A stretch of DNA of 63,882 nucleotides from Gracilinanus agilis (lineage: Eukaryota). Numbering within the stretch: the first letter of the stretch is position 1; the number at the start of each line of letters is the position of its first letter. This document shows, piece by piece, positions 1-63,882 of this stretch. The translations under genes were made by a program, and so were the position numbers. Below the pieces are notes generated by a model. It searched no databases. It was not told the DNA's origin and was given only the letters and a program-made list of their open reading frames with translations. The DNA is taken from assembly GCF_016433145.1 (NCBI RefSeq), contig NC_058132.1, positions 132,867,805 to 132,931,686 on the forward strand. Direction: 5' to 3'.

Positions 1-399
1 AAAATACATTAGTTCAGTAAGATCATACTTCTGAAGGTCCATGGAATTCTGGGAAAAGATGCTGTATAGAGACAGTGCTTTGCATATTATGTAATATAGT
101 TAAAAAAAGTTAACAAAAAGAAAAAAGATAGAAGGAAATATAATCCATCACTGAAAAATGTGAACAAAACCACAGGCTAGGTTCCCAGAACCTCCAGGTC
201 CCAGGAATTCCACATATAGCCAAAGACCAGCTGCAATATGCATTAGTATGCCAATATACAGAGAGCCTGAGATTTTTAGTGAAAGAAACCTAACAAAAAA
301 ATTCTGTATAATTACCCAAAACATATGAACCACCAGCCACCTGCTGCCATTGCATAACTGATTGCTAGTAGGAGTTTGTAGGAAATAAAGAGCTTGATG

Positions 400-560
400 A
401 AATTTTAGAGATCATAAAATCCTACTTCTTTTTTTACAGATGAGGTCACTGAAGCCTACATAAGTGAAGAAATTTGAACAAGGTCAATAGATAGTAAGTG
501 CCAGAAGTAAGATTTGAATCTAGTTCCTCTAATTCCAAATCTAAGTTATTTTCCCATTAT
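400..560 (-). mobile_element. MIR-type CORE-SINE fragment
   Basis: CORE motif ttttacagatgagg followed by gatttgaatctagttcctctaattcc; degraded. Confidence 0.7.
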
Positions 561-905
561 CCCTAACAGACTTGTATCAAGTAGTCAGTCAGTCAAAAAA
601 CAATTATTAAGTAATGTTATGAACCAAGTATTATATTAAGAGCTGCAAATGCAGAGGAAGGCAAAAGAGAATCCCTTCTCTCAAGGAACTCACTTTTCAA
701 TGGATGAGACAACATGTAACCAATTATGTGCAAATAAGCTAGCTGTATACAGAATAAATTGAAAATAATCAACAGAGGGAAGACAATAGCATTAAGGGGA
801 TCAGGAATTGCTTCCCATGGGATTTTAGTTGGGACTTGAAGGAAGCCAGGGAAACCAATAGGCAGAAATGAGGAGGGAGAAGAGACTATGAAAATGCCTA
901 AAGTT

Positions 906-1437
906 GGGAGCATGGAGGTGTCTCAGTCAGGCCTGGAGATGAGGGGTTCTGGCTTTATATCTGGCCTCTGACACAGCTGTGAGACCCAGGGCAAGTCATT
1001 ATACCCTCTAGCCTTTACTAATCTTCTACCTTGGAACCAACACACACTATTGATTCTATTGTGAGGAAGATTAATAAATGAGCATTTAGGAGACTTAGCA
1101 GGCAGGGCTGAAGAAAACCTATTAATAGGCATGACAGATTAAGATGCAGCAAAAAAGTTAGAGGAAGTGAAATTAGAAAGTAAGAGAACAGGAGAACAGT
1201 GTCATGGAAACCTACAGAGAAGAGTATCAAGAAGAGGGTGACCAACAGTGCAGAGGCTGTAGAGGTCAAGGAAGAGAAAAAAGAAAAAGCCATTAAATCG
1301 TTTTTATCTTTTTTTTAGTTTTTTAAATGAATAGATTGTTAGTAATCTTTCAGCCCTGCCTGCTAAGTCTCCTAAACACTCATTTATTAATCTTCCTCAC
1401 AACAATTCTAAGATAGAAGGTAAAGGTTTAAAAGAAA
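906..1437 (+). mobile_element. SINE1_Mdo-type SINE split by a 344-bp insertion
   Basis: SINE body 906-1058 and tail attctaagatagaaggtaaaggtttaaaa 1405-1437. Degenerate 16-bp TSD gaaaatgcctaaagtt (890-905) / gaaaatacttaaagtt (1438-1453). Confidence 0.8.
1059..1402. other. Inverted-repeat-bounded insertion carrying a copy of 2379-2609
   Basis: 1059-1112 and 1349-1402 are reverse complements at 52/54. Interior 1121-1350 matches 2379-2609. Flanks are tgattcta (1051-1058) and caattcta (1403-1410). Confidence 0.9.
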
Positions 1438-2044
1438 GAAAATACTTAAAGTTATGAGATGGAGTGTCTTGTTCATGGAACAATAAGAAGTCCAGTGTCA
1501 CTGGATCAGAGTACATGGAAAGGATGTAAGGAATAAGAAGAATGGAATGATGTGTGGGAAACAGGTTAGGATTCATATTTGATTCTAGAAGTGAGAGGGA
1601 GTCGCAAGAGTTTATTGAATATGGGATTACATGATCAAACCAGTGCTCTAGGAAGATCACTTTGGCAGCTGAGTGGAGAGGATAAATTAGAGCAGGGAAA
1701 CATGGTAGACAGCCCAACCAGCAGGCTATTGCAATAGTCCAGACTTGATGTAATGAGGATCCCCCAGAGTGGTGCCAGTATCAGAGAAGTCAAAGAGGTA
1801 CATATAAAAATGTCTAAAAAGGAGGGGAAACAGGATTAGATGGGATGGATGAGAGTGAGAAGTCAGGAACACCTAGGTCACAAGCCTGGATGACTGAGAA
1901 GAGGGTGATACCCTCAACAATAGTAGGAAATTAGGAAGAGGAAAGGATTGGAGAGTGGGAAGAAGATAATGAGTTCAGTTTTATACATGATGATTTTAAG
2001 GTATAATATAGGACATTCGGTTAGAGATATCCAATAGTCTAGAG

Positions 2045-2227
2045 CAGTGATGGGCAAACTATTCCCCGTGGGCCAGATCCAGGCTGTAGTTTTCCCATCA
2101 CTGCCTTAAGCAATTCCCTAATCACTACTTCTGGATGTGGGGGCATAGTGATTAGGGAATTGCTTAAGACAGTGATGGGCCAACTATGGCCTGGATCTGG
2201 CCTACAGGAATAGTTTGCCCATTCCTG
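2045..2227. mobile_element. Non-autonomous hAT (Charlie-type) MITE, palindromic
   Basis: TIR cagtgatgggcaaacta / tagtttgcccattcctg, 8-bp TSD gtctagag / gtctagta, and two further internal TIR copies. Confidence 0.9.
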
Positions 2228-2749
2228 GTCTAGTAGTTAGGGCTGCTAGCTAGATAAGTAAATTTAAGTATTATCATCATAGAGATGATAACAATCCATG
2301 GAATAGATTAGATCATTAAGTGAAATAGAATAGAGGTAAGGGAGAAGAGAGTCCATGATAGAACCCTGTGGGACACCCATTAATATGCATGACTTAGATT
2401 AAGGTGCAGCAAAGGAGATAGAGGAAAGGAAATTAGAAAGTAAGAGAACAGGAGAACAGTGTCATGGAAACCTACAGAGAAGAGTATCAAGAAGAGAGTG
2501 ATCAGCAGGGCAGAGGCTGTAGAGGTCAAGGAAGAGAAAAAAGAAAAAGCCATTAAATCATGTTTACCTTTTTTTTAGATTTTTAAATGAATAGATTGTT
2601 AGCAACTTTGGAGAAAGTACTTTTGCTTGAATGATGAGGTCAGAAGCCAGACAGTAGAGAGTTAAGAAAGAGTGAAAGGAAATAAAATTGAGAAACCAAT
2701 TGTAAATAGCCTTCTTGAGTTTAGCCTAAAAAGGGAAGAGAAACATATG

Positions 2750-2900
2750 AGATGTCAAATATGACTTCAGACTATTCCTAGCTGTGTGACCCTAGACAAG
2801 TCACTTAACCCCCAATTGCCTATGCCCTTACCATTCTTTGGCCTTGGAAATAATACTTTGTATTGATCCTAAGGGAAAAAAATAAGGATTTTTTAAAAAG
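2750..2900 (+). mobile_element. SINE1_Mdo-type SINE, 5' truncated
   Basis: tagctgtgtgaccctagacaagtcacttaacc...gccttggaaataatactttgtattgatcctaag plus A-rich tail. Confidence 0.75.
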
Positions 2901-4499
2901 AAAGAAATGGGATGATAGCTAGTAGGAATGAATGGATCAGTAATGGCTTTTATAGGATGAGGAAAATATAAGCATGTTTTAGGCAGTAGGAAGATAGCCA
3001 GTAGACAGAGAAATTAAAGATAAGTGAGAGAGTAAGGATGATAGAGGTGGCAATGTACTGGATAAGATGGAATGGAATGGGATCACCTATACATCTAGAG
3101 GTTTTTGCCATAACAAAAAGAAAAACTACCACATTACATGAAGGAAAAGGAAAAGATAGCAGCAGAAGGCATGTGAGTGATTTGAGACTAGGAAAAAGTG
3201 CAAGGAGGTAACTGAGTAAATGACCTCTATTGTATTCATTAAAATCTGAAGCAAGGTTCTCACCTGAAAGAGTAAGAGTAAGGCATGTCATGGGAACTTT
3301 GAGAAGGGATGAAAAAATTCTGAAGAGCTTCTATGGTGAATGAAATAGTGAGTTGACTAGAGATGCCTTCGCTGAAGATATCTAACATAAATGCATAATT
3401 GACCCAGTCAGCAGAGTTTCACTCGACAGTACATGACTAAAAGTGAAGGTGGCAGATGGCAGAAATAATATAAATCTTGAGGCTTGGAAGGGCAAGACTA
3501 GCAGTAAGACAAGGGGACAAGAGATTCAAGAGAAGACTATAATAATATAGAGACAAGCTAGTTCACCAAGGGGTCAAGATAGGGAAGGGAGGAGAGTGTA
3601 GCTAGCACATGAGGGATGGCCTGGGAAAGAACTGGGGGTTTGAGGACTTGGAGGTCACAGTAAAGACCAAGAATAGGGTTTGGACTAGCAAAGCCAAAAG
3701 AGGCATGGAGTGACAATAGATTGAAATCAGATAAAGGAATTTCAGAGTTCACGAACATGGAAAGTATCTTTTGGGGTGATTCACAAAATCAAGAATATGA
3801 CCACCTTTGTTTCTGGGGGTCATATAAAATGGATAAATTGAAGACAGAGTGTAGGATCAATATGTATGGTCAAGTCCTCTGGGATCAAAGCAAGAGTTAA
3901 GGAGTAGAGAAAGACTGTGAGGAAGGTACTAATTTCATTGAGTCTTGGTGATCAGTAAACATCAACTACTTTGATTAGATGGTAGATCCAAGATACTAAA
4001 TGAAGCGGCAATGGGGAGCAAAGAGTATTGCAACTCCCTTTCTTTGATCAGGGAGTCAAAAGAATAGCTAAAAGTAAAGTTAGTGTTTGAAAAGAGAGGT
4101 AAGGGAAGCTGTGTCATCAGGAGGGAACCAGGTCCCAGTGAGATCCAGAGGATGGAAGGAGTTAAAAAGGAAATAATTCAGGATCAAAGGAAGTTTGTGA
4201 CTATGGAGTAGGAATTCCAGAGACTACATTGTAAGGGACAAGGAGCTTTAGAGTGGGACACTGGGGTTGGGAAGGTTGGTTGAGGGAGATGAAAATAAAG
4301 GATCACACTGTGTGGACAGAGTTTTGAATGACAAGGATGTTGGTGGGCTTTGGAGTCACTGTAATGGATAGGGTATGGAGGTGGTTGTCAATCATTTAGG
4401 AATGAGTTCAGGTGGGTGGTCATTGTACAAAGGAATTTGGCCTCATGGTGGAGTTCTCACAAGGCTTTAGGCAGTTCATGGGAAACAGATACTTGGAGC

Positions 4500-4735
4500 T
4501 GAAGAAATGGTGCTCTTATTCCTCTTTCTTCAAGGCAATAGACTAGGGTAGAGACTTAATTGAAGGTCTTTCTCTTCTCCATGAAAGAGAGGAGTCTGGT
4601 AAACAGATGGAATAGAGTTTCTCCTCTCCCAGAATGAGGAGTCTGGAGTCAAGTGAAATGGTGTTTCCTTACCTTACCTCAAAGGTAGGAGTCTGGTTTG
4701 ATGGAAATTTTTTCTCTTCCTATGAGAGGCAAGAA
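4500..4735. repeat. Degenerate ~47-50 bp tandem repeat at the far end of the L2
   Basis: ggagtctgg recurs at about 4591, 4638 and 4689, each followed by gatggaa/gaaatgg and a tt(t)ctcttc-like motif. Confidence 0.55.
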
Positions 4736-5734
4736 AACAGTTAATAAACATTTAAGGTTCCTACTATATGCATGGCACTCTGCATATAAAATTAATAATT
4801 TTAGATATAAAATACATACATATATAGATTTATAATAATTTGATCCACAATAAAAACAATAGGAATGCTTCTGGCTAGATATCAATGTTTAAGTAATATC
4901 AAATAGCTGGGGTTAAAGTAATAAGGAAGAAAAGTATGTATGTATGTATTATGAAGAAGAGAGAAATCATAGCAGACAATGGAATAGCCACATATAGACT
5001 GGTAAATGTAAAATTATAAACTGTAGATTTGTGAAGGGGCTTTAGAAGGCCATTAGACCAACTACCTCATTTTGTAAATGAGGAAACCAAGTTCCAGAGA
5101 AATGAAATGATTTGGCCAAAGTCATAAAAGTAGTAAAGGGCAGAGGGGCAGAATTTGAACTCAAATCAATCAATTACTCTTTCCATTGTAACATGGTGGC
5201 TGGATTCAGCTAATTTCATAGGTCTCAGGAATCTACAGCTGAATATAAGCTTGAACTCATCAACTGGGTGTCATATTGGGGCTAAATGAAAAAAAAAGGG
5301 AAATATAAAACAGTTATAGATTATCTTGTTACTCTCCAGTCATAGAAGATAGGTCCATCAGTGAAGATAAGTAAGACTTTCTATAGGAATACAGCTAAAA
5401 CTACTTTTCTTCACATTTTCCCCTCACTTGTCAATTATGAGCCAGGTCACAAGAGAGTTGGCCCAGGAGGGATTCTGGGCTTGGGATTTGGGGTGATTGG
5501 ATGGCCCCTCCTGCTGGTCGGGCCAGGACAATTATTTAAATTCCAGGTATGTGTTCCATACCTCCAGTCATTCATAGCCATGCCCCTGAGATATGTCTTC
5601 CCCTGCTGATCCCCTGAGGGGCAAAGCATTTGAGTTTGAAGTAATTTAAACATTATCAAGTACAGGAAAATGGATCATCAGTTCATAAATTTATATCTGG
5701 AAATTACCTTAAACATCATCTAGTCCAGGAATTC

Positions 5735-7672
5735 TTTTAATTTTAATTTTAATTTTGAATATTTCCCATAGTTACATGTTTCATGTTCTTTCCCTCTCCC
5801 CCAAAACTCCCACCCCCTCTAGGTGAAACACAATTCCACTGGGTTGTACATGCATCATTGATGAAGACCTGTTTCTATATTATTAATAGTTGGAATAGGG
5901 TGGTTGTTTAGTGTCTACATCCCCAATAATATTCCCATCAGGCTAGGTGATCAAGTAGTTGTTTTTCTCCTGTGTTTCTACTCCCACAGTTCTTCCTCTG
6001 AGTGTGGCTAGTTTTCTTTCTCATAAGTCCTTCAGCCCTGCTCTGGATCCTTGCATTGCTGCTAGTAGAGAAGTCCATTATGTTTGTACCACAGTGTATC
6101 CATCTCTGTGTACAATGTTCTCCTGGATCTGTTCCTTTCACTCTGCATCAATTCCTGGAGGTCATTCTAGTTCACATGGAATTCCAAATTTCATTATTCT
6201 TTTGAGAATAGTATTCCATCACCAGCAGATACCACAATTTGTTCAGCCATCCCCCAATCGAAGGACATTCCCTCATTTTCCAATTTTTTGCCACCACTAA
6301 GAGCACAGCTATAAATATTTTTGCACAAGTCTTTTTCCTTATTATCTCTTTGGGGTATAAACCAAGGAGTGCTATGGCTGGATCAAAAGGCAGATAGTCT
6401 TTTAGCGTCCTTTGGGCATAGTTCCAAACTGCCATCCAGAATGGTTGGATCAATTCATAACTCCACCAGCAATGCATCAATGTCCCAATTTTACCACATT
6501 CCCTCCAACATTCGCCACTTTCCTTTGCTGTCATGTTAGCTAATCTGCTAGGTGTGAGTTGTTTTGATTTGAATTTCTCTAATTATAAGAGATTTAGAAC
6601 ACTTTTTCATGTGTTTGTTGATAGTTTTGATTTCTTTATTTGAAAATTGCCTATTCATGTCCCTTGCTCATTTATCAATTGAGAAGCTTGATTTTTTGTA
6701 CAATTGAGTTAGCTCCTTATAAATCTGAATAATTAGACCTTTGAGTTTTTTGTTATAAAGATTTTTTTCCAAATTTGTTGCTTCCCTTCTAATTTTGGCA
6801 GCATTGGTTTTGTTTGTACAAAAACTTTTTAGTTTAATATAATCAAAATTATTTATTTTACATTTTGTAATTGTTTCTAACTCTTGCTTTGTTTTAAAAT
6901 CTTTCCTTTCCCATAGATCTGACAAGTATACTATTCTGTACTCACCTAATTTACTTATAGTTTCTTCCTTTATATTCAAGTCATTCACCCATCAAATTTA
7001 TCTTGGTATAGGGTGTGAGATATTAATCTAGACCAGTGGTTCCCAAACTTTTTTGGCCTACTGCCTCCTTTTCAGAAAAAAATATTACTTAGCCCCCTGG
7101 AAATTAATTTTTATAAATTTTAATAGCAATTAATAGGAAAGATAAATGCACCTGTAGTCATCACCACTTTCCTGGATTGCTGCAGCACCCACCAGGGGGC
7201 GGTAGCGCCCACTTTGGGAAACACTGATCTAGACCCAATCTCTCCCATATTGTTTTCCAGTTTTCCCAGCAGTTTTTGTCAAATAGTGGGTTTTTGTCCC
7301 AAAAGCTGGGTCTTTGGGTTTATCATAGACTGTCTTTCTGAGGTCGCTCCTCCCAGGTCTATTCCACTGATCTTCCCTTCTGTCTCTTAGCCAGTACCAT
7401 ATTGTTTTGATGACTGCTGCTTTATATTATAGTTTAATATCTGGTACTGCTAGGCTACCTTCCTTCATATTTTTTCATTATTTCCCTTGATATTCTTGGT
7501 CTTTTGTTCTTCCAAATGAACTTTGTTTTAGTTTTTTCTAATTCAGTAAAAAAAGGTTTTTGGTAGTTTTATTGGTATAGCACTAAATAAGTAAATTGAT
7601 TTGGGTAGTATAGTCATTTTTATTATGTTATCTCATCCTACCCATGAGCAATCAATATTATTCCAATTGTTT
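5735..7672 (-). mobile_element. Marsupial L1, 3' UTR plus C-terminal ORF2, 5' truncated
   Basis: T-rich tail at 5735. Minus ORFs 6172-6534 (CWRECGKIGTLMHCWW...PFDPAIALLGLYPKE) and 6668-6988 (YIKLKSFCTNK) are L1 ORF2. Confidence 0.95.
7034..7226. mobile_element. Non-autonomous hAT MITE nested in L1
   Basis: TIR cagtggttcccaaact / actttgggaaacactg and perfect 8-bp TSD atctagac (7026-7033, 7227-7234). Confidence 0.95.
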
Positions 7673-7676
7673 CCAA

Positions 7677-8410
7677 TGTATCAAACATTAGATTGCTGAG
7701 GTCATTTACCCCTAGTCTATTCCATTAATCTACTCTTCTATTTCTTACCCAATACCAGATTGTTTTGATGATTACTGATTTATGATACAGTTTAAGATCT
7801 GGTACCACTAGGCTACCATCCTTCACATTTTTTTTAGTTCCTTTGATGTTCTTGATCTTTTGTTCTTTCAGATTAATTCTGCAATTATTTTTTCTAATTC
7901 TATAGAAGTTTTTTGGTAGTTTGGATTATCATTTTTATTATATTAGCTCATCCAACCCATGAGCAATTAATGTTTTTCCAATTGTTTAGACCTAACTTTA
8001 TCTAAAATGTTTTGTAATTGTGTTCATATAATTCCTGCATTTGGCCTGCAAATAGATTCCCAAATATTTTATATTGTCTAGAATGATTTTAAATGGAGTT
8101 TCTCTTTCTAACCCTTGCTGCTGAGTTGTGTTGGAAATATGTAGAAATGTTGATGATATATGTGGGTTTATTTTGTATCCCACAACTTTGCTAAAGTTGT
8201 TGATTATTTCTGCTAGCTTTTTAATTGATTTTCTAGGATTCTCTAAGTATACCATCGTGTCATCTGCAAAGAGTGATAGTTTAGTTTCCTTATTGCCTAC
8301 TTTAATTCCTTCAATTTTTTTCTTCTCTAATTGCTAAAGCTAGCATTGCTAGTACAATATTAAATAATAGTGGTGGTAATGGGCTTCCTGGCTTCACTCC
8401 TTATATCATT
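7677..8410 (-). mobile_element. Older L1 ORF2 (RT) fragment
   Basis: Minus ORF 7998-8255 (MVYLENPRKSIKKL...GYKINPH...IKYLGIYL) is the L1 RT region after the FADD motif. Confidence 0.9.
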
Positions 8411-8499
8411 GGGTAGCTATTCCACTGTTCTTTCTACCATACCATTTATGTCCTTTGGAGCAATAGTCTCTTATTTGCCTTTTTGAGCATAAGCTCCCC

Positions 8500-8960
8500 T
8501 ATTAAATTATAATTTAGTTTAAGGCAAGGACTGTGCAATTTTAAAATTGTTATAGCCCCGCTGCCTTGCACAAAGTAGTAGGTGCATAATAAATGCCTAA
8601 GTTGAATGATTCACTTTTGTCTTCTGGCATTTCTAATTAGGTGCCTTAAACTGCCCTTTTCAAGGCAAGGCTTTTAATAATTTTTTCCCGTTATGCCTTT
8701 AGCTAGTCGTTAATGTAGAATGAGCAAAAAAGACAAGATATGAATGAATGAGGCAAATGGTCCAGTTCATTAGAGTGAAAGCTATGTGGAAAGGAATATT
8801 AAGAGATAAGGTTGCAAAAATAATTGTATATGACAATGAATGCAAGAACTTTGTCTCTTCCCTTAGACACGAGTTTCTTAAGATCAAAGAGTCTATTTAT
8901 TTTCACTGCATAGCCCAGCACCTAGTATAAGGGAAGACACACTTAAAAGATATTTATTGG
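8500..8960 (+). mobile_element. L2 3'-end fragments
   Basis: aaggcaaggactgt...gtaggtgcataataaatgc and cccagcacctagtata...acttaaaagatatttattgg. Confidence 0.6.
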
Positions 8961-9077
8961 CTGGAGAAAGAAGTACTTAAAGACATGGAGACCTGGGTTC
9001 AAGTTAGGTCTTTGACACATATTTGCTGTCTAATTCTAGGCAAGTCAATTAACCTCTCAAAGCCCTTGGGCAACTTT

Positions 9078-11055
9078 CTTTTTAACTTTTTTATATCATT
9101 TTATATGCCAATTAAAAGGCATTTATTTTCTTTTCTACTTAGCTACCCCACTAAGGAAAAAGAAAAACAGACTCCTTATAAAAATATGTATAATCAAACG
9201 GAATAAATCCCTACATTGTCCCCATCCAGAGTTGCATCTCATTTGCTTCTTGAACCCAACACTTCTTTCTTAGGTTGTGAGTAGCAGAGATCATCACCTG
9301 TCTTCTGGAATCATGGTTGGTCACTGCATCAATGAGGTATATTAAGACTTTCAAAGCTGCTTGTCTTCATAGTGTTACTGCATAACTATTACTTCTGGCT
9401 CTGATTGCTTCACTCTTCACTCATACAGATCTTCCTAGGTTTCTCAGAATCAGTCCTTTTTGCAATTTCTTATGGCACAATAATTCTTATAGTGTTAACT
9501 TGCTCTATTCACTAATAAATAGGCATCACCTTAGTTTTTAGTTTTTATCACCATAAAGAGACGAGTTGCTATAAGTATTTTTACATATATGGGTGCTTTC
9601 CCTCTTTCTTTGATCTCTTTGGGGTATAGGCCGAATAGAGGTTTTACCTTGTAAAAAAGTACACAACATTTTGTAACTTTGGGGGCATGGTTCCAAATTG
9701 CATTCCAGAATGCTATACTGATTCATAGGTCAACCTCAACAATGCAATCATATGCTTATTTTCCTGCAGCCTTTCTAGCATTTGTCATTTTCCTTTTCTC
9801 TAATCTTTGACAATCTTACAAGTATGCAGCATGATGTCAGAGTTGTTTTAATTCTAGTTATTAGTGTTGGGATGATTTTTTCATTTAACTATTGTTTAGG
9901 TGTTTTCTTTGAAAAGTATTCATATTTTGCAACATTTATCAACTGGGGGATATATGTTATTCCAGTAAATTTGAACCAGTTTCTTATATATCTTAAACAT
10001 GAGATGTGTATCAGATAATCTTACTACAAAAATTGTTTATCATTTAACTCTTTTCTTTCTAATTTCAGCTGCATTACTTTTATGTATGCAACATGGGTTT
10101 TATTGGTAATAAACAGATACACTAATGATTTGCATAGATTTCTTTTTATATCCTCCAACTTTAAGTTATTATTTCAGTTATTTAGTTGATTAACTAGGGT
10201 ACTCAAATCAGTACATCATCTGAAGGAAGAGATAACTTTTTCCCTTTTTTTGCCTGTATTTATTCCTTTGCTTTCTTTTTTAGCTGTTGTTGCATTTTTA
10301 ATACCATATTAAATAATTAGGCTGATAATGAACATCTCTGCTTTATTCTGAATCTTAGTGGAATGATCTCTAATTTACTCTCATTACATAAAATGTTGGC
10401 TATTGATTTAAGATAAATACTACTTACTCATACTAAGAAAAGGTTCATTTATTCCTAAGTGTCCAGTGTTCATAATTTTTTTTAAAACAGAAATGGAAAA
10501 TATATCTCATCAAAAACTTTTTCTGCATCTACTGATATAATTTTTGGGGGGATTTCTTGGTTCTTATTATCATATGGTCATTTTTGTTAAAGTTTTCCTA
10601 ATATTAAACTCTGTATTTCTGATATGGATAAATCTGGTCAGAGCATATAATTTTATACTTTGCCTGTAGCTTCTTTGCTAATATTGTATTTAAAATTTTT
10701 GCATCAATGGTTATTGGGGAAATTGAGCTATAGTTTTCTTTCTTTCTTTTGACTCTTCTGATTTCAGAATCAAGATCATATTTGTGTTATAGACGGAATT
10801 TGCTGGAATCCTTTCTTTTTCCATTTTTTGCAAATATTTTTTTTTAATTTTAGCATTATTATTTGATAGTTTTATGGAATTCACTTATAAGTCCATCTGG
10901 CCTGGGTTTTTTCATTGGAAGTTCATTTTTATCTAATTCAATTTCTTTTTTTGGGGTTATCTAAATTCTCTATTCCTTGTTTGGTTAATCTGGACCTTTT
11001 ATGTTTTTGTAAATATTCATCACTTCCAGTTTTATTGACACATAGTTAGGCAAAA
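9078..11055 (-). mobile_element. Ancient marsupial L1, highly diverged
   Basis: T-rich antisense L1 3' UTR and ORF2 remnants (ctctttggggtatagg, ttccaaattgcattccagaatg, gatcatatttgtgttatag). Confidence 0.8.
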
Positions 11056-11385
11056 TGCCTTTTTTGGCAGGAAATATCTCTTTAGGAAAGAGAGTGACAG
11101 AGGAACAAAGATATTTAATTACATATAAGTTTCTATTTTCACAATAAGATTTCTGGCTCCCTGTTTAAGAAAGTCAAGTATTATCTGGGCAAAATAATTT
11201 TGAATAATTTGAATAAGAACTATGAGACAAAAGTAAGATAAAGCATGTCAGTCATGAAATGCTTGACTAGAAAAGATGGTGGGCTCTGTAATGTGGAAAG
11301 AGGGAGGGATACTCCATAAGCATCTGGGTAATGTCAGGAGAATGAAAGGAAGGCTCCCATCAAGATAGGAAGACTCTTTTATTTT

Positions 11386-11572
11386 TTTAAATTAACCCTT
11401 ACCTTCTGTCTTAGAATTGGTACTAAGTATAGATTCTAAGGCAGAAGAGTGTTAAAGATTAAGCAATTGGGGCTCAGGGTCACATAGCTGGAAAGTGTTT
11501 GAGGTCAAAATTGAATCTAAGTCCTCCAAACTCCAGGCCTGATGCTCTATTCACTGTGTGACCTAGATGCCC
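11386..11572 (-). mobile_element. SINE1_Mdo-type SINE (older)
   Basis: acccttaccttctgtcttagaa...ctccaggcctgatgctctattcactgtgtgacctagatgccc. Confidence 0.85.
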
Positions 11573-12184
11573 AGAGAGGTAGACTTATTGTGGATAATTT
11601 TCAGGACAATAAGAGTTTCAGCTATATCATTGGAGGGAGTAGCCATTCTGAAGAGAATATAGATTCATTCAAGTATGGAAATGCCAGTAATAGTAACAAT
11701 GACATCCTTCTTCCACTAGAGTCCTCCTCGGATTCTTGAAATGACCCTGCAGTCTCAAATGCTATAGTCAAAGAGAATGAAAATTCTGGTAGATCCCACC
11801 AAGTTGGAAGTCTTCTTTTATGAACCTGGTAATGATTTATCTGCTGTTGAATAAGGACCAGTCCTACAAAGTGTTAGATGACCATCACTTGTAGGTTGAT
11901 TGTCAAATAAAGGATATTTTTGGCAATAGTGACTCATAAAGTGTCACAATCAATGAGGGAGGAGTCAGAGGAAGGAGCTGCAATAAAATCATCGATGTCC
12001 CAAACTAGTAATAATGCTAATGAAGCTCATATGGCATATAATATTTTATGTTTTTAGAACATTGCTTTTTTTCTTAACTCACATATTTACTTCAGGAACT
12101 TCCTATTCTATCTACTTCTTTCACTTCTCTATTTGCCTTGACCACTCTATTAGTAATGGAATTATTAATAGTAATTAGCAATGA

Positions 12185-12325
12185 TGATGTCAAGAATTTT
12201 AGCACAATGGGTAGAACCCTGTGGAGGATTTATGGAAAGGTATATACTGGACTTGCAGAGGAGCCTATGGCTGGGGTTTGAGGAATACTCACATACATCA
12301 ATGAGATTACTGATCTATTGAAATA
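12185..12325 (+). mobile_element. RTE LINE 3' end (ancient marsupial RTE); may extend upstream to about 11573
   Basis: tgggtagaaccctgtggaggatttatggaaag and ggaatactcacatacatcaatgagattactgatctattgaaata resemble the marsupial RTE 3' terminus as I recall it (peptide TLWRIYGK vs PLRKIYGR). Confidence 0.6.
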
Positions 12326-12374
12326 AGAATAAAAAATAATAACCTCATATTTGCTCATTTTATTCCACTCCCTT

Positions 12375-12376
<2 letters not shown>

Positions 12377-12417
<41 letters not shown>
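12377..12417. repeat. (CA)n microsatellite
   Basis: About 20 uninterrupted AC units. Confidence 0.98.
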
Positions 12418-12418
<1 letters not shown>

Positions 12419-15400
12419 CTCCTTGAAAGCAGGGACTGTGTTGTTCATCTTTCCATTTACCATATTCCCCAATAGTGTCTCACAACATATATTGAATGAA
12501 TACGTGAATTGATTTTTTCCCCTTTTCAAAGTACTTACGTGTAATGTTTTCTTTGAACTTTCTGAGCTTAGTGTCTCTTGGTGCCACTAAACGTCACTCC
12601 AAAAGTATGTAGTTGATTAAATTTTATTTGAGGCAATACGACCCCAGTAGGGCTTCAGAACAACACAGGAACGGCTTTAGTGCCATCGTCCAATATCAAG
12701 GTATTAAGTAGAAATTAGCCCATGGAAGGATATCAGTGCCTTAGTATTTTAGCCATTGTCATCAAGGCTGACCTTCATTTTTTCCATTGACTGGAATGAG
12801 GCCAAGGGCAGGAGGCTCACATTAGCACTCTTCACACATACACCAGCTAAGAATGAAAGCCCGGCATAGGGGAGGGGCAGAACTTTTTGATTCTTTTATG
12901 TTGAATCTCTTTTGTGCTTAACTACACTCTCAGCTCCCTCCATCTGTTGTACCCAGTGTCTAGCTGACAATGCAGCTGGGTTGCCTCTGCCTGAACGATG
13001 GAAGGGGAAAAAAAGAAATGGGGAAATGGGATGTTTGCTTTGGCATGAGGGTTTTAATAATCCTCCCGAGTGCACAAATTTTACCTTCCTCCTCTATTAA
13101 ATCCCAAGAAATGACTTTTCTTAGTAAAGGGGAGGAAATTAGCAGGGAAATAGACTTGTTATGTTTTAGTATAGTTATTCTTGGAGGAATAGAATCAATT
13201 GGCAAACAGAGGAATGTGCCCAAGGATGTTCATGGCTCTTTAGGGTGTATGCAGGGAAGTCACAAGGGATTAACTAATTTTCCTTTCGTTATGATACAAC
13301 TTTGTTTAACCCACATTAAAAAGAATTACCAAGCTATTACCATCTATCCCCCAACAGCTGGTATCAGTTATTTTACAAATGTGTAATGCCTAAAAACTGA
13401 TTTCAGTAAAAAATTTCCATTTGTTTCAAAGTCAGGCATTGAGAGAGAAAAATAGGAAACCCTGATCTGACTTTTCCCTTGATCGTACTCAGTAGTAGGT
13501 CTGTATGTCATAGACCTATGATTTCATCCATGTGAAATGTCCCTTTGGTCTTATCTGCCTGAGATTCAAATAGTTAAGTGATTTGCCCATGGTCAGAACT
13601 AGTTAGGTGGCTTCTTGACTCCTACCCAGCCCTATATCTATTCCACAATGCTGGCTTCGAGATTTAAATGCCTTTCATTTTTATGGATGTTCACAGTCAG
13701 TCAAAATGAAATATGACACTAATTGCATGACCCTAGCCATCACTTAACTTCTACTTGTCTCAGTTTGCTCATCAGTAAAATGGAGGTAATAAATAATAGC
13801 ACCACTTCACAGGGATGTTATGAGAATAAAATAAAATGATATTTGTAAAGCACTTTGCAAATCTTAAAATGCTATAAAATGGTTGCTATTATAATAACCC
13901 TATTAGGTTTAAGTTGAAGCCGTGGCCCCTAACATCCCTGACCTTTTTACATGATTGCTAATTGTACGGTGAATGTGATTCTAAGGGAATAAAAAGCACC
14001 TATCACACATTTACTATGAACAGAAGCACTCTGCTAAGAACTAGGGATATATATTTTTTAAATGTCAGCTCTAACTCTCAAGAAGCTCACATTCTAAGTG
14101 GGGGAGATAATATATTTTGGAAGTTTTAGGGTTCTATTCTCAGTGCATCTGAAAGAACAAAGCCTCCAGTCCGATGTAAGATCACTAGCTTCAGGCATGA
14201 GAGTCAACCTCAAGTCCAGTCCTTGATCTTAAAATGGATTTTTGCCTTTAAATCTAAAATGCTTTACATGGTAATAGAAAGTCCCTTTTATATCTCCCCA
14301 AAGGGTGACCTCATAGGACAAATGTCAGAAGAGGAAGAAATTGGGATATGGGACCAATACCAGAGAAAAGGTGATGAAACTACATGACAAGCACAGAGAT
14401 AAAACCTGCTCTCATTCTGCAGCTTGGTATTTCTTGATGAAGGGCTTTGTTCTCCAACACTGCAAAGGTCTTCTATCACTCTAATGCTCTCATCATAGAA
14501 GATTCATTGGGACATTCAGCCACTATTACTGTTGCAAAAGCACAGATTGAAATTCCTTTGCAGGTGTGCTGTGAAATAACTCATGCAAAATTCCGTGCTT
14601 AAATATTTGAGGGATGAGATTGGGTGTTAAAGGTATCATAAATACTCTCAGAATGACTATTTTGTCATAAGGTAACTAACTGTCCTTTACTTTGGGCACT
14701 TTTTTTTAGAACAATTTTTTTTAAAGAAGACTCTCTATTCTTATCATTTCTTTCCTAGTCTGCTTTTCTTTGTGCCTTCCCTCTGAAACCGTCCCCAGTT
14801 TATCCTGCCTGTATCTTCTTTGTACATTAGTTTTACATGTTATTTCCCCCATTGGACTAGGAATTCCTTGACATCAGGGACCAAGTCACTGTTTTTTGTT
14901 TGTTTGTTTGTTTTCTCTTTGTATAATCCCATTGCCTCGCATAGTGCCTGGCACTATGCTTAATGTTATATTGCATGAGTTAATATATTAACACTTCATG
15001 AAGATGGGGGTGTGCCAGGCCTTTCCCTTTCCATACCCCTCTATTACTATCATAGGGCAGAGGAGGACCACTTAAAAGTTTGTCACATCCTATGAAACTC
15101 CTGGTCCTTTTACTACTGGCTCATAATTCAAGGAGAACTAACTAGCTCTTCAACCTCCAATAAGGTGGGCCAGAACTAGAAAAGACAACTCTAAGCATAT
15201 TCCATGGGAAGACCCCTGTTATAATCAAATCACCAGGATTTGCAACACATGAAATTATGCAGAAGTCATATTTAATACTTATCTCCTCTTCCTTTTTTAA
15301 GTTGAATTTCTGGTTATTTTTAGATGTTTTTTATAATCATGGAGAAAGCATACAAAACCTAAGTACTGTGAGTTTAAGCAATATCTCCCCCCAAACAGGA

Positions 15401-15429
15401 ACCTGTTGAAAGAAAAAAATCTTTTCTTT

Positions 15430-15835
15430 TGTGCTTTAATTAATGAGGGAAAACTCAAGACAAAGGAAATTAGAAGGAGTTTATTACAAATAAATCAAGG
15501 TAGCACATCATAGATGAACTTACTGCCAGAGATCAGCAAATTTTCAGGACAGGGCAGGTGCGTTATAGTACATCTTCTGAGATGAGATAAAGAAAAATTT
15601 GATAGTTTCACATTAGCAAAAGAGGTTGGGCTCTTGCAACTCAATTCCTCTCCTAGTACAGGACAATCTGCACAGGCAGGATAAGTGGAACACGTGGGAC
15701 AGGTGGGACATGTTGGGGTAGTTGACTTATGCTATGTGCCAAATCTCAGAAGATGAAGATTTAGTCATATCTCTTCCCCCAATACCTATTGACCAGCAGG
15801 CCTGGGAACAATGAGTCACTGAACCAAAATACTTT
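15430..15835 (-). mobile_element. Possible LTR-like fragment
   Basis: Antisense LTR-like layout: tttatt near the left end, mixed-GC body, ggtgggac repeats. Ends not resolved. Confidence 0.35.
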
Positions 15836-15844
15836 CAATAAACT

Positions 15845-16312
15845 TTAGAGGTCAAAGAAATGGAGTCTGCAGGTTGTGCTGATTCTATCTTAAACAAGAA
15901 GTCAGCATTCCCCTCCCATCCAAATATTGTTATGAGATTAGCTAGTGACCTCCTACCTCCACCACCAAGGATGTTACCTATAGAGAAACATTCATGCTGG
16001 AACGGACTTAATCTTGAGCAGCATCAAAGTTACTTCAAAGTTAAGACATGATCCTCAATCCCCAAATCACCTGATCTCTTGTCCCATCTAAAAGGAAGAA
16101 TAAGGAAAGTAGCTATGCAACCTCACCTGCTAGGCATCTTTTGTCTTCCTCTTAACGCTCTCTGTAAATCCCTATATGTGTGTGTGTGTGGATCTCCCTC
16201 TGTTCTTCAGAGTTACTAGCCACTTGGCAACTGCCCATCTCAGAATACTAATTAAACTTTAAATTTTTTATCTTCTAGTCTTTCCTCTTGATTTATTGTT
16301 TTTAGGTCAAAA
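15845..16312 (+). mobile_element. Probable solo LTR
   Basis: Starts agaggtcaaagaaatggagtctgcagg, has cctatatgtgtg and a downstream attaaa signal, ends tttaggtcaaa. Confidence 0.5.
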
Positions 16313-16840
16313 GGACCATGATGGGAAGAATTACTCTCCTGGAAGATTTTATAATCTCTGGGATGAAGAATTTTCCAATAGGATCATAAATAATAGAAGT
16401 TTAGATTTAGAATGGATGGGACATTAGATATTTTCAGATCCAACTCCTTCATTTTATTCACGTCAAACTCAAGACCTAAAGAGTGAGCTCGGTATTCTAC
16501 ATGCCCCAAGTTTCTGCATATTCTGTTTCACAACTTCACAACATGGGTTGGCAAAGACTCTCTCTTTTTTTTTTAAACCTCTCTTTCTAGATCCCTAGTT
16601 GGTCTGAGATCAAGGCGTGATTAGAAAATAATGAAGAATAATTCTCTATTACCTGATCAACCTACCTATATTTTAGAATTTGCTGACTTTTATTAGATGA
16701 TCTTTCAGTCCCTTCCAGTTCTAAAAATTTCTATGACTGACTTCACATATCCTGCCCTTGGATGTGACAGTATTATTCTTTTTGGTTAGAAATTTAGCAT
16801 AACTGAAAACTCATTCTAGTCTATACTAAAAAAAAAATGC

Positions 16841-17051
16841 TTTTTTTTTAAAAAAACCTTTACCTTCCATCTTAGAATCAATACTGTGTTTTGGTTCCAA
16901 GGTAGAAGAGAGGTAAGTAAGGGCAAGGCAATGGGGGTTAAGTGACTTGCCCAGAGTCACACAGCTAGGAAGTGTCTGAGGCCAAACTTGAACCTAGGAC
17001 CTCCTGTCTCTAGGCCTGGCTCTCAATCCACTGAGCTACCCAGCTGTCCCC
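16841..17051 (-). mobile_element. SINE1_Mdo
   Basis: Full antisense consensus ending gagctacccagctgtcccc, with T-rich tail. Confidence 0.95.
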
Positions 17052-17199
17052 TAAAAATTTTTTTTTGATAATTATATTTCAATATAATTGGTTTCCTTTG
17101 TAATCCTATGTATTTTGTCTTGTGCACAGTCTAAAGTTTCCATTAGGCTTCACCAAGATTGCCAAAGAAGTTTGCAACAGAAAGAGGTCAAGAACCCTT
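17052..17199 (-). mobile_element. Ancient hAT (Charlie4-like) fragment
   Basis: atttcaatataattggtttcctttgtaatcctatgtatttt...ggcttcaccaagattgccaaag...ggtcaagaaccc. Confidence 0.7.
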
Positions 17200-17699
17200 T
17201 GGTTCTTAATTCACATATATAGTTTTGTGTATGTATATGAATTTTTGTTTTTGCCTTTTTTGTTTTCTTTGGAGGCAAGAAGTGTTACCAAAACTTAGAG
17301 GACTTTGATACCAAAAACAGAGAGGGAGGCAAGGAGAGCAGTACAATTATTCTTCTCCCATCTGCAAATAGAGCAGTATGTAAGCTGCTTTAGGGGGGAA
17401 ATATTCCCAGCTCCTTAGAGCCCCCACAGCCCCCAAAAATGAATTTTTAAAAATAGGCTCAGGGCTTTAAAAACATTCTTCATCTCAGATTCCAGACTAT
17501 CCCAAAATGGTAAAATTTGATACTTGCTTTCCATTTGAAACTGAGTTTAAGAGCCTTTCTCACAAATGCTTTTTAGGGAATAATTATAAATCTGCATACT
17601 CTGAGTGGGCTGAGCTGCCTGGAGATGGTAGGCTAAGGGGTTTGGCCAGAGCTTTCCCAGGAGTACTTTACAAAAGAATATTTACTTGATGAATAACAA

Positions 17700-17960
17700 A
17701 AACCATCTGCCCAATTCATCATTAAGTGGAAGTGATTTCAGGTCCTTGGTGCTGAGTTGGAGGAGGGGAAGCAGTTAGCATTAATTGTCAACATTTTAAT
17801 GGGTAAAACCAGGCCTAAGATGAATGGGGGAAGTGAGCTAGTATCATGCTATTTTGCATGAGCAGCCTCATTTGCATGGGCTATTAGGAGACTATTTACA
17901 TTCTAATTACAGGCTATTTGAATATTGCATTTATATTCTAATTACAGGCTTTTAGAAAGC
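17700..17960. promoter_or_regulatory. Candidate enhancer (octamer, ETS and TAATTA cluster)
   Basis: Unique sequence with ATTTGCAT 17870-17877, GGAAGTG at 17728 and 17829, and a duplicated 22-mer containing TAATTA. Confidence 0.4.
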
Positions 17961-18959
17961 TCATTTGTTTTCAAGGGAGAGCTTTGGTTTTAGAAGAATA
18001 AAAGATGCTGCATTCTGGACTCCTCTGAAGCCTGGGATGCTCATTGATCCTAGGAGAGCTGCCAGCCTTGGCACTTCAGAAAGCCAGTTTTAGTATTTAA
18101 GAAATCTAAATGACAGGAATGACTGACATGAATGAGTCTGTTGGGGTACATGGGGAAGGAGAAGGATTACAATTCCCTACATTTAGTTATGACCCTTTGG
18201 GCAAGTCTTTGGCTCCCTCTGAGCCTTGCTTCTCTCTTCAGTAAAACAATTTCCCTTCTCCGGTCCTTTCAACTTCTGAGTGTCTTTACAACCTCTAGAA
18301 ATCAGATTCAGACATGCAGAGTTTATTCTGAAACTTCTGCCTTTTTAGACATCTGTGGCTCCTCAAATCATAACAATTACTATAGAACCAGTCTGAGATT
18401 AGAAAAAAGAAACATATTCACAAACAAATTAGAACTGCCAGGGCTAGAGAATACATAACAATAGTTAAAGGCTCCCAGATTTTGTTGGTAGAAGTAATTC
18501 TTCCAGGAATATACATATGATTGCTGCAGTAACTCAATAGGTAAATTTCTATGAGTTGTTATAGTTAAAAAATGCATCACTGTAAGCAATGGAGTGATGT
18601 CTTTCTGAGTTTAAGTAGCCTGGTCCTCATACGATAGAATGATATCCTTCATTGGACCCCCTCTCAAGGTCTGTCCAACCTGGTAGGATTTACCAGAGTT
18701 CCTGTTCTATTTGTTCAAATAAGACAATATTTATAAAGCACTTAGCAGAGGGAATAATAATTTATTTTTGGTGAAGCATGACTAATTTAATGTCTTCAAA
18801 GCCTTGAACTCAATCATACAGTGAGGAAGGGGCTAGGGAACTTCTTTCAGGAAGGAACTTGAGCTAGAACCACTGGCGGCAGCATCACAAAGAGGAAAGG
18901 GAAGGGATAGAAAAAGCTTTTTTTTAAGCACCTACTTGTTGAAGACCCCATGGTAACAG

Positions 18960-19500
18960 CCATAGTGAGCAAATGTAATCTGGATGAAGATTCAGCATAG
19001 AAGACTGAGAATTAACAATAAGAAAGATAGAAGTACCAGGAGTGGACAGTGTCACAGAAATCTAGAAAGAAGAGAATATCAAGGAAAAAAGGATGATTCA
19101 TAGTGTCAAAGGCCGCAGAAAGATCACAATGGATGAGGAAAGTGATAATTAGTCATTTTAGAGGTAGTGGTTTCAGTTGAATGATAAGAATAGAAACTGG
19201 ACTGTAGAATTAAGAAGAGAATGAGAAAAAAGAAGTGACGACATCTGTAGTAGACCACCTTTTCAAGGAGTTTAGCTACAAAAGAGAAGAAAGATATAGG
19301 ATGATATGTAATAAAGATGGATGAATCAAGTGATGATTTTTTGAGGATGGGGAGAAATGAACATGTTTGTAGGCTATAGGGAAGCAGTCTGTAATAGATA
19401 GGAAGTGATTAAAGATAAGAGCAGAGATTATATATGATATATTTTGCTGAAGAAGACAGAATAGAATGGGATCACATGTACATATAAATGGTTTTGCTTT
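18960..19500 (-). mobile_element. L2 fragment
   Basis: cagtgtcacagaaatctagaaag...agtgtcaaaggccgcagaaagatc...ttcaaggagtttagc. Confidence 0.75.
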
Positions 19501-20010
19501 AGCAAAGAGAAAACTCACCTCTTCTTTTTCTTCTTCAACTTTTCTTTTTTCTTTTTTGTTGTATTTTTTCACATGTTGATATAACTTTTAATAATCAGTT
19601 TTTGACATTTTATAATCCATGTTCTCTCTCTCTTTTCCTTGTTCCCCCCACCCTGATGAGATAACATATATTATGATATAGGTTACACATGTGCTATCAT
19701 GCAATAGATATTTCCATGTTCAGCATGTTGCGAAAGACATATTGCTTATTAAAAAAAAAAAACCTCATGGAGACAAAGTGAAAAATAGTGCACTTCAATC
19801 TGCATTCAGACCCCATTGGTTCTTTCTTTGGTGGTGGATAGCTTTTTTCATCATGAGTCATTTGGAGTTGTCTGAGATCCTAGCATTGCTGATAATAGGT
19901 GAGTCATTCATAGTTGATCATTGTATATTATTGTTATTACTGTGTACAATGTTCTCCTGGTTCTACTCACTTCACTTTGCATCACTTCATATAAATCTTA
20001 CCAGGAATTT
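19500..20010 (-). mobile_element. Old L1 3' end
   Basis: gtgtacaatgttctcctggttctactcacttcactttgcatc and other antisense L1 3' UTR motifs. Confidence 0.8.
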
Positions 20011-20199
20011 TTAGGGCTACTTCTTTATGAGAGACACAAACGAAGGAGGATATAGTTTCAGAAAGCAAAAAGTAATATGTGGTGAAGAAGAGAGGTAAAG
20101 AGGGAATTCTTTGCAAATGGCCTTAATTTTTTCAGTGAAATATGAGTTTGGGTTCTCAGCTGAGAGGGTGAGGGAAAGGGAAGCTTTGAGAAGTTTGAG

Positions 20200-20860
20200 G
20201 AGGCAATTCTTTTTGTGGTAACAAAGTAGATATCCATCAACTGGGAAATGGCCAAACTGTGGTACAAGAAAATGAAAGAATATTATTATGCCATAATGAA
20301 TATGAAGAATTCAGAGAAGTTTGGAAAGACTTAGATGAAGTGGAGCAGAAAAAAAAAACAAGCATAGCCAGAAAAAAATTATGTTCGGGGGCAGCTGGGT
20401 AGCTCAGTGGAGTGAGAGTCAGGCCTAGAGACAGGAGGTCCTATGTTCAAACCCGGCCTCAGCCACTTCCCGGCTGTGTGACCCTGGGCAAGTCACTTGA
20501 CCCCCATTGCCCACCCTTACCAATCTTCCACCTATGAGACAATACACCGAAGTACAAGGGTTTAAAAAAAATTAAAAAAAAATTATGTTCAATGACTACA
20601 ATGACTACAATTGAAGACACCAAAAATATGAAACTGAACTCTATGTTATTATAATGACTCAGCTTGGCCCCAAAGAAGAGTTGAGGAAAGATACCTCCCT
20701 CTCTTCATCATAGAGGTGGGAACTATTGATTTGGAATATTATAAACTCCTCTCAAACTTATTTTTACTGAACTACCTTTGTTTCCCATTTCTAGTTTTAT
20801 TATTATTACTATAATTTGTTTCAAGACTGGCTTGCTAAGTAAGGGAGGCTAAGAGCAGGG
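20200..20860 (+). mobile_element. Old L1 3' fragment hosting a young SINE
   Basis: ccatcaactgggaaatggccaaactgtggta...gaatattattatgccata...ggaaagacttagatgaa. Confidence 0.7.
20387..20575 (+). mobile_element. Young SINE1_Mdo
   Basis: Full length, CpGs intact (aacccggcc, cccggctg, caccgaag), TSD aaaaaaattatgttc. Confidence 0.97.
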
Positions 20861-21119
20861 ATTCTAGGATTACAGATCTAGAAGTGAATGGGACCTTATA
20901 GGTCATTTAGGCCAATTCTCACATTTTACAGATGAGAAAATTGAGACCCAGAGAGGGTAAATTGCTTTCTGAAGTGGCATAATAACATAAGTGGCCCAGC
21001 TAAGATTTAAATTCGCTTTCTATTCCTACAAATTGAACATATTCCCCTGTACCATATTCCCTCCCAATATCTAACTTTTGATAATACTTTTATATTGATG
21101 TTTTTTAAGTAGTAAATTT

Positions 21120-22000
21120 TTAAAAATCAGGCTTTATAAGAGAGAAAGACAGTAGGTTGTATATAAATGGAATGGAAAGATCATAGAATTGCATGATTTG
21201 GGAAATCTTGAGCTTTTTTTAAGCTTTTAGGAAGGAACCAGTAGAGAAGAAAAGTTGAAAACTTTAATGAAAGAGAGCAAGCTCCTAGAGGAGAAAAGAA
21301 GAATTGGGATTAAGAGTACAGATGGGAATATCAGTTTTAGCAAGGAGGACAGATATACCTTCCTCAGAGCTCCCTCTGGAAAGCAGCCTCAGAATTCTTA
21401 AGGAAAACAGCAGGCTTCATCATCTGCTGTAGATACACAGGTTGGGAGCTATGAGGAGTGATGAAAAAGCTTGTAACAGTTACTATGGGGAGCAAGATAG
21501 AGTCATTAAAGGTAGAGGAGAAAAATTGGCAAGAAACAAAGACAGCCCAGCTGAGGTTATTCACTGTAAAATTGAAATGAATTAAATCAGCTAGATTTCA
21601 TGACTTTCAGTGATTCTGAGACCCTGGGAATAAGAACAGACTGATACGGGGAGAATAGTGTAAGGGGTCACGAATATCAAAAGCTTCAGCTAGTGGTGAT
21701 TTTATGACAGTAGCTGATAAATTGCTAAAGTGGAAGACCATGTAGTCAAAGCCTAACTATAAGTCAAGAGATTGACTGGAAGAAAAGGAAAGGGTCAAGG
21801 GACCATAGTTCATGATAAGTACAAAAAAAAAATAGCTCTATTACGAGAGAGTGGGATAGAAGGAAGGAATAGGTTGTTGTGGTTAGAGACTGATATTTCA
21901 AAGTTCAGGAATTTGGAACTGATGCAATTCTCTTAGAGTGTTAGGTCTTAAGATGTGTGGCTACAAGGTGAAATGGGATAGAAAAAAATCATTGAAAGTG
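21120..22000 (-). mobile_element. L2 fragments
   Basis: Purine-rich antisense L2 body (cagtagagaagaaaagttgaaa, ggcttcatcatctgctg). Confidence 0.6.
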
Positions 22001-22008
22001 AGGAATTA

Positions 22009-22207
22009 GGGGACAGCTGGGTAGCTCAGTGGATTGAGAGCCAGGCCTAGAGACGGGAGGTCCTAGGTTCAAATCTGACCTCAGACACTTCTCAGCTGTG
22101 TGACCCTGGGCAAGTCACTTGACCACCATTGCCCACCCTTACCACTCTTCCACCTAGGAGCCAATGCATGATATTGACTCCAAGACAGAAGGTAAGGGTA
22201 TAAAAAA
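22009..22207 (+). mobile_element. SINE1_Mdo
   Basis: Full consensus; TSD aaagtgaggaatta. Confidence 0.97.
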
Positions 22208-22281
22208 AAGTGAGGAATTACATGATCAGAATATTAAAGGATTTATCAGTCTAAATAGAATTAATAATTAAAAATTCAGAA

Positions 22282-22463
22282 GGGGGAAGCTGGGTAGCTC
22301 AGTGGAGTGAGAGTCAGGCCTAGAGATGGGAGGTCCTAGGTTCAAATCTGGTCTCAGACACTTCCCAGCTGTGTGACCCTGGGCAAGTCACTTGACCCCC
22401 ATTGCCCACCCTTACCACTCTTCCACCTAGGAGCCAATACACAGAAGTTAGGAGTTTAAAAAA
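22282..22463 (+). mobile_element. SINE1_Mdo (young subfamily)
   Basis: Full consensus with agtggagtgagagtcagg; TSD aaaaattcagaa. Confidence 0.97.
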
Positions 22464-23975
22464 AAATTCAGAAAGGAACCACAAAGGTTCTTCTCTCTTT
22501 GTGCCCAGAGAAAGTACTTTCATAAACAAGGCAATAATTGGGCCTTTGTCATAATGTTAGCAGCCCCAAGGTTGGAAATAATAATAATGAATAATTTGGT
22601 TTAGTCAACTAAACCGCTGAATTAAATAAGAATGAATATTATCTTTTACAATCCTCTTTATTTATTGTGTCTAGCACAATACATTGTATATTATATATAC
22701 TTGAAAAATGATGAATGCATATAAGGAAGAACTTTCTACCAGCAGATCTACCCAATGGAATTTCCAATGGAATAGGCTGACATATATAAGTGATCTCCCT
22801 GTCACTGTAGGTATTCAAAAAGGAGGCTGGATTAACTATTGGTTATTAGGGTTTTTATAGAGCAGATTTATGATTGAGGTAGGGATTGAACTAGATGTCA
22901 TTCTAATATCCTTTCTTAAGGGATATATGAATGAAAATTCTGTTATTTTATAAGTGAATTGAAAACCAAATGTTCAGGATTTCCAATGTGATTTTCCCAC
23001 ACCATTCATTTTTTAGACAAGAGCAGCAGCTGCTTTGGCTACCTTTTCTCTGTCACCCATCTCACTCCCTGCCCCACCACCACCACCGCCCCTCAGAATT
23101 CAACAAGTCTTTCCCCCACAGTCATTCTCTTTTTGATAAGGCCAGGGTTTCTACAGTCAATACAGAGCACATCTTGTGTAGTCCTTTGATCATTCCTTTT
23201 CTATTTCTAATTTTTCCCAGAGAACCAGATCCTGGGAATCCCTCGGACCAAAGATAATTCAAAATGTCAAAGACAAAGAAGAAGAATGAAAAATAGATGC
23301 TATGCAAAGGATATAGTAATTTTAAGAAATCATTTTCAACTATTCATTTCAACATCTTAAATTACTCTACTAATTATCATTGTGTTTAAATCATTTGGAA
23401 GCAAATAGCATAATGAATAGAAGATTGGTACTGGAATTAGGAAGACTTGAATTTAAGTCTTATCCTTGACACATATACTCTGTGTGACAATGTTCAAGTC
23501 ACTTCATCTTTCAGTGGCACAAGACAGGTGCCTTTGAAGACTTTAAGTTACAGAGGAATTGCTGTTACTCATAGCTGAGAGAGTTCCCACACTGAAAGTT
23601 CCCTATACTGAAGAAAAGACTTAAAGAAGAGAGAAAAAACAAAATCCCGCCAAGGATTCAAAGAGACAAAAATGATCTTAAAATACTTTTTTTTAAGGTT
23701 CTGCAAAGGATCATAGGAATAGAAAATCTTCAAGGCAGTTATTTCATTTCATAGCTCAGACTTTGAAAACTTCATCTGGCTGATACTGATTGCTTGAGAA
23801 TTAGTCTGGTGCTGTCATTACTCATAAACTTTGGGGAACACCCACTGATAACAATGTGAAACATTCAGTGAGTTTACTGAAGTCTTCTACTCACTGGATC
23901 ATTAAGACATATTTCAACGATGAGGTCACGGGTGTTGTGTAAATCTCGAATTTATGGGGTGATTTGTACTTTCAG

Positions 23976-24106
23976 GGAGTTCTGACACGTCTTTGGCAAA
24001 GGCCCTCAGATGCCATGGATTGATGCCACTCAGAATCTTAGCTCAGGGATATGATCAGGTTGGAGCATGAATATGCTACATTAGAATTCTAACCCTCTGA
24101 TACAAG
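23976..24106 (+). other. Candidate non-coding exon
   Basis: Acceptor gatttgtactttcag|G and donor AAG|gtaaga; 131 nt; stops in all three frames. Confidence 0.3.
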
Positions 24107-25553
24107 GTAAGAGGGAAACAAGGTTATTTAAACAGCCCTAGCTCACATTGTAGCCATCCTTTAACGGAAATAACTCTTCAATCCGTTAAAACTATCATTT
24201 GATCATCAAACGCGGTTTTGTTCTCCCAATAAAACAAAAAGGCAGTGTTTAGACTCTCTGAAGGATCCATCTGACTGAAAGGAGAAAACAGGCATAATGT
24301 TTGTTATCTTTCAGTGGCCCTGTGTGTGCAGAGGTTAGACAGAAAACCCTGAGGAAAGAGCATTCGAGAAGAATGAGATGCATGCAGGGTTAGGGCTGTT
24401 TCCTCATAGTGCTGTAGGTTACAGGGCAAAAATGTGGAGTTCTCCAGTATTTTCATATTTGTCTTAAAGTTTCTACATGATCTTGGGCAAAGAAATAAAT
24501 GTCCATTTGCCATTCATTAACATCACAGGAGTTCGGAATAGCAAAGGGACTTCAAAAGTCACACCTTAAAGCCTGATCCTCTTTTCAACATGCCCAATAC
24601 ATGGTCAACCAGCTTCCCCTTAAAGGAGCTCATGAGATAAGGGAACTCACTACCTTCAGCTGTTCAACTGTGGGGGTAGGTCTAACATTAGGAAATTTTT
24701 ATTTTCTTCCTATAGCAAGCCTTAATTTGTCTCTCATAATTTGTACCCATTGCTTCAAAAACAAGCCTAATCCTTCTTTCACTGAATAATCCAATTTTTA
24801 GGTGAAGATGGCCATTGAGTCGCCCCTTAAGAATTCTCTGTTCTTCTCTTGCTACAAACTCATCAGTAGAGTTTTCATGATTCTGACTTTTTTGAGCTGA
24901 TTATTAAGTTACAACCAAATGTAAATAGTAATGTATAGTAATAAACACACACAAAAAGAGTTACTTAGTAGAAACCATAACAGCCCAAGTAACAATCTAA
25001 AACTATGTTATAGAGTAGTTGCTAGTCTGCATCAGTGGAGGAGGAAGTTTCCGCACCAGGAGATCCAGATCTGAAGCAAGCAAACAAGCATATAAACTAA
25101 CCATTATAAAGCACATTATAGTAGAAAGAACACTAAGCTGGAAATCAGAAACCTCAGTTTCCTCATATGTAGAGTGAGTATAAGAATAGAACCCATCTCA
25201 CAGGATTATTATGAGAATGTTATACTAGCTCAAATGAGATAGCATATGCTAAAGGATTTTTGCATACCATAAAGCTCTATAAAAAACAAACAACACAACT
25301 AGCTTTATTCTCAGAGGCAGCTATCTGGATAGAGAGCTTTAATCCACAATCAGAAACACCTGATTTTGAATTTGACCTGAGACACACTTTCTAATTGTGT
25401 GAATTTGGACAAGTCGTTTAGCCTCTGTCTAGCTCAGTTTCTTCTTCTTCGTGCACATAATAATAGCCCTTAGCATAAAATGAGATTATATTTATAAAGC
25501 ACTTTAAAAGTTTTAACACATTATATAAATGCTAGCTATATTTTTTTATTCCT

Positions 25554-25759
25554 TTAAAAAAAACAACAAAAACACCTTACCTTCTGTCTTAAAATCAATA
25601 CTATGTATTAGTTCCAAGGTGGAAGAATGATAAAGGCTAGGTAATGGGGGTTAAGTGACTTGCCCAGGGTCACACAGCTGGGAAGTGTCTGATGCCAGAT
25701 TTGAACCTAGGACTTCCCTAGGCCTGGCTCTCAATCCACTGAGCCACCCAGCTGCCCCC
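25554..25759 (-). mobile_element. SINE1_Mdo
   Basis: Antisense consensus; TSD atttttttattcct. Confidence 0.95.
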
Positions 25760-26499
25760 TATTTTTTTATTCCTAAAAAAGGTATTTATGGTGAAATATG
25801 TAAGACCAGTGTTACTTCTCATTGTACATTGTATTATCTGTTAAGTTGGAAAACATTTGACCTAAGCACATCTAAAGGGAGTCATGTCTAAAGCCTGGGT
25901 TTAATCTGGAAGTTCTACTTATATATCATACGGAAGAGAGTATCATATGATCTTAGAAACATGTAAATCTTTTGGCAAATGGCATTAGGTAGTCTTTTTA
26001 TGACAGGAGGAAGAAGGTTTTCTGGATGTTCCAAAGAGTTAAAAACTCTGAAAGGAAATCTTGTTCAATTGAGCTGACATTATCAAGCATTGTATATCAT
26101 ACATGTCATTTACAATTCAATGCAAAGCTATTAATAGGAACTCAGCTGAGTATCTGGAGAATGTTCAAACCAAGCCCAGAACATTCAATGAAATGTAACT
26201 GCCTAGCACCTGTGATACATGACCTTCTATACTTCCTCTCAGCAACCATGGCCATTGAATGATTTGACATTGTCCAGTGCTAATGATACATTTTCCCAGG
26301 TCTTCTTGGCAACTGCTAATTTGATTTAGTCTCTAATTTTCTGTTTTCGTTGGATACCGAGATCATATTGGAAGCCTCAGAATTGCACAAGGGAAAGTGG
26401 TAACTTCTTAGAGGAGGAAATTTTGTGAACTATTCTGTCTAAACAATCAGGATAGCTATATCATTGGTCATTGCCCAATTCTGCATTCTTGTTGAAAAG

Positions 26500-26835
26500 A
26501 CATTTCCAAGGAAAGTAGTTCTCTGTCAGGTAGAAAATAACAAGACTTTAGGTAGTCAAGTATGTGACATAGAAGGAACTTCAGAGTCTGGATGCAAATT
26601 GAGTCATCCCATTTTCCACTTTATTTCCTTCATGAGTTTTTTCTTGTATGTGCAATATATGTCTTCTTTCACAACATGGGAAATATGGAAATATATATTG
26701 CATGACAGCACTGGTAAAACCCATATCAGATTGTTTACTATCTCAAGGAGGGAGGAAGTAGAGAATTTGCATCACAAAATATCAGAGAACAATTTCAAAA
26801 ATTGTTTCTATGTGTAATTGAAAAATAATAAAAGG
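26500..26835 (+). mobile_element. L1 3' UTR fragment
   Basis: gtcttctttcacaacatgggaaatatggaaata...tgtttctatgtgtaattgaaaaataataaa. Confidence 0.8.
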
Positions 26836-28009
26836 AATAGACTTTTTAAAAGTATATGACAGAAATGTTCATTTTTCTTTACCATAGAAAAGTCTCTTTC
26901 TTCCAGAAAAAATTTGAAAGTAAGATTACCAAAAAACAAAATGTATGACAATTCAAGAGGAGCCATGATATACTAATGGATCTCTTGGATATATATTTCC
27001 TATGTAAGTTATTTAACTAGCAAGAAGGAATTTTAAGTTCCTCTAATTTAACTCTCTCATTTTACAGTTGAAAAAACTAATGTCCAAAATATCCAAGATG
27101 CTTTCCAAAGGTGATAAAGGCAAGACTGGGATTCAAATCTACACTGACATAGGATTCCTACTTCTATAAATGTAGTCATGAATGAAGACAGAATAAATGG
27201 TTTATTGATTATTTTTCTATAGATGTTTAATAGTTAAAACTTCTCTAATTTTTTTTCCTACTAAAATACAATGCTGGCAAGCTTTAGTGTTTAAACTCAC
27301 TCACAGGCATTGGGATAGTAGAGCTGGTCAAAGTTTTCTATTGCAACACATTCTCTACAGATGTTCTGGAATATGTCCAGATGAGGCTGTCAGGGAAGAA
27401 TAGATTTAGATATTTTTATATATTCTGTCCCAAAAAGTGACTGAATGTCCTAGCATTGAGAAGGAAGCATTGGAATGTAAATCCATTTCCACTAGCTAGT
27501 CACCCAGGTAGAAAAATGAACCAGGCATTCTAAACAAAGAATTCTAAACTAAATAAAGGTTCCCTAAATTTCCCTCTATCAACTTCCCATCTTATAAAAT
27601 GGCTAAATAGTAAAATGTGCTTCAGAGTCAATAGTAGAGTTCAGACTTTTCAAACTTTTCCCCTCTTATTGTGAGCATAGAAGGCAGTATCCACATCAAC
27701 TAGCCCATTCCAAGTTCATGGTTCTTTGACATTTGCTACTAACTTAACCATATGTTGACACTTTGGAGCCATTAAACATGTTGTTCATTCCTGAGCAATC
27801 GGTGTCAAACTGTACTTCCCACAATGAATGTGTATGTGTATGTGTATTTGTGTGCATGTGTGCCTATGCCCTTAAGTTGTTCAGGTTCCCATCTAACTTT
27901 CAGGCTAGATTGTGTGTGACTAACCTGTGATAAAATGAGCCTTCAGGGGATAGAAATTGTGTTTTCCTTTTCCTTGCCCATAGCACCAAATACTGATCTT
28001 ACTGATCTC

Positions 28010-29400
28010 TACACACAGCAGGCAATGAACCAAGAATAACTACAATAAACATGTCTAAGTGCCAGCTATGTGCAAAGGATTCTGCTAGTTGCCAAGGACA
28101 CAAGTCTAAATGACCTCAAGGAGCTTAAAATCTAACCAGAGAGATAATACGAGAGCAGAAACAATTATAATACACGATAACATATAAGTATGTTGGTGAG
28201 GTACAAAATCATGTGGCTTTTGAAGCAAGAGAGCTTACCTTTGAATTGGAATTAAGGAAACACGTGAACCTCTGATTGAACATCTGAACAGAGAACCTTG
28301 AAGGGTGAGAAGGATTTCAATAGGTGAAGAGGGAGACCTACTCCAGTTACTCTGAATGCTGTAAGTAAAAGCAAGGACAATGGAAATTCGATCAAGATGA
28401 GATTGGAGAATAGAAAGTACTTTTTTCTCTCTAGAACAAAGAGGGGGAAACTAGCTAAAAGGTATATGGAAGCCAGATTTGGAAAGGTCTTCAGGGCCAA
28501 TTAAGTAGCTGGGGCAATTTTCCTCACAGCAGTGGGCATCTACCTTGAGGTTTTTAAATGACATAGTACTACATTATTAGGATACTATCACACTAGTGAA
28601 GATGAATAGTCATTTGCACCAGAACTCTTGTGATGGTAACTGTGGGAGAAGGGGATGGGATGGACACAGAAGATAACATGGATATAAAACTGGTACATAT
28701 ATAAGGGGCAATTTGGGGGATAGTATAGTCACTTAGTGGATAGAAGTATGAACTCAAAGTCAGCTGAGTTCAGGTTTCACTTTTGGCACTTATCAACTGG
28801 TTGTACATATCTTTTTTTAAGAATGAAAAAAATTAATTACAACTCTCAGATTTCTGAGCCTCATTAATAGGAAGAATTCATGGTAACATAAATAGAAATA
28901 AGGAAGTAAGGAAACAGAGTAACTTTCAGTAGGGAAAGATGTTAGACATGTACAGTATGAATACTGATTGGACAGTGAGGTGAATATGTTCATCAGGCAG
29001 CTGGAAATATGGGACCAGAAGTTGGGGTTGGAGACTAGGTTTGAGAGTCATCCATATAGTGGTTATCACTGCAGGTATGGAGTTGAATGATACAAAGGGG
29101 GAAATACAGATAAAATAGGAGTGGGAAAATGGGGGGAAAGAGCAATTGTACACATTTTGGAAAGGGGTGAGGTAAAAGGAATACTGGAAAGAAAAAAGAA
29201 GTCGCCAGGGACTCAGCATGAAAACCAAAATACATAGAGTGCCACTAAAATGAAAGAAAAGAAAATATCAAGAAAAGAGTGCTCGATAGGTTCAAAAATA
29301 CAGAAGAGAGGCAGGATAGAAGATTTGGAAAGATAATTAGATATGGTAAATAGAAAATTTGGAGTATCTTTAAAGTCATTCAAGTAGAATGAGATTTTAT
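28010..29400 (-). mobile_element. L2 fragments
   Basis: gtctaagtgccagctatgtgcaaagg...cctcaaggagcttaaaatcta, then the antisense L2 body. Confidence 0.75.
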
Positions 29401-29428
29401 ATAGAGAGACAGATCTCTAGACACATCA

Positions 29429-29506
<78 letters not shown>

Positions 29507-29517
29507 GGATGGATAGA
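29429..29517. repeat. (GATA)n microsatellite
   Basis: About 20 GATA units with a short GGAT interruption. Confidence 0.98.
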
Positions 29518-29715
29518 TCGTGAAGGGAGGGTACCTCCAACACCATTTACTCTAACCTGCTCATTTTATAGATGAGGAAACTCAAGAAATTTAAATTACT
29601 TGCCCAAGGTTGCTTGAGAGATAATAGTCAGGTATGAAATTTGAACCTAAGTCCTCTGTCACCAGGACCGTTGTCCTATTCACTACCACCTTGTCTCCTT
29701 AATAGTGGAAACAGA

Positions 29716-29911
29716 GGGGGCAGCTGGGTAGCTCAGTGGATTGAGAACCAGGCCTAGAGATGGGAGGTCCTAGGTTCAAATCTGGCCTCAGACACTTCCC
29801 AGCTGTGTGACCCTGGGCAAGTCACTTGATCTCCATTGCCTACCCTTACCATTCTTCTGCCTTGGAGCCAATACAAAATATTGACTCCAAGACGGAAGTT
29901 AAGGGTTAAAA
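29716..29911 (+). mobile_element. SINE1_Mdo
   Basis: Full consensus; TSD aatagtggaaaca. Confidence 0.97.
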
Positions 29912-30459
29912 AATAGTGGAAACAAAAATCTGAACCCCTGCATAAGTGGTAAGGAAGTGAAGGTGATCATTTAAGAAATTTATGAAGAAAGGGGAATGGA
30001 GAGAGTTGGGAACAGATAGCTTGAGCTGGATAAAAACATAAAGGACAAACTATATTTGGTCATACTCTGCAGGGATATATTTCAGAATGGCTGAGCAATA
30101 TATTGGTTCAGAAAAATTCCATATGAATTTTTTATGATTTCTGGCCTGACTGTACTTCATCAATTGGCTTTTCTGTTCCTTTGTGCCCTGTGGAATGGTC
30201 ATTCTACTACTAATATACTGACATTTGTTTTAACCTTTTTCTTTCCATCTCATCGAAATCAGGAAAAAACTAGCTCCCAGTAGAAAACATTTCCTCTCTA
30301 TCAATCTTCACTGGTGCCAGTTTTACCTTTTGTCATGTTCTTCACACAAGCCAGGAGCAGGTATGCTCCTTGGTTTTTGCCATTCTCAGACCTTGTTCAT
30401 TAATCAACTTTTCTTCTTTTGAATTACTCTCTTCTCTAGGTCAAAGGGGTGGGAGTGGG

Positions 30460-30476
30460 GAGAGAGAGAGAGAGAA

Positions 30477-30516
<40 letters not shown>
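30460..30516. repeat. Compound (GA)n(GACA)n microsatellite
   Basis: Seen directly. Confidence 0.97.
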
Positions 30517-30517
<1 letters not shown>

Positions 30518-30519
30518 TA

Positions 30520-31690
30520 TCTTCCCAATCCTGGTGGCAATTTTTGTAGGGACTTCAAAATACCATACCCCACTTATGTCCTCCCGTAGTCTTTTGATTT
30601 CCAGTCCATCAGCCTCCTGAAGTCCTATGATCTTTGTCTTCAAAGTACTTATACCATATGCAGGAACAGTTATAACCTTAATTTCATCATCAACCGTAAG
30701 TGTTCCACATCTAACAAACAGAACTCAGATATTCCTCTTTCTGAGTATAGCTTCCTATCTTCCCACTTCTCCCTGTACCTAACCACCTCTGAAACCCATT
30801 TTCACCTACACATAATTTCCAGTTACTCCTTTCCTCTCTCCTTTTCCTGTGAATCACCCTTGATCTGTTTTCATTTATTTCCTTCCAAAATCTTGACTAC
30901 TGACTTAACTAATTTAAATGTAATGCTGTCCATTATTTCTTCCCCTTCAAATTCCAACTCTAGAAGGCTCCTACCTTACTCTACTTCGCCTTCTAAATCC
31001 CATCTTTTTTAACACTGGTAGAGGAAGTCATGCAGCTTTGTCAACTGTTTGTTTAGTTGTTTCAGTCATGCCCAACTCTTCAAGACACAATTTGGATTTT
31101 TCTTGAAAAGCTACTGGAATGGTCTGCCACTTCCTTCTCCAGCTCATTTTACAAATAAGGAATCTGAGGCAAAGTGACTTGCCTAGGGTCACATGGCTAG
31201 TAAATGTCCGAGACCAGATTTAAACTCTGGAAGATGGATCTTCTTGACTCCAAGTCTAGCACTCTATCTACCAAACCACCTAGCTGCCCTGTTGAGTAAG
31301 TCTATTACAAATTATCTATTTAATCTTAGCTTGGTCTTCACTGTACCACACCAATCCATTTAATCTTCTTGGATTGATTCTTCATTGAATTCCTCACAGC
31401 ATCTTTTCCAAATCACCCCTATTCTCCTTAAGTATATACTTACATTACATTTCTCCATCACTCACAGGAAAAGACTGGCTTTATACTTTGCTTAAAATGC
31501 TGAGGTCTTTTATCAAATGCTCTTTTCTCCTCATTTTTACACGTGAGTCTCCTTACCATCATCCTTTATGCTCTCTTCCTTTGTTCCACTCTTAGAGGAA
31601 AAGGTAGTACTCCTTATCAGCAACAAACTATCATCTCCTTCTGCCTTCTTTCCTAACTCTTCCATTCTGAGATAGCTTTATAACACCATC
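30520..31690 (+). mobile_element. L2 internal fragment interrupted by MAR1
   Basis: Pyrimidine-rich L2 ORF2 remnants (accttaatttcatcatc, actggtagaggaagtcatgcagc, gctgaggtc). Confidence 0.65.
31046..31289 (-). mobile_element. MAR1 CORE-SINE
   Basis: RTE-type tail (gttgtttcagtcatgcccaactct...ctactggaatggtctgccacttccttctcc) joined to CORE. Confidence 0.85.
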
Positions 31691-33334
31691 GGCAAACTCT
31701 TTAATCTCTCTGAGCTTCAGTTAGTCCATCTGCAAAATGGAAATATATTGAATTTACTTCAGGGCATTGTTGTAAGGCTCAAATTTTATTAATCAAGTAC
31801 TGTGTGAAAATTGCAGCACTACTTTGTATGAAGAGATCATTTTATGTAGAGATCTATGGTTATAGAACAATTTAGAAATATCTTTCTATTTCATAAAAAC
31901 CTTGTGAAAGAGGAAATACAAGAACTTGTCCCCATTTTGCAGATAAGGAAAGTGAGAATCACAGTGATTAAATGACTTGCCTGAGTTTTGCATTTAGTAG
32001 GCATCAGAACTGAGACTAACCTAGGTCTTCCCACTCTGTTGAAAGTTCTTTCCATCATTGCTACCTTTCTTTCCAGGTGCACTAAACTATAAGAGGCAAC
32101 TGTGGGTCAGTGGTTGGATACTAGGCCTGGAGTCAAAAAGATTTGAGTTCAAATGCAGCCTTAGACACTTCCCAGCTGTGTGATCTTGGGCAAGTCACTT
32201 AACCTAAAAGTAAGACTGAACAACAACACACTAAAATGTCCTAGGTGATCATCAGAAACGTGTAGGACTGTATATCTCATGCTTATACTGGAAAGTGAAT
32301 AAGAGCTACATCCTTCTGATTTCATAAAGACAGTTATTTGTTTGATGCACACTCTCTCGGTACTGATAATCTGCTGATCTCTTCATAAAGCATGCTGGAA
32401 TGATAGCAACAGCTTTGACTCTCCTAGACAAGGCAAAGAAAAAAACATAAACAAATAGGCATATTTATATCTCAACTGATTCATAACGAATGCCAAGCAA
32501 ATTGCCTGTCTCTGCTAGGAAAGGGAGATAGGGATCAGTCTACCTTGGGAGCCTGGCATTGTACCGTCTCAGCAGTGAAACAAAGCTAGGAAGGTTTAAT
32601 AAAGGAGGGACATTCCTCTCTTGCATCTGCTGTACACCAGCCAAATGAGGCTTGTGAGAGAGAGTGGAGAATGGCTAGGCTGTAGGATTCACAGATTCAT
32701 GGTGAGGAATGCCTGAGTGAAAAACTGAGTTGTACTTTTTGTTTCAGCATGTTGCTAAGGCCCATCTTAGATCATGGTGGGTGAGAGAAAATTCTATGAT
32801 CCTGGCTCCCCCACCAAAAAAAAATAATTTTCTTCTTTTTCTCCCTACCCTTGAGAAAGGGTCCTTGGGAAAGCCAAAAAAAAAAAAAATAAAAAAGCAT
32901 GTAGGTCACAAAAAGATGGGTAGATTATGGATCAAAGTATTAAAGAGCTGTCCAAAACAAAACAATGAAATCTTGTCGAGTGGCTAGTCTGAATCTTTGA
33001 TGCAGGGTTACAGATTGCAGGTGGAATTGAATATGCTGTGGAGGCAGCAAACCAATTTGCAATAAATATTAGCAAATTTACCTTTCTCTAAGCTCAGGAG
33101 GAATTTGGGAAAGGAGAAAAGAAGAGAAGAAAGGGGCCAACGCTTGAAGAAGAAGAAAGAAAAAGGAGAGGGGGGTGAATGTTGGAACAAATCTCAGGAC
33201 TCATGAAAGCAAGTAGATTATAAGCCAAGTTTGAGGATGGTATGGAATGAGAAGAAGTGTGACTCAAGGATTAATAAGAATTAGAGATTCAAGGGCTAAA
33301 ATTTTCAACTTAAACCTACAGCTGCTGCACTCAC

Positions 33335-33424
33335 TTGTGGAACTCTGAAAAGGTCACCTCATTCCTCTGCTCCCCAAAAGCCACTCCTAAGAAGCAGGCC
33401 ATAAGAACTTGTCTCATGGAGTTC
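33335..33424 (-). other. Candidate 90-nt exon, open in one frame
   Basis: Minus strand: ttttattagctcttttcctcag|GAAC...CACAA|gtgagt. Symmetric phase 2; peptide NSMRQVLMACFLGVAFGEQRNEVTFSEFH, not recognised. Confidence 0.35.
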
Positions 33425-34051
33425 CTGAGGAAAAGAGCTAATAAAAGCAACTGTGAAGCCTGTTGCAAATATCCAGCAGTTGTATAAATGGGAAGGGATA
33501 AACAAGACCCCAATTCCAGGCCCATCTAATAAAATGAAAGACTTTCATTTTCTGAAGCCCTATTTGTGACTCTTCTTCATCATTTACAACCAAGTGAGAT
33601 GGATCCCATACTAGTTATCTGAGAACCTTTGCAAAACTCCCAAGCTTGTTGCCACATTAAAGGCAAGTTAAAGATTTACAAAGTAAGATAACATTTCTGA
33701 AAGAATGGGGCCAATGACAGAAGCAATGAGACAGTATTGATTTTTCAGCCACAATTCCCTTGTTCTCTTCAGGGTTCAGAAAGCCATTTAAAAAGGTAGC
33801 TGAATTTCCTTTTCTTTCTCCATTTCTATTCCTTCATGAGTTTGAAAGCTTTGGGGAAAATCAACTCCTCACTATTTTTTTCTATAAACCTAACTTCATC
33901 TTGTTACTTGCCTGTCTTTTGTAAAATTTAAAGTAGATAGAAGGTAGAAACAGCAGGATTCCTCCAAGATATACATGAATTTGTTTCTAGGCTTTTGATG
34001 AGTAAAATTCCTATCTTAAAAGGCACCTTGTCATTTCAATAAATATCATTG

Positions 34052-34109
34052 AAGCCATGCTCTAAATTTGACCATAACTTAAGCCATGCTCTAAATTTGA
34101 CCATAACTT
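34052..34109. repeat. Perfect 29-bp tandem duplication
   Basis: aagccatgctctaaatttgaccataactt occurs twice, head to tail. Confidence 0.97.
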
Positions 34110-34436
34110 GGACTGTCCTTGTTTTAAGGATGACCAAGAGCTCTATTTTCCTTTCTAAACAAGCCTCCATGGAAGTGCATCTATAGGAAAGAGCAGAAAT
34201 AGAAAATATGGTTATTAAAGTGAAAAACATTTACAATTCTAATCATTAGCCAAGATCCCAGCTGCCATATCTCTTCAGCTTAGGCACACAACACTCATTA
34301 GTGTAAGCCTAAGGGAGGCCCTTGGACAGAGCCATAATTAGGAATTTTTGCAGAACAAGAACTTCAAACTGTATCCAGGTAAGTAGTACAAATAATATCC
34401 TAGTTTGGGGATAAGGGTTGGGGTATAAGAATACCC

Positions 34437-34970
34437 TGTGAAAGATACAGAATATGTGGTACCACCATAAGACCATGGAAAGAGAAATAGGGTTATTCTG
34501 CTAATTATTTGACTAACTATTCTGCTAACCAGGTGTTAAGCTCTATCATTTCTATGCTACTAAAGATACACGAGTAGAACCATAATCCTCTAAATTCAGT
34601 GCCTCTAACTTTGGCATTTGGGGAAAATATCCCAGTTACCATGTTCTAGTTATGATTATGTCCCGAAACTAACATATTCCTACACAAGGGAGTGTTAAGG
34701 ATCCAGACCTGTCATTCAGTTGGCTCACCATTATTGCCTTTGCTGCCATTCATGCCATGTTTGAATCCCATTTCTGGAAGCTGGACTCTTGCTTTGTTCA
34801 TGTGGACTAAATTCCCTACTTCATAACTCATTCTCAATAAAATGTCCTTGAATCTTATTTACCTGTAGTTAAGTCTCTGCTTTGAGACTCTCGTATTTCG
34901 TTTCCTCCATTCTTGGTTCCTTGCTCTTATACTGCCTATTTCTGGCCTGCATCTTCCCCTGTATTCAACA
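34437..34970 (+). mobile_element. Probable solo LTR
   Basis: TG...CA ends (tgtgaaag...ttcaaca), aataaa at about 34835 and a pyrimidine-rich U5-like tail; no clear TSD. Confidence 0.5.
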
Positions 34971-35030
34971 TCAGAATTTATCTGAATATGTACTTATCAC
35001 CAAACTACTCTGCTAAAATGGACAACTCTT

Positions 35031-35754
35031 TTTTTATTTTTTATTTATTATATTTTAACTTTTAATTAATTAATTAATTTTGAATATTTTTCCATGGTTA
35101 CAAGATTCATATTCTTTCCCTCCCCTTCCCCACAAGCCCCTCCTGATGCACAATTCCACTGGGTTTTATGTGTGTCATTAATCAAGACTTATTTCCATAT
35201 TATTGACATTTGCACTAGGATGATCATTTAGAGTCAATATCCCCAATCATATCTCCATCAGCTCATGTGATCAAGCAGTTGTTTTTCTTCTGTGTTTCTA
35301 CTCCCACAATTCTTTCTCTGGATGTGGAAAGTGTTCTTTCTCATAAGTCCCTCAAAATTGTCCTGGATTTGCATTGCTGCTAGTAGAGAAGTCCATTACA
35401 TTCAATTGTACCACAGTATATCAGTCTCTGTGGGTAACGTCCTCCTGGTTCTGCTCATTTCACTCTGCATCAACTCCTGGAGGTCGTTCCAGTTCACATG
35501 GAATTCCTCCAGTTCATTATTCCTTTGAGCACAATAGTATTCTATCACCAACAGATAACACAATTTGTTCAGCCATTTCCAAATTAAAGTTCATACCCTC
35601 ATTTTCCAATTTTTTGCCACCACAAAGAGTATGGCTATAAATATTGTTGTGCAAGTCTTTTTTCTTATGATCTCTTTGGGGTATATAAATCCAGCAGTGG
35701 TATGGCTGGATCAAAGGGTAAGCATTCTTTTAGCGCCCTTTGGGCATAGTTAAT
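35031..35754 (-). mobile_element. L1 3' end, 5' truncated
   Basis: L1 3' UTR plus ORF2 end; TSD atggacaactctt / atggacatctctt. Confidence 0.93.
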
Positions 35755-36549
35755 ATGGACATCTCTTGACACCCTTCAGCAGAAACATTGTGGTATAGTG
35801 GAAAGAGTATTAGATTCAGTCTCAATGGGCCTGGGTTCAAATCTTTTGACCTCTGCCACTTATTGTATGACTTTGAGCATGCTACTTCACTTTGTAAGTA
35901 AGTGAGTGAGATTAAATGAAGTAACTACCTTCCAGTTTGCCAATAACCCTCTTGGTCCTCCTTGATATCAACTTCTGACACCTAGATTTTCATCAATTGA
36001 TTGCTGCTATATTCTCTACATAGACATTTTGCCTTTCTATCTTGGGACCTTTTTGATCACTTGTCCCATCTTGGTGATTCTCTCTGGTATCTGGTCCAAA
36101 ACAATCCAAAACCTGACCTGGAAGATTTCCCATCGAGTATAACCTATCCTAAAAATTCTAAATGGTAACAATAAGAGATGTTGATTTAGATGTTAGTAAC
36201 TTAATGTTGTCAATTCTCTAAGTATTTCTTAAAGCAAATTGTTGCTTTCATCAATGAGTATTTTTATAGAAATTTAACAATAACAATAACAATTAGCATT
36301 CATATAACCTTTAAAATTTGCAAAGTGCTTTACATGTATTATTTCATTTGATTCTCACAACAATCCTGTGAAATAGGTGCTATTGTTAACCCTTATTACA
36401 GACAAAGGAATTGAGACTTACAGTGCCTGAATGACTTGCCAGGGTTACACGTAAAGTAAATGTCTGAGGCTGGATTTGAAATCAGTCTTCCTGACTTTGG
36501 GTCCAGTGCTCTAGCTATTTTTGCACTCTAATTTTCCTAGTCTAAATTT

Positions 36550-36905
36550 ATTTTTGTTAGGATTTAGTTTCTTTTTTAATTTAATTTAATTTTTCTTGTC
36601 TTGCAAAACATACTTCCATTTTGGTCACTGTTGTAAGAGAACACTCACACATAACCAAAACCCCAAAATAAACCACAAATATGCTGATATGAAAGACAAC
36701 TCCAATAGTTCTTTCTCTGGAGAAGAATAGGATTTCCTCATAAGTCTTTCAAGATTGTCCCAGATCATTGCTTTGTTGAGTATAGCCAAGTTTTCACAAA
36801 TAATCATCATACAATATTGCTGTTACTATATGCAATGTTCTCCCAGTTCTACTTATATCACTCTGCATCAGTTCCTGCAAATCTTAACAGTTTTTTCTGA
36901 AATCA
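36550..36905 (-). mobile_element. Older L1 3' fragment
   Basis: cataaccaaaaccccaaaataaacc...gttctcccagttctacttatatcactctgcatcagttc. Confidence 0.8.
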
Positions 36906-37379
36906 TTTTGCTTATAGGATTTAGCTTCATAAAACAGGGTGAAGCCCCTGCAATGAATAAGGAGTTAGATTTGGAACCAGCCTTTAACATATACTTACCT
37001 TGGGTTCTTCGGCTACCAGTTTACCTTGTTCCAATTATTTGTTTAAATCTCACTTATGGGAGAAGTGTAAATGCGAATTTGAGAAGGTAGGAGACAGAAT
37101 GTACAGTTTATGTAATGTTTGGATAGACCATAGACCATATGAAATTTAAAAGGGAGCTTGGAATAAGATTGTGAAGAACTTTAAAACACAAGTTGAAGAA
37201 CATTTTTTTTATCCTAGAAAAATTAGGGAGTCATTAAAGGCTTTTGAGTAAAAGTGACATGATCAGACTTATACCTTATACTGATTATTTTGCCAATTAT
37301 GTAGACAATGAGTTAGAGATAAAAAATACTATTTGAGTGTTTGAGTTAAAAAATACTAAATAAAATCTCATTTTTTATG

Positions 37380-37735
37380 AACTATAACAATGCACTGAGC
37401 TTTTGTTTAAAGGTCTCTAGTAAAGGGGGAAACCTAAGAGTGTTCTAACTTTTTTGGAGGGGTGAGGCAGAAAGGCTTCTCTCTTGCTCATATTTATCAT
37501 ACATGATTTATATTTAGCTTTCATTAAAACATGTGACCCAATCCTGACAGAGGTGATGGATTTAAGAGGCAGAATGAAACACGTTTTTGGATGTGGCCAA
37601 TGTAGGGATTTATTTTGCTTGGCTATGCTTATTTCTTACAAAGGTTTTGTTTTTCTTTTTCATCACCACAACCACCAACATGGTGGGGAAGTAGGGAGGA
37701 GAAAAAATAAATTCTTTTTAATTGGGGAAAAAAAT
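37380..37735 (+). mobile_element. Old L1 3' UTR fragment
   Basis: acatgtgacccaatcctgacagaggtgatggatttaagaggcagaatg...gggagaaaaaataaatt. Confidence 0.7.
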
Positions 37736-39898
37736 TAAGCTGAAATCTGCCACTGAGAAACTTCCATGCTAAAGATCACTGGGTTACATGGCTCATGTGG
37801 GATAGTCTTGTGGCTGTTATACTTCTGTTAGTGAGGGTCCAGATGCAAGAAATGGGTCACTGAGTACAAAAGGGTCAGCTAACAATCACGAAACAACAGG
37901 GCCCAGGAGCAGCAAATAATCATGGTATTTGAACAGGTCACCAGTACAAGGGCTCTGGTTCCAAGGGGCCAGCAAACTATGATCAAACATTAGGCAGTAG
38001 ATCAAGAAACCCAGTATCCAAACATGTTTGAGATTGGTTGCAATTTGACTCCTTTATCAAGGTGAGTATGTCACATCCTTGAGTCCTGGATTCAGAATGT
38101 GATTGCCTCACACAACTAGGGTTGTTTCTTTCTTTATATTTGCATCCATACAGCCCACAGAAGGCAAGTAATTAATGCTTATCAATTGGGTGGATAATTG
38201 ATTGATTTAGAGTCAGTTGGTCTGGGTTTGAATTCTGGCTCTGTTACTAATTAAGTGTCCTTGGAAAAGTTCCTTTGGAAATCAGTTTTCCCCGTGGGTA
38301 AAGTTAGATTTACTAGATGACCTCAGAGGTCCTTTCCAGTTCTAAATATATGTTCGTGTGATTCTTTGGCAACCTGCATCCACCTTTCTTGTTGGTCTGA
38401 ATAAGCTTCAGTTACCAATAGCTCCTGATCTCTGAGAGTATTTTCCAATGGAAATACCTGTATCTGTATGGCTATGGACAGGACCAACTGGGCCATACGG
38501 GACTTTTACAGATGAGACATTCAAAGTGCTGTCTTGGCCTGTCATTTCTGCTATAGTGTCTCTTTCTTATGCCCATATCCTTGTTTCTGATCTGGTCCAC
38601 ACCTCTGCCTTCCTGGAAAGGCTCTCTGCTCCTTTTCCCTGATACACCTTGAGTTCCTTTCTTCCCACACCTGATTTGCCTAATCAGATTTATGACACCT
38701 TTGCTAGTATACTGATAAGTCTATGATCTTGTCAGGGGACTGTTTATGGACTGTTTGCTTATCTGGTAATGAGATCTTGGGTTTCCCTTTGGACTTCTTA
38801 ACACCAGCCCCTGAAGGATAATTCTAGCCCTAGAGCATGCTGGGCCCCTCTCTCAACACACACCTGGCCCCTGGATTGTGCCAGGTGGGACAGGACAATC
38901 TGTCAGTTACATGACAAGAATCATAAAATGGATCTTATCTTTTGACCCTGTAATCCCATTATTGGTAATAGACTCCTAAAGAAGTAATTGAAAAGAAGAA
39001 AAGAACTATCTATTATAGAAATGTTTATTGCTACCTTATTTGTAATGGAGAGAAAACTGGAAGCAATCTAAATCTCTGACAATTTGATAATGGCTAAACA
39101 CATTAGGGTATTTGAGCTTCAGGCATGCATTTTCAACTGTCTGTAAGGGAAAGCTCCCCTGGACTGTTCCACCCCTACCTCAGACTCAACCTGTCCAAAA
39201 CCAAGTTCATTATCTTTCCTCCTAATCCAGCTATTCCTCCTGACTTTACCAGTTTTGTTTATGGCATCACCATTTATTGAGTCATGATCTTGATGTTGTC
39301 TTTAACTCTTTTCTCTCCCTTTTATGACTATTCAATTATCAGATTTTGTCTATTCCACCTCATCAACTGGTCATACATCTCCTTTTCTCTCTTTCTACCT
39401 TGACAACCCCAAGTTTAGTCTCTGAATTCAGATCTTACTCACTCCTGGACCAGCATTTTATCCACCATGATATCTACCTGCCTAAACAGAGACCTGGTCA
39501 TGACATACTGTATTCAAAATGCATTGGTCCCCTGTTCTCTACCAAGAAAAATTCAAACTCCTCTGCTTAGCATTCAAGGTTCTGTACAATCTTCTGTACA
39601 GTCTACCTCTCCAATTTTAACTCATATTTCTTCCATTCATGGGCTCTATACCCCTGCTGTTCAACAATATTTCATCAAATATGTGCTGTGTTCTTCCATC
39701 TCTGTCTTTGCTTAAGCTTATCCCTATACTTGGAATGCCCTCCATCCTTATAGTTGCTGGCTGATTTTCTATCCATCCTTAAAGTTCAACTCAAATGACA
39801 CATACATCCTGAATCTCCTCTCATTACTTGGGTTGGTAATGACATTTCCATTCAGTCTTCACATAGCTTTATTTTATGACTTTGTAATTGATCTATTA

Positions 39899-40123
39899 CA
39901 ATGATGGTGAACCTTTTAGAGACTGAGTGCCCAAATTACAACCTTCACATCACATGTGAGCCCCCCTCTCCTCAGTCTTATCCCAGACAGGGGAAGAAGG
40001 AAGTGTTCCAGTTAGGGTGCTGGGTAGAGGGATAGGTGATGGGAGATATGTCCTCAGGTGCACACGGAGAAGGAGAAGGGAGCAGCTCCCTCTGGCACTC
40101 ATGCCATAGGTTCACTAACACAG
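39899..40123. mobile_element. Non-autonomous hAT element (CAGTGATGGCGAACCT-type TIR)
   Basis: caatgatggtgaacct / aggttcactaacacag; 8-bp TSD atctatta / acctgtta. Confidence 0.85.
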
Positions 40124-40270
40124 ACCTGTTATGTACTATTCTGAAGTGGTTATCTGCTTTAGAGTTTGATCCTCCAACTGCACTATTTTTAAGGGCAATC
40201 ATTGTATTTTACATAAATTTTGTATCTCCCCTTGCTCTTAGTATAATGTTTTGTGTACAGGGTATTCAGG

Positions 40271-40817
40271 GAAGACTGAAGTACCTCTGGTATGAGGGCT
40301 TATTGAACCCTTTTCAGGGCTTCTTTCCTCCTTTGGTGTTCAGTTGCCACTTAGCTCTCACCTGTGACTTCAAGAAGTTGTAGCATGTACAGTAACCACA
40401 CCCTGGTAAACCTTCTCAGCATGCAGGCTAAATGATATTGAGGGTAACTGGCTGACCTCAAACCACTTGGTCGTGTAGGCAGATGTGTACCCTAAGCATC
40501 TAAAGACTTCTGTGGAATTGGTAGATGAGAATAGTTTATTTCAATGGTTATGAAGATGGCTGAAGCAGGTGTTGGGGGCACTTTAGAGTCTGGTTAGACA
40601 TCAAAGAAGTCAAAGTTCATCCACTGCTTCCTGAACCATCACCTTGATCATCTTGATAAGTAGTCTTGCCATTCACTGAACTTGGGTGACTTTGAAAGAG
40701 ACAGAGGCAGACAGCTTTGGACAACTGTGCCTCTTAAATCCAATTTACATGGAAATCAGAAGACATCATATAGTGTCATTTTGGTCCTCTTCAAGTATAA
40801 AGAACAACAACCAACCA
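40271..40817 (+). mobile_element. RTE-mobilised non-autonomous marsupial element (MAR2/WALLSI-like)
   Basis: Ends ggtcctcttcaagtataaagaacaacaaccaacc, a (CAA)n-type RTE tail. Confidence 0.55.
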
Positions 40818-41549
40818 AGCACAATGCTCTTTACAAATAGCTGCTTGATAAGTGTGATCTGAATTATATTGGATGTGAACTATATTTCAACATAATGGAA
40901 TACTATTACTATCCTTAGGGATAGATACTAACTCTCTGATTTCATTGACAAAGAGAACGTTCAGAGGAGGAAGAAACTCTCTACCATTACATTTTGGCAT
41001 CTTCTCTGTAACTGATCATCTCAGAGCATTATCTGGATCACTGAAAGGTTTAGTGACCTGCCTTGGGTCCTACAGTCTGGAGGTGGGATTAGTAATGAAA
41101 TGGATAAAGAGCTGGCCTCAAATGGAGGAGGACCTGGGTATTATCACTGAGGATGAAAAATACAAGAAAAAGAAATAAAAATGGAAAGACTTCTATTAAA
41201 GACTGGAAAATTAAATATGTAGAATGAGAACAATAGTAAGAGTATATGTGGAAGTGTGGAAAGAATGCTGAATCTGGAGTCAGAGGACCTGGATTCAAAT
41301 CCTACTTCTGAGGCTTATTCCCTCTATGACCTAAGGCAAGTCGCCTAAACTCCCTGTATCCCAGTTGCCTCATTGATATAAAGAAATATGCTGTCTGAGA
41401 TGGCCTCTGATGTTTCTTGAAGCTTTACATCTATATTCCAATGACTCAATGGTCCTAGTAACTTTTCTAAGAATCTATACAATGAGGAAGTCAGAACTGA
41501 TTCACTTTGGTTACAACCATATAATAAAAATAATTTTTAGAAACATACA

Positions 41550-41747
41550 GGGAGCAGCTAGGTGGCTCAGTGGATAGATCACCAGCCCTGGAGATTGGAG
41601 TTCTTGGGATCAAATATGGCCCTAGACACTTCCTAGCTCTGTGATCCTGAGCAAGTCACTTAATCCCCATTATCTAGCCCTCACTGCTCTTCTTCCTTGG
41701 AACCAATGTACAGACCTGATTCTAAGACAGAAGGCAAGGGCTAAAAA
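41550..41747 (+). mobile_element. SINE1_Mdo-type SINE (older)
   Basis: ggagcagctaggtggctcagtggatag...gattctaagacagaaggcaagggctaaaaa. Confidence 0.9.
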
Positions 41748-41814
41748 TATCCATACATAATTATATGTAAATATGTATTCATAGAATTCTGAAGGAGATT
41801 TAAAGGGAACTGTC

Positions 41815-42056
41815 ATTGTTGAGTCATTTCAGCCATGGCCTACTCTTTGTGACTTGTTTTGTGGTTTTCTTGGTAAAGTTACTTCAAGTGATCTACCATT
41901 TCCTTCTTCAGCTCATTTTACAGATGAGGAAATGAGGCAGAGTTAAGTGACTTGCCCAAGGTCATATAATAGGAAATATCTGAGACTGTATTTGGACTCA
42001 GGTCTTCCCAATTCTAGTTCCAGCATTCTCTGGGCTGAATCACCTAGATGTTCCCT
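41815..42056 (-). mobile_element. MAR1 CORE-SINE
   Basis: gttgagtcatttcagcc...ccatttccttcttcagctcattttacagatgagg. Confidence 0.8.
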
Positions 42057-42379
42057 AGGACAGTTACTGGATGAGCTATTATTGTTTTGTCTGTATCCAA
42101 GTGTGTATTTCATTATAATTGGCATTATAATTGGCAGCTAAGTGGCACAGTAAATAGAGTGCTGGAACTAGAGTCAGGAAGACTTGAGATCAAATCCTGC
42201 ATTTACATTTACCAGCTATGTAAACCTGAGCAAGTCACTTAATCTCTGTCTGCCCCAGATTTACTCAACTGTAAAACAGAGATAATAGCAAAACTTACCT
42301 ACCTCCAGGGATTGTTTGTGAGAATCAAATGAGAGGATATTTGTAAATACATAGGACAGAGCCTTATTTCCTTCCCATC

Positions 42380-44515
42380 CCTTATTTAACATTAAGTTCC
42401 AAATGAAACTACTCTCTTTTGAGTTACTAACTTTCTACTTGTCAAGTCTAATGACCTTTTCTCATTCCTCATTTTTTAAACTTTTCTATATTGACACTAT
42501 CAATCATCTTTTTCTCCTTGCCATTCTTTTCTCTCTTGGTTTTTGTGACACTTTCTTGGTTCTCCTCTTAACTCACTACTTCTCAGTTTCTTTTGTTGGA
42601 TCTTTATCTTTATCCAGAGGTCATTGCCTGCTAACCCTGGGTGTCCCTCAGGGCTCTTTCTTGGACCCTCCTCTCTCCATCTCTATGTTCTTGGTGATCT
42701 CATCAACAGTCACAGATTCAATTTCATCTCTCTGCTGATGATTCTCAAATCTATTTTCTAGCCGCCCCAACTTCCTTCCTAACCTCCAGTCTCTCATCTC
42801 TAACTGCTTATTGGATATGTCAGACATAATATCCAGTAGACATCTTAAACTCAATATGTCTAAAATTGAATTCATTTTATTTCCCCTAAAAAGCTTTCCT
42901 TCTTTGTAACCTCCTGGTGTAATGAGCAAAAGACGAAATGAGGAATTGAGAAAACAAAGGTTTGATCTTTTGAGCATATCACTTTATTAAGCAATGCATG
43001 CCAAATGCCTAAGGGCTGGACCCTGAACACAGGGGAAAACCAACTTTTTATATAGCAAAAACAATCAAATAAGACCAATTAATTAAAAAGAAACAATACA
43101 TTAGTCTGATTTTTATGGATGAAAGATTAGAGATTTTCCAACTTGTGAGGGGGAGCGTGAACAGGTGCAATTCCTTGAATTCAGGAAAAGGGGTGTCCCA
43201 CTCCTCCCACATATCTGTAAACAATCAAAGGAACATGGAAACAATAACTGATTAGTTCAGGACCATTTTTCAGATAAGACATATGGGTTACTTGAGATGT
43301 ACATTTAGGAGAAAACTCTTTACATCAATCTTAGGATCTGATTGCATTTCTGGTCAATGTAACCTAGGACAGCAGGTTTACAGCAGGTCCAGTTTCCCAG
43401 CCACATAGGGCTAGGTTCACACAATGCAATAAGATTTTCTCCCACTTCCCACAATTGAGTAAACTTCTCTGACAAGGCAGAATTTGGACTAGTCCCATAA
43501 TTAAATAGAAAAAGAATTAAACTAGCTCCCAAATTAAGTCCCAAGGTGGAATCAGTAGGATTCACTCAATTTCGACAATTAGCTACTTGCTGTCCTAATT
43601 CCCTCAGTTCCCTTATAGTAGTCCTACAAAGGATACCATTCTCCTCCCAACATCTGGGTCCTTCTAAAATCCTCACTCTGTTTCACTCCCCATATTCAAT
43701 CTGTTGACAAATCTTGTCAATTTTATCCTTCATAACACTCCTTCTATATACTCCCCTCTCTCCTCTGATATCACCCTATAGATTCCAGAGCTCTTGCCAA
43801 ACTGAAGCTAGCGCAATGGATTATATGGGAATATGTGAACCTAAGCTATTCTTATGTCATCTATTTTACCACCTTGGAGGAACATTTTGATGGTAGGGAT
43901 TGGCTGTCTTTAGAAGGCATTCAACTCAAAAAATATTTCATTATTAGGTGTAGTTCTGGATTCTCTATGCTGGATTTCCATCTAATACTAGTCTTAGGCG
44001 ACTTGGGTTCCTGACTATAACAGATTCAGCATACATGATTTTGGTAATGATAGTTATTCAAACACAATTCAAGCCCCTATCCGAGACATTATCAATAGTC
44101 GTGGATCCATAAATCAATCAGCAAAGCTTTAATTAAAGAGAGAATAGAAAAGTAAATGACAAGAGTAAATCCCCCTTTACAAATTCCCTTGCCACCAGTG
44201 GGAAAACAAATACTTTCATAAGACTCATGCTCTTGCTATTAAACCTATCTGAACACTCATACTTTTCTACTTCTAGAATTCATCTCACCATTCCATTTTT
44301 GAAGATGAATTCTCACCATTAGCTTTCTCATTGCCACTCAATTTCAAGTTGATGTCCGATTATCCTGAAGCTACTATTTGCTTAATTATAAAACTACAAT
44401 TGTTATCAGCTGCTGGGATGCAATCATTTGCTGAGTCTTTCTTCTGCTACTTAGCCTAGTGCCTGGCACATAGTAGGTGCTTAATAAATGTTCATTAATT
44501 AGTTATTGATTGATT
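42380..44515 (+). mobile_element. L2 (RT region to 3' end), interrupted by an LTR and an unexplained segment
   Basis: gtgtccctcagggctctttcttggaccc (PQGS motif), gctgatgattctcaaatc (ADD motif), 3' end gcctggcacatagtaggtgcttaataaatg at about 44460-44495. Confidence 0.8.
42918..43628 (-). mobile_element. Solo LTR inserted in L2
   Basis: TG...CA ends (tgtaatgag...gtcctaca). Antisense AATAAA at about 42983 and TATA (gctatataaaaa) at about 43050 are in the correct order. Confidence 0.75.
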
Positions 44516-44536
44516 GCTCCTAAGGCTTCTTATTCT

Positions 44537-44737
44537 TTTTTTTATTCTTTTTTTTATTTTTAAACCCTTAACTTCTGTGTATTAGTTCCTTGGTGGAAGA
44601 GTGGTAAGGGTAGGCAATGAGGGTCAAGTGACTTGCCCAAGGTCACACAGCTGGGAAGTGTCTGAGGCCAGATTTGAACCTAGGACCTCCGGTCTCTAGG
44701 CCTGGCTCTCAATCCACTGAGCTACCCAGCTGCCCCC
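44537..44737 (-). mobile_element. SINE1_Mdo
   Basis: Antisense consensus; TSD ggcttcttattct. Confidence 0.97.
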
Positions 44738-45626
44738 GGCTTCTTATTCTTGAGTAAGACTGTTACTATACTTTTCTGATACTTTCCAGACCTCTGGAAA
44801 TTAGCCCAAAACCACCTTTGGCTTTGCTCAGAAAAAGTCTCTTGATGTCAAGAGCTTCCCTGTCCCCAGTTCCTTTATACCTCATTCCCAGAATCAGGAG
44901 TTCCTTAAGGCTCCCTTAATACTTAAGTTGGCATGAAACAAATTCTTTTAAACCCTTGTCATGGAAGGTAGCTTTAGCACCATACAAATTACCCTTCCAT
45001 TCATCTCCAGGAGGCCCACAGCACACTGGAATCAGCTTGATTGAATTGAAAACCTTTGTACTGGATTCCTCCTGGCTGCTCTCCCTCTTCCTTCCATATT
45101 CATGGACCCATCTAGATGCAATGCCAAAGACCTCCTAGATAGCAGTCCTATAACTGCTGTCTATAAGAGGCAATATAAGAAAACCCAATCAGAACACAAT
45201 AGATCAAAATGAGATTAAGAAACTACAATGGAATACACAGCAATTCCTCTTACATTGCCATATATGTAGAAAAACTTGAAATCTAACAATTAGCAATCAC
45301 GGCAGTTTCTTCAAAATCTTTTTCATTTAACAGAATATGTAAAATAGATGCACCAGTTTATATTTTTAAACTATTATATCATACTTAAACTTATATATCT
45401 ACATATAATATATATAAAGTACATATATCAGAGTCGAGCAAATCACCAATATAACATCTAGACTTTAGGACAGACTTAGTTTCCCCACTTTTTTCTTTGG
45501 AAGGGTGATTTGTACATTCTCTGAGATATGAAGACAATGAAATAAGTCTGGCTTCCTCTTCTCTATCCTGTCTACACACCTACACAGCTGTCAGAAAAAC
45601 AACTTAGTTATGCCCTTCGCCACTCC

Positions 45627-45688
45627 CACCCTCTGCTGGTCTGGCCAAAATGCAGCTAGGGACCACTCTAAGGAGTTGCTATGGGAAC
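45627..45688. promoter_or_regulatory. RFX X-box with adjacent CTCF-like motif
   Basis: GTTGCTATGGGAAC at 45675-45688; minus-strand CCAGCAGAGGGTG at 45627-45639; unique sequence. Confidence 0.45.
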
Positions 45689-46159
45689 TGCAGACTCTCC
45701 TCTCATTTTTCCTCTGCCTTTCTCTTCCAGAAGGCCCCAGCTGTACCAGATTGTGCTGTCCCCTCGGTACCATGATGAGAGTCTGTTCAGCTTCTCTTCC
45801 TTCTGTGTAGGGAGAGAATCAAGATCTGTGTTATCAGAATGCTTAGATGTTCAAATATTTATAACCAGGTTTTAGTATTGTTTAAATTACCCATAGTCCT
45901 TAAGTTCTTCAAAGACTGCTACTTTTAGGCCACTTCTACAAATTCATTTGCTAAGTTGACCAGAAAAAGAGGAAGAATTGACTCATTTGGTAAATACTAG
46001 TCTCAAAATAAGAAGCATTTCTTTTTTAAGCTTTTTTTTTGAATCAACAGATCAGATAAAGGAAAAGAAATATATGAAGTTTAATCCAAGATGCTTATGA
46101 TCAATCAATATCCTTCCATATCACTTATTTTGATTCAAAAGGCAAGGTTCTTTCTCTTT

Positions 46160-46520
46160 TTGTGTATCATAGACCCCTCTGGCAGCCTGATGAAACCTAT
46201 GAATTAATTATGAAACCTATGATAAAATGAGATAATATTTGTAAAGCCCTTAGCAGAATGCCTGACACATGGTAGGCATTATATAAATGTTCATTGGCCC
46301 CCTTACCCGTATGAACCCCTTCTTAGAATTGTGGGGGTCTTAGTAATAATTCTATGACAGAAGGCAAGGGCTAGGCAAATAGGGTTAATTGACTTGCCCA
46401 GGGTCACACAGCTAAGAAGTGTCTGAAACCAAGAATTGTGTTTTTTAAATGCATAAACGGGGTTACAGTGGAAACAAATTATTCTGAAATATAGTTACCA
46501 AAATATTTTTTCAATAGTAA
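46160..46520 (+). mobile_element. Charlie4-like hAT fragments interleaved with MIR and SINE pieces
   Basis: atagacccctctggcagcctgatgaaacctatg ... tttttaaatgcataaa...atatagttaccaaaatatttt. Confidence 0.65.
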
Positions 46521-47295
46521 CCATTTAATGATCAAGTAATGTAGAAGAAAACAGGAAAATTTAAAGACAGTGGAAGAGAGCAAAAGATACAATTGCTCCA
46601 TAGGATAACCTTTTGTGAATATTTTATTTTCTTGAAGCTTCAATTTTAGTTACATTTTGATCGCTTTAAGATTTCACATTGGTCCAGTGTACAAGATTTC
46701 CTGTCACTTAGTGTTTCAAAAACTGAAATGCTTTTCTTTATACTTATAAAAGATTTAAAGAACCTTGTTAGCTTGTTTTAAGTGATCTCCTATGTCACAG
46801 TCTGCACATTTCAATTTTAAAAGGTTTTCTGACATTTTAATCAATTCTGGTGTTTTCACAATATTTTGCATACTTGTTTCTTTTACATTGGAGTCAGTCA
46901 GGTGGATTTCCTCCAATCCACAAAAAAGTCTGTATCCTAAAAAGATTCTACCTTTCAGCAATGAATTTTCAATTTCCAGTATCATTTTTTTACATAGCAA
47001 AATATTTTTTAAATAAGTTCATAGTCCCCAGTTGAAAAAGAACTGTTGATTTAGAGGGATACTGAAAAAATGGAGTTTGAGGTAGACTTTATCTATGCCT
47101 TCAAATGTCAGTCAATTAGCATTTATTAAATGTCTACTAAGTGCCAAGCACTATTGCTTATTGCTACCTCTGTGAACTTGGACATATTACTTAAACTCCC
47201 TCAATCTTAGTTTCTTCGATTATAAAATAAGGGAATTAGACTAAATGGCCTCAGAGAACTCTTTCCAGTTCTGAATCAATAATCCTGTGATCCTA

Positions 47296-47487
47296 GGCAG
47301 CTAGGTGGTTCAGGGGATAGAGTACTAAGCCTGGGATCCATAAGTCCCACATTCAAATGCAGCATCAAACACTAAATGTATAACTGGGCAAATCATTTAA
47401 CCCTGTTTGCCTCAGTTCCCTCAACTGTAAAATGAGCTGGAGATGATAATGGCAAACCACTCCAGTATCTTTGCCAAGAAAACCTTC
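47296..47487 (+). mobile_element. MAR1 CORE-SINE
   Basis: CORE followed by ggcaaaccactccagtatctttgccaagaaaacc. Confidence 0.85.
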
Positions 47488-47504
47488 AATAGGGTATTAT
47501 TGGA

Positions 47505-47634
47505 ATACATGTAAAACCCAGTGAAATTGCTCATTGGCTACAGGAGGTTGGAAGGAGGAGAGGAGGGAAAGAACATGAATCACATAACCATGGAAAAATA
47601 TTCTAAATTAATTTAATAAATTAATAAATTAAAT
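47505..47634 (+). mobile_element. Very short L1 3' insertion
   Basis: L1 terminal sequence with perfect 17-bp TSD aatagggtattattgga. Confidence 0.9.
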
Positions 47635-48554
47635 AATAGGGTATTATTGGACACAATTGAACAAAAATAATAATCCTATGATCCTAAATATTTGTATTTA
47701 TATATGGCTCAAAGTAAAATAAGCATATTGCCCATGCAATCGTGGTATAATAACAACATTAATTTCATGCCTACTATTATGTGCAAGGTGCCATACTATA
47801 TGCTTTACAAACATTATGCCTGTCCTGGGAGGTACATGCTATTATTATCCCCATAGGAAAGTTAAAGGAATTGAGGCAGAAGAATTAAGTGACTTTCCAA
47901 GGGTCACACAGCTAATAAGTGTCTGAAGACAGATTTGGCCTCCAACATTCCTTGCTCCAGGTTCAGTATTCTCTCTGGTAGGCCACCTAGCTGTTTCCAA
48001 GAAAACTAAATAGATCTGGCAATTGATACTTATGGTGTCTCAGAGAGTTCTCCACTAAGAATTCCTAAATAAACATACTGCACTTTGGGCCAACAATCAA
48101 AGAGCCAATTAGTTTTAAATCAGTTGTGATTCAAGGATTGGATCACATATTCATGACCCCTAGCAAAATGACTTTGTCAGGATTAGTGGAGTCAAATTTA
48201 TGTGGTTCTCCTGGAGACCATCGCAATATCAAATTGGTTATTTTAAAGACTGCCATTTATTCAGTTCTTGGTCCAGTTCAACTTGCTCTTGTAAAAAATA
48301 CAGTGAAACTGCTCAGTGGCCTCCAAGGGGTAGTCTCTGGCCAATCAGGCAGATCCAAGATCAATTAATGCCTCAGTAGAATTTCTTCTTTGTCCAAATT
48401 GAATAGCATAAACACAGTAGCATCAGAATGTGAGTAATGGATGCTGAATATGTGACAACTCAGTTTACCTACTCACTATATTAAGAAGCTAGGCTGTTGG
48501 TGAGAAGCTAAATGGAAAAACATGAATAGAAATGCATTAGGACATTTTGATTTT

Positions 48555-48864
48555 ATTTTATTTCTTTTTTATTTTTTAGAAAAATTTCCTTAGTTACATG
48601 ATTCATGTTCTTACTTTCCCCTTCACCCCCCAATTCCCCCCCCCCATAGCCGATGTGCATTTCCACTGGTTTTAATATGTGTCATCGATCAAGACCTATT
48701 TCCATATTATTGATAGTTGCATTGGTGTGGTAGTTTCGAGGCTACATCCCCAATCATGTTCGCATCAACCCATGTGTTCAAGCAATTGTTTTTCTTCTGT
48801 GTTTCCACTCCTGTAGTTCTTCCTCTGAATGTGGGTAGCATTCTTTTCCATAAATCCCTCAGAA
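48555..48864 (-). mobile_element. Young L1 3' end
   Basis: CpG-retaining L1 3' UTR; TSD taggacattttgatttt / taggacatttcgatttt. Confidence 0.93.
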
Positions 48865-48909
48865 TAGGACATTTCGATTTTAAAAGACTTACTGCCGAGT
48901 GTCTTTTAA

Positions 48910-49805
48910 AAAAATAATTTCATGAGCCCAACATGAGACAAAAATGACTAGATAGCAATTCCTCTGAAAAAAGATCTGGGGCTTTTGGCAGCCTGCCAGC
49001 TTTGCATGAGTCAACCATTTTCTATGGCAGCCAAAAAAGCAAAGACAGTCTTCTTGGACTTCATTGATTATAGTATCCAAGACTGGAAAGATGATAGTCT
49101 CATAGTACACTGACTCTTATCATATTACACCTGGAGAGACAAATAGTGACCCATTGATTTCCACGGAGCTTAAACTAGTATGATAATAATGAGACAACAT
49201 AACAAAACTTATAAGATACAGCAAAAGCAGTAATTAGAGAAAAAGTTATCTCTAAATACAGTAATAAAATAAAGAAAAGCTGAATGAATTGGGAATGCAA
49301 TTTAAAAACTAGAAAAATAATTAAATCCCCTTTTAACTACCAAATTAGAAATCCTAAAAATTAAAGATGCAATCAATATAATTTGACTGTAAGAAAATAA
49401 TTGAATTAATAAATCTAGGAACTGGTTTTATGGAAAAAAATCACCATTTTGGGGACCTCAAAACCATGCCTTATGAAGAATAATTGAATTCATTTTGTCT
49501 GGAGAAGAATGGTTGCTGTCTTTAGCTGTCTTCAAATATTCACAAGTCTCTCTGGTTCATGAACGAAGAGAACTATGAGAAATGAGAGAAAGGTACAAAC
49601 AGGTAGATTCTTGACGATGTAAGAGAAATTTTCCCAATAATTCAGTCAATTTAAAAGTGGAATTGCATGTTCAGGCGGTAATGGGCTCCTGGAATTTTTC
49701 AAGTAAAATCTGAGTCATCATCTGTTGGAAATGCCATTGTGGGGATTCTCCTGTGGGTTGTAATCAAGGTCCTTTCATGTCCTTTCCAACTCTGAGATTC
49801 TGTGA
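48910..49805 (+). mobile_element. CR1/L3 3' fragments with a nested L1 ORF2 piece at about 49170-49440
   Basis: ctgaaaaaagatctgggg...atgagtcaac, accatgccttatgaaga, ctttccaactctgagattctgtga. Confidence 0.75.
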
Positions 49806-50904
49806 CCTTGTGCTAAGTTCCTATTTGGTTACAGCTAGCATGCTCTCAGATCCTAGCTTCAGTGCAGAGCTAAGATGACAGGCAAGTCCTGAGTTCAATA
49901 AGTGATGCCAGTTTCTCCTGGTCATAATTGCTTTATAACACCACACGATTCTCAATTACTCCCCTATTTCTAACCTTATCCTCTTGATTCCATGGATGCA
50001 ATCCATTCTAGAATCCAGCAGCAGAGGAGAAAAACCATTTACAGTATTAATACAGATAATTCCCTTAACAGTAAGAGAAGGATCATATGCCTTCAGATGG
50101 GCTATCAAAGAAAATCATGATGGTTGCTGTCCAGAGGAAATGAGTGATGTCAGAGGGAAAGGTACATTTATTAAACTTGTATTATTTTCCATCACTATGT
50201 AAGCACTCTACAAATTTAGTTCATTTATTATTGTAACTTCTAAATAAGTCCTTCTACCTCTCCTTTCTCCCTTTCCAATTCAACCATTATAATCACTGCC
50301 ATACTAATCTTTCTTTGATAAAATAATCATAATAGCTAATATTTGCATGGCATCTACTTACTGCTAGGCACTGTATTAAATATTTTATAGATATAATCTC
50401 ATTTGGTCTTTACAACAATCTGAGAGTTAGATACTATAATTATCCCATTTTACAGATGAGGAAACTGAGTTAAGCAGAGATTAAGTGATTCATCCATGGT
50501 TACATAGCTAGTATCTGAGGTCAGATTTGAACTCAGGTATTTTTGGTTACAAGCACAGTGCTCTATGCCCTGTGCTACTAGCTGTATCTAGAGAACTCCT
50601 GGAGTTCTTAAACACAAGAATTTCATACATAATAGCTAATAAACATTACTAAACATGCATGTGACTATTCAAAGCTTTAGACAAATGAAAAAATCTCATT
50701 CCTCTCTATCTCTTCTCCCCATTATAAGGATTCTCAAATAAACTGACATTTAGTTGGCAGATGTTTGATTTTGTTTACAGATTTGAGAAGAAAACATAAT
50801 AGTTATATTTTACATGACTAAATCAAACTTTTTAGATGAAATCTTTAAAGCATATTTCTCTGGATAGTTAATGCTTAAGTACTTTAGCATTCCTTATCTC
50901 TCTC

Positions 50905-50995
50905 CCCATTCATGTCTCTCTATCTCTCTCTCTTCTCTCTCTCTGTCTCTCACTCTCACTCTCTCTAGCTCTCTTGCTCTCTCACTCTCTCACTG
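50905..50995. repeat. Imperfect (CT)n tract
   Basis: Seen directly. Confidence 0.9.
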
Positions 50996-51087
50996 TCCAG
51001 AGCTCTGTGAATGCATTAGCATTGGAACTCCCTGAATGGAAATTCCCTCTACCCATATAAATCAACATTTTTCTGAAACTAGAAGTC

Positions 51088-51283
51088 TTAAAAAAAACCC
51101 TTACATTCTATATTAGAATCAATAGTATTGGTTCCAGGGCAGAGAAGCAAGGAAGGGCTAGGCAAATGGAGTTAAGTGACTTCCTAGGGTCACATATCTA
51201 GGAAATACCTAAGACTACATTTGAACCCAAGACTTCCCACCTCCAGGTCTGGCTCTCTATCAATTAAGCCACTCAGCTGCCCC
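51088..51283 (-). mobile_element. SINE1_Mdo-type SINE
   Basis: Antisense consensus ending actcagctgcccc. Confidence 0.9.
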
Positions 51284-53259
51284 TTTAATTAATAGTCTTA
51301 AAGAGTCACTGTCAGCACTGAGAGGTTTAATCATTTGTTCATGGTCACCCATGGGATATGAAAAATGCAGAGCTTGTACCTAAGGTATCCTGACTTCCAA
51401 CACTGTTACTCTAGATATTCGAATACACTAGAATAGAATGGACTAGAATAGACTTTCCTGTTCCCATTTTTAAAGATCATAAAATATAAATGTTGAATGT
51501 TGTGTTATTTTTCATCATTGTGTGTATCAAGAAAAATCATTCACTAGTTTAAGCTCCATGGACACCTAAAGAGCTGTTATTTGTCTCTCTTTTATTTTTC
51601 TTCCATAAAAATACTATTGACAAATTGAAAATCAAAAATAAATGGCCTAGAAAGAACCATTTTAAACTTAAATCCTCATTTGTTATTTCAGAGTATCCTT
51701 AAATTGGATTCAAAATTGGCAAAGTTTCTCTGCTATGAAAGCAATCAAACCAGTTCAAGAAAATTTAACTTTATTTAGAATGAATATTTGAAAACAAGGG
51801 TTTATTTGGAAATATTTAATTACTAAATAATTGCACAAAATCAGTATTTGTTGGGAAATGTGGTCTTCACATTTTTCTACTTTGTATTTCTTCTTTTTCC
51901 CAGTTGTTCAAGTCTTTAAGAAACTCCACATTTTGAAAAGGTAGTTTGTTTTACTCAACATCCTGCCCTTAGGGCTTATTGAGTGATAATCTAGAAACTC
52001 TTGGAAACTAGTGCCAGTTTGGAATGGGATAGATGAGAAATGCCAACCTGTACAAAGTACCTACCAAATACAAACCTTTATTCTTGTGTTTGCTTTAGAG
52101 ACTTTTGTCATAAGGCCATGCTAACACCTCTAATTCTCTTTAAACCTTTATAGAATATCTCAACTCAAATTCTAAACTGAACCACAAGGCAATATTGATG
52201 TATTAATCATGGGAAGAAATGTTTACTCACTGATATCTTGGCAAAGAATAATGCATTTACTGGGCTAACTTAACTAAAGTTATATAGGGTTGTCATGAGA
52301 TATGGCAACTATTTTTAGGAAATAGAAAAGGAAATTGCCTAATACATTTGTGGGAAAAGGAGACAATACATAAGCCTTCATCTGTCTCTTGACTTGAGAG
52401 AGGGTATGCAAGACTTGACCTCCTAACCCTTCATTTTAACCTATTCACTCCTCCCCAAACCCACAGAACTGGTTCCTGGAGACAAGTTAGAAAGAGGAAA
52501 GGGAATAAGTATTTATGAAGTGCCTACTATGTGCCAAGTACTGTGCCAAGTTCTTTATAAATATTGTCTCATTTGATAGGGGAGAACAAGAGGATCTTCT
52601 ACAGCTTGGACCATAATCAAAGGCAGGACTCATTGTACACACATTGTCAGGTAATTGATGATAGCTTGGCCAAAGCCATCTAGATAGGCTAATTTTGGGG
52701 GATGAGCACAGCCAAGTCCTTCCAAAGTTGATCTTTCAAAACAAATATTACATGCCATATCCAGACTTAGGTCCAGAAGGAAATCCCATGTTCTACTGTT
52801 GTCCATTGTCCTATTGATAGGTTTGCTAGTTAGCAAAATTGCCTCTAGTCCTGGTTGTAAAAAGTCCCTCTGAACTTTTGAAGGAAGCCATGCACACTTT
52901 TCCATTGGGATAAATGACCTCCGATTTTGTGCGATCAGGGTTGGTCCACTGAGTTGCTCTTTTTCAATGCTTGTTACCATGAAGGCCACTTTTGTCTAGG
53001 CCATACCATGTGCCTTGGCCAAGTCACTTGGTGGCATAGTGGGTAGACCACTAGGCCAGTAGTCAGGAAGACCTGCATTCAAATCTGGCCTCTTATTTGG
53101 TACCATTTTTAAAAATATATAACAATATAATATGTAGCACAATAATATACATATGATTTGTTACAAATACATAATAAATTATATACTTAATATATGCATA
53201 CAACATATCATATATTCTATAATAACAATAAATATACTTATCCAAGACAAACAAATTCT

Positions 53260-53950
53260 CACATTAGCCATGTTCAAGAATCTATTTCTTACTTTTTCCC
53301 CCTTCCTTCTCACTCCTCCCCATTCCCCAGGAAAGCAACATATATGTATAGGTTGTACATTATCATATATATCATGTATATTATCATAGAGTACATTTTT
53401 CCTTTTTGACATGTTTTGAAACAAGCCATGTATTGTTTATACTAAAGAAAAATTCAAGGAGGAAACAAAGTGAAAAATATGTTTCAATCTGCATCTGAAT
53501 TCCATCATTTCCTTCTACAGCAGTGGATAGTCTTTTTTTGTCATGAGTCCCTTGGAGTTGTCTAGGACCTTGCTTTGTTGAAAATAGTTGTTATTCACAG
53601 ATGATCATCACATGTCATTGTTGTTACCATGTATAATATTCTCCTGGCTTGGCTCACTTCACTTTGCATCACCTCATAGAAGTCTTTGCAGGTGTTTTTG
53701 TGACCATCTTGTTTGTCATTTCTTATGGCACAATAGTATTCCATTACAATCAGGTATCATAACTTATTCATCCATTCCCTAATTGATGGACATCCCTTCA
53801 GTTTCCAGTTCTTTGCCACTACAAAAAGACCTGCTAAAATATTTTATTATGTACAGTTTCTTTTCCTTTTCATTGGGACTGAATCATTGGGTCGAAAGGT
53901 ATTCATAGTTTTATAACTCTTTGAGTATAATTCCAGACTGTTCTCCAAAA
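53260..53950 (-). mobile_element. Old L1 3' end
   Basis: ctcctggcttggctcacttcactttgcatc...ccttcagtttccagttctttgccactacaaaaag. Confidence 0.85.
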
Positions 53951-55689
53951 TGATCTCAGACCCTTATTATTAATGTGAGACCATGGACAAGTCACTTAAA
54001 TTCTGCTTACTTCAGTTTCCTCATCTGTAAAAAGAAGATAATAATAGTATGTACCTCCCAAGATTTTTGTGAGGATCAAATAAGATAATACCACCAAAGG
54101 TACTTATTACAGTGCCTGGTACAAAATAGACTTTATATAAAATTATTATTATTATTAATTGAACATTTAGGGCCTCAATTATTTTATCTGTAAAATAAGA
54201 AAATTGAATTAAATGACTTCTAAGATCCCTTCTTGTAATAGATAAGTGATCTTATAATTGTGTTCATTCCCCCTGATATAGGGCCATCACTACCCTGCCT
54301 TTGGTCTGGAACCCTGGCATGTCTTTTATCAACTTAGTGAAAAAGACTAAGAGAGTCAATGGTCTGTCTAGGGCTACTATACAGCTAATTCAAAAAGCTG
54401 CCTGAACAGCAAGTTTTCTTCTCACAAGTAGCATTGGGAGAGTAGCCATTTTCTCAGTGGCCTACTCTGTCAGCTCTAAGATTTGGTGATCTTAAGTTAC
54501 AGAATTAGCAAGTGACTCCTAACTTTCAGCTTCAGCAAATCTGTTCAGTGAACACAGACCATACTGTACAGGATCATTAAGATAGTGTTGTGATCCTCAA
54601 AGTGAGCTGACACATGCCAGTGGTAAGACTCGCTAGGATGGGAAGGGGCAATCTCTAGTACTGGGGAAAGGAGGGAAGGATTTGGATCCTAATCCAAGGA
54701 ACTTTAAACCAATGAATGATCTGGGTAAGAGCCTGGATTTCTTTGAAAAGCCAAAATCCAAGGGGCTAAGATAGAGCAAGAATCTGGGCATTAACAGCTT
54801 AAGACTAGCATGCCAGCTTCTGAGTAAATTTTGCTAGTAAGATTATAAATTGCACAGCAGACATACATTACACATAGACTACTAGTTCTTGAAATTTTCA
54901 CCCATATAAACTCATAAAATACCATCTACTAAGGCAAAATTGTAATTAGTTATTGAACTCCCTAGTCTGGCATTCAAGACCCTATACTCTTTGGTCAAAC
55001 CTGTCTTTACAATATTTGCTTCTATTATTTTCCCATATTTACAAAATCAATGGATTGCAGAATTTGCAAGTTAGAAGGGACCTTTTAGGCCATCTAGCCC
55101 AACCCTTACCCAAAAGGAATCTCCCATTATAATCTGCCCAATCACTATAATCTACCAATTTTAATATATCCAACAAATAGTTATTCAGGTCCTATTGAAG
55201 ATCCATGGTCTTCATACACTGCTTTTTGAGGCAAGACATTCTCTTTTAATTAACTCTAATTGTTATGAATTTTCCCCCCAATATTAAACCTAAACATGTC
55301 TCTTTGCAACTTGGCTCCCGGTTCCTCCTTCTGGAGTCAGATGAACAAGTCTTAATCCCTCTTTAACAAGTCATCTAAAAATGGATGTCTCATAGACATC
55401 TTAACCTTAGTATATCCAGAGCTGAACTCATCATTCCTTCCAAACCCTTCTTTCTACCCACTTCTCTATTAATGTTGAGGACACCCCCAGGACCATAACA
55501 GTAAAGTCACTTTAAAAAAGAGGGCTTGGGATACTTTTTTATTTTTATTACTTATTATGTGATGGCCAGATGTGATACTGCCCTGAATATATTAAAGAAA
55601 CATTCCCAGCCATGGTTAGATTGAGATAAATCACTCTAGTTTTAATGACACTGAAGGTATGATAAGAAATCCTGCCCTCATGTATTTGT

Positions 55690-56250
55690 GATTTTTTAAA
55701 TTTTTATCTTTATTTTTTCCAATAACAAATTTACACATACATTTTCCAAAGTTATATGATTCATGCTGTCTCCTTCACCTCTTCCATCTTCCCTCCAGGA
55801 GCTGACAAACAATTCCACTGGGTTATACATGTATTATCACTCAAAACATATTTCTATATTACTCATTTTTGTAAGTATAATCTTATATAACTAAAAGCCC
55901 AAATCATATAACCAAATAAACAAGTGATAAATTACATGTTTTCATTTGCATTCCTACTCCAACAGTACTTTCTCTAGGTGGATAGCATTTTTTTCATAAG
56001 TCTTTCAGAATTGTCCTGGATCATCATATTGCTTTGGGTAGCAAAGTCTATCACATTTGATCATCCCACAATATTTCAGTTAGTATGTATAGTGTTCTCT
56101 GGGTTCTGCTTATTTCACTCTGCATCAATTCATGCAGGTTTTTGCCTTTCTTTCTGAAATCATCTTGTTCATCATTCCTTATAGCACAATAGTATTCCAT
56201 CACCATCATAAACCAGTTTGTTCAGCCATTCCCCAATTAAGGGATATCAC
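55690..56250 (-). mobile_element. L1 3' UTR
   Basis: caattccactgggttatacatg...gggttctgcttatttcactctgcatcaattc. Confidence 0.88.
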
Positions 56251-56603
56251 TTTTGAAGGTGTTCAGTCCTTTTTCAGTTGGGATTTCTTAGCATGGTTTG
56301 CCTTTTTTTTTCATCTCATTTTACAAATGAATAACTGAAGAAAACAAGGTTAAGGGATTTTCCTAGGGTTACACAAGTAATAAGTGTCTGAGGCTAGATT
56401 TGAACTCAGGTCTGATGCTCTATCTATTGCTCTACATAGGCTCTCTGGTTTGCCACAGACCAATTGTCTTGCCAACACTGAGATGATTTAAATAAACACT
56501 GGCTTCCTGCCACCATAGCTTCAAATAATATAAGCAAATGGAGGTACTAGAGAGAGTATTGTACTCTAAATATGATTTTTTATTTTTCTTATGAATTTCT
56601 GCT

Positions 56604-56620
56604 CGCCAGTAGGTGGCATC
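56604..56620 (+). promoter_or_regulatory. CTCF core motif
   Basis: cgCCAGTAGGTGGCAtc fits CCASYAGRKGGCR; lies in non-repeat sequence. Confidence 0.5.
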
Positions 56621-57163
56621 AACTGAAATTAGGGGGTATCACTAAATTGAAAGGCTCCTTTGTAGCTCCTCTGAGGAGTGGTGGAAAGATATTTGGACTT
56701 AGCTGACTAACAATAACGATGGTATTCATGACATCTCTTGTTCACCTAACACAATTATTCCTAGAAGCTCAATCTTGGTTGTTAAAGTACAGATTTATGC
56801 CAAAGATAGAGGGAAATAGAAGCAAGTATCCCAGTGAGGACTCCTTTAAACAATAGGTGAATGTTCAAACATATTCTCCTATTCAGAGGCTCAGCTCTGT
56901 TTTGGCTTACTAATAGGCTTCTTCAGTATAGGAAGCATCCCACAGCAGAGTAATAATCATTGCTAGTGGGAAAGGTCAATTGCCTTTGAACTATGATTTC
57001 TTGAAGATATTAGGCATATAGTAAGGTCTCAAATATTTGCTGTTTAGCTATTTGAAGAAACAGCAAATCCTGCCTCTAGCATTTCCTAGCTGTGTGCTCA
57101 CAGTTTTCTCATTTGTAAAAGGGGGATAATAATGGGTACAGCACCTACCTCAAATAAAGGTTT

Positions 57164-57195
<32 letters not shown>

Positions 57196-57214
57196 AAGAA
57201 CTTTGCAAACTCAA

Positions 57215-57760
57215 AAGCAATCAGTCAATAAGCATTTATTTAATGTCTCCTATGTGCCATTCACTGTACTAAGTGCTGAAGATACAAAGAAAGGCAAAAG
57301 ACAAGCTCTTCCATTGAAGAATCCACGTTCTTCGAGGAAAGGCAACATGCAAACAAATATATAAGAAAGCTATGTATAGGATAACTAGGAAACAATAAAC
57401 GAAGAGGACATACTAGATTTAGAAGGATAGAGAAGGGCTTCCTATAGAAGATGGGCTATTAGCTGAGTTTCAGAGGACATCAGAGAAGCTAGAACATGGA
57501 GATGAGGAAAGAAAGCATTCCAGACATGAAGCACAGCCAGAGAATATTCTGAGAATCAGGAGATGGCATCTTTTGTGGCAAGGAGGCCAGTGTCGCTGGA
57601 TCACAAAATACTTGGGAAGAGGAGTATTTGGTTTGAGAAGACTGGAAAGGTGGAAGGAGACTAGGCTCTGAAGGCATTTGAATACCAGAGGATTTTGTAT
57701 TTGTTCCTGGAGGTGAGAAGGAACCACTGAAGTCACATATAAACATTATTGTTGTTCTTT
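57215..57760 (-). mobile_element. L2 3' fragment
   Basis: agtcaataagcatttatttaatgtc...ggaggccagtgtcgctggatc. Confidence 0.85.
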
Positions 57761-60269
57761 TATCTATTGACACAGGTCAAGTAAAGCTCATCCAAGTGAG
57801 GGGAACCATTTATTTATTCAATGATTAAATTCGACAATCATATATTAAGTCTTGAATATATAGCTGACATTATACTACGCACCAGGGATACAGTGACAAA
57901 TATGAAAAAAAGTTTCTGTTCTAGAGGAGTTTGTAGTCTCTATCCATAAGAGACAATGTGTTCATAATATAATAACAAATATATGAAACAAATATACTCT
58001 CTGACTTCCCTCTCCCAAAACAAGACTGGCTACATTTCTCCTTCAGGCTTCTGGGAGTACCCAGAAAGTAAATTGGGTAAATTGGGGTGTTTATTTTCTA
58101 AAGCTATTGGCTCAAGTCCCCACTGGTTGTATTCTATACTGTTATGTGGCTAACTAGTGCCCTAATTCCATGTAACCACTTCACATCAATTAGCTTTTAG
58201 AAAAGGAGATATATTTCCAAAATATATCAAGAAAAAAAGTATGAACATTTTCCCCTAGTACCTGGAGAAACTACTTTTTCCTATACTACTTTAGTCTCAG
58301 GGGAGAGTGGTCTAGACCTAACATCCTTAACATTGGTTTCACCAGGTTGATGCCCCAGTGTATCTCTGCTCACAGATGAGTTTTCATCTCAGCTATGGCT
58401 GGGCTGAATTGATACTGGGCTAGCTGAAAATCTTGTCATAGACTAGGCTTCCAGGTCTCCTGAGGATCACACTTCTAACCTTTGAAAACTGATGTCAGAC
58501 TAAATCTCCTTCACCTAAAATAAAAGCAAAAATAAAATTTAAAAATAAAATTAAAGCAAAAGGCCAAGACCTGCTTCCATGGGTTCATATTCCCATCCCT
58601 CAAAGGAGAAGCTGGAACATAGAGATGAAGTAGAGGAGCATTCCTGGCATAAAGAACAGCCAGAGAAAATTCCTCCATTTGAAAGATGGCATCTTTTGTG
58701 GCACTGCAGTTCTCATTTTGTCTCTCTCCCGATGCCATCAGAGATGTCAAATGAAGAGCAGAGATCCACCTAGAGAAAACAGACAAAGTGAAAAGCTGAG
58801 GTTGTGGTCAGGTAGTCTCTTTTTAAGGGACCTTCTGTTCTGGTTAGGCAGTCAGTTGAAAAAATCTTCAACTAACCTTATGGTTAGCAGGCCCAAACTA
58901 GTTATATAATGTCTATACATGCTTCAAATTGTTCTCAGAGCACTTCTGTTATATGGTACCATGACTCTTCCCAGTTCCATATGGGGATTTTGTATCAACA
59001 TTACATGCTGAGACATATTTCATCCACTAAGCATGCTGAGACATGCTTTATTCTCAGTGGGAACTGGTCCATGAACTAGTTTGCTGTTAAACACATTCAA
59101 TGTAAATGAAAAGTAATTTGGGGAAGTGAGAATAGGGGACCATAGGACTCACAATATATTATTGAATAGTTTTCAATTTATGAAAGCATTCATTTCATTG
59201 CTTCATTGCTCTTTACTGATTTTTGAATCTTTGCTTTCACAAGTTTGCATATTGAATATCCTGCTCACCTCTGATTTTTTGAAGGCATGGCTGGAAATCT
59301 TCCTCTTCACTAAATACCCAATTTTTCATTGATGATTAGGCTTATATTTCCAGGGAATATTACCTATAAAGTCATTGTCCAAAGGCAAGATCCAAGGAAG
59401 TACTAGTACTTGGAAAAAAAACATTTAAAAAGACAATCTGTTTAAAACAGGAACCAAGATTTCATAGTAAATCCTGGGGGAAATAGTTCCATTAGTAATT
59501 ATCTTGGAAAGTTAAGCAAAACATTTTTGAAAATAAGTTTATTTTGTCATATATAACATTTAGTTTATAATCACAATTATGCACTAATTCTTTGTCAGGG
59601 GAAATGATGAATGAATCACTTGGAATAACTTTTCTGATAAAAATATTTAGTAAGATGATAGGACATCCTTCGCTTTTATATTTGACTTTTGATTCCTAAC
59701 CTTCAGAAAATCATTGTTGCAAAAATATTTGAGGGCTTCATTAAATTTCCCAAGAGCCTCTCTTAATGCTTTCAAAATGAGATAACTCTTTAGAAGTTAC
59801 CTGAGAATCAATCATTGAGGCACTGTCCAAGATATTGATGGGAATGTGCAGGGACGGGTGAGGATCAGATTTTAGTGGTAATTGAAAGGAATGTTTTAGT
59901 AGGGATTAATATTATAAATGGTCAAGTCATTAATGAATATTTTTGTGTTATGACTTTTCCTTCTCCACAAAACCTGTTATAGAGGCAATTGATATAGCAA
60001 ATAAGAATGACAATCTCAACTAGGAAAATCCGAGTTCAAGTTTTGCCTGAGAAGATACTTAGCTTATGCGTTCCAGTCAGTTCTCTAAGTCTATAAGTTA
60101 TGGAACTGACATTGATCTGCATAGGTAAAAGGGAGTTCCTTTTACCAATAAAATTCTAGATCTGGTCCATAACAATATTTGATATTGCTACTAAATAATG
60201 ACTAGTTAGATAGGCAAGTATCTCCTGCATGTGAATAGTTTATTCAACCTTTAATTCATTCAGCAAACA

Positions 60270-60458
60270 TTTTTTTTTTATTTTAAACCCTAAACTTCTG
60301 TGTATTGGCTCCTAGGCAGAAGAGTGGTAAGGGTAGGCAATGGAGGTCAAGTGACTTGCCCAGGGTCACACAGCTGGGAAGTGTCTGAGGCCAGATTTGA
60401 ACCTAGGCCTCCCATCTCTAGGCCTGACTCTCAATCCACTGAGCTACCCAGCTGCCCC
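60270..60458 (-). mobile_element. SINE1_Mdo
   Basis: Antisense consensus; TSD cagcaaacattttt. Confidence 0.97.
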
Positions 60459-60716
60459 ACAGCAAACATTTTTTAAGTGCCTATATTGTTTGAAGAGCAC
60501 AATAGGTGCTAAGAGAGAAACCAAATTTATATGAGGCAATCTCTGCCATCATGGAGCTTTCAATCCAATAGGATAAAGTTGAAGTACAAGTAACTATAAT
60601 ATATATGACTGCATTAGAGACTTGTAAAACATATATGCCTCAGCCCTTGGGAGATTCTCCAAGGAAATCTATATATAATACCTGAATTGGACTATAAAAA
60701 AATGGTATATAGTAAT

Positions 60717-60734
60717 AGACAGAGACAGAGAGAC

Positions 60735-60767
<33 letters not shown>

Positions 60768-60779
60768 CAGAGAGAGAGA
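60717..60779. repeat. (GAGACA)n microsatellite
   Basis: Seen directly. Confidence 0.95.
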
Positions 60780-60944
60780 TGAAAGGATTATTTGAAGGAG
60801 ATAGCATGAGGATAAATTAATATGTATGGAGATGAGTGACAGGAAAAATGGCTACAAGATTAGAGCAGTATCAGATTGTGATGGACTATGAATGCAAGAG
60901 AAAATGTTTCATCCTCGTTTCATAGTTAATAAGTAATTACTGAA

Positions 60945-61645
60945 GATTCTTTTATTAAACAGATATTTTATTTTACCAATTGTATGTGATAACAATTTTC
61001 CACCAAGTTTTCCAAAGTTATAATTCAAATTTTCTCCCATCTCTCCCCTCTCCTGGAGCTGGCAAACAATTTTATCTGGGTTATACATATATTATGATGC
61101 AAAACATATTTCCATATTGATCATTTCTGTAAGAGAATAATCATATGAAGCCAAAACCCCAAAACAAAAATCCAAATAAACTAAAGTGAAAATTGCATTC
61201 TTTGATCTGCATTCTGACTCCGATAACTCTTTCTCTCAAAATGGTTAGCAGTCTTTGTGATAAATCCCTCAGAATTATCCTGGATCATTGTATTGCCAAT
61301 AATAGCTAAGTCTATCATAGTTGATCATTCCACAATATTATAGTTATTATATATGATGTTCTTCTAATTCTGCTTATTTTACTCTGAATCATTCAATATA
61401 GATCTTTCTAGCTCTTTCTCCCCCCTATTTTTTTAAATCTCTTTGGGATACAGACTTAGTAGTGGTATTACTAGATCAAAGGGCATGCATTGTTTTATAG
61501 TCCTTTGGGCATAGTTCCAAATGGCCTTACAGAATGGTTGGATCAGTTCACAACTCCACTCGCAATGCATTAGTGTCCCAATTTTATCACATCTCCTCCA
61601 ACATTTATCACTTTTCTTTACTGTCATATTAGCCAATCTGAAAAG
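60945..61645 (-). mobile_element. L1 3' end with an internal deletion
   Basis: Minus ORF 61433-61636 (CWRRCDKIGTLMHC...PFDLVIPLLSLYPKEI). Confidence 0.9.
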
Positions 61646-61689
61646 TGAACCACTAAAGATTTTTAAACAGAAAAGTGATGTTGTTCTTA

Positions 61690-62360
61690 TTCACTTGCTG
61701 ACTCTTCATGATCCTATTTGATGTTTCCTTGGCAAAGATACTGGAGCAATGATGGCGAGCTGTTTAGAGACAGATTACTGGGCCCATCTTGACCCCACCC
61801 CAGACCATGTGCCATGCCCTTACCCCCCCACCCAAAGCCACTCCCATTGGGCTGCTGGGTGTAAGGATGGGTGAAGTGAGGAATGTCCTCAGTGAGTGTA
61901 GAGAAGGGGAGGGGAGTGGCCTCAGTGCTCTGCTCCCCTCCAGCTCTGCCGCCCACCTTACCCCCTGTGCTCTCCCATTGGGCTGCGGGGCAGAGGGGTG
62001 GGGGATGTGAAAAATTGTCATCAGGCACAATGGAGAGGGGGAAGGGAGCAGCTCTGCCCAAGTCCCTCTGCCTTTCTAGTAATGAACTCAAGGTGTGGTG
62101 GGGAGTGAGGAGAATGGCTGGGTTCCCACAGAGAGCACTCTGCATGCCATCTTTGCCACTCATGCCATAGGTTCACCATCACTGTACTAGAGTGGTTCTC
62201 CATTTCCTTCTCCAGTTCATTTTACAGATGAATAAACTGAGGCAAAAAAGGGTTGAATGACTTGCCCAGGCTCACATAGCTAGTATGTTTCTGAGGCTGG
62301 GTTTGAACTCATATCTTCCTGGATCCAGGACTAGTGCCTATCCACTGTGACACCTAGCTG
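61690..62360 (-). mobile_element. MAR1 CORE-SINE interrupted by a hAT element
   Basis: ttggcaaagatactggag [hAT] tggttctccatttccttctccagttcattttacagatg. Confidence 0.85.
61747..62184. mobile_element. Non-autonomous hAT element, same family as 39899-40123
   Basis: TIR caatgatggcgagct / aggttcaccatcactg; 8-bp TSD tactggag / tactagag; GC-rich interior. Confidence 0.92.
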
Positions 62361-62659
62361 AAAGTGATGTTACCTGATCTATATATAAGAAAGAAAGATT
62401 GTGGCAGAGTATAGAGATCAAATTGGAAGAGATAGTTAGAAAAGTGAACATGCCTCATCTCCATTTCTGGGTTTCTGAAGTTTTCCTATATCCCTGGATA
62501 GTTTTTGGTTATATAAGACACTATGAAGAGAAAATAATTCTCTCAATTGACCTCTGGTGATTGGACATCCATTGTATCAGCATATCCTAACGATCCATTC
62601 AACAGAAGTCCCTTCTAGGTATAAAAACTGTAAAAGAGTTCTACTCAATCCAACAGATA

Positions 62660-62900
62660 TTAATTAAATGTTTACTATATGCAAGGTACTGTGCAAAGCA
62701 CTGAAATGTAAAGACAAAACAATTGTAAAGTCCCTTCCCTCAAGAGGTTTACAATCTAGTTGAGAATATAACATATATACAGAAAAGTAGATCCAAAATA
62801 TTTGAGAAGTGAGAGAAAACTGATGCTTGGGGATCAATAAAGGCTTCCTGGAGAAGGTGACACCTGACAGGAGCTGAGAAGGCACACTTGACAAAGTTAG
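62660..62900 (-). mobile_element. L2 3' fragment
   Basis: aaatgtttactatatgcaaggtactgtgc...ccctcaagaggtttacaatctag. Confidence 0.8.
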
Positions 62901-63641
62901 TTAAAGGCCATTTATTCCTGAAAGCCACTTCTATGCATGAAACACAGAAGTACCTAGCTCCGTGAGAGGCCCTACAGAAATCCAAGGATAAACCTTCCCC
63001 CTTCTGAACAAATGACTTTCTGTCACAATGTACAATTTCGCTGGCAATTTTGCCAGCAATTATAGCTCCTAATTCAAGTTAATGTGCCAAAAACAGAATC
63101 TGTGCTTTTTCAAGTTCAGCAGGATCTATAGCCCACAGAGGCCTTGCACAATATGGACCTGTTGCTGGCAAGAGCGAGAGTATTTATAATTTATTTAGGT
63201 GAGTATAGTACAAAGAATAGGAGGATTAAAAGCCTGGCAGGAGCTGAAGAACTAGCTACATAAAGTCCAAGTCCTTAAAAATGCCTTTTTGTTCAAGCAT
63301 TGGGAGATAATTTGTGAGGGTTTTTGTGGGGGGAGGTGGGGGTTGTTGTTTGTTTGTTTGTTTGTTTTTGCTTTAGTGGGATTTCTTTGAGCTTTCTTGG
63401 TACCAAATTTCTAAATCTGTGTTCCATTTGGCCCATGCCTCGGAGGGTGGGCAAGAAGATGGTTGGTATTTTAGTGACCTTTATATTCCACTATAAAGTA
63501 ATTTAATATTCAGGAAAGCTTCCTGAAATTAACCTTGGCCAAACCAAATAAATCTGGATGCAGAAAAGAGGAGGGTTATATGGTATGTGGATCCCCTGAT
63601 TTAAGTTGAAAACATAAATTATATTAAAAATGAATACTTTT

Positions 63642-63854
63642 GGGGACAGCTGGGTGGATCAGTGGATTGAAAGCCAAGCCCAGAGATGGAAGTTCTTGGG
63701 TTCAAATATGACCTCAGATACTTCCTAGCTCTGTGACCTACGGCAAGTCACTTAACCTCCATTGCCTAGCCCTTGCCATTCTTCTACCTTAGAACCAATG
63801 CACAGTATTGATTCTAAGACAGAAGGTAAGGATTTTAAAAAATAAAATAAAATA
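63642..63854 (+). mobile_element. SINE1_Mdo-type SINE
   Basis: Full consensus; TSD aatgaatacttt. Confidence 0.95.
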
Positions 63855-63882
63855 ATGAATACTTTCCCTGGGTTAAAAAATA

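What the first reader, a model, noticed from the sequence alone, without database searches (positions are those of the whole stretch)
1051..1410. Pack-type mini-element: 54-bp inverted ends, 8-bp TSD, cargo captured from 1.26 kb away
Seen: a SINE is split by a 344-bp insert. Its ends, 1059-1112 (ttgtgaggaagattaataaatgagCAtttaggagacttagcaggcagggctgaa) and 1349-1402, are reverse complements at 52/54. The only difference is CA vs TG, as expected if one CpG decayed on opposite strands. The flanks TGattcta and CAattcta show the same CA/TG pattern, so they read as an 8-bp target duplication of an ancestral CGattcta. The interior 1121-1350 copies the local L2 segment 2379-2609, including its private T-rich insertion, so it is not an independent L2 copy. 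Junctions show short microhomology (cttt on the right). Established: TIRs plus an 8-bp TSD are typical of hAT, Merlin and P elements, and cargo capture by template switching during gap repair is the standard model for Ds and Pack-MULE elements. Inference: this is either an unrecognised marsupial DNA-transposon family caught acquiring neighbouring DNA, or a one-off fold-back/MMBIR repair product. The terminal TTGTGAGG does not fit the usual hAT CAG/TAG start.
Basis: partly seen in the sequence, partly recalled or inferred. Interest (0 to 1): 0.82.

Follow-up and report, generated by a model that had tools for sequence, protein, structure and literature searches.

The report
Inverted-repeat element refilled with neighbouring DNA
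A small mobile element with 54-base inverted ends sits inside a marsupial SINE, and its middle was replaced by a copy of DNA from 1.26 kb away; this is a clean but ordinary example of repair-driven "cis gap filling", a process already catalogued in animal genomes.

Summary
Arms 1059-1112 and 1349-1402 are reverse complements at 52/54. They enclose a 93% copy of 2379-2609, and the insert splits a SINE without deleting any SINE bases.

Two points change the reading.
- The arms are multi-copy. In a whole-genome contig set their summed word depth is about 10,000-21,000, against about 25 for single-copy flanks and 40-160 for the interior. One contig carries an arm in a different context. So this is a resident member of a repeat family, not a single-copy fold-back.
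- The claimed 8-bp duplication from an ancestral CG is not supported. All six other SINE copies in the window read TG at that site. The duplication is 6 bp perfect, 8 bp at 6/8, or 4 bp perfect with TGT..ACA-type ends.

The best reading is a single-copy "Pack-TIR" made by break repair that switched template to nearby DNA. Tan et al. 2021 (PMC8277862) described 370 such cases, most of them within 5 kb of the parent. Nothing shows that the chimera ever moved.

The superfamily is unidentified, and the hAT terminal motif is not met. First-stage notes of this scan list many unchecked TGT..ACA fold-back elements elsewhere in this genome, but none is shown to share these arms. Interest is low to moderate.

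The parts
925..1058 (+). 5' part of the host SINE (tRNA/CORE-type marsupial SINE), interrupted by the insert
   Evidence: Aligns with ten other SINE copies in the window and continues without loss after the insert.
1051..1058 (.). Left copy of the flanking duplication (TGATTCTA); the last 6 bases, ATTCTA, are repeated exactly on the right
   Evidence: The SINE consensus at this site is TGATTCTA.
1059..1112 (+). Left inverted arm, 54 nt, member of a multi-copy family
   Evidence: 52/54 complementary to the right arm. Summed word depth in X1 is 11,296 at 1084 and 21,526 at 1088, against about 25 for single-copy contigs. The X1 flank contig ends at 1088.
1113..1120 (+). Left junction, about 8 nt of uncertain origin (5/8 match to the source in register)
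   Evidence: Pairwise alignment. No other template was found in the window.
1121..1350 (+). Cargo: copy of the L2-like segment 2379-2609
   Evidence: 93.0% identity, K2P 0.074, and a shared private T-rich stretch. Depth is near single-copy level (40-160).
1349..1402 (-). Right inverted arm, 54 nt; its first two bases (TT) overlap the end of the cargo (microhomology)
   Evidence: Mean depth is 11,617 in bin 1337-1403. X4 record 26 carries 1344-1402 in another context and its match stops at 1402.
1403..1410 (.). Right copy of the flanking duplication (CAATTCTA)
   Evidence: It differs from the left copy at its first two bases.
1411..1445 (+). 3' tail of the host SINE
2379..2609 (+). Parental segment, part of a continuous old L2-like repeat that extends beyond both ends of the copied piece
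   Evidence: Other L2-like copies align across both boundaries of the copied segment.

Best explanation
A short non-autonomous mobile element with terminal inverted repeats of about 54 bp inserted into a SINE by a staggered cut. It belongs to a family present at several hundred arm-equivalents in this genome. The cut duplicated 4-8 bp of target.

Later, a double-strand break inside the resident element was repaired by DNA synthesis that switched template to an L2-like segment 1.26 kb downstream on the same chromosome. The break came either from excision followed by abortive gap repair or from breakage of the hairpin-prone centre. The synthesis rejoined through short microhomology, so the original interior was replaced by about 230 bp of neighbouring DNA.

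The result is a single-copy 'Pack-TIR' made in place. Nothing indicates that it moved afterwards.

Shown: the structure, the local origin of the cargo, the flank duplication and the multi-copy arms.
Inferred: the order of events, the repair route and the superfamily, which stays unknown.
For: - Structure and statistics of the arms.
- The SINE is uninterrupted apart from the insert, and 6 bases are duplicated exactly.
- The cargo is 93% identical to the neighbouring segment against about 70% for other family copies, and it shares that segment's private T-rich stretch.
- A 2-4 nt microhomology lies at the right junction.
- Arm depth in X1 is 9,948 and 11,617 (bin means). Single-copy contigs have about 25 and the cargo 40-160.
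- Depth roughly doubles from 11,296 at 1084 to 21,526 at 1088. This is expected if family copies split into CA and TG variants at the decayed CpG and merge again inside it.
- The X1 flank contig stops at 1088 = 1058+30. A 31-mer graph must branch there if 1059 onward recurs elsewhere.
- X4 record 26 carries the arm with unrelated sequence on both sides (all).
- Arm divergence (2/54) is compatible with cargo-source divergence (16/229; Fisher P = 0.54).
- Published precedent: 370 animal Pack-TIRs, 57% within 15 kb of the parent and mostly under 5 kb, median microhomology 2 bp, attributed to transposition-independent gap filling (PMC8277862).
Against: - No second copy of the arm lies in the 64-kb window, so the family has not been seen directly as inverted pairs with their own duplications.
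- The depth figures are sums of contig mean depths and are not copy numbers (tool caveat).
- The depth and contig evidence does not show that other copies end at 1059 and 1402; they could continue into a larger repeat.
- The termini (TTGTG..CACAA) fit no 8-bp-duplication superfamily I know, and the 8-bp duplication is only 6/8.
- The left junction has 8 nt of unclear origin.
- The arms have no non-CpG difference, where about 3.4 would be expected from the cargo-source rate (P = 0.03).
Confidence: 0.6

Rival explanations
1. Same two-step history, but the arms are retroviral-type (LTR-end) termini and the original insert was a fold-back mini-element integrated by a retroviral or Ginger-like integrase. 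In this reading the element spans 1057-1404, its ends are TaTTG...CAACA (TGT..ACA with one G>A change), and the duplication is a perfect 4 bp (ATTC). The palindromic centre then broke and was refilled from nearby DNA.
For: With the insert taken as 1057-1404 the flanks share a perfect 4-bp ATTC, and the right end reads CAACA. This needs one substitution, against two for the 8-bp reading. First-stage notes list more than a dozen fold-back elements with TGT..ACA ends, long inverted repeats and 4-bp duplications, some read as paired LTR ends, elsewhere in this genome (unchecked). TGTNR termini are shared by LTR elements and Ginger transposons (PMC2836005). The 54-bp stem gives a very stable hairpin (-128.5 kcal/mol, z = -11.4), a plausible fragile centre.
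Against: The left end reads TA, not TG. The exact duplication is 6 bp, so two bases must match the target by coincidence. The X4 contig's match to the right arm stops at 1402, not 1404. No LTR with this terminus was found in the window. The supporting notes are unverified AI notes. Ginger elements are not known as active transposons in mammals (PMC2836005).
Confidence: 0.18
2. A one-off complex repair product (fold-back or MMBIR-type serial template switching) at a break in the SINE. It copied a 54-nt piece of some dispersed repeat, then the L2 segment, then the 54-mer again in reverse. No transposition was involved.
For: The cargo is local and the junctions show short microhomology. The termini fit no known transposon superfamily. 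The depth data do not prove that other copies end where the arms end. Differences between cargo and source are clustered (P = 0.003), as error-prone repair synthesis could produce.
Against: Such events do not normally duplicate the target, yet here 6 bases are duplicated exactly with no loss of SINE sequence. The inverted repeat ends symmetrically at the duplication. MMBIR templates usually lie nearby, but no template for the arm exists in 1 kb upstream or 62 kb downstream.
Confidence: 0.13
3. An active Pack-type transposon: the element captured the L2 piece at or near 2379-2609 and then transposed 1.26 kb to its present site, so the chimera is or was mobile.
For: Cut-and-paste elements such as hAT favour linked sites (established knowledge). 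Inverted ends and a flank duplication are present.
Against: Cargo depth is near single-copy level (40-160, and it includes the source copy), so the chimera has not multiplied. In animals, multicopy Pack-TIRs are rare (4 of 370) and always distal to the parent, while near-parent cases are single-copy gap fillings (PMC8277862). No footprint is visible at the source.
Confidence: 0.07
4. The arms are merely an inverted pair of fragments of an ancient MIR-type SINE (they start with TTGTGAGGA, as does a MIR segment), or the structure is an assembly artefact.
For: A MIR copy at about 54066 begins with the same 9-mer.
Against: A profile built from 33 MIR-like copies in the window does not match the arms significantly (best E = 10). 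Ancient MIR copies would not give matches of 90% or more at 400-800 times single-copy depth. Contigs from two runs cross the left junction.
Confidence: 0.03

Closest known systems
Single-copy Pack-TIRs of animals made by cis gap filling (Tan et al. 2021, Nat Commun, PMC8277862)
   Same: Terminal inverted-repeat ends with a flank duplication; an interior replaced by non-family DNA whose parent lies under 5 kb away on the same chromosome; short microhomology at a breakpoint; a single copy. Two opossum cases are listed in that paper.
   Different: The cargo here is itself an old repeat (L2-like). The arms belong to a family I could not name. Only about 54 bp per end remain, whereas the published gaps are a median 4.6% of the element. 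No orthologous pre-capture element could be checked. It is neither of the two listed opossum cases, which lie on chr5 and on chr1 with its parent on chr6 and differ from this element in length.
Internally deleted P and Ac/Ds elements with filler DNA from abortive gap repair; Pack-MULEs of plants
   Same: Element ends are kept and the middle is replaced by copied host DNA through template switching (established knowledge; cited in PMC8277862).
   Different: Pack-MULEs have MULE ends and 9-10 bp duplications and are often multicopy and mobile. Here there is no sign of mobility after capture, and the duplication is 4-8 bp.
hAT non-autonomous elements (the dominant DNA transposons of opossum: 22,626 of 24,953 consensus TIR elements in Supplementary Data 2 of PMC8277862)
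   Same: A possible 8-bp duplication, small size and inverted ends.
   Different: The termini start TTGTG, not the usual YARNG. A 54-bp arm is long for hAT. The duplication matches at only 6 of 8 bases and does not fit nTnnnnAn (motifs recalled from the literature, not tested against a library).
Ginger transposons and LTR-retroelement termini (PMC2836005)
   Same: In one register the ends read TaTTG..CAACA with a perfect 4-bp duplication. Long inverted repeats (40-270 bp) occur in Ginger1.
   Different: The left end has A where G is required. Ginger1 targets CCGG or CCGT. No active Ginger is known in mammals, and no integrase was linked to this element.

Membership tests
Animal single-copy Pack-TIR (cis gap filling) | Both ends are termini of a TIR element family and are flanked by a target duplication | tested here: inconclusive
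   The inverted ends and a 6-bp exact (8-bp 6/8) duplication are present. The ends are multi-copy by depth. The family and its true termini were not seen directly.
Animal single-copy Pack-TIR (cis gap filling) | The interior is a duplicate of a non-family parental sequence | tested here: met
   93% copy of 2379-2609, with the shared private T-rich stretch.
Animal single-copy Pack-TIR (cis gap filling) | The parent lies in cis and close by (<15 kb) | tested here: met
   1,260 bp downstream, same orientation.
Animal single-copy Pack-TIR (cis gap filling) | Microhomology at a breakpoint | tested here: met
   At the right junction TT (up to CTTT) is shared by source and arm. The left junction is unclear.
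Animal single-copy Pack-TIR (cis gap filling) | An uninterrupted element at the orthologous site of an outgroup | not testable with these tools
   No other marsupial genome could be searched.
hAT superfamily | 8-bp target duplication | tested here: inconclusive
   TGATTCTA against CAATTCTA, 6/8. The SINE consensus is TG.
hAT superfamily | Termini of the YARNG type and short TIRs | tested here: not met
   The ends read TTGTG...CACAA and the arms are 54 bp. The motif is recalled from the literature.
hAT superfamily | A related autonomous copy with a hAT transposase | not testable with these tools
   No genome-wide search was available.
Integrase-type (LTR-end or Ginger-like) fold-back element | TGTNR...YNACA termini | tested here: inconclusive
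   The right end CAACA fits. The left end TATTG has one mismatch.
Integrase-type (LTR-end or Ginger-like) fold-back element | 4-bp (4-6 bp) target duplication | tested here: inconclusive
   A perfect ATTC in that register, but the exact repeat runs to 6 bp.
MMBIR or fold-back repair insertion | All templates nearby and no target duplication | tested here: not met
   No arm template lies in the window, and a 6-bp exact duplication is present.
MIR SINE fragment | Significant match to a MIR profile | tested here: not met
   A profile from 33 window copies gives a best E of 10 on the arm.

The most novel reading that the evidence does not exclude
The arms are retroviral-type termini (TGT..ACA, 4-bp duplication), and the element belongs to an undescribed class of integrase-mobilised fold-back mini-elements. 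First-stage notes suggest this class is abundant in this marsupial genome. Under this reading, the element here shows that their palindromic centres break and are refilled from neighbouring DNA.
Probability: 0.15. Interest if true: 0.7.

Novelty: new member of a known kind. Interest (0 to 1): 0.3.

Why it matters
This is a tidy natural record of double-strand-break repair by template switching inside a mobile element. The donor, the recipient, one junction with microhomology and a rough age (K2P 0.074) can all be read in 2 kb. That documents how inverted-repeat elements shuffle nearby DNA in marsupials, but the process is already established across animals.

The open point with some value is the identity of the arm family. 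It has several hundred copies, long arms, and termini that fit no 8-bp-duplication superfamily. If it proves to be an integrase-type fold-back family, that would be new for mammals.

Tried and rejected
- Exact scans of both arm halves against metagenome and viral contig collections gave no true hit. The single hit, L001, is a bacterial contig sharing only the 23-mer.
- Full-text search of papers for four arm sub-strings found nothing.
- Rfam gave nothing relevant on 801-2800.
- Exact-protein look-ups of two ORFs, tried in order to reach DNA upstream of the window or other assemblies, found nothing on record.
- MIR origin of the arms: a profile search was not significant.
- L1-mediated insertion was rejected: no A-tail at either end.
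- Tc1/mariner (TA), piggyBac (TTAA) and PIF (3-bp) insertions were rejected, because the duplication is at least 4-6 bp and is not TA or TTAA.
- An empty-site allele could not be assessed. The joints near 1058/1405 are other SINE copies, as their intervening letters show.
- Literature searches for inverted-LTR fold-back elements in marsupials found no description.

Full report
**Observation**

The window carries a 344-bp insert at 1059-1402 whose ends are 54-nt reverse complements matching at 52/54. No dinucleotide-preserving shuffle of 100 produced such a pair. The two differences are adjacent, at 1083-1084, and read CA against TG.

The interior 1121-1350 aligns to 2379-2609, 1,260 bp downstream in the same orientation. 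There are 16 mismatches in 229 aligned bases and two indels (93.0%; K2P 0.074). The source is part of a continuous old L2-like repeat. Other copies of that repeat in the window (about 18983 and about 42609) are only about 70% alike, and they align across both ends of the copied piece. The source has an extra T-rich stretch of about 45 nt that the copy at 18945 lacks, and the insert interior shares it.

The host SINE aligns with ten other copies in the window and continues across the insert without loss.

**Flank duplication**

The flanks read TGATTCTA and CAATTCTA. All six SINE copies in the window that cover this site read TG, so TG is the likelier ancestral state and the explanation is not supported.

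Three registers remain:
- **8 bp at 6/8**, with symmetric TT..AA ends. Two or more differences in 8 sites are not very unlikely at the local divergence (P = 0.10).
- **6 bp perfect (ATTCTA)**, with two extra bases (CA) at the right end.
- **4 bp perfect (ATTC)**, with a 56-nt inverted repeat whose ends read TaTTG..CAACA. These are TGT..ACA-type ends with one G>A change.

In every register target bases are duplicated and none are lost. That is the mark of a staggered-cut insertion rather than of plain break repair.

**Are the arms single-copy?**

The arm has no other copy in the 64-kb window. I laid the contigs of four public runs on 801-2800.

- Run X1 is a contig set of 3.2 Gb, a whole-genome set. 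Its contigs on unique sequence have word depth 22-29.
- In X1 the bins holding the arms have mean depth 9,948 (1069-1135) and 11,617 (1337-1403). The cargo bins have 40-160.
- Depth is 11,296 at 1084 and 21,526 at 1088. This roughly twofold step just inside the variable CpG site is what a family would give if its copies carry either CA or TG there and share the sequence beyond it (my inference).
- The X1 contig coming from the left flank (827-1088, no differences) stops at 1088 = 1058+30. A 31-mer assembly graph must branch at that point if 1059 onward recurs elsewhere with another preceding base. This is an inference: Logan's k = 31 is from my knowledge, and it agrees with the tool's 31-letter index.
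- Run X4 holds a 174-nt contig that matches only 1344-1402 (two differences), with unlike sequence on both sides.

Together these results indicate several hundred arm-equivalents at 90% identity or better.

Caveats: the tool warns that summed contig depth is not a copy number. None of these results proves that the other copies end where the arms end. Only one read-laying run was allowed, so I could not zoom in.

**Artefact check**

Contigs of X1 and X2 cross the left junction. The X2 contig (941-1168) differs by A>G at 1084 and 1088. No listed contig crosses the right junction.

**Mechanism**

A multi-copy inverted-repeat element sits in a SINE with a target duplication, and its interior is copied from 1.26 kb away. 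Tan et al. 2021 (PMC8277862) call this a single-copy Pack-TIR.

- They found 370 cases in 100 animal genomes, and 57% lie within 15 kb of the parent, mostly under 5 kb.
- Microhomology at the breakpoints has a median of 2 bp.
- They attribute these cases to transposition-independent gap filling after a break inside a resident element. Multicopy, truly mobile Pack-TIRs were only 4 of 370, and all were distal to their parents.
- Their table lists two opossum cases: one on chr5 (MER63_Marsup) and one on chr1 (MARINERNA8_MD) with its parent on chr6. Neither matches this element in size or layout.

Here the right junction shows TT (up to CTTT) shared by arm and source, and the left junction has about 8 nt of unclear origin. 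The arms' divergence (2/54) is compatible with that of cargo against source (Fisher P = 0.54). The cargo's near single-copy depth argues that the chimera did not multiply.

I therefore read the history as two steps: insertion of a family member, then in-place replacement of its middle by repair synthesis templated on the neighbouring L2 piece. The 54-bp stem makes a very stable hairpin (-128.5 kcal/mol, z = -11.4). A hairpin-prone centre is a plausible break site, and excision followed by abortive gap repair is the alternative trigger. The data do not separate the two.

**Two oddities**

- The cargo-source differences are clustered. Two clean runs of 68 and 50 bp give P = 0.003. Later gene conversion between the two copies, or error-prone repair synthesis near the junctions, could each explain this. 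If conversion occurred, the event is older than K2P 0.074 suggests.
- The arms show no non-CpG difference, where about 3.4 would be expected (P = 0.03). This could be chance or arm-to-arm conversion.

**Which family?**

This is unknown.

- hAT is the prior favourite in opossum (22,626 of 24,953 consensus TIR elements in Supplementary Data 2 of PMC8277862). But the ends TTGTG..CACAA do not fit the hAT terminal motif, and the 8-bp duplication is imperfect.
- The 4-bp register gives TGT..ACA-type ends, as in LTR elements and Ginger transposons (PMC2836005). First-stage notes of this scan list more than a dozen fold-back elements with TGT..ACA ends and 4-bp duplications, some read as paired LTR ends, on other parts of this genome. 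Those notes are unchecked and none is shown to share these arms, so I treat this as a lead and give it about 0.15-0.2.
- The arms share their first nine bases with a MIR segment, but a profile built from 33 MIR-like copies in the window does not match them (E = 10).
- Scans of external collections and of the literature for the arm sequence found nothing real.

**Verdict**

The element belongs to a repeat family, and the captured DNA is best explained by a known repair process, not by an active Pack-type transposon. It is a new member of a known kind. Interest is low to moderate, with one open question: the identity of the arm family. A genome-wide search would settle it in minutes.

Noticed in passing
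window 1084 and 1088: The X2 contig that crosses the left junction reads G instead of A at both sites. Position 1084 is the A of an A:C mismatch in the 54-bp stem, and 1088 sits in a TAG triplet; both are favoured ADAR contexts. X2-X4 are contig sets of 22-100 Mb, the size of transcriptome assemblies, yet they hold this single-copy locus at depth 2-16. The changes could therefore be A-to-I editing of a transcribed hairpin, or alleles (G at 1084 restores the CpG). The run type is not on record.
   Followed up: partly
window 2037-2235: Palindromic MITE-like element (arms 2065-2127 and 2146-2208 at 89%, outer arms 2039-2065 and 2207-2233) inside the L2-like repeat. It is very high-copy: summed depth is 61,000-269,000 by bin mean and up to about 380,000 at single positions in X1, against about 25 for unique sequence. 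It was also flagged by a first-stage note as a hAT MITE.
   Followed up: partly
window 1121-1350 vs 2379-2609: The 18 differences between copy and source are clustered, with clean runs of 68 and 50 bp (P = 0.003). This suggests gene conversion between the two nearby copies or error-prone repair synthesis.
   Followed up: partly
window 2173-2800 and 941-1168 + 2429-2800 (contigs of X1 and X2): Short-read contigs switch between the two copies of the duplicated segment. X1 record 8 carries insert-type letters at 2497-2509, and X2 record 11 jumps from 1168 to 2429. These are graph artefacts of the 69-bp identical run, not rearrangements, and they are a caution for anyone genotyping this locus from contigs.
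   Followed up: yes
window 817-853: A short stretch with very high contig depth (about 70,000 in X1) and sharp loose ends at 817-820 and 853. It is a fragment of another abundant dispersed repeat just upstream of the host SINE.
   Followed up: no
window 53975-54135: An ancient MIR-type SINE copy. A profile seeded from it finds 33 MIR-like copies in the window.
   Followed up: partly
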